This document shows, piece after piece, positions 1 to 64,000 of a stretch of DNA of 64,000 nt. The notes below the pieces were generated by a model. It was not told the DNA's origin. It saw only the letters and a list, made by a program, of their open reading frames with translations, and did not search any database. The first letter of the stretch is position 1; each line of letters begins with the position of its first letter. The DNA is taken from assembly GCA_038496445.1 (NCBI GenBank), contig JALMLS010000228.1:496001-560000 (forward strand), written 5' to 3'. The position numbers and the translations under genes are program-made. Source of the stretch: Trichosphaerium sp. ATCC 40318 (taxonomy: Eukaryota; Protista; Tubulinea).

Positions 1-294
1 ACTAAAATGTCAGGGGGTATTCAACGTAACGCTTGACAACCAAAGACAGTCGTTGTTCAATGGATTATTTTGTTCCGAAAAGTGACAACTACTGCATCAA
101 ATATGAACGTTGCGCACAAGAAACAGCGGTGAGGCACTAATAAAGCGGTCAAAATTCGTTAAAAAGTCAGTCAGAGTAAGCAACTTTTAAAGTACAAACG
201 TTATCTTTAGTGTTGATCTTACATATGCTTGCCTTGAAATCGTAGGGTTAACGCTTTGTTTAAGATGAACGTCCAAAGAAGTACGTTTACAATT

Positions 295-545
295 TTGTGT
301 TGTAGCGCACATGGTACTAGCAGGAAAGAGGTGTCCTCAAAGTATGTTGTGCATCAAGAAGTAGTAGCAAGAAGAGCTCTCGTAGAGCGAAATCGGACGA
401 CAAGTCTCCAAAAAGGAAGAGAAGTCATCTAAATCTAGCAAGCCCTCTAAAGAGTAAAGTGTAGAGTAACGTGATGCCAAGAACTGGAGTTCTGTACGAT
501 CAACAGCCAATACATGGTTCACAGAAGACTTTTGGTGTGATTTTG
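295..545 (+). pseudogene. Diverged duplicate of the last exon and 3' flank of the PIP5K gene at about 62290-62585
   Basis: Colinear similarity, e.g. gaagagctctcgtagagcgaaatc...aaaaaggaagagaagtcatctaaatcta here versus gaagagctctcgtagagcgaaatc...aaaaaggaagagaagtcttctaaatcta at about 62382-62459. This copy has indels and a premature stop. Confidence 0.8.
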
Positions 546-699
546 CTCAATTTTGAAAGACAATAATAAGCGCATTGAGCAAACTGTTTTCGAAAAGTAT
601 GAAATTACCTTTTTTTTTATTTTCCGTTACTAGACTGAGAAACTTCAACACTGAATCTTGTCGACATTCCTGGTTCTAAAAGTTGTACGTTCATATTTA

Positions 700-1310
700 A
701 ACCTAAGATGTTCACGCTTTCTTAGCAAGTGTCTAAGTTTCTATAAAAGGTTGAGATAGTTCCAGGAGTTGGATTTGATGACGAAACAAATAATCTCGAC
801 TCAAGATTGTTCACAGTAAAGGTGTAGTTCACACGTACTTAGCTTTGTTTCATGGTTTTATTTACTTCTCCAACAGAGATATTTCTGCTTCGAATATCAT
901 GCTTCAACCACAAGCTTTCGAATAAGATATATGTTAATTGATTGGGGATCTACCAGGACAGCACCAATAAATATAAGTGGAGGAGCCAAGTTTTCACCTC
1001 ATATGTATGAAGAGTGGCTTCATGACAGGCCAACACATGCCTACACACCAAACGATGACTTGTATTCTTTTATTTTCGTGATTGCATATTTTACCTGTGG
1101 ATAGTAGTGTCAAAGGTAAACAGAGTACAATGTGTTGAAGTATTTTAAACATGGAAGAGTGTTCTCCTTACCACTGGACACGTTGTATGAAAAAAGCAGA
1201 CATCTTGGATTACAAAGGTGTCTCAGATGAAATCCTTCGTTGTATTTCAGGCAATTTTGAGTATGAAGAGAGCTCTAACAACTCCTCTTCTTTTTGTACT
1301 ACAATGTAAA
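700..1310 (+). pseudogene. Decayed, inverted copy of the C-terminal half of the Crinkler-type kinase at 3701-6155
   Basis: Near-identical blocks to the reverse complement of 3760-4320 (gatatttctgcttcgaatatcatgcttcaaccacaagc; ggaggagccaagttttcacctcatatgtatgaaga). Contains deletions, frameshifts and stops. Confidence 0.85.
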
Positions 1311-1477
1311 AAACCAAAGCAATATCAGTAAAAAGTACAAAGTTGTTATGAATAGTAATTTTGGTTTATTATTTTTCTGTTTTTGTTGTACTTGTAGTTT
1401 TTCAAATCATTTTGAATGAGAGTAGTCTTATCTGTATCTGGTTGAAGATAATACGTAATTGAATGGTAGTAAAGGGT

Positions 1478-2721
1478 TTATTCATCAACCATATCACCAT
1501 CTTCATTTTGATCACAGTCGCACATACTGGCAAATCCGTTACAGGTCTCACACTCTATTACAGAACCTAAAATGCATTTGAGGATTGCATCTTTCACGCC
1601 TTTGTAATCGGCGAGTTCTGCTTTCTCTAGGCAATCCTGCCAATGACATGGAGTATTAAGTACCCATTGCCGTTTGATACATTCAAGATTTTCGGTAGAA
1701 GCGTCGCGCACCCAAGTCGTGTAGGCAGTGTCGATTTCACCTCTCTGGGTTTGGGTTAAACGCATGTAAATAATAACATAAACAAACGATTTCACATTGT
1801 CCTTCTCTGTATACACGTGTGTCTCAGTTCCAGCCTTCAAGTGATCCAACAAATGTGGCGCGAACTTCACACCTGCCTCGCGTATCACTCTTTCGGTGTT
1901 AGCCTTTGTAGCGTTACCCCAACTGATAAACACATAGCGGGGATAAGTTTTGTTTATCGCCATAATGGTTGATGTAGAAATGTTTCTAATAAGGTAGAAT
2001 TAGTCAAACACAAAAAACTAGAAAAAAAATTTACCTATGAATAACTTTCCGTGCATGTACTTTTTGAAGTGTATCAAGTAGTTGCGTAGTCGCTGTTACG
2101 AAATCGAACAGATCTTCGTCCATTCTTTTTGCACAATCCATAGCAAAGCCAATATTAGGTATTTCACTCAACTTAATAAACAATTAGAATATAGCAACAA
2201 CAGTGAATTTGTACTAGTCTGGGTACACCGTCTATCTTTGAGAGGTGCTTCAAACAAGCTATTTCTTTCTTCATCTTATCCAATTCGCTAGCACCGTACT
2301 CCTTAAATGCAACATACATACTAGGGTGTTTTTTAGACTGTCCTTGGATCCAGACCTTATAAACAGTTGCACTAAGACCAAAACCAAGGGTCTTTTTAGG
2401 AGTGCATTTTGTTCCATTGATTATAAAGACTTTCTCGGTATAGCCAAGTTGTCCAGTGGTGAGATTCAACAAGTGGTACAAGTGCTTTAGTCCTTTTCCT
2501 GGTGCGGAAGAGAACAAGGTTTTCTCAAAAAACTTCAGGAAGCCAAGAATAATAGACTTCTTCTTAGGCTGGTCAATCAATGCGGTGTGATACAAGTCCA
2601 TGACTGGAGTAACGTAGTACATATATGTTGGCCGTTTGAAAGCCCTCTTGAGCTCCATCTTAAAAAATCTTATTTTTACCTTGTTTTGCAGTATTCCAAA
2701 CACGTGGTTGCGTACTTCCAT
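1478..2721 (-). CDS. 5'-truncated Crinkler-type kinase paralog with degenerate catalytic motifs (pseudokinase) and a C-terminal CxxC..CxC motif
   Basis: ORFs 2173-2721 and 1478-1963 joined via introns. Motifs: LGFGLSATVY, VAFKEY, HRN-ISTSTI (across the intron), SWG in place of DWG, and CETC...CDC. Confidence 0.7.
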
Positions 2722-2755
2722 CTAACAAACAGCAACAAGAGGAAAATAGATAACT

Positions 2756-2985
2756 GTTACGTTAGTTTTGTACGAGGCTATCAGGCAAGGAAAAATGTTG
2801 CTCAATGTGTTGAAGTATTTAAAAATGCATGGGCAGATGTTCTACCTCGACACTGGAAGCGTTGCATGAAAAAAGCAGACATCTTGGATTATAAAGGTGT
2901 CTCAAATGAAATCCTTCATTGTATTTCAGGTAATGTTGACGAAGAGAGCTCTAATAACTCCTCTTCTTATTGTACTACAATGTAA
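2756..2985 (+). pseudogene. Second inverted fragment of the kinase C-terminus
   Basis: AWADVLPRHWKRCMKKADILDYKGVSNEILHCISGN matches the end of ORF 3701-4183 and the region 1130-1310. Confidence 0.8.
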
Positions 2986-3700
2986 AAAAACCCCCAAATT
3001 TTCCGATTTTGTATAAACGACTCAGTACTTCTATGATATGTCTCCAACTTGTTAAAAGTGTCTCTTTCGCTTTCTTTAGAACGAAAAAATCTTACAAGTG
3101 TTTTTTTGAGTGTTGCACAGAGCATGGAGGTTTCTGCTTTCCAAGTGTTGTGAACTTGAAGTAAGAAAATTCATGGGTTTTAGTGGCACTCATTACCGCT
3201 AACCTCATAAAATAGAGATGACAGAAATACCAGTCCGTACCGGTTACGGACCGAAACGCAAAAAGACTGGTCTGTAAACGGTCCAAACGTCCTCTGTCAA
3301 AGGAATACCCGTGGAAAATCAGAAAAATAGCCGAAAAATGAACTTTTTTCAAAGGACTGTAAGCAGTGTTTCATTCGCTCCATAATTCTTCTTGGTTACT
3401 CTTATTGTACTCTTGTTCTAGATAAAGTACGTGACTGGCCCAAAAAAATTGCTACAAATAAAATAATCGTTTGTAACTATTTAGCATTCATTGACTCCCA
3501 AATTTTAACAGAGTTCACTTAAGTGTGACAAGTGTAGTGTATTTGTGCAGAGAATTAGGACATATTTAACAGTTTGTCAGGTGAGAGAGAAGCTTTATGT
3601 CTAGTAATGTTTTTGTAGTCTTCTGGAGTTCAATGTTTTATGTCTTTTGGTGTAGAAATCGGGATCAACAAGTGGTTTGGCGTTGCTCTTAACAATGACA

Positions 3701-6155
3701 TTACCTGAAACAATTGGGATCAACTTGTGGTTCAAAGGTGGAGCTATCAATAATGACATTACCTGAAATACAATGAAGTATTTCGTCTGAAACGCCTTCA
3801 TAATCCGTGAAGTCCGCTCTTTTGAGACACTGTTTCCAGTGTCGTGGGAGAACTGTTGTCCATGTCTCTTTAAATGCTCTAGCATATAAGCGTATAAAGC
3901 TTGTTTTCGAGATGTATTCTTTGAGAAACTTAGTGTAAGCCACATCTATTTTGTCCTTATTTTGGTTTGACAAATGCCAGTATGCCATCACATAAATAAA
4001 AGAATACAAATCATCCCTCGGTGTGTAGGCATGCTTTGGAGTGTCAAGAAGCCATTCTTCATACATATGAGGTGAAAACTTGGCTCCTCCACTTATTTTT
4101 ATTGGTGCTGTCTTTGTTGTAGCAGATCCCCAATCAATCAACATGTATCTTGGTTCGTCTTTGAAAGCTTGTGGTTGAAGCATGATATTCGAAGCAGAAA
4201 TATCTCTAAAGTAACATTAGTAGTTCACATGTGAGTAAGTTATGTACCTATGAACAACACCTTTACTATGGACGAGCTTAAGAGTCGAGATTATTTGTTT
4301 TGTCAGTACTACAAAGTCAAATGGAGCATCTTTACGTTCTTGGCAAATACAATCCATTGCAAATCCAACATCTGGTGCTATCCCAATCTTTGGTAGAAAT
4401 TAGAATACGTGTTAAGAAAGAAAGCTTGAACGTACAACTGTTGGAACACCAGGAATGCCTTTCAGAAGATCCAGTATTTCTGTTTCACGATCCAACTCGG
4501 GCTGTACTGGATAGTCCACATCCGCTATGTAATCTTTGAATGCGACATACTTTGGAGGATCATTGTTGGCCAAGTACATCATGTACACTGTGCCGTGAGC
4601 ACCCAATCCAAGTACTTTTCGTGGTATATATGAGTATCCGTTGATTTTAAACACTTTTGAAATGTATCCAAGATCACCAAGTTTGTATCGTACTAAACTT
4701 ACCAGTTGCCTTAGTCCTTCACCTGGTTCATTGGAATCAATCAATTTCATTTCAGGTGTTGAATAATACTCATATGTTGCAGCGTAAGCGCCTCCTTTAG
4801 CAATCTTGAAGAATCGAATTTTCTCGTAGTTCTGAAGAATACCATACACGAATGCACGTCGAGGTTGGGATTTTAGGAGTGTCTTCATGTCACTCCATAT
4901 AGTACCTTCATCATATGCAGTGAATGGTACTAATTAAATAATAAATAAATGTACAAAGTAATAAGAGCTTAAGCTCATGTCAGTACCGTTGCCTTCCAAT
5001 ATCTCCCAAGTCAAGACATGATGATACAATGTACAGTCACGTTCACGAATGGTGGTTTTGAATCGTGGTGTTATTCGAAAACATGGTGGATTGAACGATT
5101 TGGCATCTGGAACAACATCTGCACGAATATTTGGACAAATATCATCACGTGATAAAAATGATGCAAACTCTGCTTTGTATTTGTCAAGAGGACGAATATT
5201 TGGACAAATACCATGTGAAAAAAATGACGCAAATACAGTGTATTCGGCAAGAGGAGATGATTTAAGCTTTAGCATCGCTGTTTGAAACTTTTGACAAGCT
5301 TCTATGTACTGTTTGGAGTTCTCAGGGTAGCAGAATGAGTGTCGAGATATCGCTTCTTCAGCAATAGAATTTGCAATGGCACGACAACCTTAAAACAATT
5401 TTGTAAGCATTTGCAGTATTACAAAGTACAATAAACAAAATCAAATGAACACTTAATACCTCGGATTGTTTTCTGACTCAAGGATGTATCTCTGAAAGAA
5501 TACAACAATTGCAAGTACAACCCGTTATTTTTGTTTTCCATTGCCCTGTGACGTTTGTGTTCAGCTTCGTTATCTTCTGCATCTTCACGCTGTCTTTTGT
5601 TCAGGTCTGCAATCTCTTCTGCAAGTTCTTCCATTGCTTGCTTTTTCAGGTTCTCTGTTGCCACAGACTTAAGCATTAGAACAAATTCACTGTACTTTTC
5701 GCAGGGTTTGAGTTTAGTGAGGGATAGGTCTTGGTCAGAAGCTTGAGCTGTGGAGTCTACAAAAGTTAGTATTCCGAACTACGACGGTAGTGCATGCGAT
5801 TGACGTGCCTGTGTTGTTGTTGCAAGCGTTAAATACTAAATTCACAAGGGCCGGCTTTCGCAAACCATTTGTGACTCCGACATTACATTGCGTTGCCATG
5901 GACGTGAGCTCGTTGATAGTGAATCTTTTCAATTGTTTCAAGGTCAAGATAGTACGTTTGGCATCCTACAGCACGTTAGAGCGACAAAAAACGACATAAA
6001 CGCACCAAAAGTTTGTGGGCGTCAAAGATCGAATCTGCAAGCGCAGTCTTACGCAAACCCTCTGTAACAGTGATATTACACTGAGTTGCTATCGTGGCAA
6101 GCTCTTTGAGTGTGAACTTGTGGAATTGTTTCTTGTTCAACAAGGCTGTAGTCAT
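3701..6155 (-). CDS. Crinkler (CRN/CR)-like protein: two N-terminal helix-extension-helix (Rho-N/SAP-like) repeats, coiled coil, degenerate REase-like region and protein kinase
   Basis: ATG at 6155. Exon 1 FTLKELATIATQCNITVTEGLRKTALADSIF and exon 2 FTINELTSMATQCNVGVTNGLRKPALVNLVF are repeats of each other. QPRRAFVYGILQNYEKIRFF is typical of the CR-REase segment. Kinase motifs LGLGAHGTVY, VAFKD, HRDISASNIML (spliced), LIDWGSA and DDLYSFIYV. Confidence 0.75.
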
Positions 6156-6453
6156 TGTGCTGCGTCCAAAAGTCAGTACAAACGAAAAATATTAGAGTAA
6201 TAGTTGTTAAAACATGGCTGTTGATGATTATTTGCGCCTTCCATGCGCTGGGGGTACTTTCCGCTGGTATTTGGTCGAAATGTATCCTTAAAACTGCTTT
6301 GGTTGCAAGTGTGCACGTACAAGAGGTTTTTCAAAGTAAACCACGGCGTGAAGGTCAATAAGGATAACTATGAAGTGATGTTGTTATTGTGGTCCTTTTT
6401 AAGTAAGGTCAGACAATCTTACCTAATTTGGCAACAAGTCAACTCGTCATTAA

Positions 6454-6588
6454 GGGCGTGTCTAGCGTGACACTTTTGAATAAAAGGGGGCGTGTCTAGC
6501 GTGACACTTTTGAATAAAAGGGGGTGTGTCTAGCATGACACTTTTGAATAAAAGGGGGCGTGTCCAGTGTAATACTTTTGAACAAAAG
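6454..6588 (+). repeat. About 4 tandem copies of a 34-bp unit (GGGCGTGTCTAGCGTGACACTTTTGAATAAAAGG), with degenerate copies to about 7005
   Basis: Equivalent positions at 6457, 6491, 6525 and 6559; weaker copies near 6620, 6710, 6910 and 6985. Confidence 0.9.
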
Positions 6589-7723
6589 TTCAAAAAACCA
6601 TAAAAAAGTAATAGGGGTTGGCTGAGGTTACACTTTTGAGTAAAACAACGTGGATTAAAGCCAAGTAGTGGTAATCTTGGAGGAGCAGCTTGAGGTAGGA
6701 GTAGGCCAATGCGACACTTTTGAATAAAACCCACTGACAAAGAAAACCCACAAAATGCTGGAATTGTAAAGAGAAAACCTTTGTACACTCAAACCAAACT
6801 CAATTTTACTCCAAAAAAAAGACAAGTAAGGTGTAGATAGTGATTCAGATGACGACTTTTCTTTGTTGAAGGATTAAGAAAAAAAAACAAAGAAAAATGT
6901 AAGAGAGGGTGTCCAGCATGACACTTTTGAATAAACTTTATCAGAATTACCTTGTTTTTATTGATACACTTTTCTGGATAGGGGTAGGCCAGCGTTACAC
7001 TATTGTACTATTAGGCGTTCTCCTGGATTAAGAGAAAAGCTTGAAATTTGCCAATTTTTACACTGGTTATTCTACCCATATAGGGCTTCCTCCATTGAGC
7101 TCGAGAGCAACATAGGTTGCCTTTAAAAAATGCACAAAAAAACCCTGTTTAAACTCACTTTCCATTTCCGAAAACACTCTAAAACATATTTCACCACACT
7201 ATAAACGCGTTTTAGACGATTTTATGTCATTTCTTAGTATAAAACCAGTATTCAAACTTCAGTTTTGGTTTTTATGCTTTCCATAGCGATGGTGATAATA
7301 TACCAGAGTTCAACGCCAATTCAACTGCGTGTAAAAAAGAAAAATTACTAAATTAAGATTTCACTTTCTAAAATAAGAAATTCAATCTTTAAACCTTATA
7401 TTCGAAGCCAAAACCTTTTGAAATCATACCAAATGGGTGTGGATGCTTTATTGGTAAGTTTTTAAAGCAATACAAGGTGTAACAAAGCCAAAAAAACAAC
7501 CAAACTTCAGCAAATACATACCCTAAACTGTATATTCGAAGCTGAATTTAGTTTTACTGCTTCTACTTAGTGTGTTTTATGTATAGGATGAGTATCATTA
7601 CTATTGGAGGAGGTGTAAAATAGTCAATATAAATCCTGGAGAACATAAATAGTTAGAGGGCCCAATATAAAAAAATCAAAGACTGTTAAAAAAAACAGGC
7701 AAGTGAACCCTCAATTGACGCCC
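6454..7723. mobile_element. Putative non-autonomous Kolobok-like DNA transposon
   Basis: TTAA|GGGCGT at 6450-6459 and ACGCCC|TTAA at 7718-7727, i.e. TTAA flanks with GG termini. Subterminal 34-bp tandem repeats; no ORF. Confidence 0.55.
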
Positions 7724-8178
7724 TTAAGTGTTAAATACTATTGTTACAATCTTAATTTATAATAACGATAGGAATTAGAGTATTAATCACAGTTATTTAT
7801 TGTAGCTCACGGTAGTGCTGCACTGCATGTACAAAAGGAACAGAATTTGTTGCAGTCCTTACCATTTCCTGAGATACAAGCAATGATTGAAGCATTTGCT
7901 CTTTCTATGCATCGTTTCAACTTTTGAGGCAGGAATCTCAAGTCATCGGTTTAATGCGAGTAGTATTTGGTTGAAGTAAGCCATTAGGTAGGAAGTATGC
8001 CATCACTAAAATACTAAAAAAGGCAGTTTCAACACCAACTTAAATGTTCACCATTTTCCTTGATTCAACGAGGCTGTGCCTGATTTGTTCTGAAGCACAT
8101 TTTAAAACTTACATCGACAAAAATTACATAGGTTTTATTAACACCTGATATCAAGCGCTGTAGAACTATGTTCGTAAC

Positions 8179-11089
8179 CTACGTGTCAAAGTGCATTGCC
8201 ATCAAATTTAGCCTTATACTTTCATCTAAAGCAAAGAATCCATTCATACCTGATACTTGTTTTAGATTCATACTACAGTAGAACTAAAAAAGGAAGCTTA
8301 GAACATTAATAAACAAGGCAAAAAAACATGGCATCATTGAAAGATTTGGCTAAGATCTATATGTGTATTTTCAGTTTAATAAAAATAACTCACCATAGCA
8401 GCTGCATATAAAGACTTTGCAGAAAAAGTACTTCCAAGTTGTAATAACTCCAATGCATTTGATTTATCAACTGTTGAAATAAGTGCTTTCTCACAACATT
8501 TCTTTGACTTTGTTAGTACTCACACGTCGCATAATTACAATATTGAATTACCTTCAATTGACTCAAACCAAATCTATTTGCAGCAACCAATAAGTCTTGA
8601 AGTGAGTCCATTGAATCTGTTTCATCGAAATCTTCAAAATAGACAAACTTTAATAGCTTTTTAAAGGTATCACACTTGACATCTTTGATTGCTAGTGTTG
8701 ATTGGTTTCCTTCCACAAATCCTCCTAAGAGCATAGCACGGAAATAATCTGATCGGCAACTTAATATTGCTTTATGCACTGACAGTGAATCTCCGGAAGA
8801 AAAGTTCAAAGTTAAGTCGCTATGAATGCTTTCAGTAAACAGTTTTTGCATTTCTTGAAACAAAGATACTTCAGTTGGATTCTCAAGAGCAATAACGTCA
8901 TCAACAACAACGTCATCATCCAATAAACATGCTCTTGTTAGTTTTAACCTTTCTGTCAATTCACTAAATGCAGGCCACAGCTCCTTCAAACAAAGTAAAC
9001 ATCTAATACAAAAAAACAATAAAACGCACTTTCGGAAGTATGATTTCGCCTGTGTATAACAGCTTTAATACATGTTTTAAAACTTCAGAATCCACACCGT
9101 CGAGTATAATAACGTGTTCATCACCATCTTCAATCTTAACTAAGCCTTTGTGATCGCTCCAACGTGCAGCAAGAACACAACGATGTGCTCTGATATTTTT
9201 AGTTCCACAACGGAATGTAATATCAGTATAACTATCTTCATTAAGATCAAGTAATTTCGCCATGTCTGTACTATAACAAAAGTGAGTTAAGAGTACGAAA
9301 CCGACTGAAGGCCACAATCAAAAAAATAGAAAAATAAGCAAGTACATTTTTAGAAAAAAGTTGCTTAACAGAACTCAGGTGAACCATGGATCACGTGATC
9401 AAATTTCATGTGGCAAGGTTTTATACTAATGTTAAATATTAAAATGAAAAGGAAATTGACTGATACCTGAGTGTGCTTGTAATAGAAGTACAAAATCGTT
9501 TTGAGATATTATTCTGAAGAATTGGTAAATATGCAACAGATGATCCTATCTCTAAAGCCCGAACAGGGAAGGCTATTACACCGCCATTATCTCCCTTAAG
9601 TATAGATACTTTTGATCTTACTCTAAACAATGTAAGTGGTATCACGTGATAGTTTTAACAAAAACGTAAAGCAAAACAAAGTACATTGTGTCTTGAATCT
9701 CTTTGATAAAAATCCACTCTTCCATTGCTAATAAAATATGAGTTCCCTGCTACTAATGTTGTACAAATCAATTTAATTCGTAAAAATAAATAGGGACATG
9801 GATTATAGTACTATCAAAAAAAATCGTTTCTGTGTGGTTACCTGTATCAAACGCATATAAATTAAGAGATTTACTCGTACTGCTGGCGAGAAATATACGT
9901 GTTCCAATTATAGCATAACCAACGCCAATATCAGCTAGTGTGATTGGATTTTTTACCTTAATTTCTCGCCAAGAAAGACTAACTTTGAAAGAAGAAGATC
10001 AGCTATTTCGAAACATCACTATCTTTTGTTATGTACCTGTATCGAGAACATATATATCTTTAATCCACTCTCCTGAACTACATCCACCAAACATATATAT
10101 ACTATTCCCCAACCTAACCATACAATGTCTACCACGTGGTGATGGCCAACAAGAACCTTTTGTTTTTCTAATCTTAGTCCACGTATATAATCCTGTGTCA
10201 AATACCCACAGGTCATTTTTATAGTTTCCATCTTGTGCTCCACCAAATCTGTAGTAAGTATGTTAGCAAAAACAGAACGATAAGATTTGACAAGCTGTGC
10301 TGAAAGCGAAAGCATTAATTCTTACAAAAAACTATTGGTTGTTTGATAAGGTTCTTGCGTACAAATAAATATTACGCCCTTTGCAAGCGCATGCATGATA
10401 CTGCCTTGTTAAAGGATTTCTTGCACCTTGCACAGAAACTTGAGACCATGTTGGTGTCCCTACAAATGATGTGTTACGTGATGTAAAAAAAAAGAAGAAA
10501 ACGACAAGAAACAAAGCGTGACGTTCGAAAACACGTGATTTATAACCTTACCCCTAACATCTAACATGAACATATGAATACGATTCTTTAAAGCAAAGAG
10601 TTAATCACATAGATGCCAGTGGAGCTAATTAAAAGACAAGAGAGTCTTCGTACATATGTTTTTTTCCCAGTTTTACCAAATTGATTTTTTTGTGACATTA
10701 GAGTAATAGAACTTCCTCCACCAATAACGAAAATAGCATCTCCCATAGCAGTAGCTGTTGCTCCTTCTATTTGTCCAGGTTTCTTTCCTCTTGCAGCCGT
10801 TTTTTGCCAATTCGAAGTAACAACGCCTAGATACTGTTTAAATCATCTAAATACGCGCCCTTTAAGCGGTTTTCTGGTACAGCGTACTTTTCAGAGTAGT
10901 TTTTCCAACTTCTGTTTTATTGGCGGTTTTTGGACTGCTACTGCTTGTCTTCGCGAGGATTAGGCGATATACAGTGCCTAGCGGTGTGAAAAAGTAGTTT
11001 ACATTGTTGATTGAAGCGCAAGGATGCCCGCCAGATAGTAAGCTCCCGCCTGCGTCACATATAGGACCAGCAAGCTCTTCCATTTGCAT
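8179..11089 (-). CDS. Kelch-repeat plus tandem BTB/POZ protein (LZTR1-like architecture); 5' end uncertain
   Basis: Kelch blades GATATAMGDAIFVIGG, RQYHACACKGRNIYL and PRGRHCMVRLGNSIYMFGG. BTB1 YTDITFRCGTKNIRAHRCVLAAR. BTB2 HSDLTLNFSSGDSLSVHKAILSCRSDYFRAML. Stop TAG at 8179. Confidence 0.85.
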
Positions 11090-11516
11090 AGAAGCTGCTT
11101 CACACTTATTTCTGTGAAACAAAACCGCTCACTTAAACTGAACCGTTTTTAGGTACAAATATGCCTGCCGAACGAACTAATGGTATTTCTTTTTACTGCA
11201 CTAGTAATGATGATTTTAAATGGACTCATGCAAGAAAATTCTACGCACTTTATGTCAGAATCTTCAACTTGAACCAAATTCAGCCCTTGCCCCTTTATCT
11301 CTTACTGTCAAAGTATTAAAATAGCGGCAGCGAGACCACCTGCAAAAGTTTTGTTGCCAAAGAACAAAACCCATACCAAAGTGGATTCCAAATCAGGATC
11401 TCGATTTGTTTTAATATAGACGTACTTGCGTTTTGTGAAACATTCAAAAAAAATCACGTGATAAGAGTAATTTTGAACTGAAGTTTGACCAAGTAAAAGA
11501 GACAATTCACGATACG

Positions 11517-12346
11517 ATGAAGGCTCTTGGCTTATTATTTATTGTAACCTACGTTATATGCTGTGAAGGTACTTGCGTGTGTCCACAGAGGAGTGAAGAA
11601 GAAATCTTTTGTTCTTCCACCGCCGTTGTCACAGTAGAAATCCTCCACGAGTGGCGTTACTTTACGAAGCGATTTTATCCGAACGAACGAAGGTTTAAAG
11701 CCAAGGTCATTGATTCTCATAAGTACCCATCTAATATCAACCCAACAGTAGTATCGGTAATAACAGGGTAAGAAGAAAGAAAAACCCAAAAAAGAGCCAA
11801 GTTCTACACTTTTTATTTTTTTTGAATATTCACATCATCACCGTAACCTCGCTTTAAACTCACGTGAATCACTCCCTTAGAAACTCAGGAGGTTGCAGAG
11901 GTTATGATTTTAAAGTTGGTAAGGCAAGCCATCGAAATAAAACGTTAGCTAGCGTTTGCTGTGGAATCGCTGAAACGTATTAATATTGTTGTCTGAATAA
12001 TAACCTTCTACAAAACTAGGTTTACCTGATCCCAGGAGAAGTAACAAGCGATAGACCAACTACAATAAGAGTAACGAACTGTGATATGTATGGATTCTGC
12101 AACGTACCGAGAACAACTTGTCAAGGGCCTCCTCGACGATGTCGTAACAACTGCTTCTTTCCAGGATATCTTTGTCCGCTTGGATGTAATCGATGTGCTA
12201 TTATTCCCAGGACTTGTCAGAATTGTAAATACGGGATTTGCTGCGATAATAGAAGATGTAAAAGAAAATCTGTTAGAAAATGTACTCAAGGTTGTGTTAA
12301 TAGGGGATGTTGTAATACTATATGTGTACCGTCGTGGGCACGATGA
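11517..12346 (+). CDS. Secreted TIMP/NTR-domain protein with a Cys-rich C-terminal extension
   Basis: Signal peptide, then TCVCPQRSEEEIFCSSTAVVTV (CxC...FC). Spliced SGGCRGYDFKVGK|VYLIPG uses a GC-AG intron at 11924-12019. Cys-rich tail ends at 12346. Confidence 0.75.
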
Positions 12347-12707
12347 ATTCATATTGTGCTTCAAAAATAAAAATAAAAATTGACCCAAACGCTCCACGTG
12401 TTTTATTTACTTCAACAATAGTGGAGGTACTACATGATACATCCATCAACACCATCTATTAAAAAACTACACAAAGTAGGCACTACACCTAGATGAAATT
12501 GGCAATTATGGTGTGTTGTTCTCTGTTTATGTTGAGTTGAATCTGCCGGCGGATTGGACAGCCGAATATGCGTTCACAGTGGTTCTCAACGCAATAGACT
12601 CAAGAATATAATTTACTAAGGTACATTTATTGGCCGTGCATAATACATGGTTGTACAGGACAGTTCGTTTTTTCAAAAAAAACGTAACAATGATTAGTTT
12701 TCTATCT

Positions 12708-15700
12708 TTAAAAATCGAAGATGGACTTTTTCTCTTCCTTTTTTACAACGACTGTAGGTGCGTCTGATTTGAATAAGTCCTCTTCATCTGATAAATCATC
12801 AAATAATCTGTTTATTACCTAATAATAAGATAAGCATGTCAATGGTTTGTAATTCAGAAAAAGAAAGCAAAAAAAAAAATAAGGATGAATCAAAGTACCT
12901 TTGGTTTGGCTTCTGTCTTCTGCTTTGAAACGCCTAACCAATCATCCATGTCATCATCACTCTCTTCTTTTAAAGCAGGTGCTTTTTCGGCTTCTGTATC
13001 CCAAGAATCAACGGAAACAGGCTTAGATGGTTTGGTTTCTTCCACAAATATATCATCTTTTGATTTGGGTTTTTCAACGACCTAGCATCGCCATCAGTCT
13101 CAATAAATCAAAATGCAAACTGTAAGACTGTAGGTATATTATCTTACCGTTGTAGAGAATTCGTCGTCTCCATTTGGAGTATTGAACCTAGTCAAACATG
13201 AGATGTTAAAAACCAAACAAGAAAAAAAAATTGCGTACAAATCGACATCTTCTGTTTCTTTAGGCGCTGCTGCAGATATCAAAGCGTCTATCTCATTATC
13301 TTCATCGCTACCAAGCAATTCATCTAACTCTCTTTGCTTTCTAGCTTCCTCAGTCTCTCTGACAGCTGTTTCTTCTTTTTCTTTGAGAGCTCTATTTTTT
13401 AAAAAATGAGTAAATTACTTACAAGGACTTAGTGATTTCGTACTTTTCTTCCAATGCCTGTATGTCCTTCTGCTCTTTTTCTAGTAACTTCTTTTGTTCC
13501 TCAACTTCTTTTTCTTCTTGTGCCTTCTTCTCAGCTAACAGTTTTTGTTCAGCGGCTTGTTTCTTCTGTAACCGTTCTTTCCTTTGTTGTTCACGTTTTG
13601 CTTTACGTTCTTCAGCTAAACGGTTCGCCTTAGCTTCAGCATCTTCTTTTGCTGGCGTACTACGTAATGAACATTAGCAAAAAGCGAATAGAACAGAAAG
13701 AAGAGAAACCAAAGAAAAAAGACGACTTCAAAAAAAAAAAAAGGACTCGTACGTTTCAAGTGGTCCTTCTTCAATTACTGCAGCGTCAGCTTTTTCTGCA
13801 GCAGCACGTGCATCAGCTAGCTTGTTTCTAGCTTCTTCTTGTTGTTTATTTAACTCGTCTTCTTTAGCTTTTCTGACTTGTTCCCTTTCACGTTCTTGTC
13901 GTTCTTCCTCTTCAGCAACAGCTCTTCTTTCTTCATCTGCCTCCACTAATTTGGCTAAATCTTCAGCTTCTTTTTTAGCTGCTGCTTCTTTTGCGGCTGC
14001 TTCTTTAGCAGCGGCTTCTTTGGCTGCAGCTTCTTTGGCGGCTGCTTCTTTGGCTGCTGCTTCTTTAGCAGCGGCTTCTTTAGCAGCGGCTTCTTTAGCT
14101 GCCGCAGCTTCTTTTTGTGCTTTAGCCTTCGCTTCTTGCTTCTTCTTTTGGTCTTCTAATCGCTTTGCTTCAATTTGACGTTTCTCTTCTTCAGCCTTTC
14201 GTCTACCCGGCGATAATTCATCTTCAGTAACATCCGTTCCTTTTGCTAAGCTCTCAAAACGAGCAAGAATACTAGCTTTCTTTGAAAGTGCAGGATTTGA
14301 TTTTTTCGGTTTAACGGCCGCTGGTTTCTTTGCTTGTGCTGGTTTTGGTTTAGCAGGAAGCTGGCGAGATACAGCTAGTATTTAATTAGTCTTTCACAAG
14401 AAAAATATTCACTGAGCGCACGTGTAGTAGTTTTTGCAGGTGAAGTTGTAGCTGGTTTTTTTTGAACTGGCTTTTCAGCAACTTTTTCCTTTGGTTTACT
14501 ACTCCACTCGAAAGTTTTTGGTGTTGATGTTACAACAACTGTTTTCTAAATACCTTTAGTAAGCACAAAGCACCACAGACAAAAAAGTAGCTTTCAAGCC
14601 AATAGGCAACATTAAATGTCGTACCTCTTTTTCTGCTATTTGCTCCCACTTGGATACCAAACTAGCTTTTTTAGAAACAGTCCTCTTTACTGGCTCGCGT
14701 GCTACTGGTTTTTTAGTAGCAGGTTTAGGTTCAGCGGGTTTTTGTGATACAGGCTTTTGAGCAACTGGTTTAGGTTGAGCGGTTTTCTGTGCTACAGGCT
14801 TTTGAGCAACTGGTTTTGGTTGAGCGGTTTTCTGTGCTACAGGCTTTTGTGCCACTGGTTTCGGTTGAGCGGTTTTCTGTACTGCAGCCTTTTGTGCCAC
14901 TGGCTTTTTAGGAAGTGCACCTAAAAACGGGTTAAACATACTACTTAGTTTAACAACACTACTCACGATTACCAGGACCACGTTTTGGCAATGGTCTCTT
15001 AGCGTTTGTGCTCTTTTTAGGAGAGCGTGCAGGACGCCTTCCACCCTTCTTTGGAGAGCGCTTTCTGTTTGCAAATCTTGCTGCACGTTGATCAGCTCTT
15101 GATGGCTTTTTCTTGGCTGCTCCTGCGCCAGGTTTTTTGGCAGCAGGTTTATTCATGCGTGGTGGTCCTCTAGATCGCATAGAACCTGCTGAAAAATTAT
15201 TTGAGTTAATGCACTTTCTAAAACTGTCTCGAACGAGGTTCTTTTTTTTTTGTAGCTACCTGAAGATCCAGATGAGCCGCCTAAGGAATTAAACGTGCTG
15301 ACCAGACCAAGAACAGAGCTGTATCGACGTGTTAATCCTCTTCTTGGGTTATCTAAATACACAATATATATACAATACATAGATACACAGATAGAAGAAA
15401 ACAAAGGTACTTTAAGGTTTTTTTGAAAAAAAGAAAAAGTCAAAAATCACGTGATATTTTTAAGACAACATCGAAAAGTTGTATTCGCTTGTAAATTGAG
15501 TATAAAATAGGTGTATGTATATAAAAGACAAAATAAAGCAGGGTAAAGCTAAAGCCTTAAAAAAAAGATTTACCATCTTCTTCAGCGTCCTTAGTCGCTG
15601 TTGTTGTCGCTGCAGGCTTCGATGTAGCATTACCATTAGTTTTAGGTGTAGTTGTTTTTGCCACTGGTTTAGGTGCTGCTGCTTCTTTTGTCTTTGGAGG

Positions 15701-16696
15701 CGAACGTTCGACAACCTTTTTAGGTTCTTCTTGTGATCTCGGTTGTGTTGACCATTCGAATGTTTTAGGTGTAGATGTTACTACCTCCGCTTGCTAATGT
15801 TTTTATTAATTAAATGACAACACTCGAGAAATTAAAACCCAAAAACACCTACACCACCCACAAAGCACATTTTTTTCTGGAGATTGTTGACGAAAAGAAT
15901 TACAGTTTTTTATACCCCCTTTTGTATTAGCGTAGAAATGAAGCTATTCTTATTTCTCTTATTTTTTGATGCTTTTTTTTTTGGTGTACCTGTTGTGCCA
16001 AGCGCTCGAAACGTGCGGCAAGGGAACTGGCTTTAGCTGACTTCTCACCAGCCGTAGTTGGTGTAGGCTAAGACAGGTGTCAATCATTTATTTTTCGTGT
16101 TTTTTGATTCACGAAAATAGAATGCGTGCCTGTGTAGTCTTTTTAGGCTCCGGCGCTTTGTTACCATTACTAGAACGCGGACTGGTCCGTTTGACATTTT
16201 TTCTTACTACAGGCCTGCTGGAACTTGAAGGCGCAGCAAAGTTTGTGCCTTTTTAAGCGTGAGTAACGTAATTTAAAGCGTTTTAATACCAGGTTTTGCG
16301 ATAAATGCTTTTTTTTGCCCTTTTCCTCCCACAAACTTTTTACGTCCAAATCCTTCATCATAGTTTCCTTTAAGCTTGAAAAGCTAAAAAAGAAATTCAG
16401 TATTTGTCTCGAAATATGTACTGGAAGTTTCTGTATAAATCACACTTACCTGCTTAAAATGAGGCTTACAATAGAAGTTACCGGCAAGACTGGCGTAATT
16501 ACCGGCGTTTAAAGTTTTTCTACATTGAGCGCACTTAACACACGTCTACAAAGGATTAAACGACTCTAATGAACGTACTAAGCTATAAGAGAGCGTTTTG
16601 TACCTTGTGATAAGCTACTGTTTCGATAACTAGTTTATCCATAGCGTAAACACGCTTGCCGCAGGTTGGACATATTATCTTAGCGACTTTAAACAT
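12708..16696 (-). CDS. LIM-domain protein with a long Lys/Pro/Ala-rich region, charged helical rod and acidic LF-motif tail (cytoskeletal scaffold)
   Basis: Spliced N-terminus CPTCGKRVYAMDKL..AYHK|TCVKCAQCRKTLNAGNYASLAGNFYCKPHFKQ|LFKLKGNYDEGFG is an EPLIN/LIMD2/WLIM-type LIM. C-terminus LFDDLSDEEDLF...SIFDF*. Confidence 0.8.
13974..14111 (-). repeat. Coding repeat EAAAAK(EAAAK)8
   Basis: 15-nt units with varied synonymous Ala codons, in frame within the LIM gene. Confidence 0.95.
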
Positions 16697-16949
16697 TTTC
16701 TGTCTGCGTTGTCACGCTTTTTTTACCAAAAAATGAATGATTTTTCGATTCAGTATTTTTACATTTACTACCCAAACAAGATGACGTCAGCCTCAAAAAT
16801 TCTTAACCGTTTTTTTTAGGCATAAACACGTGCGTTGGTAATGTTTATCAAGGTTTTATCCATACACTACCTTTGTCTTTTTCTCAAGTCATCGTAAACA
16901 CTAGTTCTAAGCGTGAATACCTCTCTTCATTAATTTGGGTCTGTCCAGC

Positions 16950-18301
16950 AGACTATCATACTGCCTCATGAAAATTCTGTTTTCACGCCTTAATTTCTGA
17001 CCATCTCTACGAATTGGGCACAATCACCTATTGAAACTCGCTTATACATTGCGTGAACGGACACCAACGTGGACTTTATGCGTATCTACTATGGTCAACT
17101 TCTCCATGCTTAACATATCGAGACCAAATAGTTTTCTATCATTATCAACCACAGATAATTCAACGCCACTATCGGCGAATAGCCATAGGTAGGTTCCACC
17201 TACTTGTCTATCTATACTAATAAACACTCTATCACATAGGCACTCGAAAGTTCTACTAGCAAAAGGAAGTAATGCTACTAACTTACATGATGATCGTAGG
17301 TATCTGTACTGTTCTCAGATTTAAAATAATATGCCATTTATACGTTCATAAGGCCTTGTCTGACAATAGACAACAGATTCTCACTAGCTGAAATACTTTC
17401 CACTTTCGCAATACTATTGTGAATGTGTACAATTCCTGTGGATTACGTCACTGTAGCTACCACTTGGTGTTTGCATAAATACCAGGCGAGCGAATTGAAA
17501 TTACCCCATGTAACTTCGTATTTCTTTAGCATTAGGTCTTGCTTATGTTCGTATGTTTGCTTTTTTGGTAGTCATGACCACTTACCAAAGCGCCACCAAG
17601 TGTTTTGAAGCAAGTTTAGCAGCGAATGAAGACAAACTTATTGTTATTTTGGCCTGAGAGACATAAAATGATCTGAAACTTACTGTTCCAAGGCAATCAG
17701 AAAAAAGCACACTACCACTTGAACCGTACTAACGAGCAAAACTGATAAAGCTAACGAAAGATTAATGTTCTCAAGACTAAACTAAGATTCAAAGCCCAAG
17801 GATGAACAAATGGTTTCCAAAATTACAGTTCATACAATACTTCATCCTAGTAGCTTGCTACAATGCAGGATGTCAGCTAAGCTCACTTTAGCTTTAGAGT
17901 CAACTCTTTTCTTTTTTTTTTTTCTTTGAAGAACTCTGTGTGCACAAATCACGTTTATCGCGTACTTGGATAGCTTTTGCTTTGTTCCAGACCAAAAAAC
18001 CAACGTGGAATGCCTGAAGGCTGTAAATGGAGATTATTGGCTCTCTATCGCGTCGAACCGTATGTCAGAGACAGCTACGCAATATTTATTTTCTGTAGCC
18101 TTTTTGCTATCACTCAGTAAACCACTTTCTTCCTACAGCAACAGTATGTTCAGTTTAGCAACCATGGTCAGTTGACTACGCTCCAATCGTCACAACAAAG
18201 CGTAAAGTATCAACGCTAGTTTAGTGTCGTTTGTACCACGTGCGTATTACGTCAAGTTTTGCAAAACGCCTCTTAAGAGCTTTTCTAGCGTGGGTAGGCA
18301 T
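16950..18301 (-). CDS. Hypothetical multi-exon gene, divergent from Hv1; boundaries uncertain
   Basis: Several open segments bounded by GT/AG (e.g. QVGGTYLWLFADSGVELSVVDNDRKLFGLD...); no recognised domain. Confidence 0.35.
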
Positions 18302-18417
18302 GTTGGCCCAGATAAAGTGGATGGCAGATTTTAGGCGACTTTCGGGCACGAAAACTCCAGATTGAATTTTGTTTTGAAGGTTCGTACTAGCATTCCTTAC
18401 AGCTTTTCTTCTCGCCA

Positions 18418-19893
18418 ATGTCCAATTACATACAAACAAACTCTATTCAACAGCCACACCGCTTATCAACCGAAACAAGTGACGTAAGCTATACAAAACT
18501 TGATCAAGAAAGTACCGATACGCACGTGAGACACGTGAATGGTAAACAAAAGAGCGAAAGAAGTAAGCACGGAAATTATTTTCTCCACGTTTTTTGTTTT
18601 CAAGTTAAGAAACCCTTAGCGCGTAGAAAGTCATGTAGATGTACATGGGATACAGTTATACATTCAGAGCACTTTATGTTTGCGAGAAAACCCAAAAAAC
18701 ATGATACTTCTTGCTGGGGGTAAATTAAACAAGTTTCGGCTTTTTTTGTCTGTACTCACGTGCGCTCACCTTTATTAGGAATATTCGCTTTCAAACGGGT
18801 AGATTTTGGGAGTGCAAGCCTGTACAGGTCTTCTTGCTTATATTGCTAATACTAGATGTGGTTATAATTATTGGAGAGATAACAGTAGAACAATACAAAG
18901 AAGGCGTTCCAGAGATTAAGCATGACGTAGAACTTCATCATTTAAACATTTCAGAATTATGCTCAAGAGGGTTTAATTTCACGTTACTTGGTAATATAAA
19001 TAGTACCAATACGCTCACTGACGCTCACGGTGACATAAACAGTACATTCTATATTTTTACCAGCGAGGAAGCAATTTTGGAAGTCGTAGAAGTACGAATG
19101 GGTTTTTTTTAGAAGACAACTTTGAAATGTTGACAACATTACAGGCTACAGAGCTTGAGTTTATTGATGAGAGGCTACATATTTTAGAAATAGTACTAGC
19201 TATGACATCTAAAGCTATATTAGGCTTATTTGAGGTTCGATCTATGGCTTAAATGAGCGCTAACACTTTTATTTTTAGTTGGAATTGATCTCATTGATAT
19301 TTGCTTTTGGCATTGATTTTTTCGCCAAGCCACTCTACGTTCTAGACTTTGGTATAGTTACTCTCTCTATACTTTTCAGTGTATTTATATCTGATGCTGT
19401 GGGTGCTGTTCTTGTTTTATTCAGGTTATGGAGATTTATACGTATTGTACACGCTGTCTATGCAACAGCTGATGAGAAACGAGAAAAGCAAAAGGTAAAA
19501 AACCAATCACGTGACAGAACAAAAAAAAAAAAAATTACTGATATTGAGACTGGCTTTGCCGTTGTTTTTGTGTGAGTTGCATAAAAAGAGTGACATTGCA
19601 CTTAGTGATGATAGCGAGACATAAAAACAACGGCAAACCGACGAGGCTCGCTTCTTTTTAAAGTTAATTTCGTTTTGTTATAGAAACGGTTCAAGAGGAA
19701 ACTTGAAGAGTCAGCGGACCACTTAGAAGCTTTAAAAGGTGCACAAAGGGAACTAGAAGAACAAGCCTTGGATATAATAGAAGACTGTAAACGGAAAAGG
19801 GCAGAGCTAGATGAATTGAAAGAAGTGCTAGAAAAACAGAAAGCTGAAGTGGAGAATACCAAAATTAAGCTTGAAAAACATAGTGAGGAGTAG
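18418..19893 (+). CDS. HVCN1: Voltage-gated proton channel Hv1
   Basis: S1 LLILDVVIIIGE (selectivity Asp), S3 VLDFGIV, S4 FRLWRFIRIVH (RxWRxxR signature), C-terminal coiled coil, no pore domain. Confidence 0.9.
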
Positions 19894-20146
19894 TTGATGC
19901 ACGAAATTGATTGATTTTTTGAAACATCGTTGTTTTTTTTCAATTCTGCCGCATCCTCGATGTAATAACAATAATAATGGCACTTTCTTCTTTCTTTTTC
20001 TTTTTCTTCCAGCGTTACTTTTAGTCTACCAAAGAAGGAATATTATGAGAAATCAGACAACAAAGTTAGTGTTTATAACAAAAAGGGTTTATTTAAAAAG
20101 AGGGTTGAGTATTTACACCACGAAATTATTACACAATGAGTACATC

Positions 20147-23100
20147 TTAGAACAAAATAGCAATAAGAGCAATAACCAAGAAGAATAATGGTTGAACGAA
20201 TGAAACATCACTAGTAGAGGTAGGTGGTTGCATTCTGACATCAGTGGAAGCAGATGTTGCTTGTACTGTTGGAGTAGTAATCTCCAAGACAGACTTCTTT
20301 GTAAAACCAGTCCATTGTACTTCAATAGATTCTCTCATTGTCCACCATGTAGCTGGCTCGTTAGGTCCAATGTTGATATCAACATCTGTTGGGTCAACAA
20401 CACAGCAGTATACACATGGTTTGTCACAATCACCTTGAGGAACCACAACACGTTGACATACTGATGTTGGGTAGTCAGTAAGAGGTGCAGGTGTACCGGT
20501 GCTCAATAGTCTTTCACCAGCAGAGAACTTTGTCAAGACAAGGTCATCAATTGGAGGTACACCTTCGCAGGCAACGTTTGTTGGGTTTGTTGAAATAACT
20601 TGGAATCTCAAGTTCATTCTATCAGTTCCAAAGAGATAAGTCTTGATGGGATCAGACCAGTCAGATACATAAGATGTAAGTGCAACACCTCCGACAGCAA
20701 CTTCTTCACGGATATCGTCACAGGATTGGGTACCTTCGATATCGACGTTAAGTTCAGCTGGCTTGGTTGCAAGGTTGATACAGAATTCAGGCCACAAGAT
20801 ACGAGCACCAACATCACATGTGTAGTGGAGGTTGGTAAAGATGTATGAGTATCTATTTGAGAGCATATCACAGTCTTCAAAGAAAACACGGATTCTTTGT
20901 GTGCAAACTTGTTCGCCCAAAGTGGTGGTTGGGTTAGTGACATCGTATTGACCAACACACGTGTTTTCAATGGTGTAGTCAACTTCAAGTGGAGATCCAG
21001 TAGATTGACGTTGGATTTTACCATCACCAATTTCAATAAGCTCAAAAGGAGCACGGAGACCAGTCTTTACTTCAAATTCCCTGTAAAGATAAAAGTAAGA
21101 ATATGGTTGTAAAACGTTTTGGTTGAACAAGTACGTACCAAGAACCTGAAGATGCTTGTTGTGTACCGTTTGCATCAAATAGAGGGTCGAGAGAGTACTT
21201 CAAGAGTGGAATGACAGCAGCCCATTGTACATCAGGTGGAGCAACGTAGTCAACCGTTACTTCACCGGTGAGGATCCACGGAGTGACAAGAATGATTCTG
21301 TGTTCATCACCAGCGAGACGAAAAGCTCTCACTCCGAGAGTATGTGCTTCAATATTGTAGAACCTGTCGACTGAGAACTCGAATTCGTAGATTTTGTAAC
21401 AAGCACCAGATACACACAGGTCAGGATCACATGCAGGGTTGTTTGGGCTAGCTTCTGCTTGATTGTTTTCGCTGCAGTAGACACGAGTATGACAACCTGC
21501 AGAAACGAGATCAGCAACGTTCCACTCAGCTTGATAAGTGGATCTGCAGTTTTCGTTGAAGTTTGGTTCTTGGACTGCCCATGGAGCATCACCACTCATC
21601 TTATACGGTGTATAGTCACATATGCGGTCTGGACGCGGGATAGTTGAGTATTTCTCAACAACGTATGGTTTGAATGTGACAGTTGTGTTCTCAGCGTAGT
21701 TGGAATAATCATGTACAATGGATTCCTCCCATGGAGTAGTGACCTTTAGAGCTAAGCGACCAGAAGCAAGGGTAGCGTCAACGGTGGTGTCGAATAATGA
21801 AGTAAGAGGAGAGACCTTAGATGGAGCACATATACCATTTCCGTTATCGTTAACAGCAGTTTCTGGAATACATTGACCTGAAGAGAAAAAGTTAAGAATG
21901 TTACAAGAGAAAGTTGCTTTAACCAAAAAAATTTATGGACGCACCGATGTATGATGGAACATCAAGAGTAGCTAGTTCAGTCTCTAGTTTTGTTTCAATA
22001 GCTGCTTGGAAAGCACCATAGTTGTTTGCAACATTCAATACAAAAGAGTCATCTCCAGTTACAATATGGTATTCGAAACACGTGATTATGGAACTGTATC
22101 TTTCAACAACAACAGCATTGACATCGTATCCTTCAGATGCAGCAAGGTCTCTTCCGGTAGTTGGTTCAGTGGGATGACATCCATCGCCGGATATATCAAT
22201 AATGACCTTTGACGGTGTCAAGTTTTGACTTTGGATATATGCTTTGGTGAATTGAACAGATTTAACTAAATTCGCAGAGACTGCTGTCCAGGAGCTGAAT
22301 GGCCTTGTAGTGAGTGTTCTTAGTTTTTTACCGAAAGCAATAGAATCAGCAGCATTACATAGAACGCTCCAATCTCCATTGAAAGCTGGTTCAAAGTGAT
22401 TGCTTCCTGAGAAGAACTGGAGGCTGACGTGAGTGCAAACACCAGAATCAGCAATCAAATTTTGAATGGTGTAGGAGAACTCGAAGGCATTAGCGTAACC
22501 TGCTATCATTTGATTCCACTCAGTATTGTTGATTGAGTTAGAGTCATCAACAAGAAGGGATAAGACGATATCGCCACTTGGGCCACTAGAGGACACTGCA
22601 GAAGCAGAGGATCCCGCTGGAGTGTAGGTAGTGCTTCCATCAGTGAAATCTCCATCAACAGACCAATATAGGGATGGGAAGACAACAGGGTCGTTGATCT
22701 TCAAGTTGATAGATTGAACACTTTGAGTAGAAAGGCTGGCACAGTTGGATCCAATGGTACCAGTAGCATTGTAGGATGTATCTCTGATGGTTTCAGAAAT
22801 ATCTTTAGACCAAGCTGTGTGCATGATGCTCAGATCGCAAGAATATAAATCAGCGTATATGTGAGAGTTTTCAGCTCCATCATAAGAGAAGAATGTACCG
22901 AAACTAAATGAAAGAAGTTAAGTAAATTAGATTGTTGCCGAGAAACAAAACAATAAAGAATCGAAGTTTGATGATCTTTTTTTTGGCTAACACGTGGTAA
23001 AGTACGTACGTTGGTGCGCTGAATTGGTAACGACCAGAAATACGTGGGAAGAAAGCATCACCAACATCACAGTAATCAACACAAGATGTGAGAATAAAGT

Positions 23101-23986
23101 TGGAGTCACGTTTAACATTTGTTGGGTTTCCAGCGGAACCAATCTTTTTCATCCAACCCCACACAGAGCTTTGCTCAGCAGTAGAACCGAAACCAGTTCC
23201 TATTGCAGTAGCATATCCACGAGAAGGCGAAGTCATTTCATCAAAAGCAATGCTAAACGCAACAGTAAGTACAAAGCTATTTTTAGAATACAACAAAGCG
23301 CGCACTATGTGATGACAGTTCCAGCAGTGTTTTTACCTTTAAGGTAACCTGAAGCAGATGTGGATTCCCAGGTACGTATGTTTGCTGGATCAGAAGCAGT
23401 AGCGCTGGTGGATAGTGGAGAAGAGAGCTTTGAGAACTCAATTGTGTACTTTAAGATATATTGTGAAGCTTGAGAAGGAATCCAATCAAAGTTGGAGTCA
23501 GCAGGTCCACCATAAACCATACCGAACACGGTCATGGTAGCTGTTTGGTTATCTGTAGCCAAGTCGTAGTAAGCGCGAACATCGGCATATTTTGTTCCCA
23601 AAACGGAATAGTCGCAAGAGAAAGAAGCAGGTTCTGCACCCGATACTGTTGAGAAGATGTCATCCATGCGGATGCAAATTTGTTCATTTGCTTGGTTTCC
23701 AAGTGTTGTACCACTAGTTTTAGTCAGATACAAGTCGGGTTATCCACAATTAGCCGAAAAGAAGATCAAAAGCTATGTAAGAGCGTACATTGCGTCTTCT
23801 ACGCGGTAAACACCGGCAAGGTCTGGTGTGAAGGTACCACCATGTTGGCAGTAGCCGTCTTTACCTGCAAAGGCAAGTGCTATTATAGCACAAAGAACAA
23901 CAACTAGTGGTTTGTAAGGTTACTGGTAATTAACCACAAAACAATATTGCAAGCGCTGATTATTAGTACTACGTACATTTTATCAT
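20147..23986 (-). CDS. Large secreted, probably GPI-anchored surface protein containing a vWA (DUF1194-like) domain
   Basis: Spliced signal peptide MIKFVVLCAIIALAFA. vWA motifs LLVDDSNSIN (DxSxS) ... KVIIDISGDG ... RDLAASEGYDVNAV. Cys-rich domains, a Ser/Thr stalk and a hydrophobic C-terminus. Confidence 0.8.
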
Positions 23987-24251
23987 TTGTTGGGGTTGTC
24001 GTGTACTTTTTAAGATAACGATTTGGGCATCTTCGGGATTTTGTGGGTCAAAGCCCTTTAATTGTTCACGTGAATTTTATGCATAAATAGCTTATATGAT
24101 ACTTTATACGCGTATATTGTACTTGTTAGAAGTCAGTTAGTATGTTTTTAATTAGTTACAGAGTTTTTCTTAAAAAACCAAAGCGCGAAACAAAAAACTA
24201 CAAAATTCAGAAAAAACTTGTTAACCCGGATTGTAAACTTCAAACTACATA

Positions 24252-24527
24252 TTATTCACACTTGTCAGTACTAAACACGGGATCAAATAGTACTCCCGTC
24301 TGTGCTACAAAACCTACCAAAAGCAAAGAGGCATATTTTTGTTTAAATTCAAGGTCACGTGAAAGTGATGTAACAATCGAGTTGCACGAACGTACCTTCG
24401 GGTAAACTAAAACAACGTCATCCAACACATACCCTCGAAGGCCTCTAAGCAACATTTCAAAGCTTGCAAACGTTTCTAATCCACTACCAAATTCTACTTG
24501 ACTTTGTTGAAAAATCACTGGTAGCAA
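24252..24527 (-). CDS. Probable last exon of a small hypothetical gene
   Basis: Open frame after an AG, with further GT/AG-bounded segments upstream to about 24950; no domain recognised. Confidence 0.3.
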   Translation of the reverse strand: MLPVIFQQSQVEFGSGLETFASFEMLLRGLRGYVLDDVVLVYPKVRSCNSIVTSLSRDLEFKQKYASLLLVGFVAQTGVLFDPVFSTDKCE

Positions 24528-25028
24528 CGCTCAAACTATACGAAAAAATATAGCGTATGACGCACGAGCCACTAGAAATACTAGCTTTACGTACTTGGTA
24601 AGGATGTAATTAATGTGAGCGCCAAGCCTGAAGAGAAATATTAAAACCACAAATTTGACACTTCATTGTAGCAAGCTTTTTTGTCGCTTTGCTAACGTGG
24701 TTGTATTGATACCTTACGTACTGTATTTTATGTTTCGGTTGGTTATAGTGTAGCATTTAGTCTTAGTAAGTTTCAAACAGCTTTGCGCGTATGGGTGCGT
24801 GTAATAACATACGCTAGTTGAGCAAGTGAAAGTACACGCTCTAAAACGTCTTTTTTTACTTCAGTTGGCCGTAAATAGTCAGTATGCTGATTTAATGTTG
24901 TAGTTTGTACTGCCCAAAAAGTTCTTAATGCCACAGACCGTATACTAAACGTGACGGCAGCAGAAGTAAAGCGTCAAAATGTCAGACGTTAAGTCATAGC
25001 ACACAGTCTACTTGCGAACAGTGTAAAA

Positions 25029-28000
25029 ATGAAATTAGGGTCGAAGAGACGTGGTACTACACATCCACAATCAACTGGTTCAAGGAGATATAGTTCTCAT
25101 GGTATTTTGATTTAATATTCGTTTACATGCCTAAATAATGATCTAATAGAACCCACGTATAGCCACAACAGGTTTTCTGACCCCGAACCTAAAAAGAGTA
25201 GAGTTTATGAAGCTAGAGGTCAACCTGGAGACCCAGGAGCTCCACCAGGCGCCACATCACTTGTTGGTGGTGCCGGAAGCTATGCCAAGTACTTTGCTTT
25301 GTTCTGTATTGTAGTTGTACTTGCGCTTTGGATTACTGTTAAATTACAATCTACAGATGACATGGACATATCTGATGAACGTACGTCAAAATGCCACGTT
25401 GTTTTTAAAAAAACTCAGTTTACAAACAAACAATCAATGCGTCTTGTCTCATTACGCGCGTAGAAACGGTTCCAGATAATTCCAAAACGCTAGATCCAGT
25501 TAATTTGCCAGATGTAAACAAACAAGATCCCAACAAAGACTTAATGTATGATGACACGTACCCTGATGATATTGAAGACGATGGGGACGGAGAGACTGCA
25601 GCAGACACAGAAAAACCAGAAACAATTGGAGAAGACGACACAACGAGCGACGAAGACAATGACAGCTTAGGATTAACGGACAATGATAAACAAGAAACAC
25701 TGAAACCAACTGAAGAAGAAACAAAGAGTGCTACAACAGTTGCTGAGGAACAAAATGAGGGAGATCCTAAAAGCGAGAAACCAACTGAAAAAGAAACAAA
25801 GAGTGCTACAACAGCTGCTGAGGAACAAAATAAAGGAGATCCTGAAAGCGCGAAACCAACAGATCGTGCAGACGTTACTGCAGCTGTTACAACAGTAAAA
25901 AGCGAGGAGGAGACACCAAAACCAACTGATGCTAAAAAAGAAGATGGAAAGAAAGAGAAGTCTGAGTCTACTGCTGTTAGTAATGAAAAAGATGATAATA
26001 AGTCAGTGACCAAAGTTGATGACGAAAATGTAACAAAAGAACAAGCCGTTGACACTGAGAAACTCACTGGTGAGAATACAGCGGCAGAGATATCCAAAGA
26101 TGTTGATGTTGACACTGAGAAACTCACTGGTGAGAGTACAGTGGCAGAGATATCGAAAGATGTTGATGTAGACGACACCAAGAAACCTGATGAGAGTGCA
26201 ACGGAAGAGAAGTCAAAAGACGTTAATGTTGACCCTGAGAAACTCGGTGGTGAGAATACAGCAGAGATACCGAAAGACAATGATGTAGGCGACACCAAGA
26301 AGCCTGGTGAGAGTGCAACTGCAGAGAAATCAAAAGACGTTGATGTAGGTGACACCAAGAAAGTCGATAGTGAGAGTAGCGACATACCTACAAACAGTAT
26401 TGGTACGAACAAAAGCGGTAATGAAGAGAGTATAACTACCATAGACGGCGAGAATACATCTATAAATAACGACAAGGAAGTTACAGATAAGAAACTTGAA
26501 GGCGAAGAAACCAAGGAAAATAAGGATACTACCAAAGAATCTACGAAACCAGAAGAGAAAATACCTGACAACAAGGGGTCTAAAGAAACAACAAAAAATG
26601 AAGAAAATGCTGGTAACGGAGGAAATTCTAATGAAGACAAACCAAACACCACCGATAACGAGAAGAATGATTCTAAACGCAGACGCACTGAACCTGAACC
26701 TGGACACGCTGAAGCTTATAGCTTCAAAAAAAGTACGTCGAGTTTTTGTAATTTTTTTTTATTTTTTGCTGTTCCACGTGCGCTTTACTAATCTTTTATA
26801 ATCTATAGTGGATACAACTGAAAATGCTCGAGACTTTTTACGTATTCTTACATGGAACATTGAGAAAGGGTGCGTGTAAAACATAATTTCGAAAAAAAAA
26901 TCCGAAAAAAAAAAAATTATTTTTCTTTGGACCTGTTGGGACAGAGTCGGATGAGAATAAGTGTTACCTCTTCTACGATTTTTGATACTTATTTCTGCCT
27001 AAAACTAATTTCCTAGTTGCCCTTGCTGCGGTTTTATCAACATTTCACTATTTTTAAATGTTTTTTTTTTTGTTTTGACTTTGAAAAAGTTGTATGTAAC
27101 TTACTTGTTTGATAGATACCAAGACCGCCTCTCAAAGATCATTTCAACGTTGTCTAAACTTTCTCCAGACATTTTACTTTTGACTGGTGTCGATTGGGAC
27201 TGTGAAAGAACAACAACAAGAAAAAGCGAACTAAGTGGTGATATTGCATCAATTCTAGCTGTTTCTCTACGTCTACAACACCGAACCTTTCAAACTTCGT
27301 TTGTTGAGTTATGGTCTAAAGAACGTGAGGCTAACATGCAAGGTGGCGGCGTTCACGGAAATGGTAAGTTCCACGGCAACATTTTCTTCATTTTGTAAGT
27401 TAAGCTCACTGTTATTTTTTTAAGTCATCCTATCTCGGTATCCTGTTGCAGATGTTCGTTCTGGTATCTATAAAGAAACACCAAAAGTTTGGACAAAAGA
27501 TAATCAACAACCTAGAAAAGGTGGTCGCGGTTTCCTTGGACAAACTATAGACACACCTTTCGGTAATATCACAGTTGTTGTGTACGCTTCTTTTTTTTTC
27601 TTTTTTTGTTCTTTTTTGTGACAAATGTCATTTGCTAATGATGTCTACGTTCAGTACTCAATTGGAGAAGTATGCTACTAAAGACCAACGTGTATTGCAG
27701 TTTAAAGAGTTATCTCGCCACTTTGGAAATGATACAGCTCCAACAAAAATACATGAACACACTAAAGGTTACCCGATAATAATCGGTGGTGACTTTAACA
27801 CTTGGTCTTATAATATAAATGAGGATGATAAAAAGAAGAGTGAAGTTGTAGAGGCTTTAAGATGGAAGAAGGATATTATACCCAACATGCCTGGCATGTC
27901 ATTAGAGGTAAGCACAATAGCGTTTTATTCATTCAAAGAAAAAAAAAACTTGATCAAAGTTTTTGACTTTTGATTTTATAGGATCCTTTCCCAGCTACTG

Positions 28001-28182
28001 CTGCTACGTCGTATGCCGAATATAAAAATACAGATGCTGATAAAGTAGACTGGCTCCTTATTGATAAAAGATTCGAAGTCACCTATCAGATGCTCGCTGA
28101 AGAGGATGAAGTGTTTACTGACAATTTCGAAAACAGACTTTCAGATCATTTGTGGATGTATGTTGACGTTTCTAAGTCATAA
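25029..28182 (+). CDS. Type II membrane protein: TM helix, acidic repetitive stalk of about 430 aa, C-terminal endonuclease/exonuclease/phosphatase (EEP) domain
   Basis: TM YFALFCIVVVLALWITV. EEP motifs LRILTWNIEKG, PDILLL, GGVHGN, IIIGGDFNT, DWLL and SDH. Confidence 0.8.
26047..26380 (+). repeat. Coding tandem repeat of about 60 bp (20 aa, VDTEKLTGENTAAEISKDVD-like)
   Basis: Five to six degenerate copies in ORF 25505-26791. Confidence 0.85.
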
Positions 28183-28957
28183 TGTACCACTGCAGCCTAT
28201 ATATGAAACCTAAAAAAGACCAAGCGCCAAGGAGTAGTCGCGTACATTTCTTTGTAAATACGAAAGCACCTTGTAAATGTAGATAGTAAAACAACTTTAA
28301 AACAAACGTTGCTCTTGTAGAATTCTATCAGTAGTTTTGTTGTTTTCTGAAAACTGTTCAGTTTAAACCACAAGTGAAGGCATGAATAGATAGTATACGT
28401 TAACTTAGGTCATTGAGACGTTATCTTAGGTATTATTTGGCAAGTTTCAAACACCTCATCATTTGTACCAAGAGGTTTTTGTACAATTTGATATTGCAAA
28501 AAAATAATATGCTAATAAAAGAGCAAAAAGTGGCTCTAGAGCCCAAAAATGGTATCGGTTCTTGTTTGTAAGATCCATTTAAACGTATTACATGAACATG
28601 AGCATGATACGGGAAGCGTTCGGGTTACGCTAGTCCGAAGTTTGTGTGGTCGTAAAAACACAAATTGATTGTACGTTCACAATATCCTACGCACAAGGTA
28701 CCAAATTAACGTACCAATGACAACTTTCATAAGGACCGAAAATAAAACATGCAAGAGCCGCTTTAAATTCCTCCGACCCGAAACTACTTATCAAACAGCT
28801 GACTCGGGTAACATTTTCGCCATAAAGTGACGGATATGGAGCGTGTTTGCCAATTCAGTACCATTTGCCTTAATCGGCCGATAAATTTCCCTATAACACA
28901 ACACCCACAACCACTCCCGATACTCACTCAATACAAACTTCAAAACACTCACACGAA

Positions 28958-29659
28958 ATGATATCAACCGGAAAACTCCTTATCGTAGTTTTCGCCCTAT
29001 GTGCACTTGTATCGCTTGTGTCAGCTCACGGACGCCTTGAAGTTCCTAAGACAAGAGATATGCAACACAACGTTGCGTACCACAGACAAAAGGCGCCTGT
29101 AAGGTTATCCAATGGACGTTTCACGTCTGAGCACAGATGCAGAGACTTGTCCTTCATGGGAACTACCGCAACATACCAAGCCGGAAGAACATATGCTGCA
29201 AAGGTCGATATCGAAGCAGCTCACCCTGGTGATTGCTCTTTCTACCTTTCTTTCGATAATGAAAAGACATGGGCTCGTGTAAACTACGTCAAAGATTGCC
29301 AAAAACCAAGCCAAAATTTTGTCATCCCTTCGTGGGCTCCTAACGGTAACGCTGTCCTTCGTTATGAATGGAATGCTTTGCAACAAGTCACAGCTGTTGA
29401 GTACTACGTACAATGCGCTGATATCAAGATCACTGGCGGAAGAAACGGCGGTGTAAGCTTTAGCCCTGTTGTACGCATACCTGGACATCTTCCTACGGAT
29501 CCAAGCAAGTACAGGAAAATCTACAACCCAAACACCCCACAGTTTCATGCTGGTCCTAAACTAGCTACATTTGGCGGTGCCGGAAACAATGGTGGAAACA
29601 ACAACGGCGGAAACACCCCTCCACCTCCTCCACCACCTCCTCCAATGAACACCAACAAT

Positions 29660-29695
<36 letters not shown>

Positions 29696-30717
29696 AACAA
29701 TAACAATAACAACAACGGCGGAAACCTTCCTACATTACGTGCCCCTGGTAACATTGCTGTCGAGCACTTCACTTCCTTTAAAGATCATACACAAGGCAAT
29801 GAAGGTACGACGCACATTTTTTTTTTAGTTTGTTTTATTTTTAGATTGTTCTTTATTCTTACTTACTTTCGAACAAGGTGGTGCAAACTGCGCTCCAAAG
29901 AACACTGGTAGCGAGAGAGCTGATCTACAACTTAACAATGGCAAATGTAACCTTGGATGGATACAATCTGGTGAATGGGTCAGCTACGAAGTTGACTTTC
30001 AACCTGGCACATACGATGTTGAATTTCAGGTCGCATCTGCCAGAGACGGTACCCACGCTTTCCGAGTAACCGTTGATGGTAAATCAGCTCAATTCTCCTT
30101 TGGTTCCACTGGAGGTACGTATTTTATTGCTTTGTTCTGACAACACGTGATACTAATACTACAATGCAGGTTGGCAACGCTACATAAGTCCAAGGGAGTT
30201 CCTTGGAAATGTCGCTGATGGCGTGCAAACGGTTACTGTCGAAATGTTGTCAAAAGATTTCAACATTCGCGGCTTCAAGTTCATCAAAAGCGTCAAAGGT
30301 GGTAACAATGGCGGTAACAACGGTGGTAACAACGGAAACAACTGCCCAGGCAAACGTGACCTTTCCTCGTACGTTTATTATTTGCGTATTTATTATACAT
30401 CGCTGACTTCTCTGTTTAGCGGTTTGAGTAACGCTATGATTGTCAACCAACCAACTGATATTACAAGAGGTTCTAAATATAACTTGGCTGTTCAATACAA
30501 GGCTGTCGAAGACAGTGTCATTCAAGTAATTATGTGGAACAACTGGAATCCTATCACTACAGGTTTCGCACATGTCTCTGCTGGTGTCAGCATGACCAAC
30601 GTCTCTATTGCTGTACCTACCAATGCTGTACCTACAGGTCACTTTTTCACAACAAAAGTATTTCCAAGAAGTCTCTGGGAAGAGATTGCTACTACTAACT
30701 TGGTCCAAGTTAATTAA
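28958..30717 (+). CDS. Secreted lytic polysaccharide monooxygenase (LPMO) plus Pro/Asn linker, CBM6-like module and C-terminal beta domain
   Basis: Signal peptide VSA then His1 (HGRLEVP), second His in AAHPG, and LRYEWNAL..EYYVQCADI. CBM6-like LGWIQSGEWVSYEV...GTYDVEFQVAS...TGGWQ. Confidence 0.85.
29652..29715 (+). repeat. (AAC/AAT)n poly-Asn microsatellite after poly-Pro
   Basis: Seen directly. Confidence 0.95.
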
Positions 30718-30896
30718 ATTGTCACGTGATCATATGTGATTTTATCTGTCAGTAAATAAACTTCTTTCACGAAAATTTGTTGAACTGCTTGTTTACGTTT
30801 TTCTAACTTCTTTGCTTTCTAATTTTATATTTGTAAGGATAGTTCCTTTACGCTGTCACAATGAAGCACAAGGTTTGCCTATTTGTTTGTTGGCAT

Positions 30897-31341
30897 TTTT
30901 TCAAGAAAGCAGTTGAGGCCGGCTTAACTGCCCGGTGAATGCAGCTTCTCTTCAGCATATCTTTTATTTTACACCTTTAGGTTATCTCTACACTCTCCAG
31001 AGCCCTTTACGCCCATGACGGGCCCAAAGCACTCCTGTGCACACAGTTTAATGCTATAGCTCTGTTTGACATGCTAAAGTACTTTTAGTCACACCGCTGG
31101 CCTTTCTTTTGTATTTCGTTGGTAATCTGATTTAATTCTCTATTCTGCTTTTACACGCTAAAATCAACTACACTAACTCGATTTTACCTTTCTCACTGCT
31201 TTTTAGCAACAAACTAACTTCCTAAAGGAACACCTCACTATTTCTACGTCTATGGCCATTGAACATGCTTGTAACTCAAACATTATTAGCAGGTAATGAA
31301 ACTAGATGTCAATGAAGATAGCAAGGTCAGATTTTTGAAAT

Positions 31342-31374
<33 letters not shown>

Positions 31375-31781
31375 GTACTTCCTTTTCGTATAATCACGTG
31401 CGCAATGAATATGTTTCCACAAGTGTAGATAGCTTTGCTATGAGGAACATTTCTTTTTTAGCTGGGACTGGACCATTTCTATATGCACTTGAGCAATACA
31501 GTAATTAAACAGATAGCAACAAATTGTCCATGAAAACGTTAACCTCAGAACCATAATCAAATTGCTGACCATTAATAGAACATATGCATATGCCGGACGA
31601 CAAGTTTTATTTTCATCTGTATGATTGGTCCTGTTCCATGACATGATGTCCTCCTGTAACTTTCTGTACACGCATGTCAATCTGTAAGTCGTCTTCCATG
31701 TAAACCCCCCTATATGTAATAAAGTAGGCGCTAGCGCGCTGCCTCTTGTTCTAAAAAAAAAATTTTTCAAGAAAGCAGTTG
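30897..31781 (+). other. Segment of about 850 bp bracketed by a perfect 19-bp direct repeat, ending in AATAAA and A10
   Basis: TTTTTCAAGAAAGCAGTTG at 30897-30915 and 31763-31781; AATAAA at 31718; A10 at 31753-31762. Confidence 0.5.
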
Positions 31782-32067
31782 TATATCATTGTAAGGTGAC
31801 ACTTGACACATTGCACTTTTAGTTCGGACACAAGTTTTCTGTCTTTTTTCTGTTTAGCAGTGGCTTAAAGTCGGCCATTTGCTAGTTTTGAAAGAATATT
31901 GAATGTACAAACGATACTGCACGACAAAACAATATCTGACTTGCCTCTTTTCAGTACGTGAAAATAAATTTAATAACATGTCAAGTTTTCAACATATTTT
32001 CGAATAAATTCTTAGAATAACTTACTTGTATCAGTTACAAGTTCAATAATTAAGTAATCAAAGCATT

Positions 32068-32690
32068 ATGAACATAGAAGACAATACCATTCTTCCCAAC
32101 GAGATGTGGTTACATATCGCCTGTAATTTATCGTTGCCTTCATTTTGCGCTCTACATCAAACAAGCATTTCTCTCTTATTCTATGCTTCAAAGACTTATC
32201 TCAAGGTTTCTGGACAGAACAGCTACGTAGTGTTGCCAATATTGATGTTGATACCTTCAACGACATGATAGAAAGTCCTACACGATATATTAAAATCCCT
32301 ATGTCCAGAATATCATACAACCCACTAAAACCAAAGTTTTATAAACTCCACCAGAAGCCTGGCTGCAAGACACCAAAATTTACAAGTGACATGAAGAAAC
32401 TATTCATGGCTTTTCGTATTGGCCCAGCAATTATGCGCCACCTTCAAGCACAAATACTGAAGGAATCTGATACCCACCGGGGATACAGGATTGACTCTGT
32501 AGAGAGTAATTTAGCTGGTCCTTTTGAATACGAAATAGATTGGAACAGAAAGCAAATTACTTTTGGCAAGGTTTCTGCTGTTTTTGGCATCTACGGCGGT
32601 TCATTTGGTTTTAATGCATGGCATCTATTCGATTCATTTACATGCGATTTGAACGCCCTTGAACTTAATGTACTAGTACCCAATAAATAA
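32068..32690 (+). pseudogene. Intronless F-box protein with a frameshift near 32165 (pseudogene or sequencing error)
   Basis: ILPNEMWLHIACNLSLPSFCALHQTS in one frame continues as KHFSLIL... in the overlapping ORF 32145-32690. Confidence 0.6.
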
Positions 32691-34019
32691 CATTATAAAG
32701 TGTAACAGCAAATTACTCCCAAATTTAAACAACCATTGCTAATGACTTACTACGATGAAAACCATAGCACTAGAGTATATGTTATGATGTTAGTAATTGA
32801 ATGATTTAATGCTTGGTCACGAGGCCAGACTTGTTTGTATTGAAAGTCAATACACAAATAAAACAACACTACAAAAAGAAAGCAAACAAACATTCTGTAC
32901 ACTGCTATCATTTGCGCTATAGCCTCTAGCTGTTAAAGATTGTTTGCCTGACTATTGTGTCTTATTCGCCAACCCTCATTAGTCTCAAACCTCCGTAAAA
33001 CAGCTTGTGCCGTTAAAAACATTTTCAGAGAAATGTTTTACTCCAGATTGCAAAGGTTTTCACGTTACCTTTTCTAGTTCTCAACAAGCCAGATGGCACT
33101 GTAATGCCAGATGTGATACACATCATTAAAAATCCAGCATGCTAATTAATATTAATTGACAATAGTGCCAAGTGTAGAACAGTGAGAAATGCACGAAGAA
33201 AGGTTTGCGTTTTGATGATTGTTTTGTTTTGAGCGCTACGCACATCCGTGCACTCTTAATTTCAAGAATTTTAGACCAACAACAAACAGAGATTTTAGCC
33301 GATATCTAAGTCGACTGAAGGTTTCGATCCTGTCACTCTTTCTTCTATCATTCACGTGACAGTCACAATGATCTAACCTACAACACGTTCTATCCTACTA
33401 TGATCACAACTTGAGCTGTGAATAAGTCAACAGGAAAAATAGTTTATAACGTCTTTTGAGTACCAGCGTATTGAATATACCCAAGAAACCCTGAAAATTG
33501 CAAGATAGTATTAGCCAATGAAACACTTTTTATGCGTTGCTAATACAATATGCTTGTTGTAATCTACACGCATATGTACCAACAACAGTGTTATTTAGCT
33601 TTCTGTACGTTAAGCACAATCATTTAACACTGGGATATTTTTATTTTGGCCAAGAACTTTTGTATTGAATACCTTACGCCCACAGATTCCTACAACGCAA
33701 ATACTAGCTAAAAGGAAAAGTTTGGACGTCCCTATGAAAACTCATAAAATTTTATTCTCTTGCGCAAAAAATGTCAAATGACAAGCAAATACCGCCGTGT
33801 TCGTTGTAGCGATTAAACAAGGTTGTAACGAAACAAAACGAACAAGCGGAAGTTGGTGGTATACCAAATTTGCTTTTGGTGACGACCGAATTGAACATCT
33901 TTTCGGAAATCACCCTGTGACATAGTGCTTATTTACGCTCAGATTGCAAATGGAAGGTAAAGGTGCCTGTTTAAGCCGAGTTACCTTATTTATAGCCAAA
34001 TTGAAACCACACCACACAA

Positions 34020-37000
34020 ATGGCCACATCACTCACAACGGTACCCACTCTTTTCAGTTTGTTGTTGTTGTTGTCTCTAAATTTCGATTTCTAGTGGCCG
34101 TACGTTGCAATTACGCTTCTATGCGTATGCGCGATGCTCACACAAGTTAAATCAACATCTAGATCCGATCCTGTGCAAACACACACTTGCGATACAACTT
34201 CAAACATCTGGGGTTGTGCCAAGTGGAAACCACACCCAAAGTCTGGGGTACCTATTAGATCACGGTGCCTTGACACCCAACCAGAAGCAATAATGCCTTG
34301 GGCACATAAGGTAAAGCGTACAGATGGTATAATACTAGTTGTTGGTACCGAAGAGAGCCCTGCAACGGAGTATGTTCCTGGAGAAATTACAGATGTCCAC
34401 GTAATAGTAACCGATTACGAAATGAAGTATCGCGGTATTATGCTGTATGCTGAAAACAGGTTCGGACGGAAAGTTGGAGAATGGATTCTTGATGCAGGAA
34501 GAACAGGTACGATTTTATTCGTAAACACTGGGTTAACACAAAACGCGTTGCAACCAAAAGCATCAAATTTTCTTTTTTGAGACTGCCAAAAAAACACTTC
34601 ACATTCTAAACTCGGCAGTGACTTAATTCTGATGGGTTTTTTGCGTTTCATGGTCTTTAAAAACGACGTATAGAGGTGAAACTAAAACCAATAACATAAA
34701 CAAATACTTCTTACCTGATTACCATCGTTTTTTTTTATTGGAAATCCTTCAATTTGTTTGCTAACCTTGTTCGTTTTCTTTAGAAAATTGGAAACTTCCT
34801 TGGGGTAATACAGGCTTTTGCGGTAACACTCTAATGCACAATGGGGCTTCTATTAAGCCTCTGCATCAGATATTCAAAATCAAACTACCAGCAGGCGAAG
34901 GTAAACTCACAATTCGTTGCCTTATAAAGACAGGAGTACCAAACTTGGGTGCTTTCTGGAGACCAAACTTGAGCGGAGATGTTCAACTCGATGAGGCGGC
35001 AGAAGCAGATTATACCTATTGGCATATGTCTCAAGTAGGACAATCATGCACTCAAGTTTGTCGTTCTTACGGACAATACTGCCACGAGGGTTCTCTTCAT
35101 CAGGTCTAAAAAAATATACCAGTTTTTTTGGTATATACCACTTTTATACCACTTTTTTATACCAGTTTTTTATGGTATATACCAAAAAAAGTGGTATATT
35201 TTGACCAAAATATACCAAAAAAAGTGGTATATTGACCAAATATACCAACAATATACCAAAAAAAACAGGTATAAAAACAGAAAATATACCACTTTTTTTC
35301 ACCAGAAAAAAAAAAATATACCACTTTTTTATACCACTTTTTTTAGGTATATACCAGTTATATACCACTTTTTTATACCAGTTTTTCATGGTATATACCA
35401 CACTTATATACCACTTTATGCTTACTTATAGTACACCTGCAATTCCAGAAAATACACTTTATTTAATACACAGTTTGTGAGTTACAAGTTTTGGACAATG
35501 TCCACTACAGTTACATTACTATGGGCGTCTGGAAAATTCGTCCATCTCCATGAGCTTGCTGTACCTACTGTAAAAACATGCTGCACACCTAATGAAAGTG
35601 GTCCCACCTGAATCCATCAATTACTAAGGCCTACGGAGGTCGGTTAATGTATATCAAACGAAAATAAAATAAAACTTTGTCTGGTACCCACGAACGTCTG
35701 TATAATACCTGCAATATAGTTTCCTCAATGTTGGTACTGGAATCAGGTCCTGCGGTTCGAATGAGCTTGGTTTGGTTAGATTCTATGATATACTAAGGTC
35801 CCTACGCACCGTTCAATGTATGACGTCCATGATCGTTCAACAAGAAAACCCATTACCAAAAAGCTCCTTAATGACCTTCTTGAAGCATACCATAAAAGTG
35901 GTATATACCAATAAAAAGGTGGTATATACCACATACCATAAAAAAGTGGTATATACCACTTTATATACCATTTTTAGAAGGTCTCATTATGTGAATGAAA
36001 AGTGGTATATACCACTTCCATATACCACTTTTTTATTCACTTAATTTTTAAAAAAGTGGTATTTCAAAATGGTATATACCAGTTCATATACCATTTTGTT
36101 GAAAAAAGTGGTATATACCATAAAAAAACTGGTATATACCACTTTAATTTTTAGACCTGATGGTATTGACAGTGTTTCAAAACTGCTTGCTTTAACAAAA
36201 AAACATCACGTTTGTCGTCTTCCTGTTTTGAAAAGATGCACTGGTCTTGGTATTACAAGCAATGTGGAGGGTTTCTGTATGTATGAAGAATCCTCTTGCC
36301 CTGCCGAAGCAGGTCTTGATAAAGAAGATCCTTGCGACGTTAAGAGTTTTGACCCAGCAATGGGGTACGAGTTCTTTTCTTTTAAACGTTTTTTAGTCAA
36401 GCTTTTTATGTCTTCTTGCTTATCTTGCTACTTAATAAAAACGCTTCTGTAAATGTGTTTCTACACCTGCACCTACCACAATGGCACCAACAGAAGCTCC
36501 TACAACAGCAGCACCAACGGAAGAACCAACAAACGGAGCAATTTCCAACACAGTTGGTGCTAGTAAAACAGCTGCTTCAAGCTCCTCACGTGCTACTGGG
36601 TAACTAAATGCTTTTAGTATTATTCAACTCTGCATTTATTAACTTTGTTGGTTAGATCAGTCCTTGTCGTTCTTGCTTGCCTGCTCTTTGTAACGACTGG
36701 CTCTAAATCGTCAACAAATGGACCATCATTTGCTTTCACTATTCTTTTGGTATCCGCTATCATCTTTGTTGTTTCCCAACTGGTACACAAGGACACAATT
36801 GGCTTCTCAGTCAATCAAGAAGAAGTTACGCAAGGTTAGTACAAGTTTTCTATTGGTAAAACTGGATGTTCCATTTCTAGAGTTTCCTTCCTTTTTATCC
36901 ATTGGGTTCTCTTTTCAACACTTCTCTTCGCATTCTAACTTGTGGAATTAGTACTGAAAGGCCTTGCCCTCCTAAAATCCAGGACGAACCGCACGCTCAA

Positions 37001-38577
37001 GTCGGACCTGGCCAGAAAGTTCAGCTGGAGTATACCCAAGGTCACGGACTTACATCTTACTTCACAGTCATTGAAGCAGCAAACGTTGATAAAATGAGAG
37101 TCCATACTGCAGCTCTCTTTAAGGACTACATAGCGAATGCTCCTCCAGGTTCTGTATCAGAAACACGTGTTCTTCACCGTCTTCTCGGGAACAGAAGGTA
37201 TAATATCACGTACCAAAGAGAAATCCTTAAAACTGATGACGACTATCTACCACATCCAGAAGCTTTTGGACCATGGGATCCAACACATGCAAAGCTCTAT
37301 GCTTATTATCCAGGAAATCATACTGATAATGTTATCCAGTACACCAATCCAAAGTACCCTTGGATCCTTGCTCTATACGTTGGTAAGATGTACGCACCAC
37401 ATAGATCAATTGATGTTGATGTAATCGAAATCGGAATGCCAGCAGATGCTGCTCCTGGAAAATACATCATTCAATGGTGGTGGAGTGGATTTATTGACTG
37501 CATGGATGTTGAACTTACACCAGCACCTGTTGAACATATATACGGTGTTAAATCAGAATCAAATATTGGTGGATTCAAGTACGTTCTTTGGCTTTGCTTC
37601 TTTTTTTTTTTTTTTTACTTGACATTTGTAATAACTTACTGTTTTTTTTAAGGCGTGTTGATCATTGTTGGGCTCCTAAACCTTTGAGATATAGGAACTG
37701 GTGTTCAAGAGTTTTTACATCACCACAGTACTGCTTACACTACTGTACAGCAGCAACACAATGCGGTGGTGTTATGGTAATGCCATGGAAAGCAGCAGGA
37801 AGGTTTAATGAGACTCATTTCACTGGAAACCTCTGTAATGATACCAAATACGACTGGCTAGAACCAGATGATGGCTTTGAAGTACCAGATTCAGAAGCTT
37901 ACTTCTGCATACCAGTATCACCAGCCATTCCAAATGATGTCAAAGCACCTTTTGAAACAACAAGCGATCCCGACGATCCAATGTACAAATCAACGTGCTA
38001 CGTCAGAACATCGGGATATACTTTCCCTGGGTTCGTACCACCGAAAGATCACGGACGTATAGAATGGAAACACGGAGATAAATGTATATCTTGTGCGGAT
38101 CAACAAGCAAACAAGGATGTTTCAAGATTTCCAAAATGGAACTTCCTTCCAAGCGACGAAGGTTGTGTGAACTGTGATTTGTTGCCTCCTGCTACTCCTA
38201 CAAAGGGAATAACAGCTGAGCTTGAAGCAGCAAACAGCACCTGTGACGGCGTAGCCGACCTGTGGTATGACGCTGAATCTACTAACTGTACTACTATTGA
38301 AAACAGAGAGTGTAACAAGGAGTTGACGTTGACGAGTCGTAATCCAGCCCATGGATTTACTTTTGTAGATGAATGCGCATATCTGGCAGCTATGGATCCA
38401 GAATGCACTGATATGATCACTACTACTCCGCACAGCCTTAACTACAAAAGTAAATGGGAAGATGCTGTACATTGTTATTGTGCTACAAACCAAGAATGTT
38501 GTGGAGGCTGTAAAGCAATGGCTGTAGAACCAGGATTACATCCTCCTACAAGCAACTTGTATAAGGTAACACAATAA
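34020..38577 (+). pseudogene. Disrupted polyprotein gene: signal peptide, Reeler-like domain, Cys-rich domain, Thr/Pro stalk, two hydrophobic helices, His-brace LPMO-like domain, PAN-like Cys-rich domains
   Basis: Spliced MATSLTT|WPYVAITLLCVCAML. Reeler-like YVPGE...YRGIMLYA..KVGEW...MHN...GEGKLTIRCLIK. His-brace-like TQG-HNW...QGHG...PGKYIIQWWWSGFIDCMDV. Lesions: insertion 35101-36159, no AG at about 36440, and a 1-nt frameshift at about 36774. Confidence 0.7.
35101..36159. mobile_element. Non-autonomous element with 12-bp TIRs (CAGGTCTAAAAA) and arrays of the palindrome TGGTATATACCA, inserted in an exon
   Basis: CAGGTCTAAAAA at 35101 and TTTTTAGACCTG ending at 36159, with AT on both sides. 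Removing the element plus one AT restores the in-frame ...CTT CAT GGT ATT GAC (GSLHGIDSVSK). Confidence 0.85.
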
Positions 38578-39327
38578 ATAAATCAATATTGTATTACGCA
38601 ATGTGTTTGTCACACAATAAGTATTATTCGGATTGTTCTATTTTCTTGCTACCTTAAATTCGTCACGTGATAATTAGCATTTTATTTCGTTCTAAACGTA
38701 CTACAATCAGTCAAAATTGTAGGTACTGTATTAAACACACCAAGAGAGTGTGTCCTTTCTAAAGTAGAATTATTAACGTATCTCTGTGCAGAGCTTCTCA
38801 ATCTCGACAACAAGAAGAGGTAAATCTATTGTAGTAAAATAATCAATCACCTCGACTGATTCATAAGCCAGAATACAGTGATTTGCCTGTGAACGAAAGA
38901 GTACTAGCAAGTGCTGACATTCACATCATGGCCTTCAACCAAAGACTTGAGAGACGAGAAATAAAGTCTATCCCAACGAATGTCACAAGTCACATGTTTT
39001 TTTGACTGTTTTCACTTCACCAACCACGACAGTAGTCTTTCAACATTGCAAGAAATTCACAAAAAAGTTGTCAACCAAAATACGAAGAGAAAAACAAAGA
39101 CAAGTTTGTAGAAGTACATTGTGGTTTATTTATTGTTTTTTTTCTTTGTTTTTTTTTTCTTTGCGGATTATTTTACACCTTTGTGTCCATCCATTTTTTC
39201 TCGTCTTTGTGAAACTTGAATTAACAAAAACCACCACTACTAACCCAAGAGAGAGAAACTCAATCTTCCCAAAAATCCAAAAAAACAAGCGAAACACAAA
39301 ATATTTTTTTCGAGAAGTATTTTTTTG

Positions 39328-40299
39328 TTACTTCAAAATTTCTGAATAAAACCCGTCCAGCTGCTCTAATTCCCTCTTGTGGGGGCAGTCTAAACACGAA
39401 CACAACGACTCATTATCGTAACTCATCAACTCGCTCTGTACTGTTCGAACAAATGAACGTACTTCATCGCGGGACTCGGAAACGACTCGTCGCATTTTAA
39501 ATGGGCGTTGGGTGACGGGTAGTGCACGCCAAGCCGCCAGAAAGTTTTGCAAAGCAAAATCAAAATCTGGTACTGACCCAACAGGGTTGTGCGCGAGGGT
39601 GACAGACTTTAGAGCTGGCAGAGACTTACCGCCGACAAGCGTGAAGATGCTTGAGCCGGTTTTGGGGTCAAATGGTGAAGCCGTCGGAAAAATTAGAGGC
39701 GCTTGTGTGTCGCTTTGTTGGGTAAGTGCTGTAGAGACGGAGGGATTGGCAAGCAACTTCTCAAAAAGTTGTGTGTGCTTCAGTTGCGTAGCTTTAATAT
39801 CATCTAACGCAGCCAATACATCTTCTGACCTTGCTCTCTTTGTCCCTTTGCGAATAGCGCCAGGATTCTCTATTTGCTCCCTTCTGCGTCGAATCTGCGC
39901 CGGTTTAGACACGCTCTTGAAGAGCTCTGTGGTTAGCGTTGCCTCGGTGCCGGCTTGGAGATCAGAGAGGGTTATCTGAACTTTAAAATAACTGTTGTTT
40001 AACTGCGAGCTTAAAACGTGTATGCGGCATTCTAAAGTGGAACTACCACTTGGTGTGTTTGCGTGTAGTACGTAGGATAGCGGTTCTTCAGTTATGGAGG
40101 GAACTTGACCGTCTTTTGATGTAACCAGGCGACAGGATACGCCCCAACGTTTTTCGCTTTCGTCGCCAGTCGAATCGGCTAATACGAGCCAAAAAGGCGT
40201 GCCACGAACCACCCAGTTAATTTTCTGTGTAATACCATTGCTGTTGTGGTTCTCTGCGAACGGCACTTTATAATTGGTTACTTGGATAGTTGAATTCAT
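39328..40299 (-). CDS. CudA-like (STAT-fold) amoebozoan transcription factor, intronless
   Basis: WVVRGTPF, CRIHVLSSQLNNSYFKV and KSVSKPAQI motifs; C-terminal CSCLDCPHKRELEQLDGFY. Confidence 0.7.
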   Translation of the reverse strand: MNSTIQVTNYKVPFAENHNSNGITQKINWVVRGTPFWLVLADSTGDESEKRWGVSCRLVTSKDGQVPSITEEPLSYVLHANTPSGSSTLECRIHVLSSQLNNSYFKVQITLSDLQAGTEATLTTELFKSVSKPAQIRRRREQIENPGAIRKGTKRARSEDVLAALDDIKATQLKHTQLFEKLLANPSVSTALTQQSDTQAPLIFPTASPFDPKTGSSIFTLVGGKSLPALKSVTLAHNPVGSVPDFDFALQNFLAAWRALPVTQRPFKMRRVVSESRDEVRSFVRTVQSELMSYDNESLCSCLDCPHKRELEQLDGFYSEILK

Positions 40300-40982
40300 C
40301 GGGAGTGGATGGTGTTGGGGAATAGTAAAAGAATATTCTTTTTGAAAGAACGCGACTAAATATTCTCACTCGTAGAATTTTCGCGCGGTTTTGCGTTCAA
40401 TTAATCACAACTATTGGCACAGCGCGTGGCAAAAGGTCACAAAGCATGTGGGCTAATGTTTGGCTGGTTGAAGATACACAGTGGTGTGATAATGGTCAAT
40501 CAAAAAGAAAGCTGCGCTGAAATTTAAACAAAAATCTTCGATTAGGTATTTCGGTTAGTACAAGTAATTATCTTGCTCCGACACGATGCTCACGTGCCTT
40601 TTGTTCCACTCTTAACGTGCGACAATAAATGAGCTATGCACTAGCTGCGTTTTTGAGATGTTTATAATAGTGGTGGAGAACATTACGTTCAAAATGAAAC
40701 AAAACAATGAGGAATCTTTTGGATTTTTTGTCGTGAGGTTCCGCCTCATACGCTTTTGGCGTACTGATTTATAGACATGACATTCTGCAACCAGTAGCGA
40801 CAGGTAATTAATAGATAAGAGTTGTTTCCATGTGATTTCGTATCGAACATATTCGAAACGGGTAAAACATGTCTTTAGCAAACTAATCTGTGAATGGTTC
40901 TTTATTTACACTTTTGTTTCAGTTATTTTTTTCTTGGCTTCTGTCAAATTTATTGACAGTAATTTTTTGTTTGTCGGCATTT

Positions 40983-43187
40983 TTAGAATAAATTAGCTAC
41001 CACAACTAATAACATAGCTAATGTAATAGAAAATCCGTATCTGACAGCACTTGATGGAGTATTGTTATCACCTGGAGCAATTGGATTGTTACTATCAATT
41101 GGAGGCATTGTAGTAGGTGGGGGAGTGATAGTACCTGCGTCAACAATCTTCATCATTGATCCGAGGTTCGTGTGAGACCAACATTGGTAGTAAATGAGAT
41201 CAGGTGTTGAAGCGTCTGGTGTGAACTTGAAAGTAACAGGAGAACCAGATTGACAAGATAGAGCGTCAAGTGTTGGAAAGAAGTCATCAAAAGAAGCAAT
41301 AGCATTGACTTCGTCTTGAGTCTTGTCTGATTTGTACGCGCAGAAGTGACCGGCGTATTCTGGCATTTCGTTTGAGTCAACACCTGCAATGACAGTTTCG
41401 GCTTGACGTTGAGCGGCTGAAAGGATAGAACGGCCACCGTTTTTGTCTGTTGTGAAGTAAAGAGGATGGTACTCGGCTGATACTGAAGCGTTGTTACCAC
41501 CTGCTACAGTAAATGTGTATTCAACACCACGCTAAAGAGAATGTGAGGTTCTGACATTGAAAACTGGGGAAAAAAAAACTGCAAGAAGAGTATTACGTGA
41601 TTCTGCAAGAGCTTATTATCAAAGCAGAACAAAAAAGCAAAATAATTTTTTGAAGCGTTCTTTTGGAGGAAATTAAATAACGTACTGTAAGCGTAAGAGT
41701 TGGTATGAGTACATCGTTGATGTACCATGAAATACCCCAAGCAGGATTTCCAGTGATTGCTCCATATCCTTTAGCTCCTCCACTTGGTCCAATAACGAAC
41801 TTGAAGTCTGTAGTACTTGCTGGAAGTGATTGCTCAACCCAACCTGGTCCACTAAATAACCAGTTAATAACGAAAGAAAAATAATAGCGTTGGTTTTAGG
41901 AAACGTACATGTCGGTTGTTGGAATTTCAACTGGTGCACAGTTTAGTGCTGGAGTACGTCCAAAGTGAAGAGTAGAAGGACCTCTTCTGCTATGAATACG
42001 TGGTCTACGGACGTTGGTGTCAATAGGACCCAATGCCCAAACGATTGGTTGATCTGGGTTTGATATGTTGATAGGATTATCATAATTTGGGTCAATGGCA
42101 GCGAGTGGTCGCGTATATTTAACAAATAGAATACCGCCGCTAGTAAGCTCGCCGTCTACGTTTGTAACAGCATTTTGGGACATGTTCAACTTAACATCTG
42201 GGCAAACACCAGTGTAGGTAGTTGTACCGCCGTTACTAAGAAAAAGTAAGGAACAAGCTTGTTGGTTTTCGTTTATCGTTTTTTTTCTTTTCAAAAGTAA
42301 CGCACGTGCAAGGTGCTCTTTGAGAAGCAATGAAGTAGTCTTCAGCTTTTGGAGCGTTATTCTCAAATTGAGCCACTACAATATCAGATCCTATCATTTG
42401 ATCTCCAGGAACAATGCTTGAAGGGATACCGAAAGCCATGTAGTCTTCTGATCCAGCTACACCAGATAGTAAAATATTGACGTTACTTCCGTCAACAGTC
42501 CAGTAAACATTGAGTCTGTCATCAAGTGCTTCACAGTTCTCGAAACCCTACAAGGCGAAGTAAGAAATCAATTTTTTAGTTGTCTTTTAAGGTTTTTTGG
42601 CTTCACAGCCGCTATTGTTCGCTAGACGTACGTCAGTTATTCTGGGGGTATTAGAACCAGCTGGTGCTGGGTTCAAGTCTGAAGGGATAGCAATTGAACC
42701 GAAATCTTGGTTTGCAGATACACACCAAATACCGAAGGCAGCAACGTTGCTGTCAGTTATTTTAGTATCGCCAGGGAACACAATTGTGATATTAACCATG
42801 TCCGGGTATGGTCTGCTAGGTAAGCTACCTAGAGATCCGGTTTCATCTGGGATTTTAAAACCACCTCTTGGTCTGGAGAGGGATTCGTACAACCAAAAGA
42901 AAGCGTTAAAGTTGCTTGTCCATTTGAAATCTATAAAAACATTAATTAGCGGGAGATCGCGTAACAAGTATCTAGAATCCATAAAAGCGGTACGTACTTT
43001 GTAATTTGACAGAGTTTTCGCTCAAAACGATTACTGTGCCAGAAATACCGTATTGCGTTCCGATAATTTCTCCAAGTAGGATTGGGTCTGCGCCATTACC
43101 AGGTGCAGCGACTGTATCGGCCGCGTTTGTATAAGATAAAAGAGAAAGTACGCATAGAAGCGCTGTAATTAATACCAACTGTGTCAT
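40983..43187 (-). CDS. DM13 plus DOMON (Skeletor-like) surface protein with a GPI-type tail
   Basis: DM13 YGISGTV...FGIWCVSANQDFGSI. DOMON YMAFG...MIGSDIVV..EDYFI. Further motifs WGISWYIND..RGVEYTF..YHPLYFT..TPDLIYYQCWSHTNLG. Confidence 0.85.
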
Positions 43188-43548
43188 AGAGTTGCTTCGA
43201 CACTTGTTTGTCGGAGAAATAATGATTATTCCGCCCAAAACACAATCGATTTTGAGTGGCAAGTTTTCCAATTTTCTCCCTTTGTGACGTTATACTATGC
43301 TGTAGCCTTGTAAAACGCGTAGACGATGCATTGTATTGATTATCGTTAGAGGACGTCATCATACGTTACCGCAGATTTTCGTCTAAACGGCGCGTCAAGC
43401 ACGTCAAAAAAAGTGTATTTTCTGACACTGTTGTGGGAACTGTTGACACTCTGAGCACGGATAACCACTGAAACCCATGTACTAGTTCACATTATGTTTG
43501 TACCAAGAAACAGGATTGAATAGTAATTTTACGCTGATTAAAGGGCGT

Positions 43549-46132
43549 TTAATGAGGTTTTGGTGAAGAAAGGAATAATAGTTCACTATCAACTTTTGGG
43601 AAGCCCCACTCGCTATTTTCTACCGTAATATGCAGTTTACAACTCTTTTCCGTCTTCGTATCAATTTTTACGACACTAACGTCGAGTATTGTTGCAGTAG
43701 AGTAATCAAGTAGCATAACATCTTCTTCGAGGCGTGGAATGGCATTTTTTTTTGAACGTGACGTTTCATCCTGCGAAAATCGATTTTTGTCGTTTGTCAC
43801 ATTTCTCCAAAAAAGTGTATCGCCAGCACAAGGTAGAATCGGTAGTTCTGCATCATTTTTCATCCGTACAATACAAACGGATATTTTTATACTCTCCACT
43901 ATCCCCAAACTGCTTGCTGCAGCACTTGCAATGGCCTAGAATCAAGATCAACTTTGTCTGCTGACACTAGTGATTTTTTTCAAATGTACTCTTAGTATAT
44001 CCTTCTTAACGGCTTCCTCTGGGATCCCATACCCTATAGCAAGTTTCATCCATGTACCCTAAAAACTTGTGAGATAAAGTTTCAACATGAAATCTTGGTG
44101 CACACGTGACCAAACGTACATCACAATTTAGGTTTGGATTGTCCTCTGCTTCGTAAATATTTGCCTTTCCAGGAGTTAACCGTGCCCATAAACATCCAGC
44201 TTCGCCATAAGATGCCACATTACGTATATAATGACAATTAGAACAAACTTTTTCTGCCCTACAATTGAATCACTCAGGTAAAGTTGTCTGTTGGTTATTT
44301 TTTGTAAAAGAAACATTATGTACGTTCTCCTTGACAAGCCGAGATGAAATAGTATCACGCCTGGTCCTTTTCCTTTAAATATAGATTTTGCAATAGTGTA
44401 GTCAGGATGAGAAGGTAGAAAAGGATACTACACTAGGTTAGTTTGTTGATGTTTGTATTTTTTTGTATTCACAAAACTTTACCATAACCCGTGTTACAAA
44501 TGAGCTCTTCTCTAGGAACAACGCAATATTGTATGCCATGGAAGATACATACGGCATTCTACGATAGTATTAATCATTCTATGTCATAAAAAGACGAATA
44601 ATAGTTGAGTAGTACATACCGTAAATGAAGCGTTTCTATGCCTTTACTGACAAGCCAGCAAGAAAAAGGCGAGGCTACAGCACCTATAAAATGTTTGCTT
44701 TGTGTATGTTGAAGAAATTAAAGATTCATAGAGCATTGAAAAGTAACTTGCAAGTACTGAACAATGAGTCTTTTTTTTGTGGAAAAGAAAAGTACCATGA
44801 ACATGTCTCCATTTTTTAATAGAAGCGTAGTATGATTTAGGTAAGTATCTATGATGATACACTTCAAGTGAACGTATTGTTACAATTCCAAGAAGAGTAG
44901 AAGCGTTACCACACAAATACTTTGTGGCTATATGAACGAGAGTTAGTAGCGACCAAAGGGAACAAATAAATTACCTGAATCGAGTACAACATCAGCACCA
45001 CATTTCAATGGATTAAAAAATAATGGTGACAGCCACGTGTTATCGACTACAACACACGTGGAAATATCAGATTCGTTTAGTAGCTCAGTTATACGTGGGA
45101 TATTGGCCACCTAATTGTTATTTAACAAGAAAGGTAAAATGCAGCGGCTATTTCTAATTGGGCTTACCTTTGCGCTTCCGTTTGTTGCACTCTCCAAAAA
45201 CAACATTGATGCTTCCCTAGCCGCTACAACCTTTTGAATTAAATAATAGTACAGTATTAATCCTAACGAGTAGTACCTTAACAACGCTCTCTACGTTTCT
45301 TACATTGACATGCACAATTTTTCTATCGCCAGCTTCTTCAAGAGAGTTAAACAAGTCTTTTGCTCCAGCGTAATGTTCATCAGATACAACGATAGTATCT
45401 CCAGGTACTGTGAGGGAAAACAAAACAGCTACAATAACTCAGAGATTAACCCTTTTGTACACGATAAAATAATGGTTATTAAAATTGTTTTCGTTTAATT
45501 GATGAAGACAATACTCACCTGACATAGCAGCCATGCCAGATGCAAAGCATAGTGCCGCATTGGATTCATACAGCGTAGCCACTTGCTGTTCCAACAGATC
45601 AAAATTTGGGTTATGTGCCCTTGTGTAAGTATAATTTGATTTTCCCTTGTAGAAATATTTTAACTTTTACACTTGTTTACGATTTGTACCTTTGGTTTTT
45701 TTACGAAACATGCTGTAAGTGCTATAGAAGGACATACACCGTCGTAAGGTTGATGTTGACGTGGATCTGACAACCTTGGTAGTTGGTTATTTTACAGCAT
45801 CCTTTAGGTTACGTGTACAGGTCCACGGCACTAGTGACTGCTTGTGTGTGCATTTGTAGCTGTAACGTCTCTAATTTGATCAGCTAATAGCGTTTTTCGC
45901 TACACGTCGTACCATCGTCGTTTTTAGCTATTACAAGGTGTTTCAGCCTGCTATAAACGTTGCCAGGGATACCCATCACATTTGGGCTATCCCCGTCGTT
46001 GAAGGCGCGAACGAGGTCTGCTCTGGACGTATAGCATTGTTTGCGCAAATTTTCTACCCATTCTTCCACAAATGACTCTTTGTTTATCTGTTGGGCTGCT
46101 TCACGCACGAGCGCGCTCAAATCATCCGCCAT
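43549..46132 (-). CDS. Cys/Met-metabolism PLP-dependent enzyme (cystathionine gamma-lyase/synthase family) with N- and C-terminal extensions
   Basis: YTRAHNPNFDLLE..FASGMAA, VVDNTWLSP..PLKCGADVVLDS|ATKYLCG (PLP Lys) and YPFLPSHPDY. Confidence 0.8.
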
Positions 46133-46679
46133 GTACCAAAACAACGACAAAATGTGACATGTGCGCTTAACAAGTTTTATTTACAATTTTTCGCAATCTA
46201 CAGACTTGTTGGTGCTCTCAAAACGTGAAAAAGAAGTAGCAGTTTTGACGTTGAAAATAAGTCGATACAAGTCAAAAGTAGAGTGTTAGATCTTGTAAAT
46301 TGAGTTTATTCGTAACTTGACAAGTGTGGGTGGCGCGCCAATACAAAGTTAGAACCGAAATTCCACAAGTAGAAAGAGCCAAGTCTTACTCTGATGCTGG
46401 GTCTCAACGAGGCTTTGTTGTTTCAGTGCACAGTTGTGTTCTGTTTTTTTTTGTTGATTGTTGCTGTTGTAATCACGTGAAAACAACAACCAACCTGACT
46501 TGTAGTCAACCTAAATAAGCAGATATTCTCATTTCAATTACTCTAAAGAATCAATCAAGATCAACCATTTTTCATTTGAAATCGTGTACCTTAGGGTGGT
46601 TCTCAATCATGTTTGAAAACGTGATTCTCAAACGTGGTAGTTTTAAAGATTCTAACCATTCGAATATACGACCATTGAG

Positions 46680-46835
46680 TTTAGTTATAGATCAATACCG
46701 GATTCAGATCTTCAAGCATTGACAGGTGTATGATATCGACTTATCTAATACCAGAGTAACAGACCAGGTATTAAGGCTTTGGCAGGCGCACAATCAAGTT
46801 AGCACATTGTAAATCAATAACAGATTCAGGAAGGT
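46680..46835 (+). pseudogene. Decayed leucine-rich-repeat fragment
   Basis: Frameshifted pieces SIPDSDLQALTGV / IDLSNTRVTD / GIKALAGA / LAHCKSITDSG. Confidence 0.5.
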
Positions 46836-46926
46836 ATTCTGGCCAATGAAATCAAGCGAGGTGAACGATTTATTTACTAAAGTAGATGTTTATTTGCTAT
46901 TGCTATTCTAACGTGTTCTCCTATTT

Positions 46927-48015
46927 CTATACTAAAAGCAATGCTGTGAAAGCCACTGCAATAGAGAATGCAACTATATGAACTCTACTACCATCAGACG
47001 TATTCCCGTTATCGGGTGGAGCTACAAGAGAGGTATCAGAATGTAAAGGGAGGTTAAGGGGGTGGTGAAGGTGCTTCCATTGTAGAATGAAAACCAGGTT
47101 CGTTATAAAATGGAACATACCAGTGGTACCAGTAGATGATGACGGCGCTGATGGTGCAATAGGCTCCATCGTCACTGGTGCAATAGGTTCTGTCGTCACT
47201 GGCGCAATAGGTTCTGTCGTTACTGGTGCAATAGGTTGTTCTGTCATTACTGGCGCAATAGGTTCCATTGTACAAGGCATATCACATCCAGAAAGAGGGA
47301 ATGGATCACCTCTACCGTTTCCTGCTGTATTGTAATTACAAGCTATTGTCGCCCAGCCGTCTAAACACACAAAAGAATTAGCCGACAATTGGTTTTTTTT
47401 CAATCTTTTGGTTTTTTGTACTTTTTATGTTTATACCGCATCCAAGCTTTGTAGAGGTTGCCCACATGACTTGAGTGTAGTGACCTCCTCCCGTATTACA
47501 AGGTGTTGACTCTTCGCTTACCCAACCGTCAAAATGATCTTTGATGGTAAAAAAAGGCCTAACAATCATAAACAAAGTTGATAAACGATTTGCGAATTTT
47601 TTTTTTTGATTTGGAAATGTACCAACTTCCTCCTGCTATGTTTTCTCCTACGCTACCTACGCCGCCAACACGTTCAAAATCAGCTTCGCTGTTAGGGTTG
47701 TGGCCTGTATTTCCGGCGTCAAGCCAATTTTGAGCCACCGTTTCTAGTTTATCATCCCATGTCATTGCTACAACACAGCGTGATGCTCTGTTCGTATTTG
47801 TTTGTAAGTTCATGTAACATTATTTGTCTTACACGTTTTTTCGAAAAAGTTTTGATTTACCTCTTCTCGTTGTGGAGATTGAGAAGCTCTTCGCGTTGTT
47901 CTGTTGTTAGAGCAGATAAACAGAGTGTTACTAAAGCGAATAGAACGATACAAACTAAGTTTAGGTTACATCAATAAAGACAGCAGTAATTTATACCTAT
48001 TGTTAACGTTGACAT
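46927..48015 (-). CDS. CAP/SCP (PR-1-like) protein with an (EPIAPVTT)n stalk and GPI-type tail
   Basis: Signal peptide, LNLHNEKR, MTWDDKLE, VGENIA, GHYTQVMWATSTKLGCG, ACNYNTAGN; 24-bp repeats at about 47155-47275. Confidence 0.9.
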
Positions 48016-48619
48016 TGGCGAGCTGCTGTTGGTATGTCACAACTTTTTATTTGTGTATACGCTCACAATATTAATAACCAGAAAAGGGTACTACGCTTGA
48101 TCGCGGTAGTCCTTATTGTAAACAAGATTACAACGCCGTGACATGCCAACAAGGCAACGCAGATCAAAAATAGTGAAACAGAAGGTGCACGTTTTTTCTG
48201 AACGCTTTAATAATACGAAGACAGCGCACAAGATGCGTATTATACCAAAATCAAGCACTTTATATTGTTGAAGTTTGTTTTTGTTGTTCGCAATCACGTG
48301 ACACAAATCTATTAAACGTGAAAAGTAAAAAATTAACCACAAAAACCTCAGTTAACCAAAAGCAATACTGCATAAGTGTTCTGTACGACTGGATTTTTTG
48401 TACAGATATTTAAACAGCTTTATGAATCAGGAATAATTGGTTCTAAAAAAGCGAAGAATGATTATGTTTCTAATTTAGTGGCAACACTATAAGATAACTC
48501 CATCTTTATCGCAACAGTCACAAAGCACTCTGGTAATAAATGAGACGTCTTACTTGTGTGACGATAGTTTCAGCAATGGGTACACGTTGTCAACCCACAG
48601 ATTAAAAAGAATAAAACGT

Positions 48620-51600
48620 TTATTTCTTTACCTTCTTCTTGTAGTGGTAACCTTGTGCCCACCAATTGCGTACAGATGTCTCGTTTGCTCTCTCTTTTGT
48701 ATGCTTTTTCTTACGTAATTTCATACCATGTTTAGCAATCTCTCCAAGCAATGCCCTGTGTGAAGTTGTTGCTTTTGGAATTGCTAAAAAATAGTCAGTG
48801 AAAAGACTTAAAAAAAGGTTCGTACGTTTTCTTTCGATTACTTCTTGCTCCACAATACGTGACATTGGTGGTGGTGGAGGTGGTGGAGGAGCTTGCAGCT
48901 GGGTCTCTATCATATCAATACTGATGACTTTACTGTGTTTGGCGCCAAGAATTTTTGTGTAGAGCAGTTTGGCCTTCTTAAGATGTTCTTTCCTACAATT
49001 GTTGTCAAAAAAAAACAAGCTCAAATGTATGATTGTAATAACTTACGCTTCATCTCTTTGTCCGGCTGCTATCTTCATATTACCCAAACGCAAATACACA
49101 TCTGCTGTCTGAATACTTTCAGCTCCATAGACAGTAGTAACAAGCGATAAACCCTGTAATTAATTAATATTCGCAAAGTTTTGTCCAAAAAATAGTCACG
49201 TGAAAGCACTTCTACGTACTTCCAAACCATATTTTTCAGCAGTTTCGAATTGCTCTTGGAATTGATACAACAAAAAGAGGTAGTAAACAGTTTGTGCCAC
49301 ACGACTGTGGAATGAACCTAATTTTTCTCTTCGGATTGCCAATGCGCGAAGTAAGCACTTCTCAGCTTTTTCGAACTCAACTCTTTCAGTGTATAGCGAT
49401 CCCAATCTGTTCAATGTTCTTGCCGTATTAATGTGCTCACCTAAAGTAGCTTCTTGGACTTTGAGAGCTTTCAGGAACCTCTTTTCAGCTTTGTCACTAG
49501 AATACGCTTTTGACGAATCCTTCTTCTTCTAAACAATAAACTGTTAGTGCAGGCTTTGCTTTTGGTTACGAACCGATAGTTCTTCTGGTTTAAGTAAGTA
49601 GAAACAACCAAGCTCATAAACAACGTCACTTGTACGAGGATGGTTAGGACCCATCTTATCAATACAAATACGAAGTGCATTTTTGAGAACTTTCTTTGCC
49701 TCAACAAACTTTTTGTTTGCCAAGTAATGGCGCCCAAGTTCGATCTAAAAGAGGGTTATAACATGTCAAATGTGATTTAATAGTATAGAATTGACATACT
49801 AATACACCAGCCATACTAAAGTGTGATGGACCAAAGGTGTTCTCAATTATTGAGAGAGCCTGTTCGCCACATTTCAATGCCGCAGCACGTTTTTTCAAAT
49901 GATCATACACAGGAATCAAGTTCTTAAGCGTCTAGAGATAAAAGTATAAGTGACGGCCAAACACATAGATTAGGATTTACTTGCCTGTGCTACACGAGAG
50001 TGTGTGCCACCAAGAACTTGTTTTCGGATTCGCAAAGATTCCTCCAGCACCTTTTGTGCTTTGGCATAATTTTGTTGATTAATGTACATAACACCGAGTC
50101 TGTTGAGTACAGTTGCAACATCTGGATCATTAGCGCCCTTGTGAAATAACTTAATATAATGATCATCTACCATGTATTTCTTACCTTTTCTTTCTTGTAA
50201 CGATCAAGTGCTTCAGTGAGCATCTCTTCAGCTTTTTGGAATTGAGCTCGAGCTAATAAAGCCTAGCGTTCACTTAATACCCAATAACTTCTACTCTGTG
50301 CTTACCTTTGCAATAGAGTAATCTGTACGCGCAACATCGAGTGGTTGAGAGCTGATAACTGCGTGAGCTCGAGGTAAAACCAAACATCACAAAAAACGAA
50401 CCTGACTTCGAAATAATGTCTTGCTCGCAAATAGATTTCTTCACATCCTTCGTATTTCGCTATTTCTTCCAAGAAAGAACCTACCTTGTAAAACAACTTG
50501 CCAACGATAACATCTAAACCTATGAGTAAGTATACTTCATGGAATACTAAAAAGAGAACCGTTTGGAAAAGAGTCTCCTCTGTTAAGAGATTGTCTATAT
50601 GCGTCCACAACATCTATAGAAGAATTGGCTTCAATTGCTCTCCAGTAGCGGAATAGATCGTATTTATGCTCTTGAGTAAACAGCTTTACGAATAGCCTAC
50701 AACACTATTAACGTTGATTCATATTAAGAAGTTTTCAATACCGTAAATTAGTGAGAACATCTTTGAGTTTGAAAAAGTCAGAACACTTTTCGAGTTGCCT
50801 AAACAGTCAATCATGTTAATACACATCTTAACAACAAGTACATACCAAGGTATTTCCTCAACTTTGCGCATTGTGATACCTTCTGTGTTCTTTTCAAAGA
50901 ATACGGCTAACATCTTGTTAGTTGTTTGATTATAAATATTAAGTCCGTACCAAGGTCTTCGTGAACTTGTTTCTTATTTGATTCGTTCTTCATGTAACGT
51001 ACACCGACAGCACTCCTGATATCTTCGTTAGAGAAGTTAAGTAATCCTCCTGAGTTGAATAGCAAATCTTCAACTACAGAATAAAGCGAAGACCACTCTG
51101 ATATATCAATGCCTGTCAAACATGTTAACATCTAGTAAACGTTTCCTTTGTTACCTTTAGCAGTTAAGAGTGGGCCAAGTTCATTTTCCAAGTGCAGACC
51201 CCGTCTAGAACCCCATATGTACGACTGAAACAATGAGGATTAGATCTTTCTGAGGACTATTACTTACCATAAAGTATTGTACGATTCCCTTTCTCTTTGA
51301 GTCATAATCATGTTCTAAGCGCTCGAGTACAATCTCGTATAGCTCACTCGCAGAGGCAGCACGAAGATTTCGACTATAAACGGTCAGTAGGCGAGTAAAT
51401 CGCAAAATGAAAATCATACCAGATACGTTCGTCTAGCTTTTCAAAGTGACCCCACACAGATATATCTTCAAGTAGAGTCTAGCGAATATGTTTAAAACAG
51501 AACAATAAACTTTTGTGTAGATTACCTGTAGGTATCGGGGGATGCCAGTCTGCTTGACTTTTGCAATTTTAAATTCTTGCTCTTCTGATAGCTTCTTGCT

Positions 51601-54600
51601 GTTCAAATCCAAACACTTTCTAATGAATGCGATCCTATCTGCTTCTTCCAATGGCTCCATATTCAACACTTCATAACCTCTCTTTACTATCGCATTCATA
51701 GCTTTTCCTGGCGCTACAGCTAGAATGACACGAACAATAGGTGGAAATTGCATTGGAAACCAAAGCATCTCAGAAGCATTTCCGAAATCATCTAAACGAT
51801 CTAGACCATCTATAACGATAACCAACCGCTTCCTCTTATTGCCTACAACATGTCAATTATTTCGAAAAAATCGAATGGTTAGCGTACGGTTCAAGGTGCG
51901 TTCAAGCCAGTGAGGAAACTCTGCGGTCAAAAGGTCTGGGTTTGAAGGAATATCTTTTGTGAAATCCTGTAATGCGTCTTGCACTTCGTTCATGATTCTG
52001 GGGTTCATTAGACTAGTAAAAACGTGTATAGTTTACCTGGTTAGTAAGCTAATATAATTTGAGGACGAGGAAGAACAACTGATATAATGTTCTATTACAA
52101 TCTCTTCCTGGCGGTGCGCTACGAGGGAATAACAGTTAGCATAGTTTTTTTAACATGCGTATCATCTAATTACCTCTAAATCTTTGAGTCCAATTTGCGA
52201 GCAACGCCGATTTACCAAGACCACTCTAAACAACATTAGTATTTGTAATGTATTTTCACGTGTTTAAAATTGATTACCTCTCCAATAACAACAAAAGGAG
52301 TAGAAGTATTACTTGATGTATATTTATCTAATAATAAAAAGTATTTTTCTTGAGGTAAATAAACACGTGTCAAACGTCTGCTGTAAGAACGATGTCTGAA
52401 TTTTTCCTTCTTCAAAGGATCCAATTTTACACCTGAAAGGAATTAGTGAACAACTTAAAAGCTGTCAACGTACCCTCAGGGTAGTGACGGTTGATGTAAG
52501 TTGTCAAATGGTCTTCAAGCAACTCTGATAAATGGCTTGGTCTAAAATGATGTGAGCAACTGTAGATGGCCGAAGACGCACCTGTGGTACTCATAGCACG
52601 CTGTAGGTCCACCTGATACTTCTTTTTTGAGGCTGTTCAGTTTTTGAAGTTGCTCTCCTCCTTCAGAAACGAACAAAGCTCTGTCCTTCTCAGGTACACT
52701 AAAAGAATACAAAGTTAAGGCGTACTTTAAAATACTTGCTTTGCTACGTACGCTTCAACATAATATTCATCTCGTAGATAGAACATACTAGATTTTTCAG
52801 GGCCAGTATAGTGGTTACCCAGAATCTAGTAGGAATGAGATGTGAAGTTTAAAAAACTCAAAAATATCAGTACCATTCTCCACTCAATCTCTGTGACTGA
52901 TCTGTCTTTGTAGTTTCTTATCCATGGGAAATCACGTGCTGCAAGATCGATTGAACGATTCAGTAGTTTATCTTGGGCTGTAGGATTCTGGTAACTCTTG
53001 GAAGATAGACACCAGCCATAACGTGCACCGTAGAGTCCCAAAAAGATGTTTGACTTTTGAATTTCACGAAGACACATAAGAAGAGTAGCTGCTTGTTCAG
53101 TAGCATTTTCCGTAACGCCCCTATTGATTGGGTTTACAACAAACCTCAAGAAGAAAATTGCGTTCGTACCAACGAAGATCAACGACTGTCAAGAAAGCTT
53201 CACGCTCCATGCACTTACGACGTAATTTTGGAATAATATGCTTAACGATTGAATCTCGCTCTGCTTGGAAATCCTATACACTTAAATGAGGGATATAGTA
53301 AAGAGTATAGATGTAAAATGACAGTACCTTGAATGGAGAAGATATAAAGATTTTAATCTCTCTATCTGGATCTGCAACTCCTTCGATAACTTTCGACTGA
53401 TTGTTAGCTACATGCTCAATAGCTCTATTAACATTATTCTGGAATGTTTGTCCGTTGTTGTGCATTAGTGCAGGTTGGGTTTTTGGAAGAGGAGCTACGT
53501 ATTCGTTCACTTAAGGAAATTAGAATAAATGTATTGTAACTGTACTTACCTTCCATCTCAAGGCCATATTGAGCGCCAGTTTGTATACCAATGGATTTTA
53601 ACAAGTTGATCTCATTCTGCAATTGAGAAATGCTTCTCATCATATTCTTCACGTGAGATATAGCAACGGGGTCACCAAGTTTAGTAACTGAGTTCCCATC
53701 TGAAAATTACACTCAATTATGAACCTAAAATACAAAGACTTCACAAACATACCATAGAACGTGAATAGCACACTGCCACTGTATGTTCTTCCGCCATCTA
53801 CTGATACTGCTACATGTACTGGTTTAGGCTAAACAATCTCCGTTAGTAAGCTACATCAGGGACACTATTGTCAGGTACCAATATCCGTCTAGAGCGGGTG
53901 TCAACTTTAACCTAACCGTTGTACTTGAGTGCTTGAGTAATGACATTAGATAAAAGTACCAGTATATTAGATGAAGCATGCCATTCAACGTCTGTAAAGA
54001 CATGTTTGCCAAACTTAACTTTTGTGTTTTTCGACGGTTTAAAATTTAAACCGTACAAACTGACGTGGTACACGCCAGATATTGGGCCTTTTGGAGGAAC
54101 AACAAGGTTCACACAACAAACTAGGGAGTGTCAAATCGTAGTTGTTGTGTTGTTTTTCACCGAAGAGTTGTTTGGTGAGTAAGTCGTACCATTGCTGGTA
54201 GATGCGTGTATCTTAGCGATTACTGCCTTTTTCTGTTCTGGCTTTTTGCTTTCTTTCTTTTCATGCGAAAGGAGTGCCTTAGTAACGTATTCAGGCGTAA
54301 CTGTACTGTTTTAGTCGGTTTAAAGATGTTTGAAACGTACTTATTTGTACGCCAAGCTTTTTGGCACTTGTTATTTTGAATCCACCTTCTTTGAGTGTAC
54401 GCGCAGGAGTTACAAGGTGAGTGACCTATAACTTGTCAGTTTAATTTTAGCTTTTTGCGTACAGACGATCCAAACACAAGTGCTGTGGTACCACCATGTT
54501 TGGTTATTAATTTTGTCAACGTTTGCTGGTCACTCAAGCTAATGTTGTGAAAATTAACAACAGCACCTTCAAAAGGGCGTGAAAGTGACCCGGAGGCCTG

Positions 54601-54621
54601 TTGGCGTGTTTGAAGGCGCAT
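48620..54621 (-). CDS. STAND NTPase (nephrocystin-3/TEP1-like): BRCT, IPT/TIG, coiled coil, DUF4062, NACHT-like NTPase, TPRs, polyPro, WH2
   Basis: BRCT LITKHGG..VTHLV. IPT PPKGPISG..LYGLNF..VKFG. DUF4062 IKIFISSPFK..FLGLYGARYGW..SVTEIE. Walker A GE|SGLGKS and Walker B IVIDGLD. TPRs HSRVAQ and DVATVLNRLG. Then P8 and ALLGEIAKHGMKLRK. Confidence 0.85.
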
Positions 54622-55146
54622 TACGTTTGCTCAGAAAGTACTAATTGATTGAACTTCGCTTAACGGTTTTTTTCTGGAAATTCGCAATGCCTGACTTAAG
54701 TTTTATCCAACACGTAATACGAACCCTCAAAGGTAAAATGTTTGGTTTCATTAACCCTGGCCATGTTTATTTGGCTGAGAATGTAAAAAAAATGTATCAC
54801 AGCTTTAAATGAAACACGACATGTCTTCATAGTTTCTCACAACGTGGGATAAACTGCCGTCTGTCATTTCATTTACTTTGACTATGTCAAGTGAAGAAAG
54901 TTTGAAGGCAGTTGGTGGCACAAATAAAAAGAACAAAGGCAATGTTATAGACGAAAAACAATTTATTATGGTACAGTAATTGATAATAGTCAGAAGCGTT
55001 GAGTATTTTGTAAAAATGAATAAATTATTTGAACGTTGCACACCCTGACTTGTAGGTACATACATAAACAGAAAGTTATTGTCCTGAATTAAAAAAAAGA
55101 ATGATAATACGTACCGCAAAAGAATCAAAAGAGAAATCCAAAGGTG

Positions 55147-55580
55147 GAACATAAAAATAAAGTAAGTATTTGATAGAAAAAAAAAGAAGCTAAGACATAC
55201 CGATTGCAAAGCAATCGTAAAAGCAGTGCCATGAGTGAATACCAAGAGGCAATGCCTACAGTACGTGGCAATAGGAATTCCAAGATTGGGTGCCAAGAGG
55301 GAACGCCAAGAGTGAGAACATAAATAAAGTTAGCACTTGATTAATAAAAATAAAGTTAGGTAGATACAAAAAACAAAGAAAGGTAAGACGTACCGATTGC
55401 AAAGCAATCGAAAGATCATGCCAAAAGTGAGCGCCAAGAGTGAATACCAAGACCAAGTACCTAGAACGTAAGCAAATTGTATAATGTATTTTATTTTTTG
55501 GAAGCTATTTCAGGTTATTGAAGAAGAGCTATTTCAAAGAAGTGCTATTTAAAGAAGTGCTAATTTAAGAAGTGCTATAA
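55147..55580. repeat. Degenerate duplication with a period of about 190 bp, carrying a hairpin, followed by AAGAAGTGCTATTT-type short tandem repeats
   Basis: CGATTGC-AAA-GCAATCG at 55201 and 55394; repeats of about 14-15 bp at 55500-55580. Confidence 0.6.
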
Positions 55581-57085
55581 GATCCTATGACAAAAGGAGT
55601 TAGCAACGAAGGCGGCACTAAGTGCTACTGAAAAGCTTTGTCTCGGATGTTGCAAAAATGTCTCTCAGAGAGGGCTTGTTTGTCAGGAAAATTCGCTATG
55701 CATGAACTAGCAAGCCCCATCGTCAACTAGGTGTTGTGCAGTGAGGTCTGAGCTAGCAGTAGTGCTAGGTGACAAGTATTTTAGTAACGCTCTCGCACCT
55801 CCCCGACCCTACTTTCTAGGTGAAACTCTTATCGCCTCTATTGGAATGTGTCCTGAGCCAAACGGATACTATATTCTAAAGCTCTCTCGTGCCCTGGCTT
55901 GCTGAAAGATTGAAGACTATTCGCTACCAATTTTAAGACCTTAGCAGACTTTGTGTTCAGTTGTGTTAGAACAAGGCCTCTATCGAACCACCACATGAGG
56001 ACAGGTATTGGCTGCTACAAAATAAAAGACTCAGAATCAGTCTGCCCTACTGGTACTACCCTATCCTGCTGCTTTGCCTTTTGACTCGGGTTTATACCGT
56101 GTACATCCTAAAACACAAAAGACACGTACAGCAAGTCCAAAATTGCTTCTGATAGACATAACAATTTCTCTGCACTTGCAGTTCCTTGCATTGATTTCTG
56201 AAGCCCACATGGATGCTTCAAAGCAAGAAGCCAAGCAGATGTGAGGAAAAAAAGTAGAATTCTAAAGACATGTTCACGTGAAACGTGCTTAAACCCAGTA
56301 TTGACGTGCCTCTGATTTGTCACAAGATGGATAATTATGCCTGAGTACTTTCTACGCAGAATTAGCGTATAACCAATAACAGTTTTGAAATTTCAATGAT
56401 ACCTGCCCAGTTATCTTTTGAAACTTTCGATATTGTTTATTGCACTTGTGTTGAGCCCAATACAAACAAGCTGGTTACAATGAGCCTTGGTACGGAGTTG
56501 CTGGCTATGTGGAAGAGAATTGTATTGAAGTGTTTGAATCCTACTTCACGTGGTATTTGAGTACCAAATAGCACGTGAAGCATGTATAATGAGTCGTTGT
56601 TCAAATCCTTGTGCAAGAAAGGGTGGGTGTTAGTTTATCGTTGTTGTTACTGCAACGCGAGGGTTTTCACGTGAGTTTTGTGATTGGAAAAATAGCAAAA
56701 CAAAACAAATATGTTGCCAAAGAAATTACATTTCTATGGAATAAGTGTAAATATGGTCAATAACGGATTAACAGTCCTATTTTTGTTCGCCGCATAGTAT
56801 TTAGTTCGTATTCCGCGTTAACTTCTTTGATTTAACTAGCGACAACTACGTCATAAGTGAAAGGCTAGGTAGTGTTTAACTGCCAACGCTACTTTGTGAA
56901 AAAAAACTACACGTCATTCTGCAATTTTCACTCTTACGGGTTTAGGGATTGAGGACTGTGGAAAGAAATATTGAAACGCGCTATTCCTACGTTGAAAATC
57001 ACACAGCTTCAACTGGTATCAGGCTCTACTTCATTCTTTATCGAGCATTTCGAGAAATTTAGTGAATTTTATGTTGCACTTTAAC

Positions 57086-58208
57086 TTACAATTTTGGTGC
57101 CATTAGCTTCTGGCCTTCATGCAAGATGTCCAAGACATCAGCATAAATCTCCTTCTTAATAGCAACATAATTATCTCTGTTGGTGTCAATCTTAGCAATC
57201 GAGGAGCCAAAAGCAATGCTCTTCTCAACAAGAGAGTCGATATCTGCCACTGCATCTACAATACCTGCTTCTAAAGCTTCTTTTGCATTCCACCTCTTGG
57301 CAGTCAATGCCTACAATTTCGTTTTAATACTTATTCTAGTATAATAAATTATAGTACATACCGTTGTGCGTCGAGTGTTTGGTGTAAGCTTCAACAAAAA
57401 CGCTCTGTAGTCGTGTCAACATGGAAATTGCAAAAAACAAGCTTTTTTAAATGACAAACGTACTTGAACGCAGAGAAAGGTAAAGGAATTGCAGCCTCAG
57501 GACAGCACCAAAATCCACGCTTAGTTCTCATCAGCCTATAATCACAAGCCAGGGCTAAGAATGCACCTGCCCCAAAGGCGTGGCCTACACGTGACTATGA
57601 GCCTCTACATCAAAAAAAAACAATAAAATGACGAATTCATAACTACTCTCAGGCTATGGTAGTACTAAGCATAAGCGTACCATTAATAGCAGCGACTGTA
57701 GGGTATGGGAATACGAGAATCCTGGGATACAGTTAAAAGTTTTTCATTGTTGAACGGGAAATTGACCAATACCAACGATTTTTAGCGCTGAAAAGCCGCG
57801 AGGGTTATTTACCTTTCTAGGACTGTCCAAACAACTTTAACAAAGGCGCCCAAGTCCCCATGCTTCGAAAAGTATTCCAAATCGAGCCTATAAGTCGCTG
57901 GTGTTAATTTTACGCGTTGGTGTGGTTGTTTAACGCACCCATTAGAGAAAAATTTACCCGCACCAGTGATAACCAATGAACATGGTCCTGGGGCTCTCCC
58001 TTGCGTCAGATGTTATGAAAAACGTAGTTTTCCGTACTGTTCAACTCTATCTAACGCAGCGTGTAACTCCTTTACTAAGGTTGGGTTGAAGGCGTTTTTA
58101 CCTTCGCTGGTGTAAGTTTGCGTTATCAACACGTAACTCACCTCTATTTAACGTAATTACCCATACTCTACCGTCAGCAGCGCTAGTAACTTGAATGGAA
58201 CCACTCAT
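57086..58208 (-). CDS. Enoyl-CoA hydratase/isomerase (delta3,delta2-enoyl-CoA isomerase-like) with a PTS1-like C-terminus
   Basis: LVITGAGKFFSNG, FPYPTVAAIN|GHAFGAGAFLALACDYRLM, and AKEALEAGIVD; ends in -PKL*. Confidence 0.88.
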
Positions 58209-58313
58209 CGTCGGTTCAACGTTCAAAAGTGTTTTTGTAGCAATTTATCGAATCACTTGTGGTCGCAACTCGTCTTTTGTATTTGTTACAGCACGGTTTG
58301 ACTATCGCACGCC
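58209..58313. promoter_or_regulatory. 105-bp intergenic gap between divergent ATGs (probable bidirectional promoter)
   Basis: ATG at 58208 (-) and ATG at 58314 (+). Confidence 0.5.
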
Positions 58314-60359
58314 ATGTTACACAAATTAGCGCTAGTTCTCGCTACTCTTGTAGTGTTTACTTCGTGTCAGACTGTAAAGCGATTCGAAATATTTGAGCTA
58401 GCTCTCTCTGGCAGTACTTCAGGAAACCCTTTCACGGCACGTTTTTTTTCAAAACAATTTTGATTGCTTCACTTTTACGCCTTGAAAGGGCCAAAATGGT
58501 ATAAACCGTAAATGAGCAGCAATAAAAAGCTCTCTTTAACACGTGAGCATAAACGTCTTTTCCGAAAAAAAAAAACTGAAAGAAGTTTACTCTAACCTTT
58601 CCAACAGTTGAATGTGGAGGTGACATTTACTTTGAAAAGTACCATATCTCTATCAGCCTCCAGGTACCCTACGGCGACAGTGACTGCGTTCTACGATGGC
58701 AACAACTTCTGGAAAGTGAGATTCTCTCCTGACACTGAAGGCAAGTCCGCGTAATACAACCATCATTAACAGTGAAAAAGGTACTTGGGATTGGGTTTCA
58801 AGCTCAAGTGAATCTTCTTTAAATGGTCACAAAGGAAGCGTAGCTTGTACACCAAAGAATGCCTCAGCTCACGGTGGCGTAATTGTAGACCCGGAGCACA
58901 AACATCACTTTATCTACGAAGACGGCACCCGCTACTTTATGATGGGTTATGAAGCAGATTGGCTTTGGGCTCTCGGCCTGCGTGGTGTCAAAACAAACGT
59001 AGAGCTCGATAGTTTCGTAAAAATGACGACATCTTACGGATTCAACCAATACTTGGTAAACGTGTATGCGAACTACAGCAATTGGGGAAAGAAAGTCAGT
59101 GCTCCTCCACGCGTTGCGCCAACTACTCTTACTCCTTGGGGAGACAATGGAAGACTTGACTACAACAGTATGGATCTAACGTACTTTAACCACTTTGATG
59201 AGGTAATGGATACACTCAAAAAGTATGGTGCTGTTTGTCACTTGATGATTACCGTTTGGAATAAAGCTGTACAGTGGCCTGCACATGAAAGTCCTCAAGA
59301 TGATCTTTTCTGGCGTTATGTCGCAGCTCGTTACGGTGCTTACTCTAATATTATCTTCGACATATCTAAGGTAGGAAAAGCTCAATATTAACCTCTAATT
59401 TTTCGTTATATAGGAAGCCAACCGCGAAAAAGATTCGTACTGGGCTACTAGGCTACCACTACTCGCCAAATTGAATGCTCATAAGCGTCTCATAACATCT
59501 CACACTCACTGTCCGGACTGGAGCTATTGCGACTTCATTTCAGCTCAAGTACACAACAACTACTACAATAATATTATCGAATCTCGAAAATCGCATAATA
59601 TTCCTGTTACCAACGTGGAAGTGCGTCAATTATTTAAAACAATCCTGCCTTGTCGCTTATTTCGTTATAGTTTTTGTATGAGCAAGGGCCTATCCCTACT
59701 TATGGACAACACAGGTATTCGTATTTTGTTCTTTCCTGTTTTTTTCACACAAAATAATCAGCCCTGCTATTGTGATGCTTCCTGTCATGTGGTCATTGTA
59801 CATGGCTGGCGGATATGGAGCTTGGTACGTACCCTAGACATACAAGCTAAAGAAAATAAATTAACAATTAATAAAGGTACTACGACGATTCCGCTTGGGA
59901 TGTTATAACAATGGTACGAAAAAGAAAAATCACGTGATTCTTTTTGTTACTTCGTCACAACTAAAATTTTACGTAGGACGAGACTCCAGGTTACAAGTAC
60001 TGTAAATTGCTGAAAGAGTTTTTTTCCAACATAAAGTACTGGGAGATGGAACCAAACAACGATTTTGTGAGTGATTATTTGTTCGACGACGTTTTCTCGA
60101 ACTAATTTTTTTTTAGATTTCTTCCACTTCTGGTGATACCGTGTACGGGCTTGCGAGCACTGGAAAAGAGTATATCGCTTTTGCATCTACTAAAAGCACA
60201 TTTTCTGTCACATTATCCCATGTACCATCTGCACTCTCAGCCGAATGGTATGATCCTACGACAGGAAATAGAGTGTCTGCTGGTACTTTGGGAAGTGGTA
60301 CCCACAAAGTCACCCCACCAAGCTCATTTGATCATGAAGCTGTGCTCCATCTACACTAG
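58314..60359 (+). CDS. Secreted DUF5060 plus DUF4038 (apiosidase/GH140-like) protein with a C-terminal putative collagen-binding beta domain
   Basis: Signal peptide, GNPFT, AFYDGNNFWKVRFSPDTEGTW, HFIYEDGTRYF, YFNHFD, RYVAARYGAYSNIIFD and AEWYDPTTG. Confidence 0.8.
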
Positions 60360-60669
60360 AATAAAGTGTTCTACATAAAAATTCCAACAATTAAAGCTGC
60401 GTAAGTAAAACAGGACAGAGGTTTAGGCTAGTTTTGGCAAAATGTTTCAAATACTCTACCGACCCCAACGCTACCTAGCTTACGTCGTTTGCCAACCGAG
60501 CAGTACGCCAAGAAGCATCTCAGCAGCCAATAAAAGAACTTTTATTAGAGTTGCATTATTGGTCTGTTGTGTCGTGTTCAGCGTTGTCCTTTTTACGCGC
60601 TTTTGCTACAACAAGCGTTTATTTGGTCTATTTTATTCTTAAGTAGCAATCGCACACGAGAAGTCCTCC

Positions 60670-62499
60670 ATGTCCTCGTTTGTTGTTAGTACAATTGAGG
60701 CCATCAGAAAGATGGTAAGTGCCGCTAGAATATCAGGTTGTAACAAAATCTAGGTTTCAGAGGCTGAAAATAACATCGTAGAAGATTTAACCGCTACGGA
60801 GTACCATGTTGAGGAAAATGATACAGTTGATACAACAAAGTGCGATTATTAGTTTACATACTTGTGCTAAGCGATAATAGTAGCGGTAAGGTTGCATACA
60901 AGGACTATGCGCCTCAAGTATTTCGTCATCTACGAATGTTAAACGGTATTGACCATGAAAGCTTTCTCGTACGTCGTTTGGTAGCTTTCGTGACTTCGCT
61001 AACGCGTCCTCAACAGAAATCGTGGGAAGTTCCAAAAGAGGCCGCATTGGAAGGTGACAATGTCGCTAGTCGCTCTGGTTCACGCTTCTTCTTGACAACA
61101 GACACAAGGTTCTTTTTTAAAACTCTCATTCATGACGAAGTTGGTACTTTACTTCATATGCTACCTCAATATGTGCAAGTGCGTCAAGGAGCTCTTTTAT
61201 AATGTTTTGTTCGCAAAAAAAATAACTTTTGTCAGCACCTCGAAAAGTACAAAAAATCGTTTATGATGCGCATATACGCATTAAACCGCATTGAGATTGA
61301 AGGAGAAAAGGTCTGGGTTATTGTGATGGGCAACTTACTTCCTAAAGTCAAGGTACTACATACATCTGCTACACGTAGCGCTGACACTATGCCAGACAAA
61401 AGAGAAATACGACTTAAAAGTAAGAGCTCCTTCTTTTCACTTTAATTTCAACAAGCTCCTAGGGTCGTAAGCCAAAGCCAGCCAAAGGTCCTTATGATCG
61501 CGCACCTGTTGCCGACAATATTCGTAAAGACAACGAAATTACTCGTCAGTTTACTTTCAAACGCTGGCAGGATCACAAGCATTACCTGGCACAAATCTAT
61601 GCAGATGTTCAGGCGAGTAACACTATCTTATTTTTGTAAACGAGGAAAACCGCGCTAACTCGATCACTATAGCTATTACAAGGTTGTAATGTGATGGATT
61701 ATAGTTTACTCGCTGGCGTTTACACCGAGGAACAGTACAACAAGAATAAGAGAAAGTATGCTTGGAAAAATACTTATTTATTGTTTTAACATCACTGCAA
61801 GGTTCCGAGGCTTTAAGATTTACAGAGGGTTCAATTTGGAAGGCGAATACAACGAAGTCTACGTAATGGGTATTATTGATTGCCTCACAAATTTCTCCGC
61901 GAAAAAAAAACTGGCCAACATGTTCAAACGTACCTTGTGGAAAGAGAGTGCGCGAAATATACTTTATTTGCATGTTACACTAAAATACAATCCATAGATA
62001 CTCTATCCACTGTACCTGCTTCCGATTACGCGAAACGCTACCTTGAATTCATGCTTAAAGATGGTACGTACAGTATTTTTCTGTTCAAAATTGGTTTGTT
62101 ACTGATCTTTTATCTAGTCATCTCTGCACCATGCACCAAACCGCCACCAGATAAGCGTCTCATTATTCCAGACATTAAAGCTATTAAAAAGAAGCGACGG
62201 AATACAATGGCGACTGGTGCAAAGCAAGAGAGGTCTCATAGGCGTACTAAGAGGTGAGTGAATCTAAAATATACAATCTGTTGTTTACAGTTACATGTTG
62301 TAGCGCACGTGGTAATAGCAAAGATGAGGTATCCTCTAATGGGAAACCTGTAACTGCTCGTGCATCAAGAAGCAGTCGTAAGAAGAGCTCTCGTAGAGCG
62401 AAATCAGAAGCTGGAGACGATAAATCTTCCAAAAAGGAAGAGAAGTCTTCTAAATCTAACAAATCTATCAAGTCCTCTAAAGAGGAAAGTGAAGAGTAA
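60670..62499 (+). CDS. Phosphatidylinositol-4-phosphate 5-kinase family protein with a basic Ser/Lys-rich tail
   Basis: YKDYAPQVFRHLR, SRSGSRFFLTTDTRFFFKTL, VMGNLL, YDLK|GR, MDYSLL and MGIIDCLT. Confidence 0.92.
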
Positions 62500-64000
62500 G
62501 GCGATGGCAAGAAATGGAGTTGGAGTTCCATAGGTTCAATAGCCAATAAATGACTTTCACGGACGACGTTTGTTGTGATTTCACTTAGTATGCACATAAA
62601 GTAACACAAAATGCTACAAGGACTCGTGTTAACAAAATGTACCCTGTATTTTCTCCTGCTCATACTGTATCTGGTGGGTTAACATGAGCGTTAAAACTGA
62701 AGCTGCGTAACTATTAGCAAACGTGTGCACCATGCGCGGACATAGGCAGGATGTACTGTTGTAAATCAGTTTAAACAGAAAAGCAGCTGCTTTTTGAAAT
62801 GTAGAAGCAATGTCCAGTGATTGTGCAGTCGTTTTCGCACCTGTTCTCGTTTGTGCTCATGGTATGTATTGTAGAGTGGTAGATGTTGTGTAGGAGCAAG
62901 AAAGTTTACAAGGTTATGAACTCACCGAAGAAGAGGTGGAGTAGTGTTAGACGAATGCTAATTTCTTTGTTCTCTGGTGATGTTAACCTGACCCATAGGA
63001 TGCAAGGGCTAAACTTGTTGTTGCTTACAACAATGAGTTGTGAAATAAACGTATTATTTTCTCGGCTTTATTATTTCTTACGTATTTACTACTTTGAGTG
63101 TTTACTTGCTGTTCAATTAGCCTGACTATTCGATGACACGTTGTGTTGTTACTATTTTTACAATATTGACATATTGACATTTCCGCCTCTTTATGTTTTT
63201 TACGTAGTATAGCTGTTTAGACATTCAGAGGCGTTTACGTGATTGTTTGGGCGAGGCGGGTTACGAAAAAAGTATGAGTTTTAGAAGCTTTGCGTGGTAC
63301 GACCTTTTTTTTTTTGCATTTTCAACAATTATATCGCTTAAACGCCCTCAAAGGCACGATTTGGGCCATAAGTCGATACAAAATTGTATTTTAAACAGGT
63401 AAAGTATTTAAAATAGGATAAAAGCACTTGGTGGCTAGTAAAGATCAAAGAGATTCAAAATTTTCGTAGCGCGCCGTTTTTTCTCATGAAAATCGTCATT
63501 CTAAAACAATCATTCCAATCACAGCTGTTTTCTATGCTGTGCTTATGCCTCAGGTACACGCTGTGCCATTCTGTAACTACGTGCATTTGTAGCCATTTTA
63601 TCACAAAATTCACATACATGCTTCACGTGCTATTTAGTGCTCAAATACCACATGAAGCAAGATTCAAAACAGCTAGCAACTCCGCACCAAGGCTCGTTTA
63701 TACTATATTTAACTAACCTGTTCGTATTAGTATATAATAAGGTACAATCGATAGCTACGTAAAGAACAAGTCATTATTACAAGTTTTTGGAATTCTACTT
63801 TTCTCATATCTGCCTTCTAGGTTTGAGGTTTCCACGTGGGCTTCACACGTTACAAATCAAGGTAAAGAGACTGAAAGTGAAATCGTAGAGTGGTTTGTTT
63901 AAATTTCGCATAGGCTTACTTTTTTTTTCAGATAGTTTTGGTACAACCACGCTTTACCTTGATTCTAGGCATGTGCTATGACCTTGGCCACGTACGTTAA

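Follow-up and report, generated by a model that had tools for sequence, protein, structure and literature searches.

The window analysed here, a stretch of 64,000 nucleotides from Trichosphaerium sp. ATCC 40318, carries at 34020-38577 of the + strand a gene whose parts follow in the order signal peptide, Reeler-type domain, Cys-rich module, Thr/Pro stalk, two hydrophobic segments, the junction T-Q-G/H-N-W, a 205-residue domain and a Cys-rich tail. Six homologs encoded in single ORFs gave tblastn matches that are colinear across the entire locus, and the agreement of this HNW-junction architecture is far more than expected by chance. In the exon model the introns, like the frameshift and the lost acceptor, are inferred from the assembly and from homology. 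The features are as follows:

34020..34040, + strand: exon 1 with the start codon (MATSLTT), inferred, ATG and then a GTACCC donor
34095..34506, + strand: exon 2, hydrophobic core of the signal peptide and first half of the Reeler-type domain, from tblastn, GTACGA donor at 34507
34784..35100, + strand: left part of exon 3, covering the remaining half of the Reeler-type domain and the beginning of the Cys-rich module, with tblastn matches at E 1e-13 to 4e-20
35101..36159, no strand assigned: transposon inside exon 3, with CAG...CTG ends, an AT target duplication and TGGTATATACCA palindrome arrays
36162..36364, + strand: right part of exon 3, Cys-rich module, tblastn to P0001 (241-354), P0013 and P0016, GTACGA donor at 36365
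36439..36599, + strand: exon encoding the conserved RFCKC motif and then the Thr/Pro/Ser stalk up to a run of small residues, SSSS; open in frame 1, without a usable acceptor
36600..36655, + strand: inferred 56-nt intron (GTAACT...GGTTAG), which would take the reading from frame 1 of the stalk into frame 0 of the hydrophobic segments
36660..36692, + strand: hydrophobic segment 1 (VLVVLACLLFV), a stop-transfer or GPI-signal-like tail, frame 0; homologs have a segment of 12-18 residues there
36693..36728, + strand: short loop with one Lys (TTGSKSSTNGPS)
36729..36773, + strand: hydrophobic segment 2, h-region of the predicted internal signal peptide, frame 0
36774..36775, + strand: site of the 1-nt frameshift, where the reading moves from frame 0 into frame 2 within a ttt/ccc run; colinearity with homologs needs both frames
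36776..36793, + strand: c-region PTGTQG, in which Thr occupies -3 and Gly -1; signal peptidase is predicted to cut after 36793
36794..36834, + strand: first exon of the LPMO-like domain, His1-Asn2-Trp3 to Arg9
36952..37578, + strand: main exon of the LPMO-like domain, from the phmmer family search, His45 at 37043-45 and Phe194 at 37490-92
37653..38577, + strand: C-terminal Cys-rich region to the TAA stop, tblastn colinear with homolog C-termini

When exon 1 is joined to 34095, an N-terminal signal peptide is read in frame, and exon 2 is matched by residues 5-130 of P0001, P0008 and P0013 (tblastn, E 1e-12 to 1e-15). No match to Pfam PF02014 was obtained for the window exon pieces or for their closest homologs. 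The model does match the relatives P0055 (39.2 bits) and P0018 (26.6 bits), the latter also giving a DOMON match below threshold (20.5 bits, cutoff 32.7). The Reeler assignment of the window gene thus runs through a chain, from the window to P0001 (E 1e-12 to 1e-13) and from P0001 to P0055 across the PF02014 region (E 3e-34). The RFCxC pattern is conserved among homologs of the window gene. At the other end, the modules of the Cys-rich tail had been called PAN-like in the first-pass annotation, which was not borne out: the window tail and the full-length homologs matched no Pfam model, PAN models included, and PAN-like language-model neighbours at 0.87-0.89, with few shared features, are a weak lead.

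The family was collected by a phmmer search with the LPMO-like domain, which gave 303 matches at E<=1e-3, and the best 150 listed representatives were examined. HNW is carried by 116 of them, at an internal site in 74 and near the N-terminus in 42. Intact homologs with the whole fusion in one ORF, which the first-pass annotation had proposed to look for, do exist: the full-length transcripts L001 and L002 encode the fused form, which is carried as one ORF by complete transcripts from leptomyxid amoebae and Rhizaria, and the stand-alone transcripts L003 and L004 are likewise single complete ORFs, all four with an in-frame stop in the 5'UTR. The fused form was found in Flabellula baltica, Rhizamoeba saxonica and Lapot gusevi. 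Fused and stand-alone forms are intermixed on the tree, where at least seven changes are forced; since both exist and interleave, the HNW domain is not always a separate gene. The comparison of sequences supports the view that the His-initiated domain in the middle of the protein is a conserved architecture and no artefact of reconstruction, and the HNW precursor family is apparently widespread among protists and undescribed so far.

At the junction, PTGTQG followed directly by HNWLLSQSRRSYA belongs to frame 2, where the His codon occupies 36794-96, and the intron behind this first LPMO-like exon has its donor at 36835 and its acceptor at 36951. The second His sits in EYTQGHG (37043-45), and PGKYIIQWWWSGFIDCMDV carries Phe at 37490-92, in agreement with the positions and motifs of the first-pass annotation. 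Its reading of T-Q-G by the -3/-1 rule extends to the relatives, where residues -1 (91 Ala, 13 Gly, 11 Ser, 1 Thr) and -3 (49 Ala, 34 Val, 12 Thr, 9 Cys, 8 Ser, 4 Gly) are small in 116/116. Two hydrophobic segments are present in 61 of the 74 internal forms, with a net positive loop between them in 52 of the 61, and His1 follows the last basic residue at a median distance of 20 in internal forms versus 18.5 in stand-alone signal peptides. Both of the helices noted earlier were found as segments, but in relatives they are short for transmembrane helices (median 14 residues for the first and 15 for the second) and the first resembles a GPI tail. Relatives show the complete layout of an internal-signal-peptide precursor in one ORF: behind the N-terminal signal peptide come one hydrophobic segment, a positive loop and another hydrophobic segment that has a -3/-1 site. 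The window ORF fits this layout except for the one-base break between h-region and c-region. An internal signal peptide ahead of HNW is well supported by these sequences; the cleavage and the copper binding are predictions.

The mechanism proposed for intact members starts from a single mRNA that would encode a signal peptide, a Reeler domain (DOMON-like superfamily), a Cys-rich module, a Ser/Thr/Pro stalk and two hydrophobic segments around a short basic loop, then a small-x-small c-region, and then the invariant His-Asn-Trp that opens a predicted LPMO-type beta-sandwich of ~210 residues with a Cys-rich tail behind it. Translocation would be begun by the first signal peptide and halted by segment 1, unless this segment acts as a GPI-attachment tail; the basic loop would remain cytosolic, and segment 2, as an internal signal peptide, would restart translocation. 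A cut by the ER signal peptidase after residue -1 would then give a downstream protein with His1 as its free amino terminus, and His1 could form a copper histidine brace with the axial Tyr and the second, invariant His, while the Reeler half would remain membrane-bound. The term 'self-processing' used in the first-pass annotation does not fit such a scheme, in which the cut is attributed to the host ER signal peptidase.

The Reeler half may be held by a hairpin or by a GPI anchor, since segment 1 resembles a GPI-attachment tail. According to the second option, segment 1 is an internal GPI signal: a transamidase would cut at the Ser-rich end of the stalk and lipid-anchor the Reeler half, signal peptidase would free His1, and the gene would have arisen by head-to-tail fusion of genes for a GPI-anchored and a secreted protein. 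The shortness of segment 1 is consistent with this, as is the interleaving of fused and stand-alone forms, and a GPI signal placed internally was functional in cells (Caras 1991, PMC2288913). In addition, an omega-like triplet of small residues lies 3-14 residues before segment 1 in 54/64 relatives versus 44% of control windows, an enrichment that may reflect composition alone because the stalk is Ser/Ala/Gly-rich anyway; in the window, SSSS-RATG precedes the segment. The positive loop and the second segment, however, are also in keeping with a simple hairpin, and we regard the GPI variant as possible but less likely than not.

The features of an LPMO copper site were found in the predicted product: a His directly behind the putative signal-peptidase site (T-Q-G/H in the window), a second conserved His, for which H46 (H45 in the window) is the candidate, and an axial Tyr or Phe on the last strands (Y196 in the family, Phe194 in the window). 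Phe at the axial position is common in AA10s. The earlier expectation that both His residues are conserved was confirmed, H1 and H46 being invariant, together with G195 and Y196, in 48 sequences; in 95 sequences these four columns are 97-100% conserved (H46 100%, Y196 97%), and H1, N2, W3 and R9 are invariant across the 95 aligned relatives.

The AF2 model of the family domain (pLDDT 94.4) gave as top VIA-align matches LaX325 (PDB 6ibh; Z 8.2, rmsd 3.4, 127 aligned), TdAA15 (PDB 5msz; Z 7.7) and AA13 (Z 6.9), with AA10, AA9, AA11 and AA16 also near the top at Z 5.9-6.3, though on the scale of the tool itself a Z of 6-8 is middling, and such values are common for unrelated sandwiches. The alignments begin at model residue 1 and for most, including LaX325, TdAA15 and AA13, also at chain residue 1; among the top 50 matches, ~15 are chains of LPMOs or LPMO-like proteins, belonging to about nine families. 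The LPMO-like fold claimed in the first-pass annotation is thus supported by VIA-align, with moderate Z values for the modelled beta-sandwich, but not by Foldseek, which against the PDB gave no match at E<=1e-3, its best ones being generic Ig-like sandwiches. The domain had no sequence or profile match in Pfam (AA9 included), NCBIfam or the PDB; if it is LPMO-type, it represents a new family, because no existing family model matches its sequence.

These values leave some room for a reading in which the processing is as proposed and the HNW domain is a beta-sandwich binding module that keeps its N-terminal His for a reason other than copper. Such a module would explain the missing sequence matches to LPMO families, Pfam models and PDB chains, the Foldseek result, the ordinary Z values and the low hhalign probability (10.9%) with the neighbouring AA9-like LPMO. 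Against it, H1, H46 and Y196 equal the LPMO ligand set exactly, the LPMO-type chains among the top 50 align mostly from residue 1, the language-model neighbours of the domain are LPMO families, and the same hhalign alignment, pairing ...W.G-YYDC.DV of the family with ...YEWNAL..YYVQCADI, aligns Y196 with the Tyr that stands at C-3 in the AA9-type Y-x-x-C motif. A non-copper role is considered unlikely, and a copper brace remains the preferred reading.

Likeness to the known proteins has its limits. With LaX325 and TdAA15 the HNW family shares, in the model, the alignment from residue 1 in both partners, and with LPMO-type proteins in general the N-terminal His behind a predicted signal-peptidase site, the second His and the axial aromatic residue. 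It differs from LaX325 and TdAA15 in having no detectable sequence similarity to them, in copper binding that is a prediction, in features of its own (the H1-N2-W3 start, invariant R9 and Q31, and a G-Y-x-D-C motif) and in the position of the domain, which in most members lies mid-precursor and not behind an N-terminal signal peptide. With AA9-type LPMOs (PF03443) it shares a motif of the C-terminal strand in which Tyr stands at C-3 ahead of a conserved Cys; the neighbouring AA9-type gene at 28958-29911 has its A/HG start right behind a classical N-terminal signal peptide. The Reeler half recalls redox proteins of the FRRS1/SDR2 type (Reeler + DOMON + cytochrome b561), with which it would share a Reeler-family domain, but HNW precursors have no cytochrome b561 domain, and a redox-partner role is speculation.

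The window copy itself is damaged. A 1,059-bp transposon (CAG...CTG) flanked by an AT duplication splits exon 3, and excising 35101-36161, as had been proposed, brings the frame back (...SLHGIDSV...). Splicing at the GT/AG within its ends would retain 10 extra nucleotides and an in-frame TGA. One base is missing in the ttt/ccc run at 36772-77, which offsets frame 0 from frame 2 between h-region and c-region, at most two codons 5' of the latter; no slippery heptamer of the form X XXY YYZ was found at this site. The first-pass annotation was right about the stretch to be removed and the frameshift but undercounted the damage, since the RFCKC exon also lacks an in-frame AG acceptor: from the donor to 36470, AG occurs only at 36370, 36395 and 36400, and TAA TAA at 36433-38 directly precedes the open frame 1 that starts at 36439. 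The 3' splice site of this exon has apparently been lost. Moreover, Phe194 stands where relatives carry a near-invariant Tyr. The LPMO-like domain still retains 26/28 conserved columns, the family median, and the damage is thus recent; with its ends and target duplication intact, the transposon is also young.

As assembled, and judging by its transposon, frameshift and acceptor loss, this copy cannot make the product and is most likely a young pseudogene or null allele. Homopolymers, in one of which the missing base falls, are a context where assembly errors are common. If the gap were such an error, the transposon polymorphic or haplotype-specific, and the RFCKC exon served by a non-canonical acceptor, the copy could be functional, and its conserved columns and the intact young transposon agree with that. 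It would nevertheless have to overcome three independent problems in one gene. Against it also stand the 10 nucleotides and TGA left by splicing within the transposon, the lack of any AG from 36401 to 36470, and Phe in place of the invariant Tyr; a working copy seems improbable.

A separate HNW gene, with ATG 36608 giving MLLVLFNSAFINFV and a GTTAGA...CACAAG intron (36651-36791, 141 nt) joining G to HNW while the Reeler protein ends on its own, is highly improbable: the join is in frame and GT-AG, stand-alone forms are known from other species, and an internal-promoter isoform of IGSF1 makes a C-terminal half alone (PMC9162367), but Phe would be placed at -3, where 0/116 relatives have it, the intron would swallow both hydrophobic segments, whose frame 0 is open and which line up with those of single-ORF homologs, and the ATG lies only 3 nt past the would-be stop, with no space for a promoter. 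Short hydrophobic ORFs arise readily by chance in T-rich introns.

The locus thus probably belongs to a multi-copy protist family and was disrupted recently. Members of this family encode two-part secretory precursors that would be split at an internal signal peptide, freeing the His1 of a copper brace. For the family as a whole, a large one with amoebozoan and rhizarian genes among its members, we give about even chances to a fuller account. In it, ER signal peptidase, possibly along with GPI transamidase, would split the precursor; the Reeler (DOMON-like) partner would be anchored by lipid or as a hairpin, and the LPMO-type enzyme, representing a new family, would be secreted. Both would reach the same membrane patch in a 1:1 ratio, the Reeler half perhaps binding glycans or relaying electrons.

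The first-pass annotation knew of no description of this architecture. The family is apparently undescribed, but IGSF1 is a cellular precedent for the mechanism, being a mammalian type-I precursor cut co-translationally at an internal signal peptide by signal peptidase together with signal peptide peptidase (PMC9162367). IGSF1 is thought to derive from duplication or fusion, with the internal signal peptide retaining its ancestral role, and its authors were aware of no other cellular protein processed likewise (PMC9162367). The likeness lies in a cellular precursor that is cut at an internal signal peptide to give one N-terminal and one C-terminal protein, as proposed for the HNW family. The Ig domains of IGSF1 are unrelated, however, its new N-terminus has no catalytic or metal-binding role, and it is one mammalian gene versus hundreds of protist genes. 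In viral glycoprotein polyproteins, such as bunyavirus Gn/Gc, internal signal peptides behind a membrane-spanning segment are cleaved by host signal peptidase, giving several lumenal proteins per ORF; these products belong to the viral envelope and, unlike what is proposed for the HNW family, the cut creates no chemistry at an N-terminal residue.

For the Trichosphaerium genome, the window copy chiefly shows turnover of the HNW family, via transposon insertion and frameshift. Since LPMO-type copper sites need the alpha-amino group of residue 1, LPMO-type domains are, to our knowledge, found only directly behind N-terminal signal peptides, and domain searches and annotation rules assume so. The HNW family would represent a second route to this copper ligand, in which a precursor is cut at an internal signal peptide. 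If so, it would be the first cellular polyprotein family cut by signal peptidase outside viruses and IGSF1, and would contain the first LPMO-type proteins not tied to the N-terminus of a gene product. Confirmation would add a new LPMO-like family from little-studied protists (amoebae and Rhizaria), and to IGSF1 it would add a second and far larger case in which signal peptidase splits cellular proteins. It would also suggest that a Reeler/DOMON-like module and a copper protein are obligatory partners, and would mean that screens limited to N-terminal His overlook whole families.

The noted region lies in a spliced eukaryotic gene, read from the + strand at 34020-38577 (GC content of the window, 38.8%). 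The gene was rebuilt from the raw sequence and from tblastn with six full-length homologs, which are colinear over the entire locus. The model uses GTACG, GTAAC or GTTAG as splice donors and TAG or AAG as acceptors. The TAG that stands in frame at 34092 was rejected as a nonsense mutation, since a 54-nt GTACCC...TCTAG intron (34041-34094) removes it and yields a good signal peptide. No paralog was found within the window by tblastn. The features are as follows:

28958-29911, + strand: secreted LPMO gene, classical, with signal peptide ending VSA/HG and a Pfam AA9 match at residues 101-191 (E 3.5e-10)
34020-34040, + strand: exon 1, then the 54-nt intron
34095-34506, + strand: exon 2, signal-peptide core and first half of the Reeler-type domain
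34784-35100 and 36162-36364, + strand: exon 3, remainder of the Reeler-type domain and Cys-rich module, with a 1,059-bp insertion between the two parts
35101-36159: transposon in exon 3, 1,059 bp, non-autonomous, bounded by CAG...CTG ends and flanked by a 2-bp AT target duplication
about 36439 to 36599, + strand: exon encoding the RFCKC motif and, behind it, a Thr/Pro/Ser stalk that ends in SSSSRATG; next comes a 56-nt intron
36656-36834, + strand: exon with both hydrophobic segments and, behind them, the cleavage-like site and HNW
36952-37578, + strand: main exon, with the main portion of the LPMO-like domain
37653-38577, + strand: exon with the Cys-rich tail and a TAA stop

Re-reading of the sequence confirmed the observation made in the first-pass annotation, all of whose features are present where it had placed them. 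The hydrophobic segments lie at 36660-36692 (segment 1) and 36729-36773 (segment 2), both in frame 0, and PTGTQG, with HNWLLSQSRRSYA directly behind the cleavage-like site, is in frame 2, with the His codon (His1 in the family numbering) at 36794. The codon for the second His follows at 37043 and that for the Phe of SGFIDC at 37490. There is a 1-nt gap in the ttt/ccc run at 36772-77, and taking out 35101-36161 gives back the ...SLHGIDSV... reading.

This copy is probably inactive. The palindrome TGGTATATACCA is densely repeated in both arms of the transposon, around a non-repetitive core at about 35430-35880. GT and AG are located just inside the transposon ends; splicing it out at these sites was rejected because 10 nt would be left over, with an immediate in-frame TGA. 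The missing base falls between the h-region and the c-region, and programmed -1 frameshifting at GTT GTT TCC CAA was rejected since the site has no X XXY YYZ slippery heptamer. Two in-frame TAA codons (36433-38) closely precede the conserved RFCKC motif and, as no AG occurs between them and 36470, the RFCKC exon would lack a canonical acceptor according to the gene model. A Tyr conserved at 97% in the family is Phe in this copy. Speaking against decay, this copy keeps 26 of 28 conserved columns, equal to the family median; the lesions are therefore taken to be young, except that the single missing base may be an assembly error.

A phmmer search of 1.84 billion representatives with the main exon as query returned 303 proteins at E≤1e-3, of which 125 reached E≤1e-10. 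The nearest relatives are from leptomyxid amoebae. The homologous protein P0001 is closest to the window copy, at 38-41% identity. Among the 150 best relatives, 116 carry the motif H-N-W-[LIMVF]; in these, the residue ahead of His1 (-1) is Ala in 91, Gly in 13, Ser in 11 and Thr in 1, and position -3 only ever holds A, V, T, C, S or G. The motif falls in the first 90 residues in 42 of the 116, and 90 to about 920 residues inside the protein in the remaining 74. Two hydrophobic segments occur within 75 residues ahead of the motif in 61 of these 74 internal forms, with a net positive loop between them in 52 of the 61. In the median case, 20 residues separate the last basic residue from His1, about the size of an entire signal peptide in the stand-alone forms (median 18.5). 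Judging from these sequences, the small-x-small/HNW junction would act as the usual N-terminal cleavage site in some genes and as an internal one in their close relatives.

Both layouts were found in transcripts. Contig L001, which encodes P0001, is 2,994 nt long, with a single ORF (46-2976) preceded by an in-frame 5'UTR stop; L002, encoding P0152 (from the P0010 cluster, source label MMETSP0437), resembles L001 and has a short A-rich stretch at its end. The stand-alone homolog P0029, whose cluster includes Phyllostaurus siculus, is on contigs of about 1.6 kb with its own ATG and stops upstream. The fused form, with the HNW domain internal in a Reeler precursor, is present in Flabellula baltica and Rhizamoeba saxonica (Amoebozoa) and in Lapot gusevi (Rhizaria), all EukProt members labelled 'ORF type: complete'. 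Fused and stand-alone layouts are intermingled in a maximum-likelihood tree built from 96 domains, with 14 layout changes by parsimony, at least 7 of them forced by well-supported branches. The first-pass annotation had named an HNW domain that is always a separate gene as one outcome contrary to its reading, and this is not what the transcripts and the tree show. Its interpretation, though inferential, is well supported at the family level.

The predicted structure of the HNW domain is best read as an LPMO-like histidine-brace fold. H1, N2, W3, R9, Q31, H46, Y76, G195 and Y196 are invariant in 48 aligned mature domains and conserved at 97-100% in 95 sequences, except for Q31 (84%). AlphaFold2 with the 48-domain alignment gave a confident beta-sandwich (pLDDT 94.4, pTM 0.91), replacing a single-sequence AlphaFold model of the main exon that was of no use (pLDDT 33). 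Foldseek against the PDB returned nothing at E≤1e-3, and the ESM-Atlas fold search only generic sandwiches (TM≤0.45). The top match in an exhaustive VIA-align comparison was LaX325 (Z 8.2, rmsd 3.4, 127 residues), followed by TdAA15 (7.7), AA13 (6.9), several AA10s (6.0-6.3) and then AA9, AA11, AA16 and fusolin. On the model side these alignments start at residue 1, and most of them, including the top three, start at residue 1 of the matched chain as well. Although the Z scores are moderate, about 15 of the top 50 matches are LPMO-type chains, drawn from about nine families, and the invariant positions agree with the LPMO ligand set, which together favor this fold. Since the domain had no match in Pfam or NCBIfam and PDB sequence and profile searches gave 0 matches, it would be a new family if it is an LPMO-type protein.

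A parallel to the last-strand motif of the neighboring LPMO had also been proposed, and hhalign against this AA9-type protein (28958-29911) aligned that motif alone, placing Y196 on the C-3 Tyr. Downstream of its AA9 part, the neighboring gene encodes Gly/Asn, poly-Pro and a long poly-Asn linker, and its ORF tail resembles read-through into an intron. Elsewhere in the window, an ORF at 21919-22824 (- strand) strongly matches Pfam DUF1194 (E 2.1e-26), adjoined by overlapping ORFs of no family (20147-21926). Long open frames on both strands at 25420-26791 span a low-complexity repeat region, Glu/Lys/Thr/Asp-rich on the + strand, with repeated TEKxTKSATT and DVDVD..TEKLTGE units.

For the N-terminal half, the window exons and their closest homologs are below Pfam thresholds on their own. 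The Reeler assignment is indirect, through sequence similarity from the window copy to P0001 (E about 1e-13) and from P0001 to the homolog P0055 across the Reeler region (E 3e-34). Pfam Reeler scores 39.2 bits in P0055 and 26.6 bits in another homolog, P0018, which in addition matches DOMON below threshold (20.5 bits, cutoff 32.7). The Cys-rich module behind the Reeler domain gives sub-threshold Pfam matches to the C-terminal end of Glyco_transf_18 in the homolog P0008 (213-298, E 4.5e-4) and in P0018 (197-291, E 3.2e-5).

Cleavage behind an internal signal peptide is most likely how the family works. The N-terminal signal peptide would begin translocation of the precursor, which segment 1 would stop; the basic loop would remain cytosolic, segment 2 would re-insert as an internal signal peptide, and signal peptidase would cleave behind -1 to free His1. 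Viral glycoprotein precursors use the same mechanism, which the HNW precursors would have in common with them. It is also the one established for IGSF1, whose authors were aware of no other cellular protein so processed (PMC9162367).

Segment 1 may instead be a GPI signal, in which case the Reeler half would be GPI-anchored and the architecture may derive from a GPI-protein gene that was fused head to tail with a gene for a secreted protein. The hydrophobic segments are short in relatives (medians of 14 and 15 residues), an internally placed GPI signal is functional (PMC2288913), and an omega-like small triplet precedes segment 1 in 54 of 64 relatives versus 44% of control windows, but the stalk is Ser-rich in composition, which confounds this last test, so GPI anchoring is kept as a rival.

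A 15-codon hydrophobic mini-ORF (MLLVLFNSAFINFVG) is present inside a predicted intron at 36608-36655. Expression of the HNW domain from this ATG (36608) via a 141-nt GT-AG intron, joining in frame to His1 and mimicking IGSF1 isoform 4, an internal-promoter stand-alone isoform, has a low probability: it would place Phe at -3, never seen in relatives, and bury the conserved hydrophobic segments in an intron, and the in-frame mini-ORF is probably due to chance.

Some fused homologs outside the window (P0012, P0172) carry a C-terminal WW domain (Pfam E about 1e-10). Since WW domains are normally cytosolic, at least some of the C-terminal products may be membrane-spanning.

A full-text literature search, of incomplete coverage and with subscription journals mostly outside it, turned up no account of this architecture, in which an LPMO-type domain follows an internal signal peptide. 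With internal-signal-peptide cleavage as the preferred reading, the family would join an LPMO-like copper fold to a signal-peptidase-cut precursor, each of a known kind, in a combination that appears to be new.
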